A stretch of DNA of 64,000 nucleotides, taken from positions 265,204-329,203 of the forward strand of contig CALWKS010000003.1 in the NCBI GenBank assembly GCA_944381325.1, in the 5' to 3' direction. Below are positions 1-64,000 of the stretch, one piece after another. The number at the start of each line of letters is the position of its first letter. Positions within the stretch are counted from its first letter, which is position 1. This stretch comes from an uncultured Christensenellaceae bacterium (GTDB taxonomy: Bacteria; Bacillota; Clostridia; Christensenellales; UBA3700). Made by a program: the position numbers and the translations under genes. The notes beneath the pieces were generated by a model. It was not told where the DNA came from, did no database searches, and was given only the letters and a program-made list of their open reading frames with translations.

Positions 1-756
1 TTCCTCGGTATTGAAACCGCGCAGATTTCTGACCTTGGAATAAGCGATATCGCTTTCTCCGTTGACATCGCCTTCAGTAAGCATAAGCCTTGACGGAAGT
101 GCGAAAGCTCCTTCGTTTTCATCCACGATGCCTGCCGCTATAAGCTTTCTGTATGTCAGGAAACCGAAGTTAAGCCTCTCTTTATACCAGGTTTCGCCAA
201 TAAGTTCGGGTAATACGGGGTCGTCGTCGAAAGGCGGCTTGTCCAGATATTTATCTCCGGTAAGCGCTACGAAATAATAACCTGCCGCGCCCGCCAATGT
301 CTCTCTGCAATATGTAACCAGTCTGCCCTTGTTGAATTTTCTCATCTTGTCCCCTGCAGGCGGAATTTTGACTTCAACTATACGCAGATAGTCTTTTGGA
401 TTGCACTTGAGCGCTTCTTTGAATCTCCATTTAAGCGCGAGCTGAACGTTTAAGCAGCCTGCATCCGCGTAGCTTTCTTTTGTCGTAACAGAGTTTTTGT
501 ATTCCACGACTTTCGCTTCAGTGAAAATAACGTATTTTGCATCGTCCGTATATGCGATTATTATAAGGTCGGGGCTGCCGAATTCACCCAGCGAAAATTC
601 AACCAGGTATTCGCATCTGACCACTTTTTCGATAAACGACGGGGTTTCTCCTACCCATTGGATCTGCTTAAGCAGAGCGTTGGGCGCTTTGTCTGCGCTG
701 TCAAGAAGTATCGCGTTAACAAGACCTCTTTCGCCGTAAAGATATACATTGTCCAT
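1..756 (-). CDS. hypothetical protein with a PD-(D/E)xK nuclease-like motif; C-terminus runs off the window start
   Basis: Minus-strand frame open from ATG at 756-754 to position 1. It is absent from the ORF track because there is no stop inside the window. AGGAGGGA Shine-Dalgarno at 761-768. Translation MDNVYLYGERGLVNAILL...; the segment GSPDLIIIAYTDDAKYVIFTEAKV resembles PD...ExK. Confidence 0.55.
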   Translation of the reverse strand, partial: MDNVYLYGERGLVNAILLDSADKAPNALLKQIQWVGETPSFIEKVVRCEYLVEFSLGEFGSPDLIIIAYTDDAKYVIFTEAKVVEYKNSVTTKESYADAGCLNVQLALKWRFKEALKCNPKDYLRIVEVKIPPAGDKMRKFNKGRLVTYCRETLAGAAGYYFVALTGDKYLDKPPFDDDPVLPELIGETWYKERLNFGFLTYRKLIAAGIVDENEGAFALPSRLMLTEGDVNGESDIAYSKVRNLRGFNTEE

Positions 757-878
757 AGTTTCCCTCCTCAGCAACTTTCGTTGCGCCGTCTTATACTTTA
801 ATTAGACCCCTAAAAGCCGTTCTTGTCAATACCACATGTTGAAATTTTACAAATATTTTCATTAATCGCATACGCGCG

Positions 879-910
879 CAAAAGTAAAAGCCGCCTGAAA
901 ACAGCGGCTT
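879..910 (-). terminator. rho-independent terminator downstream of the fucosidase gene
   Basis: Hairpin AAGCCGC (888-894) / GCGGCTT (904-910), followed on the minus strand by TTTTACTTTTG. Confidence 0.5.
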
Positions 911-967
911 AAATTCTGAACGTTTTTATCCTTTAAACGTGTATTTTCTCAATACGTATCACACAAT

Positions 968-2545
968 TTACTTTGTATAAAGCTCTACGCTTCTGAGAAC
1001 GGGCACGCTTCTCGATTGCTTCACGACGATTCTTACAACGTCGCAAACGGGAGCGTTTTCGAACATCAGTATCCTGCGGTTGCCGATGACAGTGCTGTCT
1101 CCGATAAGGACCCATTTCCCTTCTGAGCGCACCCATACTTCGAACATCTCCACTCTCTGAGAAAATCTGAGATCTTCCCTGAGGTCGATTCTTCCAAGTT
1201 GAGACGGGTTTTTGAGCTCGAAATCCAGAATATACTCGTTTGACTCAAACTTATATCCGTCGCGCCCGCTGTCAAGCAACGCGTCAAGACCGCTCTTGTT
1301 CACGACGCGATCGTTGTCGCCGACCTTTACTTCGCTTACTTCGATTTTATTTGCCGTCGTAGCCGCTATTGCCTTTCCGAATTCTCTCAGCACGTCGGCG
1401 TCCTTGTCCGCTATAAGACCGTCTTTATCGGGAGGAACGTTGAGGAGCAAACTACTGTTTCCTCCTACCGAAGTAAAATATATCTGAAGCAGATGATCCA
1501 CACTCTTCGGGCTCTGATACCAATGGTAAAACCAGCCCTTCCTTATGCTTACGTCAACCTCTGCAGGATAAAAGGCAAGGTCCTGATAATTTGCAAGCAG
1601 TTCTCTGCTGCCCCTGTCCGCAGCTTCGGCACTGACTGTCTGAAGTTCACCTGCGCCGTCTTCGCTGGTCTGGAAATGCTCTGTAGACGCATTCGACATG
1701 CTTACTACGCTCCATTCGCTTTCACGCGCAATTCCCGCTTCGTTGCCCACCCATCTTACGTCGCTGCCTTGTATTGCGGTAACACAACCCGGCTGAAGAT
1801 CGTTTATAAGCTGCTCGTATCCTTCCATATCGTATTCGAAATCGGGATCGAGTTCTGCATCCTCGCCGCGCGCTCCGTCCATCCAAACGCAAAAAATATC
1901 GCCGTAATCGCCGCAAAGCAACTCTCTCAGCTGTTCTTTATAAAAATCGTTGTATGCATTTGTGCCGTAACACTCAGCGTTCATATCCCAAGGAGACAAG
2001 TAAATTCCGAATTTGAGACCGTATTTTTTACAGCTTTCGGAAAGCTCTTTGACAATATCCCCTTTGCCGTTTTTATAGGGGCTGTTCTTAATACTGTGCT
2101 CGGTAGTCTTTGTCTGCCACAGGCAAAAACCGTCGTGATGCTTTGCGGTAAAGATAATGCCCTTGCTACCTGAAGCCTTAAGAACTTCGCACCACTGATC
2201 GGTATTGAGATTCTTGGGATTGAATTTTGAAGGAGACTCCTTTCCCGTACCCCATTCTTTTCCCGTCATGGTATTCATTCCGAAATGGATGAAATTGTAA
2301 TATTCAAGCTCAAGATAGTCAAGCTGTTTTTCAGACGGCAGAATGCTGATAAGTCTGTCTACCTCTTCGCTTTCTTTGTCATATCCGTTATTGTAATTTC
2401 CGCAGCCCTCAAGAAACTCTTCGCCTTCGGCATAGCTCTTTTCAGGCACTTCGTAATAGTTGTATTTTTTACTGCAACCTATAAATGAAAACAATGTGCA
2501 CATAAACACCGCCGCAACCGTAAAAACGGTTAAAAATTTTTTCAT
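968..2545 (-). CDS. alpha-L-fucosidase (GH29) lipoprotein with a C-terminal F5/8 type C (discoidin)-like domain
   Basis: ORF 968..2617. The likely start is the internal ATG at 2545 (MKKFLTVFTVAAVFMCTLFSFIGC, signal peptide plus lipobox) with a GGAG RBS at 2551-2555. GH29-type core IIFTAKHHDGFCLWQT. Confidence 0.85.
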   Translation of the reverse strand: MKKFLTVFTVAAVFMCTLFSFIGCSKKYNYYEVPEKSYAEGEEFLEGCGNYNNGYDKESEEVDRLISILPSEKQLDYLELEYYNFIHFGMNTMTGKEWGTGKESPSKFNPKNLNTDQWCEVLKASGSKGIIFTAKHHDGFCLWQTKTTEHSIKNSPYKNGKGDIVKELSESCKKYGLKFGIYLSPWDMNAECYGTNAYNDFYKEQLRELLCGDYGDIFCVWMDGARGEDAELDPDFEYDMEGYEQLINDLQPGCVTAIQGSDVRWVGNEAGIARESEWSVVSMSNASTEHFQTSEDGAGELQTVSAEAADRGSRELLANYQDLAFYPAEVDVSIRKGWFYHWYQSPKSVDHLLQIYFTSVGGNSSLLLNVPPDKDGLIADKDADVLREFGKAIAATTANKIEVSEVKVGDNDRVVNKSGLDALLDSGRDGYKFESNEYILDFELKNPSQLGRIDLREDLRFSQRVEMFEVWVRSEGKWVLIGDSTVIGNRRILMFENAPVCDVVRIVVKQSRSVPVLRSVELYTK

Positions 2546-2822
2546 GAATTCTCCTGTCCGCATTTTCACGCAAGTAAATTGTAACACAGTAAAACTCTTA
2601 TGTAAACCCCGTCGCATTTCTTTACCGCATTTAAGTGCTTTTATATATTTAATAATTGATTTTTAACACTCTGCATTCTTTGACGCGCTTGCTCATGACT
2701 TTTATTGACGTGTTTTCAAGTTCTGTTTTCTGAAACGGAAAAACTAAAAAAAGCGCAAAGCGCGCCATCAGGCACGCTCTGCAACTTATTTTTTATCTTA
2801 TAATGTTGTTTAGGTATCAACT

Positions 2823-4505
2823 TCAGCTTTCGGACGGTGCATCATCACCCGTATGGATTTGCGCAGCTTCTTCAGCCTCGCGCTTCTTTATAGAATCTTC
2901 AATGCCGTGTTCTTCCATATAATTCTTCCAGGCAAACTCATCACCGCCAAGCAGCTTTTCTTCGAGTTCTCCGCCGATCTCTTCGCTTATCACTCCGTCC
3001 TGAACGCTCGCGCGCACCTTGAGCACTTCCATTATCTCTCTGTGTTTCTTCTCCGTCATATCCCAGAAGAACATAGGTATCGCGCCAAGTATGCCGCTGG
3101 AAATGCCCAGTACGCAGTACATTCTCAGAATAGGTATTATTACGTTTGCGTTGTAAAGCACCGAGGTATCGTCTACATATCCGTAATGCTTATTTATCGC
3201 GGGAGTAATAAACGCAAAGCCCATACCTGCAAGCGTTGTTGCCACCAAGCCGAACTGAAACAAGAAACCTTCCATACGTTCTCCCGTCTTAAACTGCTGG
3301 TAGTCGTATTGCTGAGCCGTAAGAGAATAATTCGTTACGACCTGTACGCTGTTGGCAAGCGTCAGCATAAACGAGAGTATAAACATTGACCAGCCGACGA
3401 TTATCTTATCTCCGCCGCCCACATAAGTCATTCCCAGCATCACCGCCGTAAAGAATGCGCAGGCAAAATTGCTGAACAGTATCAGGTTTTTCTTGCCGAA
3501 TTTGTTTATCAGAATGGGTGAAAGCAACATACCGGGCGTATATGCCATAGGTATAATCGTTAGCGCTATCGTCTGCGACCATTTTGAAATGATCATATAA
3601 GTGCAGACCCAGTTTATATAACTATATATGATGACCCTGAAAGAGCCCAGTATGCCGCTCGCGTTTGCGAGCATGATGTACTTGTTTTTAAAAGTATCCG
3701 CAATTCCTTTGAAGAACGGCACATGCATTTTCTTTTTGCGCGGAAGCACCATTCTTTCTTTGACTCCGAATGCTGTGAGATAACCCATAGCAAAGAATAC
3801 CAGCGTCATTATCGGCAATATCCACTCATACGGTCCCATTGTGTTTATGCCGAGAAGATCCTGAGCAACTCCTTCCTCGTTGAGTCCGCCCCCTCCTTCC
3901 ACCGTAAACAACAGATTTGCAAGAAGCGGGAAAAGCGCGTTTATTATAGAAGGTCCCAATGAAAAAACCGTCGTACCTACGCTCATGATAACCGTGCGCT
4001 CTTCCGGGCTCGGCGATATTACCTGCATTATCGAAGTGAAAGCCAGCGTATACAGCTGCATAAAGAACTGCATCAGGTTGAAAAGTATCGCATATACTAT
4101 GACTATAATACAGTTTGTCGGCACCTGCCATTAAAGAAGGAGTCCACCCCATAAGCGCTATCAATATAGTACAAGGAATGGGCATCCATATGAGATAAGG
4201 TCTGAATTTTCCGTATTTGGTATTTGTGTTATCGACAAGATAGTTGATGAGCGGAGAACGCAGAATGGTAATAATGCTCGTAACGTTACCACCCACATTA
4301 TCATATCGTTGCTGAGTCCGAGAGCCGCCGCAACATACATGCCGTAAGTAAGCGTAAGATATGTAGGTACCATACTCGCAGCGTTTATTCCTATACCGCC
4401 CACGCAATACGCCGCCGCTTCTTTAAAAGACAAATATCTGTTTGCCGGAGCTTTGCTCCAATACTTCTTCACATAATCGGCAGCCGCGCCGATTTTGCCA
4501 CCCAA
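2823..4505 (-). pseudogene. glycoside-pentoside-hexuronide (GPH)/MFS sugar transporter, disrupted by two compensating frameshifts
   Basis: Three ORF pieces (4161..4505, 3826..4407, 2823..4124) together give one transporter. The first and third pieces share a frame; roughly 4130-4290 (NVTSIITILRSPLINYLVDNTNTKYGKFRPYLIWMPIP, a GPH-type motif) reads in a different frame. The original frame hits a stop at 4161. Confidence 0.6.
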
Positions 4506-4677
4506 CGCGCTTGCTTTTGCTTAAAATTTCCCATAAAAATTTTCCCCTCGCAGTCAATCCGCTTTTTTAATTTTAATATATCGCAAAAAGCCTGTCAAGC
4601 CCCGTTTTTTCGACTTTCCGCCTTTACCGCACATACATTTCCATAAATCACATTTTTTGCGAAAATTTAAAAATCTG

Positions 4678-4706
4678 TTTACATTTTTCAATTATTGTGC
4701 TATATT
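4678..4706 (+). promoter_or_regulatory. sigma-A type promoter for tRNA-Ala
   Basis: TTTACA (4678-4683), 17-nt spacer, TATATT (4701-4706), about 11 nt before the tRNA 5-prime end. Confidence 0.45.
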
Positions 4707-4717
4707 CAATCGTGCTT

Positions 4718-4793
<76 letters not shown>

Positions 4794-4796
4794 TAC

Positions 4797-4836
4797 GCAA
4801 ACAAAGTCGAACCTGACTTTGTTTGCTTTTTGTTTT
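4797..4836 (+). terminator. rho-independent terminator after tRNA-Ala
   Basis: 12-bp stem GCAAACAAAGTC / GACTTTGTTTGC with a 6-nt loop, then TTTTTGTTTT. Confidence 0.8.
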
Positions 4837-4845
4837 ATCTTACTA

Positions 4846-5472
4846 CTATAAATTACAAATCAAATTTTGAAGATCGTTTACGAATCTGCCGACGTGAAAG
4901 CCGTCGCACACGGCATGATGAACCTGTATCGCCAAAGGCAGATATGTTTTATCCCCTTCTTTATAATACTTCCCCATTGTAAAGATAGGGAGAAGATAAT
5001 CGTAACCTTTTTGCAGATTAAGATTGAAGCCTTCAAAAGACACCCAAGGTATCATGGAGATGTTGAAAACGTTTGCGGGAGTTTCCGGTTTTGCATCAAT
5101 CGCTTCGATTTTTCCGTAAGCCGACAAATCGTCTGTATACGACTTACAAAAAGCGACGTAGTCGGCACAATATTCAGTCCATATATTTGAAAAAGTCTGA
5201 GTCTCCTTATGAAATAAGGTATAACAAGGGCTCATAGAGGAATATACTCCGAGTTCCCCGTCCGAATTGAATGCCGTTCTGAATTCTTCATATCTGTTCA
5301 CGGCCGTCGATATGCAATAAAGCATTGTCGGATAAAGTTTTTTACCTGTATTTATCAACTCCGATATATCAAGTTTTACACTCATACTGTAAGTGCACGG
5401 CACTTCAGAATGGTAATGCTCGAAATATGGCTTCCTTTTCCAGTTTTGCTTATCGATTTTTACAAATTCCAT
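4846..5472 (-). CDS. cat: type A chloramphenicol O-acetyltransferase
   Basis: 208-aa ORF. N-terminus MEFVKIDKQNWKRKPYFEHY and the catalytic motif LAIQVHHAVCDGFHVGRFV are typical of classical CAT enzymes. Confidence 0.9.
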   Translation of the reverse strand: MEFVKIDKQNWKRKPYFEHYHSEVPCTYSMSVKLDISELINTGKKLYPTMLYCISTAVNRYEEFRTAFNSDGELGVYSSMSPCYTLFHKETQTFSNIWTEYCADYVAFCKSYTDDLSAYGKIEAIDAKPETPANVFNISMIPWVSFEGFNLNLQKGYDYLLPIFTMGKYYKEGDKTYLPLAIQVHHAVCDGFHVGRFVNDLQNLICNL

Positions 5473-5514
5473 GATCTCTCCGTTATCGTTAATTTATGTT
5501 GCTTAAATTATAAA

Positions 5515-7534
5515 TCATAATATCATATCTTCATTCTGCCACAGATCTCCGCAAAATCCTTCGAGAACGTTCGCCGCACCCCAAGGCAAGAAGGCAAACC
5601 ATATGCTTGATTTCTTGCCGTCAGGATATTTCTCTGTAAGCAAACCTTCTGAGTAGCAAAAACGTTCAGACATCCACCCTTTGCGTCCGTAACCGAATTC
5701 TCTGTCATACGAATTGTACGATTGCAGCCCCCAAAGCACAGTGTCGTGCAATCTAGACCTTATATAATCGTCAGGCTTTATTTTCAGATAATAAATCATA
5801 TCGTCGATCACGTTGTTCGACATCGGGTGAATATGCGGATTGCACACTGAAGTAACCGAACCTCCGCAGCTTGACCAACCCGTTTCGGAAAGCGGAGGAA
5901 CGAGGATCTTTGAATCGTATGCAAACTTAAACGAAAACTCATAGTTCAACGCTTCTTTAAGGTGATCGAGATACACGTTCTGAGACGTGATGCGATGCAT
6001 AAATCTGCAAGCCTTTATGAAAGCCAGTACACCCTCCGAGTCTACCGCCATATACGTATCTGCAGGAGTGCCGTAGCACTCTTCTTTTTTAACGAAATCA
6101 TGATAATATTCGTGAGCTTTTCGCATAGACTCTATGTACTTTTCAGTTCCTGAAAGAAATGAAAAATACGCTATTGCGGTATAGCACCAACAACCCGCAT
6201 AACCCGCATATTCGGCGCCCTTGCCGTCTTTTACCGAAAACGTATAAGGAAACTCCCCGCTTTCCTTTTGCGAAAGCAAGAATTTATCCAGTATTTTTTC
6301 AACAAATCCGAGCCATTGATCATGAATCTCGTTTTTGAAAGTCTTCTCTGTTTCGTACGCTTTCAAAACGTAATATATCGCCTGAGCTATGACGTAGGTA
6401 TTATGCCCTTTGACCTTAAGTCCTGAATACACCAGCCTTTTTCTGTCCATCCTTTTTTTGAATTGTAGGCGTCGAAAGGCAGTCCCGAATTCACGTTAAC
6501 GGAGTTTTCTACGATATTGTTTATGCATTGCAACGCCTGCGCTCGCATACGCTCGTCGCCCAGCCGTATTGCAGCCATAAGCAACGGTGAAGCGATCTCA
6601 GCCCCGCCTGTCCAGCCTATAGAAATATTATTTACTTCTTTGACGACCTCACCGTCTTTCAACTTCACGACTGTAGCGTAATTCTTGTTTTCGGCAACGT
6701 ATGCATCTGTAAAAATCGCCCCTGCTATATCCTGCACAGCATTTTTATATCCGATCTTTTACGCGGCAACCTGTGATATCTGTAATAACAGTTTTCAAGA
6801 GCTGAAGATACATCGTTTTCGCAAGCGGCTTTATAACAATAAACGTAAAGAGGAAACTCTGCCGACGTGCCTGCTTCTATCACGAAAAACCGATCGTCGG
6901 TATTTGCTTTCTTGTCATATTTCGGAGCAAGAACGTATGTGTACGGCGCGTTTTCATACCCGAGCGTAAACCCGACCGTAGTACCGTTCTCAACAGAGCA
7001 ATAAAAACCGTTGAAACCTGCAAATTCAGTATCCTTATTATTTTCCCAAAACGTATTCGCCTTTTTCAATCCCGCAATAAGGACTTGAAGAAATGCCGAA
7101 AACAAAATTGTCCGTATATGCCAAAGCCACGGGATGTGAAAGTCTGTCACCCCTTACCTGCCAATACTCGCTGAAACACTTTTTGTAACCTTTCGAAGAT
7201 GCGGATAGTAAGCTTTACGGGAATATTGTCCTCTATCTCCTCCGTTGCGATTGTACATGAATGCAGGCATAAATATTTTTCCGCCTGTCTTTTGAGATGA
7301 CAGTTCGAATCTCAACACCCCTTTATAAGTTTTATCTGAAATATTGGAGAGTTTAACATTAAGCTTAAACGGAGAATTTGCATCACCGTTTCCTTCCTCA
7401 ACCGAATATTCGACTTTTATTCTTTGCGAAATTTCCTCATATTTTCTTTTCAACGAAAAGGGCTTTTTTTCTGAATGAGTTAATTTCAAAGAGATATTAT
7501 TACAAAATTCCATACAACTATCCCCGTAGCACAT
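5515..7534 (-). pseudogene. alpha/alpha-barrel glycoside-hydrolase-like gene, disrupted by an in-frame stop and at least two frameshifts
   Basis: Four consecutive ORF pieces (7154..7534, 6725..7150, 6387..6737, 5515..6450) read as one protein. There is an in-frame TAA at 7154-7156. Frame changes near 6740 and 6420-6450 coincide with A/T homopolymer runs. Around 7000-7140 a third frame (VALAYTDNFVFGISSSPYCGIEKGEYVLG) looks more protein-like. Confidence 0.5.
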
Positions 7535-7597
7535 AAATGAATTATTATATCCTAATGCATTATTAAATGAATTTATTTTACCATGTAGAAATAATAT

Positions 7598-8452
7598 TCA
7601 ATTATATTGCGATATCTGATTTTTATAATACCGCCCAGTTCTTTTGAGATATTCTATCAGCATCATCGGCCAGTCGGTCTGTATCAGGTCAAATCCGCGG
7701 TCAGCCATCCATCCCCAGCCGTGATCTTCTGACACTGTCAATGCCGTATCGTCGTTATGCCCTGCAGATATGCAATCTCTCATATTGTAAACGATGGTAT
7801 TTCCCCATATGAGAATGCCGTCTTTATGTACCGATTCTATCCACTCGGGATTTGCGATCTCAGCTTCTTCTGAAGAAAACAATGCTTCTATTCCGACATA
7901 ATTTATTTTGCGTCGCAGCAATTCAGCGTGATCGTCGTGCCTGTCCCTGACTATTGGCATAAAAGCGAGTTCAGGCGCTACTTCTTCAAGCCAGCGGTAA
8001 ACTGACTTCGAAGGTTTGCTTTTTACCAGGATCTGATCAGTCATTCCGTGCCTGACGACCGCATCGTAAATTTTACGAGGATTTGTCCAGAATTTGTCTA
8101 TATTGATAAAACAACGCCCTTTGAACGTCTCTAAGAATTCGTCAAAATCACAAACACCGTAAGGAGTTACGGCATTATCCTGATTTACGTAACGCATTCT
8201 TTTGACGACAGAATACGGCAACGCGTTCAACAAAAGCAGTCTGCTGAGGTGCGCGTGTTCCATATACGGATGAAAGATGAATAGTTTTCCGTCAATACTG
8301 CAGTTGAGATCTGTTTCTAGCATATCAGCGCCCTGCTTAAGAGCAATTTCGTAAGCGGCCATAGTATTGCAAGGAATATTGCCTCCCGATACTCCTCTAT
8401 GAGCCACTATCAGAATTTTCTCTTTTGCAGAAGATTTAAGATCAAACGACAT
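7598..8452 (-). CDS. glycerophosphodiester phosphodiesterase (GDPD family)
   Basis: 284-aa ORF. LIVAHRGVSGGNIPCNTMAAYEIALKQGADMLETDL matches the GDPD HR...E.D signature. Confidence 0.85.
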   Translation of the reverse strand: MSFDLKSSAKEKILIVAHRGVSGGNIPCNTMAAYEIALKQGADMLETDLNCSIDGKLFIFHPYMEHAHLSRLLLLNALPYSVVKRMRYVNQDNAVTPYGVCDFDEFLETFKGRCFINIDKFWTNPRKIYDAVVRHGMTDQILVKSKPSKSVYRWLEEVAPELAFMPIVRDRHDDHAELLRRKINYVGIEALFSSEEAEIANPEWIESVHKDGILIWGNTIVYNMRDCISAGHNDDTALTVSEDHGWGWMADRGFDLIQTDWPMMLIEYLKRTGRYYKNQISQYN

Positions 8453-8715
8453 CCCTATATTTCAAACTCCTTATCATACGATGTTTCCGCCTGTTTTTCA
8501 ACAGCTAAAGAAACTGTATTTTTATTGTATCATTTTTTAACCAAAGGTCAACATGTTTTGGTTTAAACGGTCGGCAGTCTGCCAATACAAAATGCTTTAA
8601 ATCAATAAGACAAAATAGTGAAGCAATACGAAATGGCAAAAGCACTCTGACTATATCCGAAATATACGCTATTTATACCCGACTACAAACGTTTTTTATC
8701 TTGCATTGCATATCA

Positions 8716-10131
8716 TCAAGGTAAATCTCCCATATAAGGACCGATATGACATCCCGTTTCATCGAGCAAGACAATGAATTCAATATATTCCGAATCCTCA
8801 GTCATATGATAGTGCTTGTCGTTGGTCGAAACAGGAGCACCTACGTTGCATATCCTGATAAAGTTGAAACCCGGATCAAATTTATCTGCGCCGATACCGT
8901 CCACAATTATTTCCACTCTGTAAGGAATGTCTATATCGTAAAATTCGTAATCTTCGGATCCCGCCCTTTTTATCTCGGTTCTTACGCCCACCGGATAATA
9001 TGTATCCAGCGCGAAGAATCTGAACCGTATATATTGCTTTGAATCGAAGTTATCAACCGTGTATGTCGGATTTACCGGCTTTTCAAGTTTTTCACTTTCT
9101 TCCTGATAGGTGTATCCTTCATCTTTTTTGAACTGAGAAACCTTGCCTGAATTTCTGGCGGTTACGGTTATTATGCCGTTCTTTACCGTAAACGTACTGC
9201 TCGCTGTGTTTTCGGGATTAAAAATTTTCATTGAATAAATGCCGTCAGCGTCACTGAGATAATAAAGAATTCTTCCGCCTTTATAACTCTCTTTAAGCAA
9301 TCCGTCAATAATGACGAAATACCAATATGACTTTCCTTCGGAACTCATCAGCTCGTCCGTATACGCAAATTTATAAACCCCGTTTTCTAAAACGGTATCG
9401 TTTTGCAAAGAGGTTATTTTGCCCGTCTCGTCAACGGTGACTTTATATTCTATACTGCCCGACCTTGTTTTCATAAACAGATTTTTATCTGCGTCTATCA
9501 TAGGATATTCTTGAGAATTGGAAAGTCTGATCATATTGTCTCCTTGGACAAATTCTTCTGAAGGGATTTCTACAGACAACTTTCCGTTTTCATAATTTAC
9601 AACGGTATAACTCTTATATTTTGCACTATCTGCCGTTTTTATATCCGCAGATATGCCGTTTATTAAGAGATCGTTATATACTCCTGATAAAGAAATGTAT
9701 GTCTTGCCGTTTTTCTCAATTATTTCAGGCTCAAAAACAGGAATAAGCGACTCTTTTGTATTTTCTGAATATCTGTAATCCACATCCGCAGAATACTCTG
9801 TCTTTTGCCCGTTGTTGTCTATGGTCAGCTTGTCTCCCGACAATATGACCGACAGACTTCCTTCTGCCGAAACTGCGGTATAACATTCTTTATCCTTTCT
9901 CAGATTGTATGCTTTTATGTTGCCGTTCTCTGAAACCGTCATCTTTTCATTAATGATCGCGACCCAGTCTGAAGGCATATCTTCAGTGGACTCTTGCGCT
10001 TGTGCAGAAAGCAAATATACCCCATCTCGCATTGAATCGCTTTTAAAACCCAAATCACACGCGACAAAACTAAGACTCGCCGCGAGAACAACCAACACGA
10101 TAATAAATATTGAAAACGCCTTGTTTTTCAT
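8716..10131 (-). CDS. hypothetical lipoprotein
   Basis: 471-aa ORF with signal peptide and lipobox MKNKAFSIFIIVLVVLAASLSFVAC. No recognisable catalytic motif. Confidence 0.6.
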   Translation of the reverse strand: MKNKAFSIFIIVLVVLAASLSFVACDLGFKSDSMRDGVYLLSAQAQESTEDMPSDWVAIINEKMTVSENGNIKAYNLRKDKECYTAVSAEGSLSVILSGDKLTIDNNGQKTEYSADVDYRYSENTKESLIPVFEPEIIEKNGKTYISLSGVYNDLLINGISADIKTADSAKYKSYTVVNYENGKLSVEIPSEEFVQGDNMIRLSNSQEYPMIDADKNLFMKTRSGSIEYKVTVDETGKITSLQNDTVLENGVYKFAYTDELMSSEGKSYWYFVIIDGLLKESYKGGRILYYLSDADGIYSMKIFNPENTASSTFTVKNGIITVTARNSGKVSQFKKDEGYTYQEESEKLEKPVNPTYTVDNFDSKQYIRFRFFALDTYYPVGVRTEIKRAGSEDYEFYDIDIPYRVEIIVDGIGADKFDPGFNFIRICNVGAPVSTNDKHYHMTEDSEYIEFIVLLDETGCHIGPYMGDLP

Positions 10132-10186
10132 AATTTACCTCCTTTCAGAAAGAAATACTATCATTTCTTCAATAGCCATCAAAATG

Positions 10187-10930
10187 CTAATTAATTATAA
10201 ATATTGTCTCAACGAACTCAACAAAACCGTCATCTTCCCCCTCAGTAAACGTATCGTAAACATTAAAATATACTTTTACGTCTCCTATCTGCGTTTCCCC
10301 GTAAACAGTGTGCGTATACACTCCGTATTCTGCTTCAAAATTCGTAATTCGCCTGCAATCGATATCCAACCCATTCGATTCTACTTTTTCATCCGTAACT
10401 TTTTCAATATAGTCGTAATCTGAATTGACTACCAGATCTATTCTGCAAGTTGTAAAACCTTCGTCCTGCATTTCAACGATAAAATACAATTCGTCTCCGC
10501 TTTTTGAATCCTTTACAAGCGATATATTGGTAATATAATCAGGTTTTATCAGATATCCCGACAATACCGCATTGACATCGTCCAAATCGGCACTTACAGC
10601 CAACTCATCGTCATAACAATACTTATTTTCAGACGAATCGTCTTTTACACCGTCTTTTCCCCGGAAATATATCCCGCAAGGAATTAACACTGCGAGGATA
10701 ACAACAATGCTGATTGCAGAATACAACGCCTTCAATTTATTCTTCTTCGCTACAATATTGTCTTTTTCAGACCGCTTATCGCAGGCAGACATGAGTTTTT
10801 CATGAAACTCGTTATTCTGCAAGCCCTCAAGGCTTCTGTTCGCTATATTTTCGATGTTTTTATCTCTTTTCATAACTTTTTTATAATTTAGATGCGTTTT
10901 CCGTCTCTTCTCATTGCAGTCATAATGCAT
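10187..10930 (-). CDS. single-pass membrane protein, candidate anti-sigma factor
   Basis: Lies directly downstream of the sigma-factor gene. One hydrophobic segment, ALYSAISIVVILAVLIPCGIYF. The alternative start at 10873 (MKRDKN) is possible. The function is inferred from position only. Confidence 0.4.
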   Translation of the reverse strand: MHYDCNEKRRKTHLNYKKVMKRDKNIENIANRSLEGLQNNEFHEKLMSACDKRSEKDNIVAKKNKLKALYSAISIVVILAVLIPCGIYFRGKDGVKDDSSENKYCYDDELAVSADLDDVNAVLSGYLIKPDYITNISLVKDSKSGDELYFIVEMQDEGFTTCRIDLVVNSDYDYIEKVTDEKVESNGLDIDCRRITNFEAEYGVYTHTVYGETQIGDVKVYFNVYDTFTEGEDDGFVEFVETIFIIN

Positions 10931-10967
10931 TTATTTGTCTTTCTATAATATAAGAGTCATAAAATTA

Positions 10968-11513
10968 TCAATCGGATACATAAGTCTGCTTAATTTTATT
11001 AATCACACGTCTGTATTTTTGTTTTACCGTTGAAACTTTCATATTTAAAATTGCTGAAATCTCTCTCAGATTGTACGATTCCCAATGATATAAATATATT
11101 ATCAACTTAGTCTGCTCATCTTCGATCAGATTAAAAATTCTCTCTGTCATATCCTTATTTTCAAGACTTATTTCAAAATTTAATGACTGAATAAACGTTG
11201 AAACAGTTTTTTCTGAAAATTCAGAATCAACGAGAATCTCGTTGTATACTTTTGAATGATTTTTTATGATTATGTTTCTGCATGAAGAATACACCCAAGA
11301 AGACGGATTTTTTACAAACCTTACGCTCTTCCTGTTCAATAAATTAAGAAAAAACTCTTGCGCTATCTCCTCTGCGTCTACTTTCGGATAAACTCTTTTT
11401 ACATGCAAAACAATCCTTGGATAATAATATTTATAAAGAGCCGATAATGCTTCTTTATCCGATAAAGACTTATTCAGTAAATAATTAAATTTGATCACAT
11501 CCATAGCAGACAA
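10968..11513 (-). CDS. sigma-70 family (ECF-like) RNA polymerase sigma factor
   Basis: 181 aa. Region-2-like EEIAQEFFLNLLN and a region-4 HTH, YNLREISAILNMKVSTVKQKYRRVINKIK. The start may be the ATG at 11504 rather than the TTG at 11513. Confidence 0.75.
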   Translation of the reverse strand: MSAMDVIKFNYLLNKSLSDKEALSALYKYYYPRIVLHVKRVYPKVDAEEIAQEFFLNLLNRKSVRFVKNPSSWVYSSCRNIIIKNHSKVYNEILVDSEFSEKTVSTFIQSLNFEISLENKDMTERIFNLIEDEQTKLIIYLYHWESYNLREISAILNMKVSTVKQKYRRVINKIKQTYVSD

Positions 11514-11774
11514 TGAAAGCTATGAGTTGTTTTATAGATCATCCTCATAGACTTCCCCTTTATTTCATTATACAAATCTTTCTTTTGCATTTCAATACTC
11601 ATTTTTACGGTTAAAACCTTATTCCATGTGTAAAATCCGATACCAGAAAATCTTTGACAAACATTTACATTAAATCAAAATCACATTTCTATATAATATT
11701 TTAAATAATTAAAGATTACTTGGATTGCAAAACCTTTTCCCTTCTGTTATACTGAAAAAGTCGGAGGAAATTAA

Positions 11775-14057
11775 ATGAAAAAACTAAACAAGCTGTGCAA
11801 CGGATTTTTTAACAGACTCGACCTTTCAGACATCATAGGCGCTGATGCCGCAAAAGAAGACAACAAACTGTTCAACAAAGTTCTTGACCGCTTTCTTGAA
11901 AAAGGCAACAAAGAAGACGCTTTTGAAGTCTATTATTGCTTCAGTGAAATTTTCAGACTTTTCGGCAAAGGCTACGACAACACTCAGAAACTGCTTGAAT
12001 TGCTCTCAGATCACGAATATCATTCTGGTGAACTGCTTTCAAAGCACAGAGACCACTACTCTCATTCAGTTTACGTATTCGCTCTGGGTCTTGCAGTATA
12101 TGCGCACGATAAGACTTTCCGCAAAAACTTTCTGAGTTTTTACGATCTTCCCGACAATGCCGTCTCAGCGTCGACCTATCTCTATCTTTGGGGAATGACT
12201 TCCCTTTTCCACGACATCGGTTATCCTTTTCAGCTTGCGCACGAACAGATAAAGATTTACACTTCTGAACTGTGGGGAGAAAAGGCGGGGTTCAGACCGT
12301 ACGTCTCTTTCGGCAATCTTGATAAATTCATAGCGATCGACGAAAACGTAAGCGACAAGCTCAGCGATACGCTTTGCATTGACAGAAAATTCAGCACTCT
12401 TGACGAACTTCTCGCTTACGGGCTAAACAAAAGACTGGGCTTTGACGAAAATTTCATCGTTTCTCTTCTCAGAGAACGCATAATCAATCAGCCAAAATTT
12501 GTAGATCACGGATATTTCGGCGCAGTTACTCTAGCAAAACAGCTTCTCGATATGCCTGAATTCAAAATGACTGAACAGAGACTTGACGTCATAACCGCTA
12601 TTCTTCTGCATAACAGCCTCAGCAAATTCGATCTTAAGAGCTCTCACCCGATAAGCGCTGAAGAACATCCTCTCGCTTATATGCTCATGCTTTGCGACGA
12701 ATTGCAGAACTGGGATCGCCTCGCTTACGGCAAAGTCAGCAAAAGAGACCCGATTGCATGGGACATAAAAATCGATATATCAGACAATAACATTGAAATT
12801 GAATACCTTTTTGACAGCCGTTACGTAAAAGACTCTGACAATAACAAGCGCGAATGCAAGAGCTTTGCAGAAATATCGAGCGGAGATTATGCCGCTGCCA
12901 TAACAGGAAACGGCAATAAAAACGGATTTCTCAGCACTTCTCTCGTTCTCAATCTAACTGCGGGAGAATGCAGGAAGAAAAAGAAAAGCACGCTTTACGC
13001 ATCCGACAACAGCTTTATCAACCTCTGCGATTTTGCAAAGGCGATACACGCAAGCTACCTTGAAGAATGCAGAAATATGCAAGCGGAATATATAAACGAA
13101 ACTTTCGACAAGCTTCCGCTCGAATTCAAGATCTCTAATATCGAGCAAGCAAAATCGTATGCAGAAAAACTCGAGCTCATAAGTTGCTTTTACAGCAACA
13201 AAGACCTTGATTATCCTGTCGTGGAAGATTTTAAAAAGTCTGCGTACGGCAACAAAAACGCAGACAATCTGGGATTCTTATGCCGCGAAGAGCACGTGCG
13301 CTGGGTAAAAGAAAAACTGAGTATGGGCTGGAAATACGGCTCTGATTACTCTTCTTCTCAGGAACGCAACAAAAAGAAAATCCACAGAGACATAATCCCA
13401 TACGAAGTGCTCGACGAAAAAGAAAGAAAAAAAGACGAGATAATGATAAACAACATTATTCCTCTGCTTAAAAAATTCGGCAGTAACATTCGGATTTACA
13501 GCTATCGTACGGGCAGAAAACCTGACCTTGAAATTGCAGGCACCGGTCACAGATTTTTCAAAGGCGACAGAGAAAAAATCAAGAAAGAGATCAAAAAAAT
13601 CATTGAAAAATACAGCGAAAGCAACCGCGTGATCGTGCGCACCTGCTTTGCTTACGGCGCAGACCAGCTTATTGCAGAATGCGCAATTGAAGCAGGCGTT
13701 ACCGTAAAAGCCGTCATACCGACAGATTACGAAAATTATATAAAGGTCGTCAGAAAAGACTGCATTGACAACGGCATACCTTTTACCGAAGAAGACGAAC
13801 TCAGAATGAGACATCTCATTGCGCAGACTGCAGTATGCAAAACCGTAAAAGACGAAAATTATTTTTATACAGGCGCAAGTAAATATATCGTTGACAAATG
13901 CGACAAGCTGATAGCGTTATGGGACGGAAAAGAGCTCCCACTGGAAGAAAACGGCAAGCCCGTAAATATGGGCGGAACTTATTATTGCATAAACGAAGCC
14001 AGAAAGCGCGGACTCAAAGACGGCGAGGACATTTTCATTATCCCATGCGAAAGATAA
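11775..14057 (+). CDS. multidomain protein: N-terminal HD phosphohydrolase-like, central RyR-like repeats, C-terminal SLOG (DprA/LOG-like) Rossmannoid domain
   Basis: 760-aa ORF with a GGAGGA RBS. HD-type motifs HRDHYSHSVYV, LFHDIGYPF, LLHN, LCDELQNWDR. RyR-like segment EEHVRWVKEKLSMGWKYGSDY...IIPYEVLDEKERKKDE. SLOG-like segment CFAYGADQLIAECAIEAGVTVKAVIP...LIALWDGKEL...NMGGTYYCINEA. Confidence 0.6.
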   Translation: MKKLNKLCNGFFNRLDLSDIIGADAAKEDNKLFNKVLDRFLEKGNKEDAFEVYYCFSEIFRLFGKGYDNTQKLLELLSDHEYHSGELLSKHRDHYSHSVYVFALGLAVYAHDKTFRKNFLSFYDLPDNAVSASTYLYLWGMTSLFHDIGYPFQLAHEQIKIYTSELWGEKAGFRPYVSFGNLDKFIAIDENVSDKLSDTLCIDRKFSTLDELLAYGLNKRLGFDENFIVSLLRERIINQPKFVDHGYFGAVTLAKQLLDMPEFKMTEQRLDVITAILLHNSLSKFDLKSSHPISAEEHPLAYMLMLCDELQNWDRLAYGKVSKRDPIAWDIKIDISDNNIEIEYLFDSRYVKDSDNNKRECKSFAEISSGDYAAAITGNGNKNGFLSTSLVLNLTAGECRKKKKSTLYASDNSFINLCDFAKAIHASYLEECRNMQAEYINETFDKLPLEFKISNIEQAKSYAEKLELISCFYSNKDLDYPVVEDFKKSAYGNKNADNLGFLCREEHVRWVKEKLSMGWKYGSDYSSSQERNKKKIHRDIIPYEVLDEKERKKDEIMINNIIPLLKKFGSNIRIYSYRTGRKPDLEIAGTGHRFFKGDREKIKKEIKKIIEKYSESNRVIVRTCFAYGADQLIAECAIEAGVTVKAVIPTDYENYIKVVRKDCIDNGIPFTEEDELRMRHLIAQTAVCKTVKDENYFYTGASKYIVDKCDKLIALWDGKELPLEENGKPVNMGGTYYCINEARKRGLKDGEDIFIIPCER

Positions 14058-14089
14058 CTGCCCTGCAGGTCTGAAAATATCATAGGCAT

Positions 14090-14140
14090 AAAATAAAAAT
14101 CCGCCGCTGAGGAATTCCTCGGCGGCGTTACTTTTATCTT
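14090..14140. terminator. bidirectional terminator between convergent genes
   Basis: 11-bp stem (14102-14112 / 14117-14127) around the loop AATT, flanked by an A-rich tract upstream and a T-rich tract downstream. Confidence 0.75.
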
Positions 14141-14166
14141 GTAATATTCTATAGATCCTGCGAACC

Positions 14167-15564
14167 TCAGCTTATTGTATATTCGCCGTTTATCGCCGCT
14201 TCTATCTGCTTGAACAACGACATTTCAAGATCAGTCGTATCACAGCCGAAATGCCATATCATAACGCCGCCGATACCGCAATCTATTGCATATCTCGTCT
14301 TATCGTAAATCATCTGACGTCCGTTGTAATACGTCTTTGTCGGAGCGTGTTTCACTCCGTCCAGATCCACAAACTCTTCCGTCAAAGCGTTGTCATATGG
14401 TCCTAAGATGCCTGCTACGTCTTTATACGATCCCCAGAAGGCGCTTTTATCCACCGGTCTTGAATAGAAAGGAAGCCCGAGATGTACCTTTGACATATCC
14501 ACTCCTTTTTTGTCGAGATCTTTCAAAGTCTTATAGCAAGTATTGTAAAAAGTAGCGTGGTTTCCCCTTTCGTCAAACAGATCGTAAGACATTATTTCTA
14601 TAGAGTCGAGCGGCTCTAGGTCTTTAGCGGAATAGCCGAAAGTGCGTATACACCAGTCGGATATTGCCGCTGTCAGCAGTTTTCCTTCAGGCAAAGCCGC
14701 GTCGAGCTGCTTTATATAATTTGAAAACGTTTTAAAGTCCTTGCTCTTTTCAGGATATTCATAGTCGAACGACACTCCGTCCAAACCGTACTCGTCTATT
14801 ATCTTCAAAAGATTTTCTGTAAGAACAGTGGCATGATCGTTCATCGCGGAATTGTGCCTTTCTATCGTAGTCATTCCGTCCCCGAAATCGCGGTTGGCAA
14901 GCACGGTAAACACAATCGTCGCAGCAGGATTTGCCTTTCTGAGATTTTCAATCGCTTTTTTCAGTACTTCCTGCCCTGAAACAGTCTTTCCGTCAATCGT
15001 ATATTCTACGAAATGTATCTCTCCTTCAGCATCGAAATACGTGCAGCCGAAAACGTTGAACTGTGTAACGCAGGACGCTATTTCCGCCTGTTCCTGAGTA
15101 AGTGTATAAGCGGTATCGGCGTTGATATAACTCATAACGTCAAAACTTTCCGCCTTATTGAGAATAAGGTAGGCTTCAACTTCTTCCAGTTTCCATTTCC
15201 CATCACAATCCATCACTTCGACACGTATCTTGCTTGCCTCTGTCGGAGCAAAAGCGCAATATCTGTAACCGCCTATGTAATCGTTGCCGTATACGGGCGT
15301 TTCCCCGTCGTTGACATATATCCTGAAAGAAGTGATATTGCTGTCCTTCTCTTTAAGGACTATCGTATTTATCAGAACGGTTCTGCCGAAGTCGAACACG
15401 GCTTCATCGCCTTTCTCTCCGCTGTCAGATAAAAACTTTCCGTCGTCAGCCAGATTTTCGTATTTTGAAGAAATTGCGTCAGGAGTTTTGTCTGAACAAC
15501 CTGAAAACGCAAACACTGAAAAGATCAAAACCACTAAAATAATTGCGCAAAATATCTTTTTCAT
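14167..15564 (-). CDS. GH18 family glycosyl hydrolase (chitinase/endo-beta-N-acetylglucosaminidase-like) lipoprotein with an N-terminal discoidin-like domain
   Basis: 465 aa. Lipobox FAFSGCSD. GH18 catalytic motif LDGVSFDYEYP (DxxDxDxE type). Confidence 0.8.
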   Translation of the reverse strand: MKKIFCAIILVVLIFSVFAFSGCSDKTPDAISSKYENLADDGKFLSDSGEKGDEAVFDFGRTVLINTIVLKEKDSNITSFRIYVNDGETPVYGNDYIGGYRYCAFAPTEASKIRVEVMDCDGKWKLEEVEAYLILNKAESFDVMSYINADTAYTLTQEQAEIASCVTQFNVFGCTYFDAEGEIHFVEYTIDGKTVSGQEVLKKAIENLRKANPAATIVFTVLANRDFGDGMTTIERHNSAMNDHATVLTENLLKIIDEYGLDGVSFDYEYPEKSKDFKTFSNYIKQLDAALPEGKLLTAAISDWCIRTFGYSAKDLEPLDSIEIMSYDLFDERGNHATFYNTCYKTLKDLDKKGVDMSKVHLGLPFYSRPVDKSAFWGSYKDVAGILGPYDNALTEEFVDLDGVKHAPTKTYYNGRQMIYDKTRYAIDCGIGGVMIWHFGCDTTDLEMSLFKQIEAAINGEYTIS

Positions 15565-15733
15565 AATTCACCCTCTAAACGATTATATCAGACTTGTTCA
15601 GATTTTACAATACGGTAAAATCGACTAGTTTTTGAATACATATCGAAAATTTAACCTTTATATAATTCAAAAGAGAGGCGCAAAAAACGCCTCTCTCTGA
15701 CCTATCTATTTCTACAACTCTGTTTACGGTTGC

Positions 15734-15949
15734 TTACTTCTCTTCGTTCTTCTCGTCAAATCCGAGCATATAATCGGTGCTCTTGCCGAACAGTTGAGAA
15801 AGATCTACCAATGCCTGATAGCTGGGCTCTTTGAGTCCTCTCTCCCAGTTGCTGATCGATACCTGAGATACGCGCATATAGTTTGCAACGTACTGCTGGT
15901 TGTAACCGTGTTTAATTCTTTCTTCCTTCAATCTTTCTGCGAATTTCAT
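15734..15949 (-). CDS. XRE-family helix-turn-helix transcriptional regulator
   Basis: 71 aa. LKEERIKHGYNQQYVANYMRVSQVSISNWERG is a classic Cro/C1 HTH. Confidence 0.8.
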   Translation of the reverse strand: MKFAERLKEERIKHGYNQQYVANYMRVSQVSISNWERGLKEPSYQALVDLSQLFGKSTDYMLGFDEKNEEK

Positions 15950-15987
15950 TTTTATGTGCCTCCTTCGCCGATTACGGCTTCATTATT

Positions 15988-16683
15988 TTACTCGTTGGAC
16001 CGCTGAGACGAAATCATCTCCCAGTCAAACGCATTTTCCTCAAAACTCATAAGCACCGCTTCGATTCTTTCTCTGTCGACAGGCAACCCCTGCTCTTCAG
16101 AAAAAGTCTGAAAATACTCGTCCATATCGTTTATTATGTCGAGCGCGGTCAGGTGGAAACAATCCAGCACCTTTTTTACAAAAGGATATGCGCTGTAATA
16201 ATTGCCCACCGCATTGCACATAGCATAAGCTACGATGCCGGCAATGTCCTGAAAAGGCAACCCCTTCTTCACTGCCGAAAAACTTACGCAACAGCATCTG
16301 TCGTTGACGATTATAAAATCGTCAAAATCCGCTTTGCCGAGTATAAGTCCTTCGTTGAGCGTATAAAACATCTGCAAAAATATGCATAGCCTGCTTGCGA
16401 GATTTTCAAGCATCTTTTCATCGTCGCTCATAGTAGCCGTTCTGTAAGCCTCGGCAAAAGACTGACCTTCTATAAACTCTGCTATAAGATAGTTGTCTCT
16501 GCTTTCCAGAACTTCGGGCGCATAACCAGTCTTGGATACCGACTTCATTATCCGCGCTTCTGTCTGCGGACGCTCATTGTCGCTGTATATCTTGATTACG
16601 CATTTGCGGTCCTTAAAATTCGTCACCGAAATGCTCTTGCGGTCGCTGTGAAGCTGACTGTTTGCGTTATAACTGTTTAACAT
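15988..16683 (-). CDS. protein-kinase-like fold protein, possibly a pseudokinase
   Basis: 231 aa. VIKIYSDNERPQTEARIMK and LIAEFIEG resemble the kinase beta3-Lys, alphaC-Glu and hinge. The expected HxD...N catalytic loop is replaced by GKADFDDFIIVNDR. Confidence 0.4.
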   Translation of the reverse strand: MLNSYNANSQLHSDRKSISVTNFKDRKCVIKIYSDNERPQTEARIMKSVSKTGYAPEVLESRDNYLIAEFIEGQSFAEAYRTATMSDDEKMLENLASRLCIFLQMFYTLNEGLILGKADFDDFIIVNDRCCCVSFSAVKKGLPFQDIAGIVAYAMCNAVGNYYSAYPFVKKVLDCFHLTALDIINDMDEYFQTFSEEQGLPVDRERIEAVLMSFEENAFDWEMISSQRSNE

Positions 16684-16976
16684 AATTTACCCTGCAGAAT
16701 ATTATCCGCTATTTCGAAATTTTTGTCAAAGATTTTAGCGTTTTTTCTATCAGGTTTCTTGCAACTTTTCTGCAACGTGCCGCACTCTTAAAGTCTGACA
16801 TTGCCCTGAACGGCACTATTTTTGTTTAAAAGGTGCAATTTGAACGTGTTTTTCGAAAATTTTCGACAACACGTCGTTATCATATACCCTTAGTTATAAT
16901 ATCAGATTTTCAGCGCTCTGTCAACATTTTTTGTATAGATAGCCATAATAATACTAACATTTTACAAAAATGCGAC

Positions 16977-17041
16977 AAAAGACGGCTAACCCACAATTAT
17001 ACGTTATTTTTATTCACGCATATTTATATTAGCCGTCTTTT
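16977..17041. repeat. 13-bp perfect inverted repeat with a 39-nt AT-rich loop, downstream of the ATPase gene
   Basis: AAAAGACGGCTAA (16977-16989) and TTAGCCGTCTTTT (17029-17041). It may act as a terminator for the ATPase operon. Confidence 0.4.
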
Positions 17042-17061
17042 ATTAAATAAGCCTTAAAGTT

Positions 17062-19344
17062 TTAACGTCTTACACTGTTGATTATTGCAACAATGCAAAC
17101 TCCCACGTCTGCAACAACCGCCAGCCACATCATAGGCACCCATGCGAGAGACACGATCATTATAGCCGCCTTGGCAGCAAGCGAAAGCACTATGTTCTGC
17201 GTTACGCGGTTTTTTGTCTTATTTGCCGTTTCGAACGCTTTCGGCAAGCCTGATACAGAGCCCGTTGAAAGCACTATGTCGCTTGCTTCAACCGAAGCGT
17301 CGTTTCCCAGTCCGCCTACGCAGACTCCCAGATTCGCCGCTTTTATTGAAGGCGCGTCGTTTAATCCGTCGCCTACGAACATTACGTTTGCACCCTCCGC
17401 CTTGAGCTGCTCCACCGTCTCGTATTTATCCTGAGGAAGCAGAGACGCACGGTATTCTTCTATACCCACCTCTTCTGCAACGTGTTTTGCGCTGTTTTCG
17501 ACGTCTCCCGTGAGCATTATAACGCGCTTGCCCTGAGCCTTCAAAGAAGCTACAACCTCTTTCGCGCCTTCTTTTATGCTGTCGCTCAGCGTGATATATC
17601 CCAGCTCTTTTCCGTTTTCAGCAAAGTAAACCACACTGCCGTATCCTTCATGTTCTGAGGTTATCCTTACCCCTCTTTCAAACATAAGCTGTTTGTTTCC
17701 TGCCAACAATTCAGCGCCGTTATAATTGCAGCCTACGCCTTTGCCTGAGTATTCGCAATAATCCGAAATCCCGCTTATGTCGCGCCTTCCCGTATATTCG
17801 GCAATAGAAAGCGCTATAGGATGAGTCGACATGCTTTCGCATACGCCTGCCACCTCTAAAAGTTTTTCTTCGGATACACCCTCTGCCGGAACTGCGGCGG
17901 TTACTTCGAATACGCCTTTCGTCAACGTGCCCGTCTTATCCATGCACACCACGTTTATTCCGCGCATAGCCTCGAGGTAGTTGCCGCCCTTTACCAGAAC
18001 GCCTGATTCAGAACATCTGCCGATTCCCGCAAAGAATGCCAGGGGTATGGATATGACCAACGCGCAAGGACATGATATTACAAGGAACACCAACGCTTTT
18101 TTCAGCCATATATCAGTAAGCGCCATTACGTAACTGTCGTAGAACAAAGGCGGAATAAATGCAACCAACACCGCAAGGGCGAATACTGCAGGAGTGTATA
18201 TTGACGCAAATTTGCTTATCAGTTTCTGAGCCTTCGGCTTGTTTTCCTGAGCGTCTTCGACGAGCTTAAGTATCTTTGAAGCCTGCGTATCTTTGAACTG
18301 TCTTGTTATCCTTACTTTGATAGTGTTGCCCGTATTGACCGTACCGCCGACAACTTCACTGCCGACTTCAACGGCAACGGGAATGCTTTCACCCGTCATA
18401 CTGCTGCAGTCTATCGCGCTTTCGCCTTCTTCAACTATGCCGTCCGACGGGATTTTCTCGCCCTTTCTGACAAGAACGATATCCCCTGTCTGAAGACTTT
18501 CGCTGTTGGTCTCTACTGTATTGCCGTCAACCAGCTTAAGGCAACTCTCCGCTTTCAGCCCGAGAAGTCTGACTATGTCGCCCTTTGACTTGGCTATCGC
18601 GGCATCCTGCAAAGTTTCGCCTACGCAATAAAGAAGCATTACAGCTACGCCTTCGATATATTCGCCCAAAGCCATTGCGCCTATCGACGCCACGGTCATA
18701 AGCATATTTTCATTGAAAATGTCGCCTTTGAAAACTCCCTTGACTGCCTTTATGATATATTCGATCCCGACCACGAGGTAAGCAACGCAGTAAAGTACAA
18801 TCGATGCAATTTTCAATCCGCCGCTTTCGTCCGACGAAGCGCCGAAAGCGCACATCGCGCCCATAAGCGCAAGCACAAACGATGCGGCAATCTGCATGAT
18901 CGGTCTTGCAAAGTCGATAAGTTTAAGCTTCCTTGTCTGACTTATATCAACATGCCCTTTTGCCGCACAGCACTCGCATCCGCCGTCGTGGTTGTGACCG
19001 TGTCCGTGATCATGCCCGCAACTGCATGTCTCGCCATGCTCGTGCTTATGCCCATGATCGTGAGCGCAATCGCAGACCTCTCCGTGTCCATGCTCGTGTT
19101 CATGATCATGACCACATGTGCAGGCATCGCCGTGATTATGATCGTGTCTGCAACTGCAGGTCTCACTGTGTTCATGCTTATGTTCATGTTCGTGGTCATG
19201 TCCGCAAGAACATGACTTGACGTGTTTATGATTATGCCCGCAATCGCAGGCATCACCATGTTCGTGCTCGTGTTCATGGTTATGTCCGCATGCGCAGGCT
19301 TCATCGCGCAAAGCCTGATTTATATCTTTTTTCTCGTCTTCCAT
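17062..19344 (-). CDS. heavy-metal translocating P1B-type ATPase (Zn/Cd/Co-like transmembrane signature) with a His/Cys-rich N-terminal repeat region
   Basis: 760 aa with an AAGGAG RBS. Motifs ISCPCALVISIP, DKTGTLT, GDGLNDAP, and C-terminal LAVVADVGV. The N-terminal 120 aa consists of repeated CxCGHDHEHEH units. No GMTCxxC HMA domain is seen. Confidence 0.9.
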   Translation of the reverse strand: MEDEKKDINQALRDEACACGHNHEHEHEHGDACDCGHNHKHVKSCSCGHDHEHEHKHEHSETCSCRHDHNHGDACTCGHDHEHEHGHGEVCDCAHDHGHKHEHGETCSCGHDHGHGHNHDGGCECCAAKGHVDISQTRKLKLIDFARPIMQIAASFVLALMGAMCAFGASSDESGGLKIASIVLYCVAYLVVGIEYIIKAVKGVFKGDIFNENMLMTVASIGAMALGEYIEGVAVMLLYCVGETLQDAAIAKSKGDIVRLLGLKAESCLKLVDGNTVETNSESLQTGDIVLVRKGEKIPSDGIVEEGESAIDCSSMTGESIPVAVEVGSEVVGGTVNTGNTIKVRITRQFKDTQASKILKLVEDAQENKPKAQKLISKFASIYTPAVFALAVLVAFIPPLFYDSYVMALTDIWLKKALVFLVISCPCALVISIPLAFFAGIGRCSESGVLVKGGNYLEAMRGINVVCMDKTGTLTKGVFEVTAAVPAEGVSEEKLLEVAGVCESMSTHPIALSIAEYTGRRDISGISDYCEYSGKGVGCNYNGAELLAGNKQLMFERGVRITSEHEGYGSVVYFAENGKELGYITLSDSIKEGAKEVVASLKAQGKRVIMLTGDVENSAKHVAEEVGIEEYRASLLPQDKYETVEQLKAEGANVMFVGDGLNDAPSIKAANLGVCVGGLGNDASVEASDIVLSTGSVSGLPKAFETANKTKNRVTQNIVLSLAAKAAIMIVSLAWVPMMWLAVVADVGVCIVAIINSVRR

Positions 19345-19354
19345 AAATTTCTCC

Positions 19355-19639
19355 TTACTTAGACTTTATGTATTTGCCCACAGTCCCCACCAGGTTTTCA
19401 ACCGTCTTGTCATACTCTCCGCTTTCAAGTCCTTCTTTGACGCAGTGTCCGATATGGTTGAATAAAACGTCTTTTGCCACACCGTCCAAAGCGCATCTCA
19501 CTGCGCTTATCTGAGTCAGTATATCGTCGCAGTTGCGGTTTTCAAGCACCATCTTGCTTATACCGTTCACCTGCCCCTGTATGCGGTTAAGCTTCTTTTC
19601 AATCTGTCTGGAAAGTTCGTCCTGCAGTCTGCAATCCAT
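19355..19639 (-). CDS. CsoR/RcnR/FrmR-family metal-sensing transcriptional repressor
   Basis: The ORF track gives 19355..19783. The likely start is the ATG at 19639 (MDCRLQDELSRQIEKKLNRIQGQVNGI) with a GGAGGT RBS. Ligand pattern: C (NRNCDD) ... H-x3-C (NHIGHC). Confidence 0.85.
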   Translation of the reverse strand: MDCRLQDELSRQIEKKLNRIQGQVNGISKMVLENRNCDDILTQISAVRCALDGVAKDVLFNHIGHCVKEGLESGEYDKTVENLVGTVGKYIKSK

Positions 19640-19657
19640 ATTTACCTCCGTTTCACT

Positions 19658-19674
19658 ATACCCCCACGGGGTAT
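19658..19674. promoter_or_regulatory. CsoR-type operator, site 1
   Basis: Palindrome ATACCCC-CAC-GGGGTAT between the predicted promoter and the csoR start. Confidence 0.6.
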
Positions 19675-19690
19675 TTTGTTTTTCATATAC

Positions 19691-19719
19691 AATATATACC
19701 CCCACAGGGTATTTGTCAA
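19691..19719 (-). promoter_or_regulatory. promoter of the csoR-ATPase operon with an embedded operator, site 2
   Basis: On the minus strand: TTGACA (19719-19714), 17-nt spacer, TATATT (19696-19691). The spacer holds the second palindrome ATACCC-CCACA-GGGTAT (19696-19712). Confidence 0.55.
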
Positions 19720-19838
19720 CAATAATTTTCACATATTTGCAAATATTTCCGAAAACAGTCAGTAAAAAACGCCTCATGTCCATTATGGGCAGAGACGTTC
19801 TTATCGATAAAAGTTTTTCCTGTTTTTCAGTATATGGG

Positions 19839-21212
19839 TTATTTTTCCTTTTCGTATTTTTTATTTAAATATTCTATCATCTGTTCAGTTTGCGACTTTG
19901 TAAGATAGGGTACTTTTATCGTAGATCTGAAATAAAAATTACATTTGAGCACTAGGTTTCTTATTTCCTTAGCGCTTATATATTTATACTTTTGAGCATT
20001 TTCAGGCAATTTAACAGGTGCAACAAGTCTGACTTTTCGACGCAAAGAATCCCCGATTTCTTCCGTTTCTTCAGAAATCACCTGTCCGACAGCAAATACT
20101 CCTTTTCCTTTCGAATAATAAAGAACGTAATCGTCTTTACTAAAACGCTCCACATATCTTTTCGCTGCACCGTATGCTGCGACATAGCCACCATCTATCA
20201 TTTCTCTTTCGTTCATTTCAGAATAAGATCTGTTTGTATCGAACATTATTCCTTTCACAACCTTATTATTAATTTTTTCGTTTTGCATGCGCGTGATAAA
20301 TTTCACCCAAGTGCGGATGTTTTCAGGAATAAGAGCATTGTAATCATCGTCGTTTAATGCAAATTCATAAAGATCATCAGGGGATACTTCCTTTATATTC
20401 TCTGCAGAGTCCTCGTCATAAATAACTTTACCTTGTGTAGTCAACAAAAACACTTCCCCTTTCAGATCTCTGTAACTGCTTACATAAAGATTTTCTTCTC
20501 CCTTCTTGACCTGAATATAAATATGTTTTTGTTCTTTAGCATAGGGATCAACGAGAACGCATTCGTATAACGGAGTTGCCAGCTTATTAGTCGAAGGTAC
20601 GCATATATATTTGTGTTTTGCATAAAGCCACATACACAACAGATCTTCTACATCTGACGGCTGAAGCATATTGTAGAAAACATCACGGGTAAGCTTGATA
20701 TCCTCTTCCTCGTAAATTTTCTTTCCCGAAATCCTGTTGTAACTAATTTTGCTGAATTCCATAACCCCGGCTTTCTTTATTCTTTGAAAAGTACTGCCCT
20801 TTATAAATGCCGTACTTATTGCGCCGGGAACAGAAAGTTCGTCGCTGAACTCTGAAATTTCTTTCCACCTCAAATTAATAAACTGATTGGCGACATCAAT
20901 GCTCAGTGCATCTTTGCCTGCATTGAAAATCCATCTGCTGTCTTCTTCAACTCTGGCAATATAATATTTTCCTTTATTTCTGCACCATATTATATCTCCT
21001 GTTTTTACTTCGTTTGCAAATCTTTTTACAGCCCCACTCGACACACTCACTTTCGCTGCTGCCTTCTCCCAATCCTCGTATGTTTTAATATTTTCGCGTT
21101 CATTTTGAGGAATACCCGGCAAACTCCACCCCATTGCAGCAAGATTATTGTTCAAACAATACTCCGTTCTGTCATTGTATTTATCTTTGAAATAAATCCT
21201 CCATACGTCCAT
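19839..21212 (-). CDS. hypothetical protein with two PUA-like (EVE/ASCH-type) modules flanking a PD-(D/E)xK nuclease-like core; candidate modification-dependent restriction enzyme
   Basis: 457 aa with a GGGAGGAAA RBS. N-terminal ...VKTGDIIWCRNKGKYYIARVEED and C-terminal ...FSKDDYVLYYSKGKGVFAVGQV resemble PUA-like beta-barrels. The middle segment LYECVLVDPYAKEQKHIYIQVKKG fits a D...QxK nuclease motif. Confidence 0.5.
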   Translation of the reverse strand: MDVWRIYFKDKYNDRTEYCLNNNLAAMGWSLPGIPQNERENIKTYEDWEKAAAKVSVSSGAVKRFANEVKTGDIIWCRNKGKYYIARVEEDSRWIFNAGKDALSIDVANQFINLRWKEISEFSDELSVPGAISTAFIKGSTFQRIKKAGVMEFSKISYNRISGKKIYEEEDIKLTRDVFYNMLQPSDVEDLLCMWLYAKHKYICVPSTNKLATPLYECVLVDPYAKEQKHIYIQVKKGEENLYVSSYRDLKGEVFLLTTQGKVIYDEDSAENIKEVSPDDLYEFALNDDDYNALIPENIRTWVKFITRMQNEKINNKVVKGIMFDTNRSYSEMNEREMIDGGYVAAYGAAKRYVERFSKDDYVLYYSKGKGVFAVGQVISEETEEIGDSLRRKVRLVAPVKLPENAQKYKYISAKEIRNLVLKCNFYFRSTIKVPYLTKSQTEQMIEYLNKKYEKEK

Positions 21213-21306
21213 TCTGCCTGTTTCCTCCCTTCAAATGCATTTATGTATTCTGACCAATCGATAAAAATTTCTAAATTCTATTCTTTAATTGTGCTCCGAT
21301 GTATAA

Positions 21307-21340
21307 AAAAAACCGGATCTAACAGAGTCAGTCCGGATTT
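21307..21340 (-). terminator. weak terminator after the tRNA pair
   Basis: Only a 5-bp stem, CCGGA (21314-21318) / TCCGG (21333-21337), followed on the minus strand by an 8-T run. Confidence 0.3.
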
Positions 21341-21341
21341 T

Positions 21342-21418
21342 GGTAGCGGTGATCGGAGTCGAACCAATGACCTGCCGGGTATGAACCGGCCGCTCTAACC
21401 AACTAAGCTACACCGCCA
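21342..21418 (-). tRNA. tRNA with anticodon CAT (elongator Met, or Ile2 if lysidine-modified)
   Basis: Reverse complement folds as GGCGGTG-TA-GCTT..GAGC-G-GCCGG-TTCATAC-CCGGC-AGGTC-ATTGG-TTCGACT-CCGAT-CACCGCT-A-CCA. 77 nt. Confidence 0.85.
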
Positions 21419-21421
21419 AAT

Positions 21422-21496
<75 letters not shown>

Positions 21497-21525
21497 TGTT
21501 CATCGCTTTTCTTAATGCTGTATTA

Positions 21526-21554
21526 TAATAGAATATATTTTGTTTTTTGTCAAG
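21526..21554 (-). promoter_or_regulatory. promoter for the tRNA-fMet/tRNA-Met pair
   Basis: On the minus strand: TTGACA (21554-21549), 17-nt spacer, TATTAT (21531-21526), about 30 nt upstream of the tRNA. Confidence 0.45.
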
Positions 21555-21586
21555 AGGTTTGACAATGTTTTTCAAAAATAGACTTT

Positions 21587-22456
21587 TTAATCTCGCTTAA
21601 GACCTGTTTTATAGCGCAGATAGCCTTCCATATTGCTTGTTTCACTGTTTATCACTTCGCCAACGCCAAGATAATCCATTATGCAAAGAAGAAGTATTCC
21701 GCTGCCAACAATGACGTCTTTACGTCCCGGCTCAAGCCCTGTGATCAGATCTCTTTTCTCCATCGGCGTATTGTGTATCGTATCAACGATATGCTTTATA
21801 CTGTCTCTTGAGAGTGCCCTGTGATGCAATGCCGTCTCGTCGTATTCTTTAAGCTGAGCATCTACGCTTGCCAGCGTAGAAGCAGAGCCTCCGATACTGT
21901 ATAATCTGTCAAAAGTTATACCTTCTAAGCAATATTCTTTGACTTTTTCTTTGCAATACGCGCTGATAGCCTCAACGTCCTCTCCGAAACTTTCTTTAAG
22001 CCTTACGCTTCCGACGTGCAGACTTTTGCCGTACTCGATACCGTTTTCGTCGCCGACAGCCAGCTCTGTAGAAGCTCCGCCGATATCCACAAGCGCAACC
22101 TTGCCTGAAGTGTATGCGCCGAGAAAACCTATCTTTGCTTCAACGTCTCCTGACACCACATCTATATTTATGCCGTCTTTTTTAAGCATATTCACGAATT
22201 CGCCGCCGTTGACTGCACTTCTCACCGCTTCTGTAGCGAAAGGATACAACGCATCGCAATTCAGCTTCTCCGCTTCTTTTGCAAAAGTTACGATTGTGTC
22301 GCGTGTACGGTGCATCGCCTCATCGCACAGTTTTCCGCTGGCATTAAGTCCTTCTGACAGCCTTGTGATCTTCAACATTCTCAAAAGCGACTTGCTTCCG
22401 TCCCTTACAAGAAGTCTTACGCTGTTTGAACCGATATCGATTACTGCATATTTCAT
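21587..22456 (-). CDS. Ppx/GppA family phosphatase (exopolyphosphatase-like)
   Basis: 289 aa. The N-terminal MKYAVIDIGSNSVRLLV and VDIGGASTEL motifs fit the ASKHA-fold Ppx/GppA family. Confidence 0.85.
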   Translation of the reverse strand: MKYAVIDIGSNSVRLLVRDGSKSLLRMLKITRLSEGLNASGKLCDEAMHRTRDTIVTFAKEAEKLNCDALYPFATEAVRSAVNGGEFVNMLKKDGINIDVVSGDVEAKIGFLGAYTSGKVALVDIGGASTELAVGDENGIEYGKSLHVGSVRLKESFGEDVEAISAYCKEKVKEYCLEGITFDRLYSIGGSASTLASVDAQLKEYDETALHHRALSRDSIKHIVDTIHNTPMEKRDLITGLEPGRKDVIVGSGILLLCIMDYLGVGEVINSETSNMEGYLRYKTGLKRD

Positions 22457-22534
22457 ATTTGATATTATATATTATTTATTTTATTGCCGTAAAGCGATAC
22501 TGAAAAACATTTTTAATTAAATGCGATTTTTTAG

Positions 22535-22563
22535 TTGACAATTTGCCTTAATTATATTATATT
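22535..22563 (+). promoter_or_regulatory. promoter for tRNA-Glu
   Basis: TTGACA (22535-22540), 17-nt spacer, TATATT (22558-22563). Confidence 0.4.
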
Positions 22564-22581
22564 GTAAAAGCAATTTTATGC

Positions 22582-22656
22582 GGCTCCATGGTCAAGCGGT
22601 CAAGACATCGCCCTTTCACGGCGGTAACCCGGGTTCGATTCCCGGTGGAGTCACCA
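22582..22656 (+). tRNA. tRNA-Glu (anticodon TTC), CCA encoded
   Basis: GGCTCCA-TG-GTC..GAC-A-TCGCC-CTTTCAC-GGCGG-TAAC-CCGGG-TTCGATT-CCCGG-TGGAGTC-A-CCA. The anticodon arm is the type seen in bacterial tRNA-Glu. Confidence 0.9.
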
Positions 22657-22662
22657 AGAAGA

Positions 22663-22696
22663 AGACAGATACAAAATCGTATCTGTCTTTTTCTTT
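22663..22696 (+). terminator. rho-independent terminator after tRNA-Glu
   Basis: 9-bp stem AGACAGATA / TATCTGTCT with an 8-nt loop, then TTTTCTTT. Confidence 0.7.
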
Positions 22697-22973
22697 GCAC
22701 TTCTGACGAGAAGCGAACGCGCACGCGCTTTTATTCTCAACACGCAGTAACTACCGCGCGACGCGTTCGTGCTCGCAGAGCTTTGCGACACACACGCAAA
22801 AAGCTGTTCAAGCGCAGACTGTCTCTGTCGCAATCCCCCGGTGGAGTTTTTGCGTGTTTTCTCCTCCCCCGTTTATCTCACCCGTGTTTAAGTATTGCCG
22901 CTACGCGTCAATTCTTTACCCGCTGCACGCGATTGTCTGCTTTGCAGATTCCCTATCGGCAATCGCTGTAAGA

Positions 22974-22994
22974 CGATTCCCGGTGGAGTCACCA
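22974..22994 (+). repeat. 21-nt exact direct repeat of the tRNA-Glu 3-prime end (att-like)
   Basis: CGATTCCCGGTGGAGTCACCA occurs at 22636-22656 (inside the tRNA) and again at 22974-22994. A third, partial copy CCCGGTGGAGT lies at 22837-22847. Confidence 0.85.
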
Positions 22995-23188
22995 AAAAAG
23001 TTATAAGCAAATCCGTTTCCATTAGTAGACGGGCTCTCTTTTTTCATTTACTTAAAAATAACTTTAAGGCATAAACTAAGCACTTTCGGCGTTTTAGAGT
23101 GCTTATTTGTTTTTACATATAGCTACATTGCTTTATGTGTAAAAATATTGTATTATATAATAAAATTATGATTTTACAAGGAGACTTT

Positions 23189-23614
23189 ATGGCTTATTTA
23201 GATGAATTTCACAAGATGGTTGGCGATACGATTATGGAATGCCAAAGAATAGAACATGATATTAAACTAATGTATGCCGGAATGCTTAAAGGTGATTTTT
23301 ATAAAAATCTTGAAAAAATAAAAGATAAGTCACTTGGTCCAGTTCTTGAAAAACTTGAAGATTTGGATAATAGCGATAATAAACCTTATTTGTCAAAAAA
23401 CGATTATGATTTACTACAAGAAATCAAAGACGTTAGAAATTGGTTAGTACATAAATCTTATATGGACTTTATGTATGATAAATATGCGCAATGGGACAGA
23501 AACCTAAATGAAAGTTACAAGAAATTAAAAAATTTTTACAATAGAATGAAATCTTTGAGTAACCAAGTTGAGAATGTCCGTTGTGAAATGATGAAGCATT
23601 TTGGAAGAGCTTAG
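23189..23614 (+). CDS. small HEPN-like protein (Rx4H motif)
   Basis: The ORF track gives 23135..23614. The likely start is the ATG at 23189 (MAYLDEFHKM) after an AAGGAGA RBS. It contains EIKDVRNWLVHKSY, an R-N-x3-H HEPN-type motif, in a predicted helical protein. Confidence 0.5.
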   Translation: MAYLDEFHKMVGDTIMECQRIEHDIKLMYAGMLKGDFYKNLEKIKDKSLGPVLEKLEDLDNSDNKPYLSKNDYDLLQEIKDVRNWLVHKSYMDFMYDKYAQWDRNLNESYKKLKNFYNRMKSLSNQVENVRCEMMKHFGRA

Positions 23615-23624
23615 AAGGGTAAAT

Positions 23625-24785
23625 ATGATATTAGATATTACAAATGATGTTTTCAGAAATATTTTTTCAGATGAGCAATTTAATTTGCCAATACGTTGGG
23701 ATGGAAAAGATTTTATCGAGGCACTAAAAAATTTATTTAAAGAATATTGTTTTAGAGTTTGTAGCAATCAAAACGAAAATTGTCGATTGAATGCTTATTG
23801 GCAATCTGCCTCAGGACAATTAGAATATTCCATAGGTTGTAATGATAGAAATTGCCCTGCGTATAAAATTAAGCATGTGTGCAACAAAATTATTGAAATT
23901 GTTGATGCTTATCTTAATGGTTTTCCATCAAAAGCATACAACATATTTAAGTATTTAATGAAAGAAGTTATACACTCTCCAATTAAAATTTATCCAAAAA
24001 ACGGATGGACTAACGCATTTGAAGAGCAAGATCCTTTGTCATTGTTTCGTGTAGTAAGCGTGGATGATAATATAAACCAGCCTCGAAGCAGAGTTTTTCA
24101 CACTCCATATAATTTACGTACAAAAGTTGGAACAAATCGTTATAGTATTGCAGGTTTTCCAAGCTTATATTTGGGAACGACGGTGAAACTTTGCTTAGAA
24201 GAATTGAGGTGTGATCCTTATAAGAAATATTCATTATGTTCAAAATTTAAAATAGATAGGAATGGACAACAAAATGAAACAGAAATTGATGTTATCGAAT
24301 TAGGCATAAAGCCACAGGATTTTTTTGAAGACAGGGAAAAAGAATCGTTTGTCTCACGAAAAAGAAAAATAGAAAAAGAAATGCTTGATTCGCCAAATGT
24401 TAGGACTTCATATTTATTATGGTTTCCTATTATTGCAGCAAGTTCGTTTATTAGAGCAAATAAACAAGATCCTTTTGCCCCTGAATATATCATTCCACAA
24501 CTTATTATGCAATGGGCAAGAAAACAAAACGATGATAATAGTAACAAATTATATGGTATTAGATATTTTTCTTGTTCTTCAATAAAAGCATCGAATTTAG
24601 GTTTCAATTATGTTTTTCCAACAAGTGGTAAAAAATATAATCTTTTGGATAAATATTGTGAAGTTTTAGCTAAATCATTTAAATTGTCAAAACCGATTTA
24701 TATTCACGAGTTTGAAACTGTACAAGATTGTGAAAAATATTTATCCTTATTAAAAGATTGTGAATTTGATTACATTGATAAGTAA
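23625..24785 (+). CDS. RES-domain protein (extended, 386 aa)
   Basis: The ORF track gives 23601..24785 with a TTG start. The ATG at 23625 lies 10 nt after the upstream stop. GTNRYSIAGFPSLYLGTTVKLCLEEL and LYGIRYFSCSSIKASNLGFNYVFP match the conserved R, E and S blocks of RES domains. Confidence 0.6.
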   Translation: MILDITNDVFRNIFSDEQFNLPIRWDGKDFIEALKNLFKEYCFRVCSNQNENCRLNAYWQSASGQLEYSIGCNDRNCPAYKIKHVCNKIIEIVDAYLNGFPSKAYNIFKYLMKEVIHSPIKIYPKNGWTNAFEEQDPLSLFRVVSVDDNINQPRSRVFHTPYNLRTKVGTNRYSIAGFPSLYLGTTVKLCLEELRCDPYKKYSLCSKFKIDRNGQQNETEIDVIELGIKPQDFFEDREKESFVSRKRKIEKEMLDSPNVRTSYLLWFPIIAASSFIRANKQDPFAPEYIIPQLIMQWARKQNDDNSNKLYGIRYFSCSSIKASNLGFNYVFPTSGKKYNLLDKYCEVLAKSFKLSKPIYIHEFETVQDCEKYLSLLKDCEFDYIDK

Positions 24786-25306
24786 GATGAATTGTAAACT
24801 AAGTGCAACAATTTTGCAATTCCTGTGAAATAAATCTGATGATTTTTGCAACCAAGCACCTTTTTATGTCTGGCGTTTATCAACGCCAGATTCTTTTTCA
24901 GGGTCTTCTCTTTTGCGCGGAAAAGATTACCCCCTTTCAGATAAAACTCTCTAAGCAATATGTTGCTGTTTTCGTTTATTTCTTTTTGCCATTCGCAATA
25001 CATACCTGCAAAACATTCGCTACATTCAGCTTTTTTCAGCCGCGCCTATGACCGCTTGTTTGAGATAAGCAATATAAGTATCGCCGCTTTATATGAAACA
25101 GAGATGCGACATATCGCACGCTTAAAGTTTAAGCTATTAAATTTTGTACATTTGTAACCTTTACGGCGACTTATACATAGTATGTAATGTACTAAAGATG
25201 AAGCTACCTTTCAGTCATAAAATATCCTCTATCCGGCAAAAGCTAAAGCGGCGGGGAGCATTGAGCTCCCCGTCTTGATTTTATATTCGGAAAACAATAA
25301 TAAATT

Positions 25307-26056
25307 TCAAAACGACGTTACGTCAACCCCGCAAACAAGACGCGCACGCTCTTCAAGAACTTTCTGAATGCTTTGGTCTCCGCTGTGAACTTTTAAAAGT
25401 CTTTCATCTGAAAAGCAGTCTTTGGGCGCGACTTTAAGAAGTTGTCTGACCACTCCGCCAGCACCGCTCACCACGTTGAATTTATATCTGCGACGAATGT
25501 AATCCTCAAGATAAGAATAATGCGTGCAGCCTATCACGACTGAGCCGATATTTCTGTCAAGATACGGTGCCAATATAAGGTTGAGCATTCTTTCAGCTTC
25601 TTTGAGACAAGGAAAATCCCTCTCGATAAGATAAGCAAGGCGCGCGCAGTCGGGCGTGTAAAACGCCTTTCCCTGATCGGATTGAAGCAGCCTCACAAAG
25701 CGTTTTTGCATCAGCGTAAGCGGAGTTGCCAGCACGAGTACGTCTCCTTCAAAACAAAGCGCAGGCTTTACTGCGGGCTCTGTGCCTACGAATATTATAT
25801 CTTTAAACTCTTTTCTCAACTCGTCGATGCACACGGCGGTTGCCGTATTGCAAGCAAGAACGATCACTCCCGCGCCCTCTTTTATAAGTTTTTCAGTTAC
25901 TTTTTTAAGATGGCTTGTAAGCACGTTTGCGGTGAGCGCGCCGTACGGCATATAATCGCTGTCAGAGTAATATAAAAACTCCCCGCCTTTGCTCTCAAAG
26001 GTCTTTGCAACAATAGTAAGTCCGCCTATTCCGCTGTCAAGAAACGCCGTTTTCAT
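25307..26056 (-). CDS. murI: glutamate racemase
   Basis: 249 aa. FLDSGIGGLT, VLACNTAT and VIGCTHYSYL, with both catalytic Cys motifs present. Confidence 0.9.
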   Translation of the reverse strand: MKTAFLDSGIGGLTIVAKTFESKGGEFLYYSDSDYMPYGALTANVLTSHLKKVTEKLIKEGAGVIVLACNTATAVCIDELRKEFKDIIFVGTEPAVKPALCFEGDVLVLATPLTLMQKRFVRLLQSDQGKAFYTPDCARLAYLIERDFPCLKEAERMLNLILAPYLDRNIGSVVIGCTHYSYLEDYIRRRYKFNVVSGAGGVVRQLLKVAPKDCFSDERLLKVHSGDQSIQKVLEERARLVCGVDVTSF

Positions 26057-26124
26057 ACTGTTATATATGGCAATCCAATTGCCGTTATGCCATAAAGCGC
26101 CTTATTAAGACACTTTTTAAGCCT

Positions 26125-26823
26125 TCAGAAACAATCGTATAATGCTTTTGCGATATGCTTTGCCGAAGCGTCCACCTTAACGTCGGCATCGTAAGGTATA
26201 TAATATCCCTTGCCATCCCATGCACCGAGGTCTGCGGCGCTTATAATGAAAGGCACTCCTATTGCGATAAAACGAGTTTTGAGCGCGGCTGAATCCAGCA
26301 CGCTTCCGCTACCCACTCCTCCGCCGGGGCGCAGACAGCCGTCGGTAAACTGGTAACACGCGCCCAGCCTTTGCGCTTTTGCCGTCGCAAGCGCGTCAAC
26401 CGCTATCACATAATCGGGAGAAAAGCCGTCAGCCACCGCCTGAACGAGTTTTACAGAATCGAGATTGGTAAGCGCGCCTACGTCGGGAGCGAATACGCTT
26501 ATGCGGCTGCCAGCTATATTAAATCCTTTAAGGTATTCGACTACTTTTTTGCCCAGTGCATCCGCCACTACGTCTCCGTTGCCGAAACCTACGACAAGCG
26601 CCGTCTTACCTCTTTTGACAAAAGAATGCAAAGCCGAATAAAGCGCCTTACCCGTGTCAGACTCAGAGTCAGTCTGCACGGTAACGTAATTGCCTTCTCT
26701 CCTGCCCGTCTTCTCTGCAAGTTTTTTATCTATCTTGTAGACGTCAAACTCAGCGCCGTACTTTTCATACCTGCGCCCTTTCAGCGTTTTTATCTCGTCT
26801 GCTTCTATCAAAAGTTTCTGCAT
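26125..26823 (-). CDS. GPR endopeptidase-family protein (germination protease-like, short form)
   Basis: 232 aa. ALVVGFGNGDVVADALGKKVV and YVIAVDALATAKAQRLGACYQFTDGCLRPGGGVGSG resemble GPR motifs. Its position next to rpsT matches the Bacillus/Clostridium rpsT-gpr neighbourhood. It is shorter than typical GPR. Confidence 0.55.
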   Translation of the reverse strand: MQKLLIEADEIKTLKGRRYEKYGAEFDVYKIDKKLAEKTGRREGNYVTVQTDSESDTGKALYSALHSFVKRGKTALVVGFGNGDVVADALGKKVVEYLKGFNIAGSRISVFAPDVGALTNLDSVKLVQAVADGFSPDYVIAVDALATAKAQRLGACYQFTDGCLRPGGGVGSGSVLDSAALKTRFIAIGVPFIISAADLGAWDGKGYYIPYDADVKVDASAKHIAKALYDCF

Positions 26824-27045
26824 ATACTCCTCTCTTTAGATTTTGTCTGAAAACGCCGTTTTTCAAGGCAATTCAGCATATCGGATATTCAGTATGAACT
26901 GAGTCTTAACTCTGTGTGATTATTGACTTTTGCACGCGCGCTAAAAAATTATTGTAAAAAAAGTCGTAAATATGTTGAAAATTTATTGCTTTATCAAATT
27001 TCTTGTGATAGAATAATTTAGCAAATACGAGAATGGAGGGAAACT

Positions 27046-27318
27046 ATGCCTAACATTAAGTCCCAGAAAAAAAGAGTTTTGATTACGAAGAAGGAGAATG
27101 AAATCAATTCTGCTAAGCGCACCCGCGTACGCAACAGCATCAAGAAGTTCGAAGCAGCAGTTGCTGAAAAGAACGTTGAAGCTGCTACCGCTCTGCTCGC
27201 TGAAGCTGTATCTCTTCTCGATCGTGCAAGACTGGACGGCGTATATCATGCAAATACAGTCAGCAGATACGTCGGCAGACTTTCTAAGAAGTTGGACGCT
27301 CTTAAGAAAGCTGAGTAA
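27046..27318 (+). CDS. rpsT: 30S ribosomal protein S20
   Basis: 90 aa. MPNIKSQKKRVLITKKENEINSAKRTRVRNSIKKFE, with a GGAGGG RBS. Confidence 0.93.
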   Translation: MPNIKSQKKRVLITKKENEINSAKRTRVRNSIKKFEAAVAEKNVEAATALLAEAVSLLDRARLDGVYHANTVSRYVGRLSKKLDALKKAE

Positions 27319-27339
27319 TTGACAGAAGATCAAAAACGT

Positions 27340-27368
27340 GAGCCGCGGACAACGCGGCTCTTATTTTT
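27340..27368 (+). terminator. rho-independent terminator after rpsT
   Basis: 8-bp stem GAGCCGCG / CGCGGCTC with loop GACAA, then TTATTTTT. Confidence 0.8.
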
Positions 27369-27505
27369 GTACTGTAATTCATTCTTATCTTTTACTTATT
27401 CGGAACTGATTACACTTGATATTTTACCGATTTTAAGATCATATCAAAAAACGACATTAAAAAAGACGCTGACTCAGCGTCTTTTTTATACATGTTAATT
27501 CTTTA

Positions 27506-28492
27506 TTATCTCCAGAGAACTTTGAGCGTTTCTCTGTCCAGAACTCCCCATCTGCCGTCCTGACGGACAATAGCTTTGCCGTTTTCAAAAGCAGTAGCCA
27601 CGTCAAACTCCATCGGGAGAACTTCAGCGCCGTCCTTGTCTATATACCCCGTCTTCTCTCCTATACTGACCGCGGCAAGTCCTTCTGAAAAACTGGTCGC
27701 GCTGTCGTATTTGTAATCTATGACAAGCTCATTCTTTTTATCTATAAATCCCAGCAAGCCGTCCTTTTCAACGCAAGCTCTGTCCTCTCTGAACGGATAT
27801 GCGTTGTCATATACGGGCTGAATAAGCACGTTGCCTTTCCAGTCCTTGTATCCCCACTTGCCCTGACGGCAGAACTTCACGATGCTGTCAGGAGTGAGCT
27901 GTTCTTTCTGAGGTTTTTCGGGAGCAGGTCTTTCTCTTTTGCCGAAAACGAGATCGTGCAGATTGACGTTGTCGTAAGGCTTGTAATCATACTTGGGTCT
28001 GCCGTTCTTTTCCTGCTTGTTCTTCTGATTTTTGTTCTGAACGGGCGCGCTTTGCTTATTATTGCGCTCTGATGCCTTGTTCTGAACGTTCTTTTCATTT
28101 TGCTGTTTCTTGAGATTGTTCTTGTCAGCAGAATTTTTGTTTTTATTGTCTTCCTGTCTACGCTCTTTTTCCTGAGGTTTTTTAACGTTCTGTACGTCAG
28201 GCGATTCGACCTTGGGTTCATCGGGTCTGAAAGAAAGTCCGAGTTTTTTAAGCGCGTTGGACACTTCAATACACTCGCGTTTGCCGACATATCTTATACG
28301 GTACAGATCTCCCGCACATCTTTTTGCAAGATCTCTTGCAATCGCTACTCCGCCGTCTCTGAGAATGCCTTCGGTTTTCTCTGACAACCCCATCGCTTCA
28401 AGAGGAGTGGAAAGCGCCGCCGCGTCGCCCTGAGGCTCGTAGCCGTCGTTCAATCTCTTTTTATTATTTCTTTTTCTGTTATCCTTTCCCAT
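27506..28492 (-). CDS. WG (KWG) repeat-containing protein with a K/N/Q-rich linker and an N-terminal HhH-like segment
   Basis: The ORF track gives 27506..28606; the start is probably MGKDNRKRNNKK at 28492 and remains uncertain because no clear RBS is present. The C-terminus has repeated motifs: WGYKDWKGNVLIQPVYDNAYPF, GLLGFIDKKNELVIDYKYDSATSF, KTGYIDKDGAEVLPMEFD, GRWGVLD. Confidence 0.6.
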   Translation of the reverse strand: MGKDNRKRNNKKRLNDGYEPQGDAAALSTPLEAMGLSEKTEGILRDGGVAIARDLAKRCAGDLYRIRYVGKRECIEVSNALKKLGLSFRPDEPKVESPDVQNVKKPQEKERRQEDNKNKNSADKNNLKKQQNEKNVQNKASERNNKQSAPVQNKNQKNKQEKNGRPKYDYKPYDNVNLHDLVFGKRERPAPEKPQKEQLTPDSIVKFCRQGKWGYKDWKGNVLIQPVYDNAYPFREDRACVEKDGLLGFIDKKNELVIDYKYDSATSFSEGLAAVSIGEKTGYIDKDGAEVLPMEFDVATAFENGKAIVRQDGRWGVLDRETLKVLWR

Positions 28493-28629
28493 ATAAATTG
28501 ATATTACCACAATTTTCAAAGATAAGCAACCCATATGCCGAAACCTGTCGCTTATCTTTGCGAAAATGCGCGAAATCACCTGAATATCGGCAATTCCGCG
28601 CATCACATCTCAATGTTTAATTTGCATTA

Positions 28630-31686
<3,057 letters not shown>

Positions 31687-31825
31687 TTATAAAATTATAC
31701 CGCCGTGAGCGCTCTTTTGTCAATCGCGGTTTTATTTCAAGGCTATATTTTTCACGCGCAGGCATAAAACTTCCTATTTAAAAATCGTTTGTGTTTTTCA
31801 CGCGGGTTATGATATAATAGAGACT

Positions 31826-33625
31826 ATGAAAAAACCGGCTATCGTATTTACGCTTTGCATTTTGTGTCTGATGTTCGCTCTGACGGCGGTTCTCATCTCC
31901 GCCCCGACGACGTCTGCTGACGAAATAAAAATTTATCCTGACGAGACGTCTCAATACGCCGCGTACGGCAAAGCTATCGCATATACGACGAATAAGAATG
32001 AACTGGTGCTTGCCACAGAAGGCGCTTCCTTTACGCTTACCAACGCTTACGCAGGCAAAAGCCGCAGCATAGCTATGAACGGCAATTACATATTCATTCT
32101 CTCCGTCGTTCAGGGCGAAAGCGTAGAAACGGTGTCATTTACCGCTTATCCCTACACTCTCGACCCCGTTTCAGTCGCTCAGGGCACGAACGCGCTCAGC
32201 CTTTTCAAGAACGTAAGACCTGAAGAAATTGCCAACAACGAATTTTACGTCAACGCCAAGGATACCAACGGACTGACGATGGGCGGTTACGATTATCTTT
32301 ACATCAGCGGCAATACGATATACTGCATGGCAAGCGCCGACTCTGCATACGGTGAAAGCGTTGCCGCGGACTGTGTTTTCTTCGGCGATCTCGAAACCCT
32401 TCAATGGAATAAACAGGGCGTGTCCCTCAAAGATTTCTCCGCATCTACCGACTTTGTAACCGTAGGCGAAACTATTTATTTCAATCAGGACGGCAAACTC
32501 AGCTCCACAAACACAAGCACGGGTACACAGTCCAACGTTCAGCTTGACGCTATATTCATAAAATCTCTTGCCTACGCAAACGGCATAATATACGCTCTTT
32601 CAGACGACGGCATTTATGCGATAAACCCTGCAGGTTTCGCTTATAAAAAACTCATAGGCAACACCTTCGACGGCAAAATCTGCATACTTGAACTTGACGG
32701 CGTAACTTACCTGCTCGCACAGGATATTGCAGGGAAAAATATCAAGCAGTACGTCTGCGAAGGCACTTTTGACAACGCTGCGCTCATCTATTACAACGTG
32801 TTCGACGGCATTGTATATCAAAATCCGTCTGAATACAGTCTGCTCAAAGTCGGCAAAATCGCTGCCGATACCAATGCGTATTTTTCCCCGAAAAATCTTA
32901 AAGTGGAATATTCGCTCAAAGCAGGCGATTACGTACTCGCTCTTGCCGCTCAGGACGGTTTTTATTATGTCAGAAACGAAGAAGGCAAAGTAGCTTACGT
33001 CAGAGAAAGCGATCTTTCTCTGCTCGAAGCCGACACGAATGCAGATATAGGCAAATATGCTCAAGCATTGCACGACGGAACGAATATTTATCTCTACCCT
33101 TACGTATCGGACGACATTGTTGCAACAGTCGGTATAGACGAACTGCTTATCGTAGTCGACAACGTCGCTTCCGATAACGGGACTCATGTGTGGGGATGGT
33201 ACAAAATCTGCATGGTGGGAGAAGACGGCTCTCTGACTTACGGCTATATTCAGAAGGAATACGCCAGCAAATATACCAATTTCAAACTTCCTTCCTTCTC
33301 CACAGACGCAACCGTCTCTGCAGAATCTCTCGGCGGAATAATCAACGTATATCTGCTCCCTGACGAAAAATCAGAAGTTCTCGGCAACCTTACCGACGGC
33401 GACAAGATCACTCTCGCGCAGGAGAAACTGGACACTTCGTCTGAATGGACCAAAATCGTATACAAGGATATGGTAGGTTATGTCAAAACATCCAACCTGA
33501 TCACCGAAGGGATAACTCCCCTGCAGATAACCTTGATCGTCGTATTCTCTGTCGTGATCGTAGCGACCGCGATAGTAGTCGTCCTTGTCGTAAAGAAACG
33601 CAAGGCTCAGAAGTTCGAATACTGA
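31826..33625 (+). CDS. secreted, C-terminally membrane-anchored protein with SH3b-like repeats
   Basis: 599 aa. Signal peptide [31 protein letters not shown] and C-terminal [30 protein letters not shown]3-like segments [31 protein letters not shown] and [19 protein letters not shown]. Confidence 0.55.
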
Positions 33626-33698
33626 CCGATTATCTGCGCAAGACAAACTTTTGTCATGCGCTTCAGACACGGAAAAAACTCAAAACGAGGAACTTTAT

Positions 33699-34976
33699 AT
33701 GAAAGCAACAATGACTCAACAGATTCTCGCAAAGAAGTTGGGAATCAAAGCTACGGACCCCTCTCTCAAAGCGGGCAATCTCGTACTGGTCGAAGCCGAC
33801 ACTGCTCTCTCAAACGACGTTACCGCACCCGTTGCGATCGACGTTTTCAACAAGAGCGGCTGCGCGCTGTGCGACGCTAAAAAGGTAACTTTCGTTCTCG
33901 ACCACTTCACTCCCAACCGCGACATTCAGTCTGCAAAACAATGCAAGATCGTGCGCGACTTCGCACGTGAAAAAGGCGTTGAAAACTTCTTCGACGTCGG
34001 TGAAATGGGCATAGAACACGCTCTGCTTCCCGAAATAGGCATTGCTAAGCCCTGGGACGTTATTATCGGCGCAGACAGCCACACCTGCACTTACGGCGCT
34101 CTAGGCGCATTCTCCACCGGCGTGGGAAGCACTGACATCGCAGGAATAATGATGAGCGGAAAAATATGGCTCAAAGTGCCTTCCGCAATAAAGTTCAACC
34201 TTGTAGGCAAACCTTCTGCAAGCATAAGCGGCAAAGACGTCATCCTTTACATTATAGGAAAAATCGGCGTTGACGGCGCGCTTTACAAATCGATAGAATT
34301 TGCAGGCGAAGGCGTAAAATACATGACGGCTGACGACCGTTTCACGATATGCAATATGGCTATCGAATGCGGCGCGAAAAACGGCGTTTTCCCGATAGAC
34401 GAAACAACGGACGCTTACACCTCTGAGTCTTGCGGAAAGACTTTCGAACGCTTCGAAACTCCTGACGACGAAGCTTACGAAAAAGTCATCGATATAGACC
34501 TCTCCTCTATCCGTCCTATAGTTGCAAAGCCGCATCTGCCCAGCAATACCGAGTTCGTAGACGAGCTCAAAGAGGATATAAAAATAGACCAGGTAGTCAT
34601 CGGTAGCTGTACCAACGGCAGACTCAGCGACCTTGAACAGGCGGCTAAAGTCCTCGAAGGCAGACACGTGAATAAAAACGTGCGCACCATCGTTATCCCC
34701 GCCACCAACAAAATATATCTTCAGGCGCTTGAAAAAGGATATATTTCGACCTTTATCAAGGGCGGCGCGATAGTCTCCACCCCGACCTGCGGACCTTGCC
34801 TCGGCGGACATATGGGCATACTGGCAAGCGACGAAGTCGCTATCACCACGACCAACCGCAACTTTATCGGCAGAATGGGTGCTAAAGACAGCTATATTTA
34901 CCTCGCTTCTCCGGCAACGGCTATGGCGAGCGCTATAGCAGGCAAAATCACAAGCGCAGACAAACTGGAGGACTAA
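33699..34976 (+). CDS. leuC: 3-isopropylmalate dehydratase large subunit (short, archaeal-type aconitase-family protein)
   Basis: The ORF track gives 33651..34976; the likely start is the ATG at 33699 ([10 protein letters not shown]). Motifs [23 protein letters not shown] and GSCTNGR...TCGPCLG (Fe-S cluster Cys ligands). Confidence 0.88.
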
Positions 34977-34977
34977 T

Positions 34978-35469
34978 ATGATCAAAGGCAAAGCATTCAA
35001 ATTCGGCGACGATATCGACACCGACATAATCGTACCTGCGACCTATCTTTCGACATTTGACCCGAAAGAACTCGCAAAACACTGCATGGAATACACCAAC
35101 CCCGAATTCTACGGAGAAGTCAAAGAAGGCGACATCATCGTTGCTGGCAAGAATTTCGGCTGCGGATCTTCGAGAGAACACGCCCCGATAGCTATCAAGG
35201 GTTGCGGCGTTTCCATCGTCATTGCAAAATCGTTTGCGCGTATTTTTTACCGCAATGCGCTCAATATCGGCCTTTACATTCTCGAATGTCCCGAAGCCGT
35301 TGACGGTATAAATGCAGGCGACACCGTCGAAGTCAATGTAGACACAGGCGTTATCACAAATGCTACCACGGGCAAAAGCTGGCAAGCCGCTCCGTTCCCC
35401 AAGTTTATTCAGAACATCATCGAATGCGGCGGTCTCATAAACGCTATCAAAGCGGATAAATTCAACTGA
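34978..35469 (+). CDS. leuD: 3-isopropylmalate dehydratase small subunit
   Basis: 163 aa. [21 protein letters not shown], with the start 1 nt after the leuC stop. Confidence 0.88.
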
Positions 35470-35478
35470 GGTATATAA

Positions 35479-36540
35479 ATGAAATACAATATTACTGTAA
35501 TTCCCGGCGACGGTATAGGTCCTGAAGTTACTTCGGCGGCTGTCGAAGTGCTTAAAGAAATAGGCAACAAGTTCAATCACACTTTCAATTTCGAATACAG
35601 CATCTGCGGCGGTGCGGCTTACGACAAATACGGCGAACCGCTCCCCGCGGAAAGCCTTGAAAAATGCCTTAAAAGCGACAGCGTTCTGCTTGGCGCGGTA
35701 GGCGGTCCGCAGTACGACTCTCTCCCCTACGAAAAGCGTCCCGAACGCGCTCTTCTAGGCGTAAGAAAGGCAATGGGACTTTACGCAAACCTGCGTCCTG
35801 CAAAACTCTTCGACGCGCTTGCAAACGTATGCCCGCTCAAGAATCCCAAAAACATTGATATGCTTGTCGTAAGAGAACTTATCGGCGGCATCTATTTCGG
35901 TGAAAAAGGCATCCGCGAAGGCAAATACGGCAGAGAGGGCTACGACGTAATGGCGTACGGTGAGCTCGAAGTCGAGCGCATATGCCGCCTTGCTTTCGAA
36001 CTCGCTCAGAAACGCCGCGGCAAAGTCTCCAGCGTTGACAAAGCCAACGTACTCAAGACATCTGGCATATGGCGCAAAGTCGTACACGACATCCACGAGG
36101 ATTACCCCGACGTTGTCTTAGAGGACGTTCTTGTCGACAACATGGCTATGCAGCTTGTCCGCGATCCTTCTCAGTTTGACGTGATAGTAACGGGCAACCT
36201 GTTCGGCGACATACTCTCCGACCTTGCTTCTCAGTGCGTAGGAAGCATAGGCATTCTGCCTTCCGCAAGCCTCAACGAAACCACCAGAGGTCTCTACGAG
36301 CCCATCCACGGCTCCGCACCGACGATCGCAGGCAAGAATATCGCCAACCCGATCGCAACGATTCTCTCCGCATCCATGATGCTGAGATACGCCTTCGATC
36401 TCTCCAAAGAAGCCGACGCCCTCGACGCGGCAGTCGAAAAGACTCTCAACGACGGCGTCCGCACCGCAGACCTCGCAGAAGAAGGCAAACCCGTCCTCGG
36501 CACCCGCGAAATGACGGAAGAAATTCTCAAGAGACTGTAA
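35479..36540 (+). CDS. leuB: 3-isopropylmalate dehydrogenase
   Basis: 353 aa. ITVIPGDGIGPEV, NLRPAK, VRELIGGIYFG, NLFGDILSD, EPIHGSAP. Confidence 0.93.
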   Translation: MKYNITVIPGDGIGPEVTSAAVEVLKEIGNKFNHTFNFEYSICGGAAYDKYGEPLPAESLEKCLKSDSVLLGAVGGPQYDSLPYEKRPERALLGVRKAMGLYANLRPAKLFDALANVCPLKNPKNIDMLVVRELIGGIYFGEKGIREGKYGREGYDVMAYGELEVERICRLAFELAQKRRGKVSSVDKANVLKTSGIWRKVVHDIHEDYPDVVLEDVLVDNMAMQLVRDPSQFDVIVTGNLFGDILSDLASQCVGSIGILPSASLNETTRGLYEPIHGSAPTIAGKNIANPIATILSASMMLRYAFDLSKEADALDAAVEKTLNDGVRTADLAEEGKPVLGTREMTEEILKRL

Positions 36541-36575
36541 TTCTTTATTAATCTGTTTGTTTAAAACGTGATTTA

Positions 36576-36607
36576 AAAAGACCTGCATAATCCGCGGGTC
36601 TTTTTTA
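36576..36607 (+). terminator. rho-independent terminator after leuB
   Basis: Stem GACCTGC / GCGGGTC (one G:U pair) with a 7-nt loop, then TTTTTT. Confidence 0.75.
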
Positions 36608-36704
36608 TTATATTACGATTTCAATAAGAACGTCGCAATGAACTTATTGCAATAAATATAAATTTGACATTTAATTCAGAGTCTTAAATCAAATCTTCGG
36701 GAAT

Positions 36705-36736
36705 TAAAAAAGCAGTGCTTAAAGCACTGCTTTTTA
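36705..36736. terminator. bidirectional terminator at the 3-prime end of the six-gene minus-strand operon
   Basis: AAAAAA, then stem AGCAGTGC / GCACTGCT, then TTTTT, 9 nt beyond the stop of the 36745..37536 gene. Confidence 0.75.
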
Positions 36737-36744
36737 TTTGCAGA

Positions 36745-37536
36745 TTATTTTAAATTATCCTGCCAGTTCTTATGTGCGTAATAATTGTTTATCTGTGTAT
36801 TCTGACGTTGTTCGTGTTTCCTCCCCCTCAATATGAGTACATCGCTGTACGGCGCATCAAACATCGTTTTCATGACTTCGCTGTATTTTTCAGGGTCAAT
36901 ATTCTTGCATGAGAATATATCCATAAGAACTTCTCCTGTCTCATAGCAATAATGCATTGCGATATGACTTTCAGCAATAAGAACTATTCCTGACATATAT
37001 TCTGCATTTTCTATTTTGTCTTTAAGAACACACGGGCGACTTATCGGATGCATATTTACATCATAAGGTAATTTGTCAAGCTTTTCAGTAAATTCGTCAA
37101 TTGTCGGCACATGATTGAGCTTTGCGCTTATCATATAATGGGGTCCGAAATCTGCAACGTCGTACATTCCCATATCGTTTTTCTTAAACTCGCTTCTGTC
37201 TATTCTTTTAATGAAAAAAGCATCGCAAGGAAACTCTTTTTTCAACAGTTTTTCAAGCAAATCTGCTGAAGCAAAACCGTCATAAAGAATATCAAGAAAA
37301 TAGCAATCAAGCTGAGGAAAAGTATGTATCGTGAGATGCCCTCCTTTGAGCAGCACAAATGCGCTTATACCCACGTCCTCCAGCTTTTCGCAATAATAAT
37401 AAGGAATAAGCTGCGGAGGCATAATCGACTTTAATCTCATAGATTTGACTATTTTATTCAGCACTTCATAAACATCCATCAAGTTATCCAAACGCTGAGT
37501 GCTGCATCCATACGAGTCCACCAGAACGTGTATCAT
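36745..37536 (-). CDS. tandem AdoMetDC-like (SpeH/pyruvoyl-enzyme fold) protein; N-terminal half degenerate, C-terminal half retains the ES self-cleavage motif
   Basis: 263 aa. Half 1, GISAFVLLKGGHLTIHTFPQLDCYFLDIL, aligns with the class-1 AdoMetDC motif (ISESHLTIHTWPE...IDLFTCG) but has GG in place of ES. Half 2, GIVLIAESHIAMHYCYETGEVLMDIFSCK, keeps ES-H. Confidence 0.6.
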   Translation of the reverse strand: MIHVLVDSYGCSTQRLDNLMDVYEVLNKIVKSMRLKSIMPPQLIPYYYCEKLEDVGISAFVLLKGGHLTIHTFPQLDCYFLDILYDGFASADLLEKLLKKEFPCDAFFIKRIDRSEFKKNDMGMYDVADFGPHYMISAKLNHVPTIDEFTEKLDKLPYDVNMHPISRPCVLKDKIENAEYMSGIVLIAESHIAMHYCYETGEVLMDIFSCKNIDPEKYSEVMKTMFDAPYSDVLILRGRKHEQRQNTQINNYYAHKNWQDNLK

Positions 37537-37537
37537 T

Positions 37538-38248
37538 TTAATTCTCCCTGTAGTATTTAGTAATTATATCGCTTTCCGAAAAATCATCGAGATTGATATA
37601 TGTCAAGTATTTACTTTCGCCATAAACTGAACGTTCTTTAAGCATATGCCAACATTCTACAGAATCTTCGTATAGAATATCGTAAAAATCAAATGTTTCT
37701 CCACCGGTGTTAAAACACGATTTTTTACCTTCTTTTACAATTTTAAAATCATTGAGAAATTCTAAATCCGTTACCAGATTTTTCATTAAAGTAAAAATGA
37801 TTTCTCTATTCTGTTCACTGCCCGAAAGCCTGTTCTTCCACTCATAAATTATACCGTAATATCTGCTGTATTCCCTATATTCTTTGGATAATATACCTCT
37901 GAATATCGACTCAGGATTGTAGAGAATATCTCTTTTTATTTCAGTAAGCGCGTAAATAATAACATCTAGATTGCATTGCTCTGCCTTGTAAAGTAGCTCG
38001 AATATCGAAACTATGTTGCGCGCATATTTACATTCGCCTTGCTTTGAAGAAGATTGCCCGACTTTCAGCCATTTGCAATAAGCAACTGCAAAAGCCACGT
38101 GCATCAATCTGTACATCTGCGCAATACTCCTCATATCCCGCGCATCTGCTTCAGGCATACCTGTCAACAATCTTATAGTCTTTTCGTCTCTTACAAGTCC
38201 GTTAACATACGTCGCAAGTTCTCTGTAGTTGTTTATTGCATATTCCAT
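37538..38248 (-). CDS. hypothetical protein (236 aa), no recognisable domain
   Basis: ORF with a GGAG RBS. Its start is 2 nt after the upstream stop and its stop is 1 nt before the next start, so it is translationally coupled within the operon. Confidence 0.5.
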   Translation of the reverse strand: MEYAINNYRELATYVNGLVRDEKTIRLLTGMPEADARDMRSIAQMYRLMHVAFAVAYCKWLKVGQSSSKQGECKYARNIVSIFELLYKAEQCNLDVIIYALTEIKRDILYNPESIFRGILSKEYREYSRYYGIIYEWKNRLSGSEQNREIIFTLMKNLVTDLEFLNDFKIVKEGKKSCFNTGGETFDFYDILYEDSVECWHMLKERSVYGESKYLTYINLDDFSESDIITKYYREN

Positions 38249-38250
38249 AT

Positions 38251-39150
38251 TTACTCCACGATTATTCTTGCCAGTTTCTTATAACGTTCAAGAGCTGTTT
38301 TTTCATCTTCTGCCAAAGCCTTGTTTCTTTGCAAATCGTAAAGAATGCCTTCTTGCCATTTAAAACGGCTTATTTCGTTTATCCCGAAACAGTCTTCAGA
38401 AATAAAATCTTTGCATATCCTCAGATTTCCCAGCTGTTCAAGCCTTTTGGCAACGTCAGCAGCAGCATTAGAGAGCTGGCGTACTCCGTCTATTTCAACA
38501 TCTGACGGAACAACTGTAGGAAGCAAAATAATATCGGTGTCGTCCCCGAAATTCCCTACTCTCATACTCATTCGCCCCAAATAATTAAAAGTTCCTATTC
38601 TGAACTGAATTGTCGGCCTCATACAAAATACAAGTTTATCCGCAATTTCAACGGCAAGTCTTGCTGAAAACTGATCTCCTGCCGCAGAATCCGCAACAGC
38701 AATTCTTACCCTGTTATTAACACAAAAATGTCTGAATTTTGACAATACGGCTTCTCTTGCGCCATCTATGACCGCTCTGTCAACAGTGTTACTGCTGTCA
38801 TCTACCCCCAAAAACATTACCGTATTGTCGTTTTCAAGTCCTAACTTTTTGCCAACCGGTTTAAAATGTTTATACAACGGATGATCCTGGATGCTTTCTC
38901 CGACGGAATTCTGAGGCCAGTTTTCTTCTCCCTTAATAAATTCTTTGACGTCGAACTGTCCTTTGAATTCATCCTGCATACCCAGAAGATAGGTCATACC
39001 TGCGCTCTCGATATCCATGTCGAGAAGAAGTATCGGAGCCCTGCCGTTTGCTCCGCTTTCCTGTGCAAGCAGCGGAAGGGTGTTGAGACAGGTTGTGCTT
39101 CTGCCCGCGCCGCCTTTATATGAAAAGAAAGTTGTAAATACTGTTGCCAT
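38251..39150 (-). CDS. ParA/MinD-like P-loop ATPase with a variant deviant Walker A (KGGAGRS)
   Basis: 299 aa. FFSYKGGAGRSTTCLNTL corresponds to KGGxGK(S/T)T of the ParA/MinD family but has Arg in place of the second Lys. Also ILLLDMDIESAG and RIAVADSAAGD (Walker B-like). Confidence 0.65.
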   Translation of the reverse strand: MATVFTTFFSYKGGAGRSTTCLNTLPLLAQESGANGRAPILLLDMDIESAGMTYLLGMQDEFKGQFDVKEFIKGEENWPQNSVGESIQDHPLYKHFKPVGKKLGLENDNTVMFLGVDDSSNTVDRAVIDGAREAVLSKFRHFCVNNRVRIAVADSAAGDQFSARLAVEIADKLVFCMRPTIQFRIGTFNYLGRMSMRVGNFGDDTDIILLPTVVPSDVEIDGVRQLSNAAADVAKRLEQLGNLRICKDFISEDCFGINEISRFKWQEGILYDLQRNKALAEDEKTALERYKKLARIIVE

Positions 39151-39151
39151 A

Positions 39152-40972
39152 TTATTTGTCTCCCCCTAAAAGATTGATAAGAGTATCAGGTTTATTCTTG
39201 AGTTCTCTGACCCATCCGTCAGCAAATTTTTCTGCGTCAGTTCTGAGTTTGATTCTGAGCTGATCCGCATCAGCGGCACTTTCTGTATTTACTCTGACGT
39301 ATTTATCTATAAAGCTGTAAATCATATCTCCTAAGAGCTTTTGCAATGTTTTTTCATGTTCTTCCAGCACAACATCTTTACCGAAATTTGAGTCAATTAT
39401 GTGAGTAAACGTATTTGTCAGCAAAACACAGAAAGAATCTTTTATGCTCTTTCTTAAAATGTTTTCAATAACGTAACTTTGTCTTAACGTTTCCAGTTCC
39501 TTTTCATGTTCCGCAGCAACATCCTGTTTTGTCTGTTCTCTTAAGCGCTTTTCAATACGCTTTGCTACTCTGTCTTCTGCTTCTTTTTCAAGCTCTTTCT
39601 TTGTTTTAAGACGCTCAGCGTATTCTCTTTCATACGTATCGTAATACATATAGAAGTCTGCAATCGCTTCTATATAACGTTCTGTATTCTCAACATCATA
39701 GGTCATGTTATCCCAAATCCAGTCCTGAGCGTTCATTCTTTCAAACAGCTCAAGGAAAAGCGTGCTCATCTGCTTTTGCGGATATTTTGAAATATAGAAA
39801 GCAATAAGGTTGTTAGCTTTAACAAGAATAGGAATTATACGTGCGTCTATCATCCTCTCAGTGTTAAGCAGCCTTATATACTTATCTCCCTTAGACTCAT
39901 GCAGAGACTGATAATTCATGTAATAAGTATCTACGATGTATTCTTTGTTTTCTTTTGAGAGCTGCTCGTATATTCGCTGAACGTTCTGCAATGCAGCATT
40001 CATAGTTGCGATAACGTCTTCCTGCTCCTCTTCGTTATCTCTAATGTTTGCATAACCGTAGACCAGAATAAATACCACATAAATAGTGTTGAACAACGCG
40101 TTTGAAGAAGAAGATTTCAAAATGTCGTCTTTCGTTATCGTTCTGATATTCTCGAGAAAATCATCACTTACAAGATCCGTCTTCAGAACCGTCTTGTATT
40201 TCTGCCATACATTTTCTGCAATTTTTTTACAAGCCTTAGACCAATCCTGCTCGATATGAGAATTTGCCTTATTTTCGTTAATCAATGCAATAAGTTCGCT
40301 GTCAGCGCCTTCGCCGCTGCCGTCGTCAAGCATTACGTTGTCTTCAAAGTCGCTGTATGCTTCGAGAACAGAATACGTAAAGAACAAAGACGGCCTTTTA
40401 CAATCCATAGTATAGTTCCATCCGAGAGGATTGTCCGCGGTTCCTATAACGGATTCATTGAATTTATTTATAATTTTTCTGATATGCTTAACAATGAGAT
40501 CATCATATTTTTGTTTTAAATCGATTATACCTGATTTTATTGCCTTTCTTACGCTTGCCAGCAAGGACAGCGTCCATGTCATAGCTCCCGTATAAGGGTA
40601 AACCGATGAAAACAGTTCGGCATTTTTCTTCTCAGAAACATAAGGGTAAAGATCGTAACCTTTATTGTCGATATAATCGAGTATCCCGATAAGACATCCT
40701 TCAAGATCTTCCTTATATTCTTCAGGCAAAACTACATTCATTCTGTTTATCAGCGAAAAAATACCCGTACAACCGAACACATCGCTGAAAAAGCCTATTT
40801 TTCTCTCTTTGTCATCTGAAATAAAATGCAGTTTACCATCAACCTTAACCGTCATTTGCCACAAGCTTTGCAAAATCTTTTCGCCAATGACTTTTACGTC
40901 AACGTAATTTTTAAAAGTGGACGACTGATCAGTCCGTCCGGGGAACAAAACCTGTTTAATACTGTCTCTCAT
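39152..40972 (-). CDS. hypothetical protein (606 aa), helical, with a charged coiled-coil-like C-terminal region
   Basis: ORF in the operon. No motif recognised by eye. The E/K/R-rich segment YEREYAERLKTKKELEKEAEDRVAKRIEKRLREQTKQDVAAEHEKELETLRQ suggests a coiled coil. Confidence 0.5.
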   Translation of the reverse strand: MRDSIKQVLFPGRTDQSSTFKNYVDVKVIGEKILQSLWQMTVKVDGKLHFISDDKERKIGFFSDVFGCTGIFSLINRMNVVLPEEYKEDLEGCLIGILDYIDNKGYDLYPYVSEKKNAELFSSVYPYTGAMTWTLSLLASVRKAIKSGIIDLKQKYDDLIVKHIRKIINKFNESVIGTADNPLGWNYTMDCKRPSLFFTYSVLEAYSDFEDNVMLDDGSGEGADSELIALINENKANSHIEQDWSKACKKIAENVWQKYKTVLKTDLVSDDFLENIRTITKDDILKSSSSNALFNTIYVVFILVYGYANIRDNEEEQEDVIATMNAALQNVQRIYEQLSKENKEYIVDTYYMNYQSLHESKGDKYIRLLNTERMIDARIIPILVKANNLIAFYISKYPQKQMSTLFLELFERMNAQDWIWDNMTYDVENTERYIEAIADFYMYYDTYEREYAERLKTKKELEKEAEDRVAKRIEKRLREQTKQDVAAEHEKELETLRQSYVIENILRKSIKDSFCVLLTNTFTHIIDSNFGKDVVLEEHEKTLQKLLGDMIYSFIDKYVRVNTESAADADQLRIKLRTDAEKFADGWVRELKNKPDTLINLLGGDK

Positions 40973-40998
40973 ACCTTTTCTCCAGAGTACTTTATTTT

Positions 40999-42042
40999 TC
41001 AGTTAATGTGCTTGGTCAAGCAATGGAATCCTCCGCCGCCTAGATACGCTTCGGAAGCGTCAAGCATTATTATGTCCCTGTCGGGATAAACTTCTTTTAC
41101 TATCTTATAAGCTTCTTTATCTTCTTTCAGTCCGAACGAAGGCAATATTACTGCACCGTTCACCTGAGCGTAATTCACGTATGTGTAAAGGACTACGTCC
41201 CCGCTCTTCCTTGAATAACTGCCTGCAACATCCAATATATTACTGCTGTCAGATTCAGTTCTCATATGAAAAGACGGCACGGGAAGTTTTACTATATTAT
41301 AATAATTTCCGTCAGCATCTTTTACCGAACTGAGCAATTTGTATAAATTCTGCGTTACCTTATAATGAGGATTAGTTTTATCGTCAGTATAAGACAGCAA
41401 CATTGTGTGTTTGTCGGCAAACGCCAGCACATTGTCGATATGCCCTCCTGTTTCGTCACCTTCAAGCCCGTATGGCAACCATACAATCTGTTTGCTGCCG
41501 GTAGCTTTAAGAAGGATTTTCTCTATCTGAGCTTTGCTCATCGACGGATTTCTATTGTCGTTTACCACGCTGTCTTCAACAATGAAAATTGTTCCGTTAC
41601 CGTCAGGAGTGATATTTCCCCATTCCATTGTAACTGGATAACGACTTATTTCATATCCGAACAATCGGCTTGTCAAAGTTTCGTTAAGAGCAGCATCCTT
41701 ATCCCATGAAGCATACATTCTGCCACCGTAAGCGTTAAAGCCTAAAGCACATATTTTTTTATCGTTGTCATCAAAGCACACGCTTCCCAGCATATCTCTT
41801 GCCCAACAATCGTCGTATTCCACCTCGAAAAGCTCTACATCAGATTCAAAAGCATATTGTTCGCGAATTTTATCTTTCATCCCTGGTAAAACTCCAAGAA
41901 CTACCTTCTGATATCTTGCAATAGAATTTACAAGTGCGGTCATCATTTTCTGAGCAGGGATTGCGTTTTCTCTCCAGACGTCTTCTCTGTAAGGAAAAAG
42001 CGTTATCGTCGCCAGTTGTTTTTCGTACTCTCCTTTTAACAT
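40999..42042 (-). CDS. agmatine deiminase / peptidylarginine deiminase-family (guanidino-group modifying) enzyme homolog
   Basis: The ORF track gives 40999..42084; the likely start is the ATG at 42042 (MLKGEYEKQ) after a GGAGG RBS. Motifs DDCWARDMLG, ETGGHIDNVLAF, and C-terminal GGGGFHCLTKHIN with the catalytic Cys context of the family. Confidence 0.75.
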   Translation of the reverse strand: MLKGEYEKQLATITLFPYREDVWRENAIPAQKMMTALVNSIARYQKVVLGVLPGMKDKIREQYAFESDVELFEVEYDDCWARDMLGSVCFDDNDKKICALGFNAYGGRMYASWDKDAALNETLTSRLFGYEISRYPVTMEWGNITPDGNGTIFIVEDSVVNDNRNPSMSKAQIEKILLKATGSKQIVWLPYGLEGDETGGHIDNVLAFADKHTMLLSYTDDKTNPHYKVTQNLYKLLSSVKDADGNYYNIVKLPVPSFHMRTESDSSNILDVAGSYSRKSGDVVLYTYVNYAQVNGAVILPSFGLKEDKEAYKIVKEVYPDRDIIMLDASEAYLGGGGFHCLTKHIN

Positions 42043-42055
42043 AAAAACCTCCGGA

Positions 42056-43804
42056 TTACTTCGTATATCTCGTAAGCAACACACTATTGCTTCTGGTCAG
42101 CACGTTAAGTATTGAAGAATCCAATGTAGCAAGATAACAGAATGCCTGTGCAAACTTTTTATATTCATCGTTTACTGCATCGTATACTATTACGGTATCT
42201 CCCGACCCCGACATTGCTGCATTGACCCCAGTCGAATACCAGGATGCGCTTGCCGAATTGTTGTTTATAAAAAGAACAAAGCTGTAACACGGCTCAATGC
42301 ACATCTCAGGGGTTATCGCCAGACAATACAAGTTATTCATAGCCTCTTCTACATCTTCGTCTGAAACTTCGATTTCTTCCCCGTTATCATCGTATTTGAA
42401 TTGCATCCAGTTTGCTATTTTGGGGAATGGACATGCTATTTTTTCATCGCTGAATTTTGCATTGAGCGCGTAGTTTACTATTTTTTTAGATTCGATTGAA
42501 TCAAGTTTTATTTCCCTAAGTTGCCACCTCTCCATATCGCGCAGCTTTACGCAATATTTGCAATATCTTCTGAGTTCATTGACCAATACAGAATTTACGT
42601 CCATTATGCCGTTCAAAACGTCTGCAAATTTCTCCATAAATTCAATAAACTTATAAGCGTCGGCTTTCGCGTTACTTTCAAGCGTATCTCCACCGTAATC
42701 AGCGGATAGCCATTTTTTAAAATTCTCCGGCACCGTATAGATGTCTTCGTCAAAATCGTCGTATAATATCGTAAAAGCGTTGAAATCCGACGAAAGAAGC
42801 GCATCAAGTTCTTTCATCCCATCGTTGATCACTACGTGATATTTTTGGAATAAATCTTTCTTCTTTACGTTATCAAAAGAATTGAAAAAATCTATTATCT
42901 TATTGCGTTGGCAGAATTCTCTTCTTATCATATTTGAAACTTCCTGCCTTGCCTTGTCATCTTTCTTTATAAAGCTTTTTATTTTGTTTTTAAAAGGTTC
43001 CCAGCTTTCTCTTACATAGTCTTTAGGGCAATAATAATAATACTTAACCCCGTCTATTTTTCCAGCAATGTTTTTTGCAGCAAGATTACTGGATATTATC
43101 ATACAAGAATAAGTATTACAATCATAGTTATTTAATTCATTTGTGAGAATGTGCGCCTCCTTAAGCAAAGTAGGATTTGCTTCGTCGCAAGATTTTATAT
43201 CGTCATTAACTGAACGGGATATACAATCTTTTCCAATGCAATATTTAAGAAGATCAACAAACCTTCTTGAATCCAGCATATTGTCGTGAGCATAATTTAT
43301 ATTTTCGAGCAACGCAGATATATATTTTCTTGTCAGCTCTTTAAATATCCTGGACGAGGTAGCCGGCGTAAAATATCTGATAAGAGTATCTTTCTCTATT
43401 AGCCTTAAAGATTTAATGCTATCAGGAAGAGAATCGTATGTAATAGAAGAATCAAGAGCTATCGGATAAACCTGAAGCCTGTTATTGGACATAGATACCA
43501 TCTCTGAATAGCTCTTGAGTTCTTTAAGAACTTCGTTCGAAGCAAGAGAATTCTTCGATAAAACAGGTATCATCAGACAAGTTTTCGAAATCTGTTCATT
43601 AATTTCCTTCTCATACTTGTCACCTCCGAAATTTCTTTCGACCCCGTTTTCGTAATACATACTCCAATAGCATAATTCCAAAGACTCCATGCCTTTTATA
43701 ATTTCACTAACCTTTTCAATGTCCGCGCTACAAAGTGAAACGAACATTTTATATCTCTCCAGATTCAGCTTTTCTGCAAGGTTTTCAATCGCATTTTTAT
43801 TCAT
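42056..43804 (-). CDS. 582-aa protein with an N-terminal TIR-like domain and an uncharacterised C-terminal region
   Basis: GGAGGA RBS. Residues about 18-100, YKMFVSLCSADIEKVSEIIKGMESLELCYWSMYY...EKEINEQISKTCLMIPVLSKNSLASNEVLKELKS, follow the TIR pattern (hFhSxxxxD ... hhhhhS ... S.W...E). This assignment is tentative. Confidence 0.5.
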   Translation of the reverse strand: MNKNAIENLAEKLNLERYKMFVSLCSADIEKVSEIIKGMESLELCYWSMYYENGVERNFGGDKYEKEINEQISKTCLMIPVLSKNSLASNEVLKELKSYSEMVSMSNNRLQVYPIALDSSITYDSLPDSIKSLRLIEKDTLIRYFTPATSSRIFKELTRKYISALLENINYAHDNMLDSRRFVDLLKYCIGKDCISRSVNDDIKSCDEANPTLLKEAHILTNELNNYDCNTYSCMIISSNLAAKNIAGKIDGVKYYYYCPKDYVRESWEPFKNKIKSFIKKDDKARQEVSNMIRREFCQRNKIIDFFNSFDNVKKKDLFQKYHVVINDGMKELDALLSSDFNAFTILYDDFDEDIYTVPENFKKWLSADYGGDTLESNAKADAYKFIEFMEKFADVLNGIMDVNSVLVNELRRYCKYCVKLRDMERWQLREIKLDSIESKKIVNYALNAKFSDEKIACPFPKIANWMQFKYDDNGEEIEVSDEDVEEAMNNLYCLAITPEMCIEPCYSFVLFINNNSASASWYSTGVNAAMSGSGDTVIVYDAVNDEYKKFAQAFCYLATLDSSILNVLTRSNSVLLTRYTK

Positions 43805-43884
43805 TTTTTTCCTCCGTATATATGCTTTGTCCTTAGCAAAATTTTATCTCTCAGCGATTGATATTATTTTATCATATAAATATT

Positions 43885-43910
43885 GATTTTACAACATTTT
43901 TTGTAAAATC
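43885..43910. promoter_or_regulatory. perfect 10-bp inverted repeat in the promoter region of the six-gene operon (candidate operator)
   Basis: GATTTTACAA-CATTTT-TTGTAAAATC. On the minus strand it overlaps a candidate promoter: TTGTAA, 17-nt spacer, TAAAAT. Confidence 0.4.
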
Positions 43911-43920
43911 AGCTGTAGGC

Positions 43921-43955
43921 AAAAAAATACGCGCTCACATTCGGAGCGCGTTTTT
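43921..43955 (-). terminator. rho-independent terminator after mgsA
   Basis: 8-bp stem ACGCGCTC / GAGCGCGT with a 7-nt loop, followed by a T-run on the minus strand (A-run 43921-43927 on plus). Confidence 0.7.
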
Positions 43956-43971
43956 CAGTATTTTGTCTACA

Positions 43972-44352
43972 TTAATTTATAAGCGTCGACGTTATCATAT
44001 AGTTCGCTGTTGCAGTGTTGGTTGCGATAGGGATATCGTAAACAACTGCGATGCGCAAAAGCGCTTTGACGTCGGGGTCGTGAGGCTGTGCGTTGAGGGG
44101 ATCCCAGAAAAAAACGACTGCGTCGATCTCGCCTTCTGCGATCTTTGCGCCTATCTGCTGGTCGCCGCCGAGAGGACCTGAAAGATATCTTTTCACTTCA
44201 AGTCCGGTTGCGTCGCCTACGAGCTTTGCCGTAGTGCCTGTGCCGCAAAGGTTGAATCTTGCGAGAGAGTCCTTGTTCTTCATTGCCCAGCTGACCATTT
44301 CAGCTTTTTTCTGATCGTGCGCGATAAGTGCCAGCGTTCTGATTTTTTTCAT
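43972..44352 (-). CDS. mgsA: methylglyoxal synthase
   Basis: 126 aa. [20 protein letters not shown]...LCGTGTT...[11 protein letters not shown]. Confidence 0.9.
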
Positions 44353-44444
44353 TCTCTTCTCCTTTTGTAGATAAACTTTCCCTTCCGCTTATATTATAGC
44401 TCAATAAAGCGAAAAAGGTAAAGCAATTTAAAGAATGTCAGCTC

Positions 44445-44473
44445 ATAAAAAACGGGCAGATTTTTTTGCCCGT
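44445..44473 (-). terminator. rho-independent terminator after the second fucosidase gene
   Basis: Stem ACGGGCA / TGCCCGT, followed by a T-run on the minus strand. Confidence 0.6.
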
Positions 44474-44497
44474 AATTTTCCTGCCCGTGTAGGTTAA

Positions 44498-45967
44498 TCA
44501 GTCTACCGTCACCTTAAAACAATAAGGGAACGGCACGTCGGGTTTCTCCGGAACGGAGATATAAAGCCCGGATTCGTCCTGGTAATGCTTTATTTTCATG
44601 TCCGATCCCAGAAGTTCGACTTTCTTTATATCGTATCTTATGCCGTGCTCGCCCGAAAAAGCAAGTTTTTTTATCCTCAGCTCTTTTCTGTATTTACCGA
44701 ACATCTGGAAGACGTATATCGCACCAGTTTTAAAGGTAAACCTGAAGTCCCTGGGAGTGAATATGGTCTTCTCGATGAAAGAACCTACGCGCCTTTTTCT
44801 TCCCTCTCCGAAACCTACCTCGCAGGGCTGACTGCCGTAAACAGCCTCTCCGTTGATTTCAAGCCACTTACCTATTTCCGCAAGAAGTTCTTTTTCTTTA
44901 TCGCATACAGAGCCGTCAGCTTTTGGTCCTACATTGAGCATAAAACAGCCGTTCTTGGAAACGACTTCTATCATATTGCATATGATTTCAGACGCTGGTT
45001 TATATATATTGTTGTTGGTATATCCCCAGCTGTTTCTTGCTGTAGAAGTATCGTTCTGCCATACGTCTGCGCGAATGTCAGACACCTGTCCGCGCTCCAC
45101 GTCGAAAGTCGCGCAACCGTTCATTACAGCGCCTACCTTGTAGAATACGGTAACTTCTTTTCCCCATTCTTCTCCGCGATTGTAATAATAAGCAAGGAAT
45201 TTTTTCAGATACGGCTTGAATTCCGTCTTTTGAATCCACCAGTCGAAATATACGGCGCCAGGCTGTAACTTGTCTATCATCTCACATGAAGAAGCCAGCC
45301 AGTCTCTAAGCCATTCATCTGTAGCCGTGATTTCTTTATCCGTCTTTCTCGCATTGCCGCTTGCAGGACAATAAGCAGGTCCATAAAGATCTCTGTATTC
45401 CTCGTTTGCGACAACTTCGCTCTGAGGAAAATTACGCCTTGCAAAGTTCATAAACCAGAAATGCTCTGCTCTGTGATTTGATGCAAGGAAGGTCATTCCC
45501 TCTTCTTCAATGCGCTTTTTAAGCTCGGCAATATAATCGCGTCCCTTAAGTTCAAGCATATTCCAGCGATTGAGATCGCTACCGTACATTTTTATTCCGT
45601 CGTGATGCTCGCATACAGGCATAACGAATTTCGCGCCCGCCCCTGCAAATATTTTCGCCCATTCTGAAGCGTCAAACTTCTCAGGATTGAACATGTCTAT
45701 AAATTGCCTGTATTCGAAATTCTTGCCGTACTTAGAAACGTGATAATAATAAACAGGATCTTTTGTGTCGTACATTCGCCTCGGATACCATTCGTTGCCG
45801 AAAGCGGGCACGCTGTAAACGCCCCAGTGAATAAAAATGCCGAATCTTCCGTTTCTGTACCAAGCGGGAGTTTTGTGATGAGACAAGCTTTCCCAGTTGT
45901 CTTTAAACTTACCTTTCTTGATCACTTCGTCTATCTTTTTGATGTAAGCGATTATTTTATGATCCAT
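44498..45967 (-). CDS. alpha-L-fucosidase (GH29), cytoplasmic-type paralog
   Basis: 489 aa. FGIFIHWGVYSVPAFGNEWY and MPVCEHHDGIKMY. No signal peptide. Confidence 0.85.
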   Translation of the reverse strand: MDHKIIAYIKKIDEVIKKGKFKDNWESLSHHKTPAWYRNGRFGIFIHWGVYSVPAFGNEWYPRRMYDTKDPVYYYHVSKYGKNFEYRQFIDMFNPEKFDASEWAKIFAGAGAKFVMPVCEHHDGIKMYGSDLNRWNMLELKGRDYIAELKKRIEEEGMTFLASNHRAEHFWFMNFARRNFPQSEVVANEEYRDLYGPAYCPASGNARKTDKEITATDEWLRDWLASSCEMIDKLQPGAVYFDWWIQKTEFKPYLKKFLAYYYNRGEEWGKEVTVFYKVGAVMNGCATFDVERGQVSDIRADVWQNDTSTARNSWGYTNNNIYKPASEIICNMIEVVSKNGCFMLNVGPKADGSVCDKEKELLAEIGKWLEINGEAVYGSQPCEVGFGEGRKRRVGSFIEKTIFTPRDFRFTFKTGAIYVFQMFGKYRKELRIKKLAFSGEHGIRYDIKKVELLGSDMKIKHYQDESGLYISVPEKPDVPFPYCFKVTVD

Positions 45968-45985
45968 AAATTCCCCTTATCTGCG

Positions 45986-46501
45986 TTAAATCACGCCGTT
46001 GTTTTCAAGCCATTGTCTGACAGCTTCGTCGCATTCACCCGCGTCGCTGCCTTTAACAGAGAGTCCTTCTTCAACCTGAGCCGACGGACACAGTTTCTTT
46101 ATGTCTGATACGCTTCTTGCAAGACCACTCCCCTCGTTGGTACAAAGCGGAAGTATTTTCTTGCCTGAAAAATCCGCGCTTTCCAGAAAGGTAAATACGG
46201 GCATGGGCATCGTTCCGCACCAGTTGGGATAACCGAGAATAACGGTATCGTAATCCAACACTCCGATATACCTCTCAAGCTCGGGACGCGCATTGTCGGC
46301 AAGTTCGTCTCTGGAACGCTTTACACAGTATGCATATTTCTTAGGATAAGGCATTGTTGCCTTTATTTCAAACAGATCTGAGCCCGTCATCGCCGCGATT
46401 TTCTCTGCGACTATCGCAGTATTGCCTTTTTCAACGTTTATGATTTTGCCTGAAAAGTAATTCTCACCGCTGTGAGAAAAATAAGCCGTTAAAATTTTCA
46501 T
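45986..46501 (-). CDS. flavodoxin-like protein
   Basis: 171 aa. MKILTAYFSHSGENY, then YPNWCGTMPMPVFTFLE. Confidence 0.7.
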   Translation of the reverse strand: MKILTAYFSHSGENYFSGKIINVEKGNTAIVAEKIAAMTGSDLFEIKATMPYPKKYAYCVKRSRDELADNARPELERYIGVLDYDTVILGYPNWCGTMPMPVFTFLESADFSGKKILPLCTNEGSGLARSVSDIKKLCPSAQVEEGLSVKGSDAGECDEAVRQWLENNGVI

Positions 46502-46554
46502 TTCCGCTCTCCTTATAAACTTTGTCGGCGGTATTAATTCGCTGCAGTTGAATT

Positions 46555-47121
46555 TTATTTATTGTTTTTAAGACAAGCGCGAATTTTGCGCTTTATTTTC
46601 TGAAGAGAATTGTCGATATATTTTTCACTCTTTCCCGTCTGAAGCGCTATATCCCTGTAACTTCTGCCGTCAAGGTAAAGTCTGAGAATTCCCGTTTCTT
46701 CCGGAGAAAGATTTTCTGTAATATTTTTCTTGACCTGTATTGAGTTTTCACGCATTATCGCGGTATCCTCAGCAGACGTAGCGCTCATTGAATAGTCTAC
46801 GTCGTATATCGAAACGTAATTGTTGAGCGCCTTGTGTTTATCGCGGTTTGCCGCTTTCACAACGTCTATGATCCTGTTTTTTACGCAACTGTATGCAAAT
46901 GCAGAAAACGGAACTTTAGACTCCAGATCGTAAGCGTCGATAGCTCTGTAAAGAGCGATCATTCCTTCCTGAATAAGGTCCTCGTCGCCTGCTCCGACAA
47001 GAAAATACTGTCTCGCAACCGAGATAACGAGACTTTTATATCTTGTCAGAATTTCTTCTGTAGCCGCCATGCTGCCTGTGCGGCTTTCGGCTATCAGAGC
47101 GACGTCTTCCTTTACTTTCAC
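46555..47121 (-). CDS. sigH: sporulation sigma factor SigH-like
   Basis: 188 aa. EDLIQEGMIALYRAIDAYD, LYLDGRSYRDIA and KYIDNSLQKIKRKI closely parallel Bacillus SigH blocks. The gene lies downstream of rlmB as in Bacilli and Clostridia. Confidence 0.75.
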   Translation of the reverse strand: MKVKEDVALIAESRTGSMAATEEILTRYKSLVISVARQYFLVGAGDEDLIQEGMIALYRAIDAYDLESKVPFSAFAYSCVKNRIIDVVKAANRDKHKALNNYVSIYDVDYSMSATSAEDTAIMRENSIQVKKNITENLSPEETGILRLYLDGRSYRDIALQTGKSEKYIDNSLQKIKRKIRACLKNNK

Positions 47122-47840
47122 TTGCTATACCTCTGTCTTACGACTTCGTAACATATAATTCCGCACGCGACCGAAGCATTGAGAGAATTGACCTTTCCCC
47201 TCTGCGGAAGTGCGATGACCTTATCGCAGAGCTTTGAAGTCAGTTCTTTTACCCCGAAGCCTTCGCTGCCTATAACAATCGCGGTGTCGACGTCAAAACG
47301 GGTGTCGTATATACTCTCTCCGCCCATATCCGCGCAATACACGTTTACGAATTCGTCCTTGAGTTTTCTTATCGCGTCGTTTATATTGCCGACCTTGGCA
47401 ACTGCAACGTGATTCGCCGCGCCTGCGGATATTCTTATTACCGTTTCGTTTACAGTCGCGCTTCTGCGCGAAGGTATTACCACGCCGTGCGCGCCTGCAC
47501 ATTCGGCAACTCTCAAAATGCTTCCGAGGTTGTGCGGATCTTCTATTCCGTCAAGAAGCAGAATAAAAGCTTTTTCGCCTTTGCCTTTCGCTATCGCAAG
47601 AATATCGTCAAGCGTGCAGTATTCAAAATCAGACGTTTCGGCTATAACGCCCTGATGTCTGAGTTCTCCCGCAAGCTTATCAAGCACGCGTTTTTCGCAG
47701 AATTCGATGCGCGCTCCTTTCGCGCGTGCGCCTTCGACCATCTTGTCCAGATCGTGCGCACCTTTGAGCACGTAAAGTTTTTGTATTTTCGTATCTGCCC
47801 CCAGAAGCTCTCTGACGGCGTTTTTACCTATCGACAGCAT
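47118..47840 (-). CDS. rlmB: 23S rRNA 2-prime-O-methyltransferase, TrmH/RlmB family
   Basis: 240 aa. LLLDGIEDPHNLGSILR, IVIGSEGFGV, GKVNSLNASVA (SpoU motifs). Confidence 0.85.
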   Translation of the reverse strand: MLSIGKNAVRELLGADTKIQKLYVLKGAHDLDKMVEGARAKGARIEFCEKRVLDKLAGELRHQGVIAETSDFEYCTLDDILAIAKGKGEKAFILLLDGIEDPHNLGSILRVAECAGAHGVVIPSRRSATVNETVIRISAGAANHVAVAKVGNINDAIRKLKDEFVNVYCADMGGESIYDTRFDVDTAIVIGSEGFGVKELTSKLCDKVIALPQRGKVNSLNASVACGIICYEVVRQRYSK

Positions 47841-48571
47841 TATTCAAGATTCTTCCTTTTTTCTCTGACCTCGAGCATCTTGCCGCAAGTCATCTTGCCT
47901 TCCGAGCAAGCGCCCTTAACGCATGACGGTCCGCAATCCGCAAACAGCGTGGGAGCGACTTTTGTCACAAGCGCAAGCATCTGCCACGCGACGTCGCGTA
48001 TTTCCCACTGAGCTCTGTTGCAGCATCTGAGATTGAAGAAATGCATCAGCTCTCTCGCGTTCATAGTAACGACCATCTTAGTTTCCGCCGCATTGGGAAG
48101 CACAAAACGCGCGTCCTCGTTGGATTTCTCGCAATCTCCTCCGAGAAGCTGCTGCCACTCATCGTACCAACCCTGTATCTCATCCATCTGCTTTTTAAAT
48201 TTTTCTACGTATTCTTCACCGAGAGCCTGAATAGATTCAGGGATAACGTAATTGAACGCACCTTTCTTGTTTGCGGCTACGTATCTCTGCGACTTAACGC
48301 TGAAACTTGCAATTCTGTGTCTGGTGATCTGCGCAAGCAGGCTTCTTGAAACTCCTTCTATACCGAAAGTGAATGAAGCGTGCTCTATCGGCGACAAATG
48401 TCCGAGAGATACCAGCCTTGCAATGAATTTGGATACGTCTTTTTCTTCGACTCCTCCCTTGAGATCCATTATGTCAGCATCGCTGTAGCAAAGTTTAGCC
48501 GCTAATGCTACCACCTGCTCAGGATTGGGAGTATGATTGAGAAGTACTACTTTGGGTCTTACCTGTGGCAT
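47840..48571 (-). CDS. thyX: FAD-dependent thymidylate synthase
   Basis: The ORF track gives 47840..48610; the likely start is the ATG at 48571 after an AAGGAG RBS. ThyX motif QITRHRIASFSVKSQRY. Confidence 0.9.
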   Translation of the reverse strand: MPQVRPKVVLLNHTPNPEQVVALAAKLCYSDADIMDLKGGVEEKDVSKFIARLVSLGHLSPIEHASFTFGIEGVSRSLLAQITRHRIASFSVKSQRYVAANKKGAFNYVIPESIQALGEEYVEKFKKQMDEIQGWYDEWQQLLGGDCEKSNEDARFVLPNAAETKMVVTMNARELMHFFNLRCCNRAQWEIRDVAWQMLALVTKVAPTLFADCGPSCVKGACSEGKMTCGKMLEVREKRKNLE

Positions 48572-48662
48572 TGTTTTCTCCTTGTATAGCCGCGTGAAAG
48601 CGCGCGGCATATCTGTTCAGCTTATGTTTATATTTTTATTATCCTGATATCTGAAGACGGGA

Positions 48663-49094
48663 TCACTCTTTGTCCGTCTTCTCCGACGCCTTTTCGATCA
48701 GCTCTGAAAGGCGCGCCCTCTGCCCCGTTATATAAAGATAACCGATAAGGGCTTCAAATCCGCTTGCCTTCCTGTAATCGGAAGAGGTGGCGTTCTTTGC
48801 AATATTGTTGGTATGACTGTTCTTTGCGCGGCGGTATACGCCCTCTTCGTCAGGCGTAAGCAAAGGCAGTATGCTTTCAATTGCGACTGCCTGAGAGTGA
48901 GCTTTTACTTCCTGAGAAACCGCCTTATGCAGAACTCCTGCTTTACAGCCCGATTCCAACGCCGTGCGACAACGCGCGTAAAGCATCTGCACGCTGTCCC
49001 CGATATAGGCAAGCACGAGAGGGTTGAGCTCCCGCGCCTGTTTCTCAGTTACCGTCAATCCCGCAAAGGGTAAATAGTCAGTTTTATTTGCCAT
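48663..49094 (-). CDS. mrnC: mini-ribonuclease 3
   Basis: LAYIGDSV and GFEALIGYLY motifs. The ATG at 49094 (MANKTDY) is preferred over the TTG at 49115. Confidence 0.8.
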   Translation of the reverse strand: MANKTDYLPFAGLTVTEKQARELNPLVLAYIGDSVQMLYARCRTALESGCKAGVLHKAVSQEVKAHSQAVAIESILPLLTPDEEGVYRRAKNSHTNNIAKNATSSDYRKASGFEALIGYLYITGQRARLSELIEKASEKTDKE

Positions 49095-49740
49095 ATTTGC
49101 TGACGAAATAGTCAAACAGAAGTTCGTCGCTGTATTCGAGCTGACCTGTTATCTTAAGAGTGCACTGTTTGATGTACTCTTTGCAGCTCTTTTCCATAAT
49201 GCGTATGATCTCAAACGCTTCATCCATATCTCTGCCTGCACAGAAAACACCGTGGTTTGCCATAAAGCAGGCATTTCTGCCCTTCATTGCAGCGACTGTG
49301 CCTTCCTTCAGGGTCTTCGTTCCCGGCAAACCGTAAGCGCCCACTCTTGCAGGGCCGCCGACGAGCTTCTGCATTTCGTCGCTCATTACCGGCAATTCGA
49401 TACGCGCTGAAGCGAGTACCGAACACCATACGGGGTGAGAGTGAATGGTAGCGTTGATTTCAGGTCTGTCAGCCATGATAGCCGCGTGTATTTTTCTTTC
49501 GCTTGTCGGCTTTTTACCGTCGCTCCATACAGACGTGTCGCTTATCTGTACTACGGGCATGTCTTCAGGCTGGAGTGCAACGTAATCCAGTCCCGTAGGA
49601 GTAACGAGCATATGGTCTTCGTCAAGTCTTACGGCAGTGTTGCCCCAGGTGCCCTGCACGAGGTTTTCCTTGAGAAGGTTTACGCCGCTGTCCTTGATAA
49701 CTTTGCGCAGTCTGAGTTCTTCTTCCTTAGTCCAAGCCAT
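49084..49740 (-). CDS. class II aldolase/adducin-family protein (catalytic-type)
   Basis: 218 aa. GNTAVRL...VTPTG, IHSHPVW (HxH metal ligands) and MANHGVF are all present. Confidence 0.75.
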   Translation of the reverse strand: MAWTKEEELRLRKVIKDSGVNLLKENLVQGTWGNTAVRLDEDHMLVTPTGLDYVALQPEDMPVVQISDTSVWSDGKKPTSERKIHAAIMADRPEINATIHSHPVWCSVLASARIELPVMSDEMQKLVGGPARVGAYGLPGTKTLKEGTVAAMKGRNACFMANHGVFCAGRDMDEAFEIIRIMEKSCKEYIKQCTLKITGQLEYSDELLFDYFVSKYGK

Positions 49741-49741
49741 C

Positions 49742-50371
49742 TTATTCGCCCTCCCTTTTTGAGATGTTTTCCTGATTTACCTTGCTGTATTTTTTCTGAT
49801 AGATAATGTTCATCAGTTTTGCTTCTATGCAATTGATTATTTTGTTTCCTCCGAGAACGCTTCCGCATACGTATGCGTGGCTTGCCTTGTCAAGTACGAG
49901 GGCGCAGGTGTAAGCCTCGTCCATCGTTCTTCCCACCGTCAACGCGCCGCCGTCGGGTACGAGGACGGAATTTCTCTTCTTGAGACCTTTAACGAGGTCG
50001 TCTGTAGCCGCACTCTTGCAGGTCTTACAATTGAGCCCGACTATTTGAGTCATATCGTCAAGCACGGCGGGAATGGTAGCCTTTGCTCTTGCGACAGCGC
50101 ATACGAAAGGCGCGTGCGTATAAAGCACTGCGTGCACCTCGGGACGCTTAGCAAAAAGTCTTGCTATAACCACATAATCCTTGTCGTCCGTCGTAAGCGG
50201 AAGTTCGATAAGGTCTTCGGGCTTGAGCGCGTCGAGCTGTACCGAAGCTTCGTTTACGCAGAAGCCGTCTTTGGTACGCATCGCAATGCGGTCGCCCTTG
50301 CCGTTCATGCGTTCTGCGACGATTTTTGCCGCATAACTCATAACGGTTTCTTTAATCTTATTGTCAATCAT
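49742..50371 (-). CDS. class II aldolase/adducin-family protein (degenerate metal site)
   Basis: 209 aa with the same fold pattern, but the HxH position reads YTHAP and the NHG position reads PDGG. Confidence 0.65.
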   Translation of the reverse strand: MIDNKIKETVMSYAAKIVAERMNGKGDRIAMRTKDGFCVNEASVQLDALKPEDLIELPLTTDDKDYVVIARLFAKRPEVHAVLYTHAPFVCAVARAKATIPAVLDDMTQIVGLNCKTCKSAATDDLVKGLKKRNSVLVPDGGALTVGRTMDEAYTCALVLDKASHAYVCGSVLGGNKIINCIEAKLMNIIYQKKYSKVNQENISKREGE

Positions 50372-51905
50372 TGTCTTGTCCTCCGAATCTCAATGCGTTT
50401 GCCTTATAATAAGTTCTCTTAAGACTCTTGTAAAGTCTCTTGTAAGTCATAAACAGTTCATCGTAAATATGCGCGTTTACAGGGTTGGGTCTGTAGGTCT
50501 TGCTTTCTTTTACGAACTGCTTTGCAGCCTCGAAATTTTCCAGTTCTCCCAGACCGATAAGAGCTATGATAGCCGCACCCAGCGCACCTGCGTTGCGCGG
50601 ATTGTCCACGATTGCGAATTCCGCGCCCGTGATATCGGCGATGATCTGCATCCACGCGTTGTCCAGCGCTCCGCCGCCGATTATGCGGAACTGTCTGCAA
50701 TGGAAGCCGTAATCCTTTTCAAAGTTTTCAAGTATCCATCTGAGGTTGTAGCCTATACCTTCGTAGACTGCTCTCATAAGATGTTCTCTTGTGTGTTCAG
50801 GACCTATGTTGAACAATGTAGCACGCGTTGTGGTAGTGCTTACGGGGCATCTTTCGCCTAACATCCAAGGGGTGCAGATCAGGTGATTGCTTCCTGCCGG
50901 AATGCTCTCTATCACCTTATCCATATAAGCGTAAATGCCTTCGCCCAGTTCTTTCTGTTCTGTGCGGAAGAACTGATCTATAAGCCACTGGATATTGCTT
51001 CCCGCCGCTTCAGTAATTCCTACGACGAGGTTCATGTTTACGTCCGCGCTCTGGATTGCCGCCGCGCCGTGCTTGAACGCGGTCTGAGTTTTGCTTGCCG
51101 CGCCTACCCACGCCGAAGTGCCCAGGTAGATATGTATATCGCCGTCGCCGTTCATGCCGCTGCCTACGCAAGCGCTCTGCGTGTCGTCACAACCGCCGAA
51201 TACCGCCGTGCCTTCCTCAAGTCCCATTCTCTCAGCAGCTTCTTTGGTAAGGCCTGCGCCTATCTTATCTGTACTCTTTACGAGCGGAGGAAGTTTTGAC
51301 ATATCCAGTCCCGTAAGCGCAAGAACAGAAAGCCAGGTCTTTTTCTTGAGATCGAGACCGTAGCTTGACGCGCCGCTGTATTCAGCGACCATCTCGCCCG
51401 TGCACTTGAACTTGAGATAACCGTTTACGTCAAGAAAATATTTAGTATTGTTGTAGACGTCGGGGCGCTCTTCTTTGAGCCAGATGAGTTTCGCAATAAC
51501 GTCTTTGCCCATGATGGGAGTGCCGGCAAGAATTTTGAATATGCGCTTGCCGCCGAACTTTCTCATTATCGAGCGCGCCTGGTTTTCAGCTCTTCCGTCG
51601 ACCCATGTGATATTGTTGTGAAGAACGTTGCCCCACTGGTCGATAGGGATAATGCCCATTGCCTGCGTTGAAAAGACGACGCCTTTTACGTCGGCAGGGT
51701 CTATTTTTTTCTCTTCGACGAGCTTTTTGGTCGCCGTACAGACTGCCGCCCAATACTCTTCCGGATTCTGCTCAACAAATCCGGGGCTGGGATAATAAGT
51801 CGGATACGGCTCTGTCTTGGTGCCTATAATATGACCTTCGAAATCTACAAGCACAGCCTTGTCAGAGCTTGTACCCATATCGTGCGCGATAATGTATCTG
51901 CCCAT
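50364..51905 (-). CDS. FGGY-family carbohydrate kinase
   Basis: 513 aa. IIAHDMGTSSDKAVL at the N-terminus and GGGALDNAWMQIIADI in the C-terminal FGGY motif. Confidence 0.85.
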   Translation of the reverse strand: MGRYIIAHDMGTSSDKAVLVDFEGHIIGTKTEPYPTYYPSPGFVEQNPEEYWAAVCTATKKLVEEKKIDPADVKGVVFSTQAMGIIPIDQWGNVLHNNITWVDGRAENQARSIMRKFGGKRIFKILAGTPIMGKDVIAKLIWLKEERPDVYNNTKYFLDVNGYLKFKCTGEMVAEYSGASSYGLDLKKKTWLSVLALTGLDMSKLPPLVKSTDKIGAGLTKEAAERMGLEEGTAVFGGCDDTQSACVGSGMNGDGDIHIYLGTSAWVGAASKTQTAFKHGAAAIQSADVNMNLVVGITEAAGSNIQWLIDQFFRTEQKELGEGIYAYMDKVIESIPAGSNHLICTPWMLGERCPVSTTTTRATLFNIGPEHTREHLMRAVYEGIGYNLRWILENFEKDYGFHCRQFRIIGGGALDNAWMQIIADITGAEFAIVDNPRNAGALGAAIIALIGLGELENFEAAKQFVKESKTYRPNPVNAHIYDELFMTYKRLYKSLKRTYYKANALRFGGQDND

Positions 51906-51949
51906 TTTTCTCTCCTCTTATTTGCGCTTTTCGGAAGTGCGACCGTTTT

Positions 51950-51986
51950 ATAGAAAAGGGTTGCGCACCTTTTCGGTGTGCAACCC
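51950..51986 (-). terminator. hairpin terminator or attenuator between the aminotransferase and kinase genes
   Basis: 12-bp stem GGGTTGCGCACC / GGTGTGCAACCC (one G:U pair) with a 5-nt loop, followed by TTTTCTAT on the minus strand. Confidence 0.6.
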
Positions 51987-52017
51987 GTCCGCACAGGATA
52001 TTCAATCCGTAATTGCC

Positions 52018-53601
52018 TTATTTCTTTGCCGCAGCCTTAGCAGCATCTTTCTTTGCGCGGTATTCCGCAACCTGCTGCTCCATCGGGGTCTTGCGCTCTT
52101 TGACCAGCTTGAAGACGTCTTCAAAGCGGTTGAGTGCTTCGTCTATGATCTCGTCTGTATCAGCCATAGAAGTGTAAAGACGGCTGCCTGCGAGAGTTAC
52201 GATGCCGTGAGACATATAAGCCGCGCCCATATGTTCCATAGCTTCCTTTCTTACCATGATCATATCCTTCTTCTTGAGAACCTTTACGAGGTTGAGGATG
52301 TTCATGGATGAGAAGTCGTAGCTCATTGCGCCCGTGCATTCGAGGTGGACGATAGAGCCCTGGTTGTAAGCAACGTACGGGAGCTTGTATGCGTCGATAA
52401 GTCTTACGAGACCGTCGGTAAGTCTGTTGCCTGCAAGACCTGCTTTTACGCAAGCGTTGTTCTTAGCGATTTCTTTGATCGCAACATAACCTGCCATAGC
52501 CGAGAGCGGGTTTGCTGCCAAAGTGCCGCCGACGTAAGCTTTCTTAGCACCGCCTGCAACGCCTGCCGCCATAAGGTTGACGAGTTCTCTCTTGCCGCCT
52601 ACGCCGCCTGCCGCAGGATAGCCGCCTGCAACGATTTTACCGAAAACGGTAAGGTCGGGTTTGACGTTGAACAAGCCCTGCGCACCGCCGAGACCTACTC
52701 TGAAACCGGTAACTACTTCGTCAAAAATGAAGAGACAGCCGTACTTGTCGCAGAGCGCTCTTACTTTTGCGTTGTAATCCCAGTCAACGGGTCTGGTGCC
52801 TGACTCAGGACCTACAGGCTCAACGATAACGGCAGCTGTGCCGCCTCTCATCTTGTTCAGCTTGAGGTAAGTTTCAAGCATCTCGCAGTCATTGGGTCTG
52901 ACTTCATCCACAACCGAGAAGATGTTGTTGGGGATACCGTGAGATTCGAGGAACTGTCTCGTGCCGGGAACTTTAAGACCGTAAACCATCTGATCTGACC
53001 AGCCGTGATAAGCGCCGCCGATCTTGATGATTCTCTTTTTCTTTGTAGCGCATCTTGCGATACGGATAGCCGCCATAACGGATTCGGTACCGCTGCCCAG
53101 CATACGGAACTTTTCAACGTTGGGCATATGTTTGTTGATCTCTTTAGCGATAAGCAGCTCTGCCTCGTGGAAAAGACCGGTAACAGGTCCGCATTCGTTA
53201 ATGAGTTTGATAGCTTCTTCTCTTACTGCGGGGAAGTTGCTGCCCAGAATGGTAGGACCGCCCGCCTGAAGGAAGTCGATATACTGGTTGCCGTCAATGT
53301 CGGTCAGATACGCGCCTTCTGCCTTTACCATGCACATCGGGAACGGCTTGTTGAAAGCAAGGTTGTGCTGAACGCCGCCGGGGATGTACTCTTTCGCTTC
53401 TGCGGTGATAGCCTTGGACTTCGAGCATTTTTTGTCGTAATACTCAGATACGATTTTGTCGTATTCGTCCTTGGGGACGCTGTAGATATTGGCATCGGTA
53501 AGTTGTTTAAGGCTTGCGTTGATTTCTTTGGCATTTGCCCATCTGGTAACGCCGTAGCCTGCTTCCTGCTTACCTTTAAGCTCTGTATATGTAACCTTCA
53601 T
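52018..53601 (-). CDS. class III (GSA-aminomutase-like) PLP-dependent aminotransferase with a Lys/Ala-rich C-terminal tail
   Basis: The ORF track gives 52018..53667; the likely start is the ATG at 53601 (MKVTYTEL) after an AGGAGG RBS. Motifs GTESVMAAIRIAR, FIFDEVVTGFR and FGKIVAGGYPAAG (PLP Lys). Confidence 0.8.
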   Translation of the reverse strand: MKVTYTELKGKQEAGYGVTRWANAKEINASLKQLTDANIYSVPKDEYDKIVSEYYDKKCSKSKAITAEAKEYIPGGVQHNLAFNKPFPMCMVKAEGAYLTDIDGNQYIDFLQAGGPTILGSNFPAVREEAIKLINECGPVTGLFHEAELLIAKEINKHMPNVEKFRMLGSGTESVMAAIRIARCATKKKRIIKIGGAYHGWSDQMVYGLKVPGTRQFLESHGIPNNIFSVVDEVRPNDCEMLETYLKLNKMRGGTAAVIVEPVGPESGTRPVDWDYNAKVRALCDKYGCLFIFDEVVTGFRVGLGGAQGLFNVKPDLTVFGKIVAGGYPAAGGVGGKRELVNLMAAGVAGGAKKAYVGGTLAANPLSAMAGYVAIKEIAKNNACVKAGLAGNRLTDGLVRLIDAYKLPYVAYNQGSIVHLECTGAMSYDFSSMNILNLVKVLKKKDMIMVRKEAMEHMGAAYMSHGIVTLAGSRLYTSMADTDEIIDEALNRFEDVFKLVKERKTPMEQQVAEYRAKKDAAKAAAKK

Positions 53602-53860
53602 TGTAAGACCTCCTGTTCTTTGCAAAATCATTATATATAGTTTACCACTTTTTACGCGCGTAGTCAATCGTTAATTTTTGCGGTGAATAATCAATTTCAG
53701 CCCCTTTGCCCCTTATTTATCGGCTTTAAGGTAGGCGTGTATTATAATACACAAACAGCTGTATTTGTTCGGTTTTTCAAGCAAATTAGTTTCGGCTTTT
53801 TATTGTTTTGGAATTCTACGCTATGGTATAATGTTTATATCAAAGCTACGGGGAGAAGTT

Positions 53861-55132
53861 ATGGAAAAATTAAAACGCGAACACGCAAAATACATCATTG
53901 ATTTTGCCAAAGACGTTATCGACAAAACCGGGCCTCGCCTGCCCACGTCTCCTGAAGAGAAGCTTGGGGCAGAAATCATCGCTGAAAAGATGCAAAATGC
54001 CACCGGAAACCCTTCTGTTACAGAAACTTTCATTTGTGCACCGCGCGCTTCCATAGCCGCAATCCCGATACTCGGGCTTATAGGCATAATCAGCTTCGGA
54101 CTCTACTATATATCCCCTATCGCCAGCCTTATAACTACGGTATTCGATTTTATACTGGCAGCGGTGCAGGTATTTACATATTCCGCAAAAATGGATTTCC
54201 TTTTCAAAAAAGGCGAATCGAGAAACGTCTACAACTCTGTAGAGCCAGCAAGCGGAAAGACAGATCGCACGATCGTCCTTGCCGGACACATGGACAGCAG
54301 CTGGAACTGGAACTTGTCTCTCACAAATCCCAAAACCGCTATACCCAAAACAGCGATCGGCATAATAAGCATACTCGCTATTCTTATAATGTCTATAGTC
54401 GCGCTCGCAGTAGGCAATATTAGTTTCTTATCTATAAAAGATCTTGCAACGCTTGAAACCTACACGGGGCTGGATATTTTCAGAATCGTAATGTATTTCC
54501 TTCCCCTGCTCTGCCTGCCCGGTTGCTACTGGCTGAGCATATATCTTACATGGGATAAATCAAAGGCTTCTCCCGGCGCCATGGATAATCTTACCGGTTG
54601 CGCGCTGGCAGTTGCGATTGCTAAATACTACAAAGAAAACCCCGACAAAGCTCCTGAAAACTGCCGCTTTGTATGTATGGGCTTCGGCAGCGAAGAGGCA
54701 GGACTCAAAGGGGCTTCCGCTTTCTGCGAAAAGCACAGAAACGACGGTTTCTTCAACGACCGCACTTATGTCCTCAATCTCGATTCTTTCAGAGACGCAG
54801 GCTATTTCAACGTTGTCAACGGCGACGTATGGCTGGGCACGACTTTTGACAAAGGTCTTACCGACGTATGTTATAAGGTCATGGACGATATGAAATTGAA
54901 TCCTAAAATAATCAAAAACCCTGCAGGAGGTTGCGACTCTACTCCCCTTACCAGAATGGGAGTAAAGACCGTTACCCTCAACGCGCAGAATCCTACGACA
55001 ACAGACTATTATCACACGATAAAAGACACCGTTGAAAATCTGGACGAAGACGTTCTTGCAACGTCGTTTGAACTGCTTGTAAAAACAGTCGAAGCGGTAG
55101 CCGATTACGACGAAAAGATCAATTCAAAATAA
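53861..55132 (+). CDS. membrane-associated M28-family metallopeptidase
   Basis: The ORF track gives 53765..55132; the likely start is the ATG at 53861 after a GGGGAG RBS and an extended -10 (TGGTATAAT, 53823-53831). Motifs LAGHMDSSWNW and GFGSEEAGLKGASAF, with internal TM segments. Confidence 0.7.
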   Translation: MEKLKREHAKYIIDFAKDVIDKTGPRLPTSPEEKLGAEIIAEKMQNATGNPSVTETFICAPRASIAAIPILGLIGIISFGLYYISPIASLITTVFDFILAAVQVFTYSAKMDFLFKKGESRNVYNSVEPASGKTDRTIVLAGHMDSSWNWNLSLTNPKTAIPKTAIGIISILAILIMSIVALAVGNISFLSIKDLATLETYTGLDIFRIVMYFLPLLCLPGCYWLSIYLTWDKSKASPGAMDNLTGCALAVAIAKYYKENPDKAPENCRFVCMGFGSEEAGLKGASAFCEKHRNDGFFNDRTYVLNLDSFRDAGYFNVVNGDVWLGTTFDKGLTDVCYKVMDDMKLNPKIIKNPAGGCDSTPLTRMGVKTVTLNAQNPTTTDYYHTIKDTVENLDEDVLATSFELLVKTVEAVADYDEKINSK

Positions 55133-55158
55133 TCAAATAGATATTTATCAAATAAAAG

Positions 55159-55186
55159 GACGAGGCGCTGCGCCTCGTCTTTTTTA
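55159..55186 (+). terminator. rho-independent terminator
   Basis: Stem GACGAGGCG / CGCCTCGTC, then TTTTTT. Confidence 0.8.
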
Positions 55187-55244
55187 CTGCAATATGCATT
55201 ATATCATAATTTATCTTTTCTTATTCTTGTTATAATCCGGCATT

Positions 55245-55706
55245 TCAGCTGGCGTCTTCAGCGTACTTTATAATATCGTCGTATGCCGCAGATATCTGAG
55301 TCGTAACCAGATCGAGCGCGGCTTTTGCCTGCTCTTCCTGCTCTTCGTCGCTGCCGATAAGCACCTGAGTGTATCTGTGATATATCTGTCTGTAAGGCTC
55401 GTAAACCTGGAAATATCCCAACAATACGTATTCAAGATTATACTTGCTGAGCTCGGTAATGCACGGTTCTATGTTTTCCTCGTCGATATTAAGCGCAACG
55501 GTTGTGAATATCTGAAAAACAGGCACGCCCATCTCGTCGAAGTTCATGAAATTTATCTCCGTGATCGCACTTCCGTCCTCTTTTTCTCCCAGTCCTGTCA
55601 AAGTAGCCTTGAGCACGTCAACGCCCTTGACGTTGGTGAGGAACGCATCTATCCTTGCGCTTTCAAGATAATCTTTGAGTTTTTCAAGAAGTTCTGATTG
55701 ATTCAT
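55245..55706 (-). CDS. hypothetical acidic cytoplasmic protein
   Basis: 153-aa ORF with a plausible GGAGAA RBS. No motif recognised. Confidence 0.5.
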   Translation of the reverse strand: MNQSELLEKLKDYLESARIDAFLTNVKGVDVLKATLTGLGEKEDGSAITEINFMNFDEMGVPVFQIFTTVALNIDEENIEPCITELSKYNLEYVLLGYFQVYEPYRQIYHRYTQVLIGSDEEQEEQAKAALDLVTTQISAAYDDIIKYAEDAS

Positions 55707-55744
55707 ATTTTCTCCTTATCCATGCGCAAACAGAAGTAATAATT

Positions 55745-55975
55745 TCAGACTGTCCTGCAATCGATCGCCTTAATATATTCGTTGACTTCGGTGCTTTCTT
55801 CTGAATAAGTTACGTTTTCTGAATTATCGCAATAAACGTCTTTGCCGTCTCTGTCCGCCTTTCCGCAAGTAAGCACGAAAAGCGACGCCGCGAACACAGC
55901 AAGAAGCAGGCAGAACACCAATGCCGCTTTCAAAGTTTCTTTCAAAGAAAAATTCTGCAAACTCTTTTTACTCAT
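55745..55975 (-). CDS. small membrane or secreted protein
   Basis: 76 aa with one hydrophobic segment, AALVFCLLLAVFAASLFVLTC. It overlaps the upstream gene by 4 nt. Confidence 0.4.
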   Translation of the reverse strand: MSKKSLQNFSLKETLKAALVFCLLLAVFAASLFVLTCGKADRDGKDVYCDNSENVTYSEESTEVNEYIKAIDCRTV

Positions 55976-56280
55976 AATTTCTTTTTCACTACCTCTAACA
56001 AAAAACTGACCGGTCTGAAACCGTCGTTGCAGGAGATCATAGCCGAATGCGGATCTTTCATCCAGCCGTCATAAAAATTGCCGCCGCCTTGCGCAAGCTC
56101 TTTTACGAAATAACTCATGCTTTCCCATGCGCTGTCGCAAAATCCTTCGGGTTTTCTGCCGTCCTCAGATATAAAAACATCTCCCTCGCATATATCGCAC
56201 GTATGCTCTATAGGGTTTTCGTATTTCTCTATAAGGTCATCATAGCGCGCCTTTCTTATAGCGGTTATTTTTACGTCCAT
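55972..56280 (-). CDS. small Cys-containing protein (TIGR04076-like, tentative)
   Basis: 102 aa. ...HTCDICEGDVF...PEGFCDSAWESM.... Confidence 0.4.
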   Translation of the reverse strand: MDVKITAIRKARYDDLIEKYENPIEHTCDICEGDVFISEDGRKPEGFCDSAWESMSYFVKELAQGGGNFYDGWMKDPHSAMISCNDGFRPVSFLLEVVKKKL

Positions 56281-56407
56281 AAGACGAGTATAACAGCAAA
56301 CGACGATAAATACAACTTTTTAAATATAATAATTGCGCACAGATCCGATTTATCAGAAAGCGTGCGCAATTATTTACATCAACGAATTTTTAAATGCCTA
56401 TTACTTA

Positions 56408-56983
56408 CTAAATGAAATATATCATTCCCGCCGCGGCAGAAACAAGTATAGTGGCAATAGGCGGCATGCTCTTTTTCTTGATCAATCTGTAAATCACCAT
56501 AGTTACAGCGACTATAGTAAAAATTATCAGTGCGTGCCAATTGAATTCGCCTACGACTTCGAAGTTGTTGTAATTAGCGTAAAGACATTTGACGAAAAGC
56601 AATAAGCCCGTTGAAATAATTAATCCCCAGATAACGGGAGTAATGCCTTCAAACGCCGCTTTCACGTACTTGTTCTTAGCGAAATTCTTAAAGACGGTAG
56701 CAATGATAAGAATAATACAGAACGCAGGCAAAACTATGCCTATAGTAGCGATAAGGCTACCTAAGAAACCTGCCTGATTGCTTCCTATAAATGTGGCGAT
56801 ATTTACCGCAATAGGTCCGGGAGTGGACTCGGCAATAGCAATGTAATTCCACAGCGTATCCGCATCCAGCCAGCCGCGGGAAACAACTTCCTGCTGAATA
56901 AGCGATATCATGCCGTAACCGCCGCCGAATGATACGGCGCCTATTTTAAGGAATACGAGGAACAGTTCAAGATAAATGTTCAT
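56408..56983 (-). CDS. chromate transporter (CHR family), second half-size subunit
   Basis: 191 aa. FLKIGAVSFGGGYGMISLIQQEVV. Confidence 0.8.
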   Translation of the reverse strand: MNIYLELFLVFLKIGAVSFGGGYGMISLIQQEVVSRGWLDADTLWNYIAIAESTPGPIAVNIATFIGSNQAGFLGSLIATIGIVLPAFCIILIIATVFKNFAKNKYVKAAFEGITPVIWGLIISTGLLLFVKCLYANYNNFEVVGEFNWHALIIFTIVAVTMVIYRLIKKKSMPPIATILVSAAAGMIYFI

Positions 56984-57906
56984 ACTCTTCCTCCTTCGCC
57001 GTCAGCGCCTGTCTGCTGATTTTTAAAAGCGTCATCCTGGCTTTCAGAGGCATTTTCGTCAACACTTTTTTCTGTGCCCGTGTCCGGCAAATCGCCTTTC
57101 ATGGTTTTATCTGATTGCTCTGAAGCATTCTCTTTGCCGCCTTCTTCGACACTTACGGATTTTTCTCCGCTTCCTTCCACAGCCTTTCTGAGTTCTTTAC
57201 CCATGCCGTAAGAATTCTCTCCGTCCCTGCAGATTATCTCGGCAGCCATTCCAGTCTTGACATCGGAATCACCATTCCCGTTGCCAGACTCAGTTGCAGT
57301 CTGCTTTCCGTTCAAACCTTTCTTCTTTGCGATAATATCTCTTATTATCTGAGCTATCAATCCAAGCGCCGCGCCGATAAGGATAATGTAAACGGTTGAG
57401 AAATTCAATGAGAAAATATCGATACACACCGCCGCCGCAAACGTCAACAGGAAAATGCCCCAGGAGAAAGCGTTCTTATCCGCTTTGCGCAACATATTTA
57501 CGCCCGCAGTCGTAACCATTATCGCAATGCCTACCTTTACGCCCTCGAATGCGTATGCCACAGCGGTAAGCGACATAAATGCGTCATAAAATATCGATAT
57601 AAGATAAATGATCGCAAAAGAAGGTATGCATACCGCAAGCGTGGCAAGAAATGAACCTATAAAACCGAGCATCTTGTAACCTACGAAAGTTGCGCAGTTT
57701 ATCGCGATAGGTCCCGGAGTAGACTCTGCTATAGCGATTATCTCGTAAAGCTCTACTTCGTTTATCCATTTTTTGCGCACTACGAATTCACGCTCTATCA
57801 GTGCTATCATAGCATAGCCGCCGCCGAACGTAAACAAGCCTATCTTCAAATAACTTAAAAACAGGGTCAAAGCAAGTTTTACCCTGTCGGCAGAAATCCT
57901 TTTCAT
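56980..57906 (-). CDS. chromate transporter (CHR family), first half-size subunit with an acidic low-complexity C-terminal tail
   Basis: 308 aa. YLKIGLFTFGGGYAMIALIEREFV. About 110 aa of G/E/S/D-rich tail. 4-nt overlaps with both neighbouring genes. Confidence 0.8.
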   Translation of the reverse strand: MKRISADRVKLALTLFLSYLKIGLFTFGGGYAMIALIEREFVVRKKWINEVELYEIIAIAESTPGPIAINCATFVGYKMLGFIGSFLATLAVCIPSFAIIYLISIFYDAFMSLTAVAYAFEGVKVGIAIMVTTAGVNMLRKADKNAFSWGIFLLTFAAAVCIDIFSLNFSTVYIILIGAALGLIAQIIRDIIAKKKGLNGKQTATESGNGNGDSDVKTGMAAEIICRDGENSYGMGKELRKAVEGSGEKSVSVEEGGKENASEQSDKTMKGDLPDTGTEKSVDENASESQDDAFKNQQTGADGEGGRV

Positions 57907-59249
57907 CTGTCTTCCAGCTTTTTATAATCTCTTATTTCTACAATATCTTTATAAGCGGGACGGATAATCTTGTCCGCGTTTATAAGTTCCTCCAGTCTGT
58001 GAGCAGACCAGCCTACTATACGTGCGATTGCGAACATGGGAGTATACAATTCTTTGGGCACTCCCAGCATACTGTATGCAAAACCGCTGTAAAAGTCAAC
58101 GTTGGCAGAAACGCCTTTGTAAATGCGTCTCTCGTTTGCGATAGCCTTTGCTGACAATCTTTCGACAGTTTCGTAGAAGGTATAAAGTTTGCTCTTTCCC
58201 TTTGACTTTGACAGCTCGCTTACAAAACGCTTGAACACCTGAGCGCGAGGATCTGACAGCGAGTATACCGCGTGTCCCATACCGTAAATCAGCCCCTTGT
58301 GGTCAAACACTTCTTTGCGCAATATCTTGATCAGATAATCGTAAATTTCGTCTTCGTCCTCTATATCGTGCACGTGTTCTCTTATATGCTTCATCATCTG
58401 CACGACCTTAAGGTTTGCGCCGCCGTGCTTAGGTCCTTTAAGCGATGCGAGAGCGGCGGAAATTGCCGAATACGTATCTGTACCTGACGAGGTAACTACC
58501 CTGGTTGTAAAAGTAGAGTTGTTGCCGCCTCCGTGCTCCATATGCAGTATCAGCGCAAGATCGAGGACTTTTGCTTCAAGTTCAGAAAACTTTTTGTCAG
58601 GTCGCAACATACGCAGGAAATTCTGCGCCGTGCTCAGCTCAGGATCAGGATGATGTATGTACAGACTGTCGTCCATTATGTAATGATTGTACGCCTGATA
58701 ACTGTAAACGCTCAGCATCGGGAAAACGCTTATAAGCATAAGGCACTGTCTTATAACGTTGTGAATGCTTATGTCGTCCGCCTTTTTGTCGTACGATCCC
58801 AGCGTCAGAACGCTTCTCGACAAACTCATCATCATGTCTTTGCTCGGAGCTTTCAGAATTACATCCTTCGTGAAATTCCTTGGCAGTTTTCTAAAATCCG
58901 TAAGAGCCTGATTGAATTCTGCAAGTTGCTCCTTGTCAGGCAGATCGCCCATAAGCAGTAGATAAGCGATCTCCTCAAAGCCGTACCTGTCGTCCTTAAT
59001 CAGTCCGTCCACCAGTCCGTCGATGCTGTATCCACGGTAGTAGAGTTCACCCTCGCACGGCACATGCTCGCCGTCGACTTCCTTTGACGATACAATTTTG
59101 GAAATGTTTGTAATACCCGCGACCACGCCTTGTCCCGATTTGTCGCGCAGACCGCGCTTGACGTGAAAGTGGTCGTAAAGAGAAGTGTCGAGGGGGTAAC
59201 TCGCCAGACATTTTTTCTCGTACTTGTCTATTATAGCCTTATCTGTCAT
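57903..59249 (-). CDS. citrate synthase family protein
   Basis: 448 aa. ILHMEHGGGNNSTFT, YGMGHAVY and VDFYSG motifs. Confidence 0.85.
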   Translation of the reverse strand: MTDKAIIDKYEKKCLASYPLDTSLYDHFHVKRGLRDKSGQGVVAGITNISKIVSSKEVDGEHVPCEGELYYRGYSIDGLVDGLIKDDRYGFEEIAYLLLMGDLPDKEQLAEFNQALTDFRKLPRNFTKDVILKAPSKDMMMSLSRSVLTLGSYDKKADDISIHNVIRQCLMLISVFPMLSVYSYQAYNHYIMDDSLYIHHPDPELSTAQNFLRMLRPDKKFSELEAKVLDLALILHMEHGGGNNSTFTTRVVTSSGTDTYSAISAALASLKGPKHGGANLKVVQMMKHIREHVHDIEDEDEIYDYLIKILRKEVFDHKGLIYGMGHAVYSLSDPRAQVFKRFVSELSKSKGKSKLYTFYETVERLSAKAIANERRIYKGVSANVDFYSGFAYSMLGVPKELYTPMFAIARIVGWSAHRLEELINADKIIRPAYKDIVEIRDYKKLEDR

Positions 59250-59330
59250 TGTTACCTCCTTTGCCTCCCGGCAAAAATATTTTTATACGGCAAACACCGT
59301 AATTTTCAAAATAAAATAAACTGAACTGCT

Positions 59331-60278
59331 TTAATCCTGAATATCTTCTCCGTCATCACAACAGTTGATTTCATATGCGGCACTGCCGTCCACGGCATTG
59401 AGCACCGCCCTTTCAACCGCCTTTACAGCGGCAATCTCTATCAGCACGGGATTGACAACAGGCTTCTTCCCCGTCGCCATTACGAACAGACTGTCCCCGT
59501 CATAATCTGTATGTACGGGATATATAGTCCTTGCCAGACCGTTATGCGCCACGCTTGCGACTTTGTTTGCCGCAACCTTGTCCAGCTTAGCGTCTGTTAT
59601 AATACATCCGATAGTAGTGTTTCCGGTCAGCAGGCGAAGATATTCACCGTTTAAAATGCGTTCTTCCGCACCTATGAACGCGCCTGTCCTACCTTTGCAT
59701 CCGGCAACGATTTTTCTTGTATCCGTGTCGATTACATCACCCAAAGCATTTACCGCCACGACAGCCGTGACCGTTACTCCAGCCACTTTTACGCTAGCCG
59801 CGCCGACGCCGCTTTTAGTCGCGTATTTCATACCGCGGAACTTGCCTACGGTAGCGCCTTTGCCTACGCCCACCTGTCCGAAAGTAAGGTTATCGGTGCT
59901 TGCGTTTTCACACGCCTTTCTGCCTGCCGCCTTGTCAGGCCAATGGTAATCGTCATAAATCAGGTCGAATATGACCGCTCCGCATACTATCGGTACACGC
60001 TTGCCACCGACTTTGACGCCCACGCCTTTTTCTTTCAGATATTCCATTACCCCGCAGGTGCTTTCAAGCCCGTATGCAGAGCCGCCCGTAAGAACGACCG
60101 CGTGCACTTCCTGAGCCGCTTTTTCGCTTCTCAGTAAATCTGTCTCCCTCGTACCGGGAGCGCCGCCGCGCACGTCTGCGCCGCATATACAGCCTTTTTC
60201 GCAAAGAACGACCGTAACGCCGGTATAATCGTCGTTGTAATGTCCTATCTTTATGCCTTTGGGAAGTGTTATTTTCAT
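59331..60278 (-). CDS. P1/S58 (DmpA-like) family aminopeptidase
   Basis: 315 aa. TGVTVVL, LTGGSAYGL and GNTTIGCIITDAKL. Confidence 0.8.
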   Translation of the reverse strand: MKITLPKGIKIGHYNDDYTGVTVVLCEKGCICGADVRGGAPGTRETDLLRSEKAAQEVHAVVLTGGSAYGLESTCGVMEYLKEKGVGVKVGGKRVPIVCGAVIFDLIYDDYHWPDKAAGRKACENASTDNLTFGQVGVGKGATVGKFRGMKYATKSGVGAASVKVAGVTVTAVVAVNALGDVIDTDTRKIVAGCKGRTGAFIGAEERILNGEYLRLLTGNTTIGCIITDAKLDKVAANKVASVAHNGLARTIYPVHTDYDGDSLFVMATGKKPVVNPVLIEIAAVKAVERAVLNAVDGSAAYEINCCDDGEDIQD

Positions 60279-60279
60279 C

Positions 60280-60702
60280 TTATATTCTCTTAAAAACGTC
60301 GCCGACGACCTTCATATCGCATTTGCCTGCGTAATTAGTCTTGAAATGCTTCATTACCGCGCCAATGCTCTTGTCAGGAAGAGATTCAATGATCTTCTTT
60401 ATCTCGTCCTCACCCATCATAGCAGGTATGAATTTCTTGACTGCGGCGATCTGAGAATCAAGCTCAGCGACCTTTTCGGGTCTTCCCGCCTTTTCAAAGC
60501 TCTCTTTCTCATCGTAAAGCTCTTTTTCCGTCTTCTGCAATATAGAAACAACGTCAGCGTCCGTCAGTTCCTGTCCCTTTTCACGCTTATCGATCTTCGC
60601 AAGCATGACTTTATTCATAACGACGCTGAGCACGTCAGACGCGCTTCTGTCGCGGTCCTTCATTGCCTGAATTCTTGCTTTTTTTATTTCTTCATCCAAC
60701 AT
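60280..60702 (-). CDS. GatB/YqeY domain protein
   Basis: 140 aa. Typical YqeY pattern: IKKARIQAMKDRD...DEIKKIIESL...GAVMKHFKTNYAGKCDMKVVGDVFKRI. Confidence 0.85.
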   Translation of the reverse strand: MLDEEIKKARIQAMKDRDRSASDVLSVVMNKVMLAKIDKREKGQELTDADVVSILQKTEKELYDEKESFEKAGRPEKVAELDSQIAAVKKFIPAMMGEDEIKKIIESLPDKSIGAVMKHFKTNYAGKCDMKVVGDVFKRI

Positions 60703-60903
60703 AAATATCTACCTTCTTTACAATACTTTATCAAGAATTATAGCATTTTAAGCCCCTTTTGTCAACCTTACCCCCTTTTAAGCCTCAAATCCCCTTAAAA
60801 GTGCCATATTTATCTTTTTATCTTACATAATTTACACCGATTATAGACTCTTTATTAACTAAAGCGAAGATAACGATCGTATTTATTTTTGTCTTTTTAT
60901 CTG

Positions 60904-60932
60904 TTGATTTTAATATTTAAATATTGTATAAT
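60904..60932 (+). promoter_or_regulatory. strong consensus-like promoter upstream of the truncated tRNA-Arg
   Basis: TTGATT (60904-60909), 17-nt spacer, TG-extended TATAAT (60927-60932), 20 nt before the tRNA fragment. Confidence 0.5.
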
Positions 60933-60952
60933 CAATAAGCAAAATAACATAC

Positions 60953-60993
60953 GTTTCCGTAGCTCAGTAGGATAGAGCGTTCGCCTCCTAAGC
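60953..60993 (+). pseudogene. 5-prime fragment of a tRNA-Arg (CCT) gene, truncated just after the anticodon loop
   Basis: GTTTCCG-TA-GCTC-AGTAGGATA-GAGC-G-TTCGC-CTCCTAA-GC, then unrelated sequence. The expected GCGAA, T arm and CGGAAAC acceptor strand are absent from the rest of the window. Confidence 0.6.
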
Positions 60994-61141
60994 TGTTGCC
61001 CTATCCACCCAAAACCACAATATGTTGTGATTTTGGCGGCAAGCGACCACTATATATTGTGGTCAAACGAAAAACTGGTATAAATTCTGGTATAAAATAT
61101 GAAAGAAAATCGCTTTCATATTGACAAATAAAATAGCTAAT

Positions 61142-61216
61142 GTGCTCATAGTTAAACGGATATAACGAAGCCCTCCTAAGGCTTAATTTGGGGTTCGATT
61201 CCCTATGGGCACGCCA
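61142..61216 (+). tRNA. tRNA-Arg (anticodon CCT), CCA encoded
   Basis: GTGCTCA-TA-GTTA-AACGGATA-TAAC-G-AAGCC-CTCCTAA-GGCTT-AATT-TGGGG-TTCGATT-CCCTA-TGGGCAC-G-CCA. 75 nt. Confidence 0.85.
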
Positions 61217-61222
61217 ACAAAA

Positions 61223-61255
61223 AAGCAAGGCACGATTTAATGCCTTGCTTTTTAT
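61223..61255 (+). terminator. rho-independent terminator after tRNA-Arg
   Basis: 10-bp stem AAGCAAGGCA / TGCCTTGCTT with an 8-nt loop, then TTTATT. Confidence 0.7.
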
Positions 61256-62639
61256 TCTCCTCATGTTATGTTACAGGTTAAATATTTGTGACATCCTATA
61301 CGAGTTTTATTTGTAGAAATGAATTGAAATTCGACCAAACAAAGCGATGTTGAACATTTTATCTTGACTTATCTTGTTTTATTATATTAGTTGGGGGCTC
61401 AATAAACGACAAAAAAGGTAAATAATCTTTCCCCAAATCTTATTAAAAGCACTAATGTCGACGAATGGATGAAAGCATATAATAACTATGCTGCGATCAC
61501 AGGCACAGATTCGAACGAACACCTCCAGATAGACGAGAAAATGTCTTTTCTTTCTATGAAAGATACTCCAGACGTATCGAAGGCATGGTCAGTTCAATAT
61601 TTTGCAGACAATATCAGACAAGCTTTTCTATTAAACGAAAATGATAAAGACGTAATCTACTCTTTTATGTCAGATGAGTTTTTTATCTGGAAATACGGTT
61701 TCAATAAACATATATAATACAAATAAAAAAAGATTTATTAATTCATTTAAAAATAACAAACCAAAATTACTTACTATATTTAGCGACATTTTTTCAGAAG
61801 CTGCAACACCGGATCAGCTAAACACTCCTCAATCTGTAACACAGCATCGGCTTTCAAGGGAACGGATATTGGGATATCCGAAGCCTAAGCCCTTCTTTCG
61901 TTGATTTTCCCTGATCACATTTGAACTTGCGACAGTACGACAGTATTTTCATAAAACAATTTAATTTGAACAACAGTAATAAATCTTTTATTGCAGATGT
62001 TTAAGACTATATGGCAGATCAAGCTACTATTCTCAGCAAATTATCGGAAAGCATTTTGACTTTGAGAAAAATCTATCAGGCTGTCTGGGCAAATCGAATT
62101 TAATCGACTACTATAACCTTAATTCAAAGTTCAAAGTCTATAATGCTTATCTTGTCACTATCGAATATCTATATAGCAACGTTATTTCATACTATATTGA
62201 TACTAATGTGATGTTAAACGTAATAAACTCATCGTCATCAATGATTTTGAATTTAGAAAGGCACTACCTCTTAAATTTAAAAATTATGTTTTTTACATGA
62301 AATTTTAATTTTCTTTCCAACAGTAGTAATAAAAGCATTGCGAAAAATAAACTCTTTTATTTCAATTAAACTTTTCCGAAAATCAACAACAAAAGATAAA
62401 AATACGTGTTTAATAACGAAAATTTCTTAAACGCAATAAACAGGTCGATTTGACATACATTAGCTTTCAGTTCTGGATGATTGAATTTTTAACCGATAAT
62501 TTTACCGTTGACTGCTATGAGAACCATGCTTCGATAGAATCAACGAAAAAGGATAATTTCGAGAAAAAAACCAAAAGGTTATAGACTTATTTGTCAATAT
62601 TTGATATAATATATAAAATTAAAGATATGTGAGTATAGT

Positions 62640-64000
62640 ATGTATAATTTAGTTGATATACATTTTCATACAGATGATTCTTTTGATGCCTTTGAGAATT
62701 ATACTTTTAATGTAGATGAGTTAATTAGTGTTTTGCAAGATAGCAATCCCGACAAATCAGTAAAGTTACTGTGCAAAACAGATCACAATATTTTAAATTT
62801 CAATAAATATTATGAGTTAGCAGAAAAATTTGAAAAAGCTGGGATAAGATTGCTCCCCGGCATTGAAATCAATTCTGTATCAGACGTTCATTGGCTTTTC
62901 GTTTTTGACGACACATCATTGTGCATAGGTGTGCCAGAGGATAAAGATTATCATGGCCTTACATTAGATGAAAAAATAAATAAATTTTTTCACTACGATA
63001 CATCTGGCGGATATGAATCGATTAAAGCTCAAGCTAAACAAGAGCAAAGCAAAGAACACGATTTAAAAAACTTTATTGGAATCTTGCACGAACTAAATGT
63101 TCCATATATAGCAATTCCTCATTTGAATAAAACAAAAGGATGGTATGCAAAATTAAAAAAAGACGAAAGTCAGCTTGCTATAGTTGAAGAGTTCTTAAAT
63201 TCCAATATCATTAATGGTTTCGAAAGTAAAAACCAAGATGACTTCATTTATAAAAATATTTTAGATACAGAATCTCATATTCATTCGTTAAAAAAAGATT
63301 ATAATGAAATGGAAGCCTCATTATCGGAAGTAGAAAAACAAAAAAAGCTTAAAGATATTGAGCGCAGACTCAATCATTTAAAAAAGTTAAATGAATTAGG
63401 TAAATTAATATCTACTGGCGACGTTTCATTAATATATGGATCTGATTTTCACTGTCGCGGTGATGAAACAATTGAAAGTTACCGTGCTTATAAAGATAAA
63501 CTATTCTACATGAAAGCAGATAATACCTTTGAAGGACTACGCATTAGCCTTTTGGATCAGTATAGTAGAATTTTTTCTTCAGCCAGAAAAGATAAATTTT
63601 CTAAAAAAGCTGTAATTTGTATTGATAAACTGAGAGTACTTATTAATAATGAAGAGCACGAGTTGCTTTTGGGCGATGGATTAAACTCTGTAATTGGCGC
63701 TCGCGGAACTGGAAAAAGTTATTTCCTTAATATGCTTATTAATAAAATAGAAAAATACAAGAACTCCTCTATTTATAGTGATATAAAACTTATAGATATA
63801 ACATTTTCAAATGGAGAAGTCAAACCATTTTTATCCCCTTCTGATTACGACATATTAACACAACGAGGAACAACATCCGATACGGAACAAAATCAAAATA
63901 GTATATATGGTTTATTGGCGGATGCACCATATAAAATGGATGCCTATCTTAAAGAAATTGAAAATTTATCAAAAAATAAGAAGGACGAAAGGAAAATTAT
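62640..64000 (+). CDS. PHP-domain (phosphoesterase/nuclease-like) protein fused to an ABC/SMC-like P-loop ATPase; C-terminus runs off the window end
   Basis: Frame open from the ATG at 62640 to the window end; it is absent from the ORF track because no stop is present. PHP motifs VDIHFHTDDSFDA, KTDHN, PGIEIN, IAIPHLN. Walker A in LNSVIGARGTGKSYFLN about 350 aa in. Confidence 0.6.
   Translation, partial: MYNLVDIHFHTDDSFDAFENYTFNVDELISVLQDSNPDKSVKLLCKTDHNILNFNKYYELAEKFEKAGIRLLPGIEINSVSDVHWLFVFDDTSLCIGVPEDKDYHGLTLDEKINKFFHYDTSGGYESIKAQAKQEQSKEHDLKNFIGILHELNVPYIAIPHLNKTKGWYAKLKKDESQLAIVEEFLNSNIINGFESKNQDDFIYKNILDTESHIHSLKKDYNEMEASLSEVEKQKKLKDIERRLNHLKKLNELGKLISTGDVSLIYGSDFHCRGDETIESYRAYKDKLFYMKADNTFEGLRISLLDQYSRIFSSARKDKFSKKAVICIDKLRVLINNEEHELLLGDGLNSVIGARGTGKSYFLNMLINKIEKYKNSSIYSDIKLIDITFSNGEVKPFLSPSDYDILTQRGTTSDTEQNQNSIYGLLADAPYKMDAYLKEIENLSKNKKDERKI

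Follow-up and report, generated by a model that had tools for sequence, protein, structure and literature searches.

A single-chain pair of SpeD domains with a dead first half and an active-type second half, encoded in a TIR/ATPase cassette and probably not an S-adenosylmethionine decarboxylase

The gene that closes a six-gene, low-GC operon in the 64,000-nt stretch of DNA analysed here (the window) encodes a 263-residue protein whose properties support the view that it combines two class 1b SpeD domains, each with the S-adenosylmethionine decarboxylase (AdoMetDC) fold, into a pseudo-heterodimer within one chain. The first of these domains appears to be catalytically dead, while the second is of the active type. 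The best explanation overall, to which we give somewhat better than an even chance, is that this one-site protein cleaves itself, converts arginine into agmatine and serves the cassette in which it is encoded.

Both domains are detected at the sequence level. Pfam PF02675 (AdoMet_dc) matches the protein in two stretches (E 9e-28, 97.2 bits, cut-off 25), each half taken alone exceeds 25 bits in a six-frame scan of the genome (56 bits and E 6.9e-15 for the N-half, 44.7 bits and E 2.4e-11 for the C-half), and the match of the fused gene to the motif pattern is far above chance. When the two halves are compared as profiles, hhalign aligns them with a probability of 95.5% (E 1.6e-8), in a register that pairs Gly66 with Ser190, His71 with His195 and Asp86 with Cys210. 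Codons read by hand place Gly66 at 37339-37341, Ser190 at 36967-36969, His195 at 36952-36954 and Cys210 at 36907-36909. The initial annotation had described two tandem SpeH-type motifs, and the strings that it quoted are found exactly in the minus-strand ORF: LLKGGHLTIHTFPQ...FLDIL corresponds to residues 62-84 and has indeed lost the cleavage pair, and LIAESHIAMHY...MDIFSCK corresponds to residues 186-211 and has kept the serine.

In the N-half, KGGH stands in place of xESH and Asp86 in place of the catalytic cysteine, and an HTFP motif with the proline typical of AdoMetDC is retained. These features are widely shared since H67, T69, H71, T72, F73 and P74 are each found in 75/75 relatives and G66 in 73/75, the only exceptions (L069 and L073) reading GSH at this position. 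Because the same residues recur across 75 relatives, the order of a dead domain followed by an active one is a family trait and not a local mutation. The dead half is conserved as strongly as the active one (mean pairwise identity of 45.6% and 44.4%, respectively, with 19 invariant columns in either), which suggests that it probably contributes to the single active site or forms a regulatory pocket. Invariant positions of the N-half include D54, S58, H67, H71, C78 and D82. The earlier proposal of a single chain with one active and one structural half is thus upheld as far as architecture is concerned, by sequence, family conservation and a confident model, but 'structural' is too weak a term for a dead half that is equally conserved.

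In the C-half, Ser190, His191, His195, Tyr196 and Cys210 are each invariant in 75/75 relatives. Ser190, His195 and Cys210 align with S63, H68 and C83 of Thermotoga maritima SpeD, which are named as essential by Li et al. (2023, PMC10407285). Position 189 is occupied by Gln in 59 of the 75 relatives and by Glu in the other 16. The proenzyme is predicted to cleave itself between Glu189 and Ser190, the latter becoming the pyruvoyl group. This would generate a beta chain (residues 1-189, ~21.8 kDa) comprising the entire N-half and the front of the C-half, and an alpha chain (residues 190-263, ~8.9 kDa before conversion of Ser to pyruvoyl) with the pyruvoyl group at its start. A single active site would then be located at the interface between the halves, the N-half providing its second wall or a regulatory pocket.

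Structure prediction, which the initial annotation had suggested, recovered an AdoMetDC-like fold in both halves. The AlphaFold model of the 263-residue protein (pLDDT 84.1, pTM 0.84) matches T. maritima SpeD in Foldseek (E ~1e-7, TM (target) 0.81), and this single-domain structure can be matched to each half separately with a Z of 16 (VIA Z 16.0, rmsd 2.4 Å, 112 residues aligned for a half of the model). Human class 2 AdoMetDC (PDB 1jl0, 1msv) likewise consists of one chain whose two SpeD-like halves form a pseudo-dimer with a single pyruvoyl site, and its uncleaved proenzyme superposes on both halves of the model (Z 14.3, rmsd 3.3 Å, 204 residues) despite an identity of 9%. However, in the human enzyme, the pyruvoyl Ser68 is in the N-terminal half and it is the C-terminal half that is dead, whereas here the serine is in the C-terminal half. 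Moreover, the human enzyme acts on S-adenosylmethionine (SAM), which is probably not the substrate of the fused protein. This looks like an independent fusion, with a polarity opposite to that of eukaryotic class 2 AdoMetDC. Trypanosome AdoMetDC is known to be activated by a dead prozyme partner. The Trypanosoma brucei AdoMetDC-prozyme complex (PDB 5tvm, 5tvf), to which the fold is matched with Z 8.2-9.1, also combines an active subunit with a catalytically dead paralogue, but these are two separate class 2 chains and not a fused single chain.

Bacterial SpeD1-SpeD2 fusions have been published in Desulfotignum phosphitoxidans (278 aa), Ca. Omnitrophica (318 aa) and Victivallis vadensis (271 aa) (Li, Liang, Phillips and Michael, J Biol Chem 2023, PMC10407285). 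Their N-terminal domain is a true AdoMetDC, their C-terminal domain is of the ornithine decarboxylase (ODC) type or a dead remnant thereof, and speE adjoins the gene. The protein studied here has in common with them the presence of two class 1b SpeD domains per chain and a similar length and, with the V. vadensis fusion, the combination of one dead and one active half. In contrast to the published fusions, it is the N-terminal domain that is dead and the C-terminal domain that is of the active type, and adjacent genes encode agmatine enzymes or belong to a TIR/ATPase cassette. The published layout could not be recognized in the family, since in 73/75 members the N-terminal domain has neither a cleavage Ser nor a catalytic Cys. 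This reversed polarity sets the fused protein apart from the published SpeD pairs as a new variant, and a search of a limited literature library returned no paper on a SpeD fusion with a dead N-terminal and an active C-terminal domain. Single-domain arginine decarboxylases of the SpeDA type (from Sulfolobus, Marinimicrobia, Capsulimonas and others; PMC10407285, PMC13625781) share the fold and the pyruvoyl chemistry and also lack the AdoMetDC-type proline and are encoded in clusters with speB or aguA. They are, however, homo-oligomers of one chain of ~120-140 aa in which every site is active, unlike a fused pair with one predicted site.

The substrate was initially considered to be fully open, which no longer seems warranted since gene context and one domain fusion favour arginine and several tests disfavour SAM. 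That the protein is a genuine AdoMetDC, as it is publicly annotated, is very improbable. It does score above the cut-offs of PF02675 and TIGR03330, and public records, where named, agree in labelling its relatives 'S-adenosylmethionine decarboxylase', but TIGR03330, the NCBIfam AdoMetDC equivalog from which this name probably stems, is passed narrowly (77.7 vs 75.65 bits) and only by summing two stretches. According to Li et al. (2023, PMC10407285), the Pro after the second His (HTWP) is fully conserved in true AdoMetDCs and not in arginine decarboxylase forms. At the equivalent position 198 of the C-half, the five commonest residues listed (Y in 35, I in 18, V in 10, K in 8 and L in 3 of 75) do not include Pro, which the dead N-half has in 75/75. 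Spermidine synthase (PF01564) was not found in the genome of origin, which is 92.8% complete, and only partial matches of 19-29 bits, none of them convincing, were seen in 4 of 10 other carrier genomes. In addition, the partner genes encode agmatine enzymes and not speE. Because its active half lacks the diagnostic proline and no convincing spermidine synthase accompanies it, the enzyme is, on these sequence grounds, probably not an AdoMetDC, and the family is probably misannotated in public records.

L-arginine is, from context, the most likely substrate, in which case the product would be agmatine rather than decarboxylated SAM. An agmatinase or agmatine deiminase gene lies beside the fused gene, on the same strand, in 47/75 loci; 25 of the 75 loci, in Bacilli and Mollicutes, consist of a two-gene module in which the fused gene follows agmatinase at a median distance of 0 nt, and in L016 and L024 agmatinase sits at the exact place where relatives have agmatine deiminase. 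Furthermore, in the distant relative P0182 (602 aa), the SpeD pair is fused to a PAD_porph agmatine deiminase domain, although it is represented by just one sequence, carried by a 3-kb contig, and comes from a distant subfamily without an equivalent of His195. Because of these neighbours and of this fusion, arginine decarboxylase would be the best reading of the sequences, and the same logic of agmatine-enzyme context has been used before to find ADC-type SpeD homologues (Li et al. 2023, PMC10407285). ADC-type homologues lack a positive sequence signature, and the motif of the C-half therefore serves to exclude other classes and does not identify an ADC. P0254, in which a single SpeD domain is fused to a deoxyhypusine synthase-like domain, was set aside as support for arginine because it retains the AdoMetDC proline.

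It is rather unlikely, but deserves consideration, that another free amino acid is decarboxylated, most likely L-ornithine to putrescine (or lysine), either throughout the family or just where the cassette type has no agmatine enzyme. No agmatinase-family, PAD_porph or agmatine deiminase gene was found anywhere in 5/5 genomes with cassette types C and D, a situation that Li et al. (PMC10407285) read as a sign of ODC; by this published logic the type C and D clades could use ornithine or another substrate. The C-terminal domain of the published SpeD fusions is, as mentioned above, of the ODC type too. On the other hand, SpeDC enzymes are distinguished by four diagnostic residues near the catalytic core, namely Gln, Thr, Phe and Tyr (Li et al. 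2023, PMC10407285), and published ODC-type domains read ETS...GHF at the pyruvoyl serine (supplementary alignment, PMC10407285), whereas by eye the present family reads A[E/Q]SHIAxHY, without the Thr and the GHF, the diagnostic positions being deduced from that alignment. The agmatine enzymes that adjoin the gene in most loci, one relative being fused to one, likewise speak against ornithine.

Less likely still is a substrate that is an arginine-containing or SAM-derived conjugate that the cassette makes or uses (e.g. a nucleotide- or ADP-ribose-linked amino acid), which the decarboxylase would mature or destroy. The gene is constant in a cassette whose variable ends are TIR proteins or a CorA-like membrane protein, the relative P0180 carries a fused radical SAM domain, and in type D cassettes there are additional genes for a radical SAM protein and a PEP-utilising enzyme. 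The genome of origin moreover has no visible onward route for N-carbamoylputrescine (the product of agmatine deiminase), which also weighs against the arginine reading: its sole CN_hydrolase is NadE, and no putrescine carbamoyltransferase scores above the cut-off (best 313 bits vs 500). However, such a conjugate is purely conjectural, and the two-gene agmatinase modules fit free arginine and agmatine well. Finally, the protein might no longer be an enzyme but remain uncleaved and act in the cassette as a ligand-binding or scaffolding subunit, comparable to the dead prozyme of trypanosomes. One half is already dead, and the distant fused relatives P0122, P0180 and P0182 have no His195 equivalent, but this idea is hardly credible given the invariance of Ser190, His195 and Cys210 in 75/75 relatives across five clades, which is hard to explain without catalysis.

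The features of the locus are listed in Table 1.

Table 1. Features of the operon and of the fused gene (positions in the window)
Feature	Position	Strand	Description and evidence
Probable two-way terminator	36709..36738	(-)	Inverted repeat flanked by A/T runs, located between converging leuB and the fused gene; read on DNA
Fused SpeD-SpeD gene	36745..37536	(-)	263 aa + stop, final gene of the operon; ORF, PF02675, model, fold matches
C-half, active-type SpeD domain	36748..37164	(-)	Residues 125-263, with C-terminal helix 242-261; conservation, model secondary structure
Glu189-Ser190, predicted self-cleavage site	36967..36972	(-)	Codons read on DNA
N-half, putatively dead SpeD domain	37165..37536	(-)	Residues 1-124; alignment to T. 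maritima and A. aeolicus SpeD, hhalign, conservation
236-aa protein	37538..38248	(-)	No family; no Pfam, NCBIfam or PADLOC match
ParA/MinD-like ATPase	38251..39150	(-)	Arg for P-loop Lys (YKGGAGRS); NCBIfam, motif read
606-aa protein	39152..40972	(-)	(alpha/alpha)6 barrel ~1-425 and long coiled coil 427-600; model, Foldseek
Agmatine deiminase-like enzyme	40999..42084	(-)	PAD_porph fold, GGGGFHC at end; NCBIfam, translation
582-aa TIR-domain protein	42056..43804	(-)	First operon gene; weak TIR matches

In the direction of transcription, the six genes encode a TIR protein, an agmatine deiminase-like enzyme, a toroid/coiled-coil protein, an Arg-P-loop ParA-like ATPase, a 236-aa protein and the fused protein. 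Upstream of the TIR gene there are a terminator-like site (43951-43929) and promoter-like hexamers (43907-43866); at the other end, the inverted repeat is absent from a simple terminator scan, its loop presumably being shorter than the 3-base minimum of that scan. The TIR assignment is consistent with the homologue in L002, which matches Pfam TIR_2 at E 8.3e-9. The agmatine deiminase-like gene, the only PAD_porph match in the genome, scores 298.8 bits (E 5e-89) with TIGR03380 (agmatine_aguA), below the cut-off of 381.8, and the ATPase also remains below the family cut-off of NF047398 ('KGGVGR-motif variant AAA ATPase', E 5.8e-12). The model of the 606-aa protein (pLDDT 86.7) finds GH76 mannanases and cellobiose 2-epimerases in Foldseek (E 1.5e-5, TM (target) 0.61), while no Pfam family was found in its members (0/30); the 'SCO2524 family', to whose clusters it scored 0.85 in a protein atlas, was kept only as a lead because such a score is too low to be reliable and finds no backing in Pfam or NCBIfam. 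The 236-aa protein is homologous to the first ~250 residues of a protein of ~750 aa whose gene is located before the fused gene in cassettes of other types (hhalign A2 vs A3, 99.7%, E 3.4e-27). For the 746-aa protein, the protein atlas yielded no usable match, and the ~750-aa core protein was matched in only 2/399 genomes of a class-level sample.

The fused gene belongs to this cassette because its start is separated by 1 nt from the stop of the 236-aa gene, the gene order recurs in 48/75 loci and the tree of the fused gene tracks the cassette types. It is an accessory gene, as indicated by the GC content of the operon (0.34-0.41 vs 0.44-0.50 in the flanks) and by its presence in 2/41 related genomes. 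The operon thus seems to have been acquired horizontally, and the fused enzyme would probably serve the cassette and not housekeeping polyamine synthesis. The family as a whole comprises 58 clusters at 50% identity (E <= 1e-30) and occurs in 199 of the ~185,000 species genomes that were scanned. A word-based search for single-domain relatives of the C-half returned only three fragments of the fused family; the longer fusion P0122 was also found by word-based search, and further ones by exhaustive profile search. The fused form was absent from three phage records and 23 viral loci, in which matches were ~0.1-0.36 kb long, the size of a single domain, compared with ~0.79 kb for the fused gene.

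The cassette, which is rare and mobile, looks like a bacterial immune system of an undescribed kind. Its core genes are constant and its end module varies, encoding a TIR protein or, in type B, a CorA-like protein with two TM segments, modules that it has in common with Thoeris and its relatives and with the CorA effectors of type III CRISPR systems. Unlike TIR-signalling systems, however, it has no cyclase, SLOG or Macro partner. None of 7 window proteins and 12 proteins of related cassettes matched a named system in PADLOC-DB 2.0, in which weak domain-level matches were confined to the ATPase P-loop (PDC-M28B), the TIR domains (ThsB-type models) and the CorA-like protein (E 5e-6). A decarboxylase is a core gene in none of the known defence systems that were looked at, and a limited library, PMC13069673 included, yielded no paper that deals with 'KGGVGR' ATPases or describes an arginine decarboxylase in a defence system.

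It is tempting, although speculative and in our estimation rather improbable, to picture agmatine or a close derivative as the working small molecule of such a cassette. The core, composed of the toroid/coiled-coil protein, the Arg-P-loop ParA-like ATPase and the 236/750-aa protein, would once triggered switch on the fused one-site arginine decarboxylase, and the resulting amine would activate or feed the end module, i.e. the TIR protein, the CorA-like membrane protein or the pair formed by the radical SAM protein and the PEP-utilising enzyme. Where present, agmatine deiminase or agmatinase would remove this signal, much as ring nucleases clear cyclic nucleotides. If this is true, the cassette would be without precedent as a defence-type system centred on a pyruvoyl decarboxylase and on an amine signal derived from an amino acid.

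Irrespective of this scenario, the family would represent a second, independent route to a single-chain, one-site enzyme of the AdoMetDC fold, with the dead half first, which bears on the published model that derives the eukaryotic class 2 enzyme from a bacterial fusion. The two-gene agmatinase module of Bacilli and Mollicutes may give gut bacteria a route to putrescine that has gone unrecognized. The enzyme of Clostridia is fixed in a rare mobile TIR/ATPase cassette; if this cassette is an immune system, its core would contain a new kind of component in the form of an amino-acid decarboxylase.

The fused gene, the last of six closely packed minus-strand genes, encodes 263 residues that include both motifs from which the initial annotation had deduced two tandem SpeH-type copies. 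This reading is borne out by Pfam AdoMet_dc, which matches the protein in two stretches (E 9e-28), and by a PF02675 scan covering the complete 1.99-Mb genome in all six frames, in which the only two matches are the N-half (residues 1-124) and the C-half (residues 125-263), each above the cut-off alone (56 and 44.7 bits, respectively). Alignment of a profile of N-halves with one of C-halves (hhalign probability 95.5%) pairs Gly66 with Ser190, His71 with His195 and Asp86 with Cys210. When the family profile is aligned to the structures of SpeD from T. maritima and A. aeolicus, the N-half has Gly at their cleavage-serine site and no Cys at the catalytic-Cys position; in T. maritima, S63, H68 and C83 are given as the residues needed for processing and catalysis (Li et al. 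2023, PMC10407285).

Relatives of the fused protein are numerous, with 323 recovered by a word-based search (almost all of 258-280 aa) and 58 clusters at E <= 1e-30, or 417 at E <= 1e-10, when a profile was run exhaustively against 1.84 billion representatives. A one-genome-per-species scan found 199 loci with the fused gene, of which the best 80 were retained together with the window; genes there were called crudely and six loci in which the focal gene was missed (L026, L033, L059, L068, L071 and L072) were dropped, leaving 75 sequences. Throughout this sample (best 80 of 199 loci plus the window), Ser190, His191, His195, Tyr196 and Cys210 of the C-half are each present in 75/75, which confirms that the second copy keeps its cleavage serine, preceded at position 189 by Gln (59) or Glu (16). 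The loss of the cleavage serine from the first copy is almost as general, position 66 being Gly in 73/75, and position 86, aligned to the Cys, is Asp in 57/75. The two exceptions at position 66 (loci L069 and L073) read GSH, and the catalytic Cys equivalent is still missing from their N-halves. The N-half is not decaying: its mean pairwise identity (45.6% vs 44.4%) and its invariant columns (19 in each half) match those of the C-half; H67, T69, H71, T72, F73 and P74 are each found in 75/75. Judged from these sequences, a dead N-half joined to an active-type C-half is a trait of the whole family. Among distant relatives, the His195 equivalent is missing from P0122, P0180 and P0182, and P0122 (571 aa) and P0156 (480 aa) have additional N-terminal regions.

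The structure prediction and SpeD comparison that had been proposed as a check recovered a SpeD fold. In an AlphaFold model built from a 30-sequence alignment (pLDDT 84.1, pTM 0.84), the strand-helix pattern occurs twice. Foldseek ranks the SpeD structures of T. maritima and A. aeolicus first (TM by target about 0.8, E about 1e-7), with human AdoMetDC next (probability 1.0). VIA-align places T. maritima SpeD on residues 1-119 (Z 16.0) and the uncleaved human proenzyme on residues 1-240 (Z 14.3, rmsd 3.3 A, 204 residues aligned), matches from which the two halves are predicted to pack like both halves of a class 2 AdoMetDC. Residues, family conservation and modelled fold together support the proposal of a single chain with one active-type and one dead half.

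Fused SpeD1-SpeD2 proteins have been described (Li, Liang, Phillips and Michael, J Biol Chem 2023, PMC10407285). Self-cleavage is reported for both halves of the fusions from D. phosphitoxidans and an Omnitrophica bacterium, the N-terminal half being a true AdoMetDC and the C-terminal one an ornithine decarboxylase, whereas the dead half of the V. vadensis fusion is C-terminal, as it is in the eukaryotic class 2 enzyme, for whose origin these fusions are the authors' model (PMC10407285). In the family described here the polarity is reversed and the dead half comes first. Furthermore, the ODC-type halves carry ETS...GHF in the supplementary alignment of that paper, whereas the C-half here reads A[E/Q]SHIAxHY and lacks ETS...GHF. 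The fused protein is a new, dead-half-first form of the known fused SpeD pairs, and our literature search found no paper on a SpeD fusion with a dead N-half and an active C-half.

Genes of the operon that ends in the fused gene
Feature	Position in window	Strand	Remarks
TIR protein	42056-43804	-	first in operon; weak TIR matches
Agmatine deiminase-like enzyme	40999-42084	-	298.8 bits, under equivalog cut-off; C-terminal end GGGGFHC
606-aa protein, (alpha/alpha)6 barrel and coiled coil	39152-40972	-	structure model
ParA-like ATPase	38251-39150	-	YKGGAGRS motif; NF047398
236-aa protein	37538-38248	-	hhalign 99.7% to N-terminal part of ~750-aa protein
Fused SpeD-SpeD protein	36745-37536	-	

The operon is flanked by leuCDB at one end and, at the other, by a methylglyoxal synthase-like gene and a fucosidase, with a terminator-like site and promoter-like hexamers immediately upstream of the TIR gene and an inverted repeat after the fused gene; its GC content is 0.34-0.41, vs 0.44-0.50 in the flanks. 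With its listed GTG start, the deiminase-like frame shares 29 nt with the end of the TIR gene, and an ATG at 42042, 14 codons downstream and 13 nt past the TIR stop, may be the real start. The 606-aa toroid protein belongs to no Pfam family, and its confident model shows a barrel like those of GH76 mannanases and cellobiose 2-epimerases, then a coiled coil of ~170 residues; the label 'SCO2524 family' (protein atlas, score 0.85) has no backing from Pfam or NCBIfam. The 236-aa protein is a homologue of the N-terminal ~250 residues of a larger protein (~750 aa, no known family; e.g. L011:5761-7998), which takes its place in the type B, C and D layouts. Within 41 related genomes the fused gene occurs in two, the genome at hand and 1/14 others of its genus. 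Metagenome runs from nine studies (animal gut, faeces, bird and sludge) also contain contigs with all or large parts of the operon DNA (window 36600-44000); none of the runs found is an RNA run.

Five layouts were distinguished over the 75 loci (best 80 of 199 plus the window, six dropped). Type A (10 loci, including the window) has TIR, deiminase, toroid protein, ATPase, 236-aa protein and fused gene; type B (14 loci) deiminase or agmatinase, toroid protein, ATPase, 750-aa protein, fused gene and a ~510-aa protein; type C (12 loci) TIR, toroid protein, ATPase, 750-aa protein and fused gene; type D (11 loci, to which the rule assigns L044 with a layout resembling A/B) TIR-LRR, an 880-aa protein, ATPase, 750-aa protein, fused gene, radical SAM and PEP-utilising enzyme; and type E (25 loci) agmatinase and fused gene. 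One further locus has core genes alone and two lack any core gene. When the fused proteins are placed in a quick maximum-likelihood tree, each layout falls almost wholly within a single well-supported clade (SH-aLRT 98-99). The type B ~510-aa protein (L011:8780-10363; likewise at 12 further loci of this type) ends in two hydrophobic segments, has a weak PADLOC CorA-like match (E 5e-6) and may be a membrane effector replacing the TIR protein. In type D, the fused gene is directly followed by a radical SAM protein (L023:8815-9888; MSMEG_0568 / variant rSAM family) and then by a protein that carries PPDK_N and PEP-utilizers mobile domains and resembles PEP synthase or rifampicin phosphotransferase (L023:9872-11989), a pair that suggests added small-molecule chemistry; mirroring this layout, the distant relative P0180 (599 aa) has its SpeD pair fused to a radical SAM domain.

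The evidence on the putative substrate of the C-half bears on SAM, as the database name implies, and on arginine. A Pro after the second His is described as invariant in true AdoMetDCs but not in the arginine decarboxylase forms (Li et al. 2023, PMC10407285). In our sample (best 80 of 199 loci plus the window) the N-half keeps this Pro in 75/75, and it is not among the commonest residues in the C-half. Spermidine synthase was not found in the genome at hand (92.8% complete), ten other carrier genomes gave just partial matches of 19-29 bits, in 4/10, and speE is never among the neighbours of the fused gene. SAM is disfavoured on these three grounds, and the AdoMetDC name is probably a misnomer. 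Agmatinase (arginase family, TIGR01230) or agmatine deiminase (PAD_porph), by contrast, lies nearby on the same strand in 47/75 loci (best 80 of 199 plus the window); 25 of these 75, in Bacilli, Anaeroplasmataceae and Mollicutes, are two-gene modules of agmatinase then fused gene, with a median gap of 0 nt and housekeeping genes on the flanks. In loci L016 and L024, agmatinase stands at the exact place of the deiminase in sister loci, a non-homologous swap suggesting that agmatine is the metabolite common to both, and in the distant relative P0182 (602 aa) the SpeD pair is fused to an agmatine deiminase domain. Counting against arginine, no agmatine enzymes were found anywhere in 5/5 type C and D genomes, and ADC-type homologues offer no positive sequence signature. 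On balance, a one-site pyruvoyl arginine decarboxylase is the most likely identity, putative and somewhat better than evenly supported.

The genome at hand has NadE as its only CN_hydrolase, and the search for a putrescine carbamoyltransferase gave nothing above the cut-off. Since no recognised route leads from the deiminase product to putrescine, the steps arginine->agmatine->N-carbamoylputrescine look like the cassette's own chemistry and not polyamine supply. The only other polyamine-type amino-acid decarboxylase candidate seen in this genome is a 428-aa protein (G000 contig C4:118131-121568, locus L085, ORF 1027-2313, minus strand) with weak Orn/Lys/Arg decarboxylase major domain matches (38.8 and 29.8 bits); the sole Orn_Arg_deC_N match is LysA.

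A constant core with swappable end modules, patchy rarity and low GC is the usual signature of defence or conflict systems, and the cassette shows it in its exchangeable TIR or membrane end modules, its rare, patchy spread and its low GC. None of the PADLOC models names the cassette when applied to proteins of the window and of related cassettes, and our literature search found no paper on it. The boldest reading, that agmatine is a signal or working metabolite of the cassette, is unlikely on present evidence. The more surprising side of the finding is the fixed place of the fused gene in an undescribed TIR/ATPase cassette.
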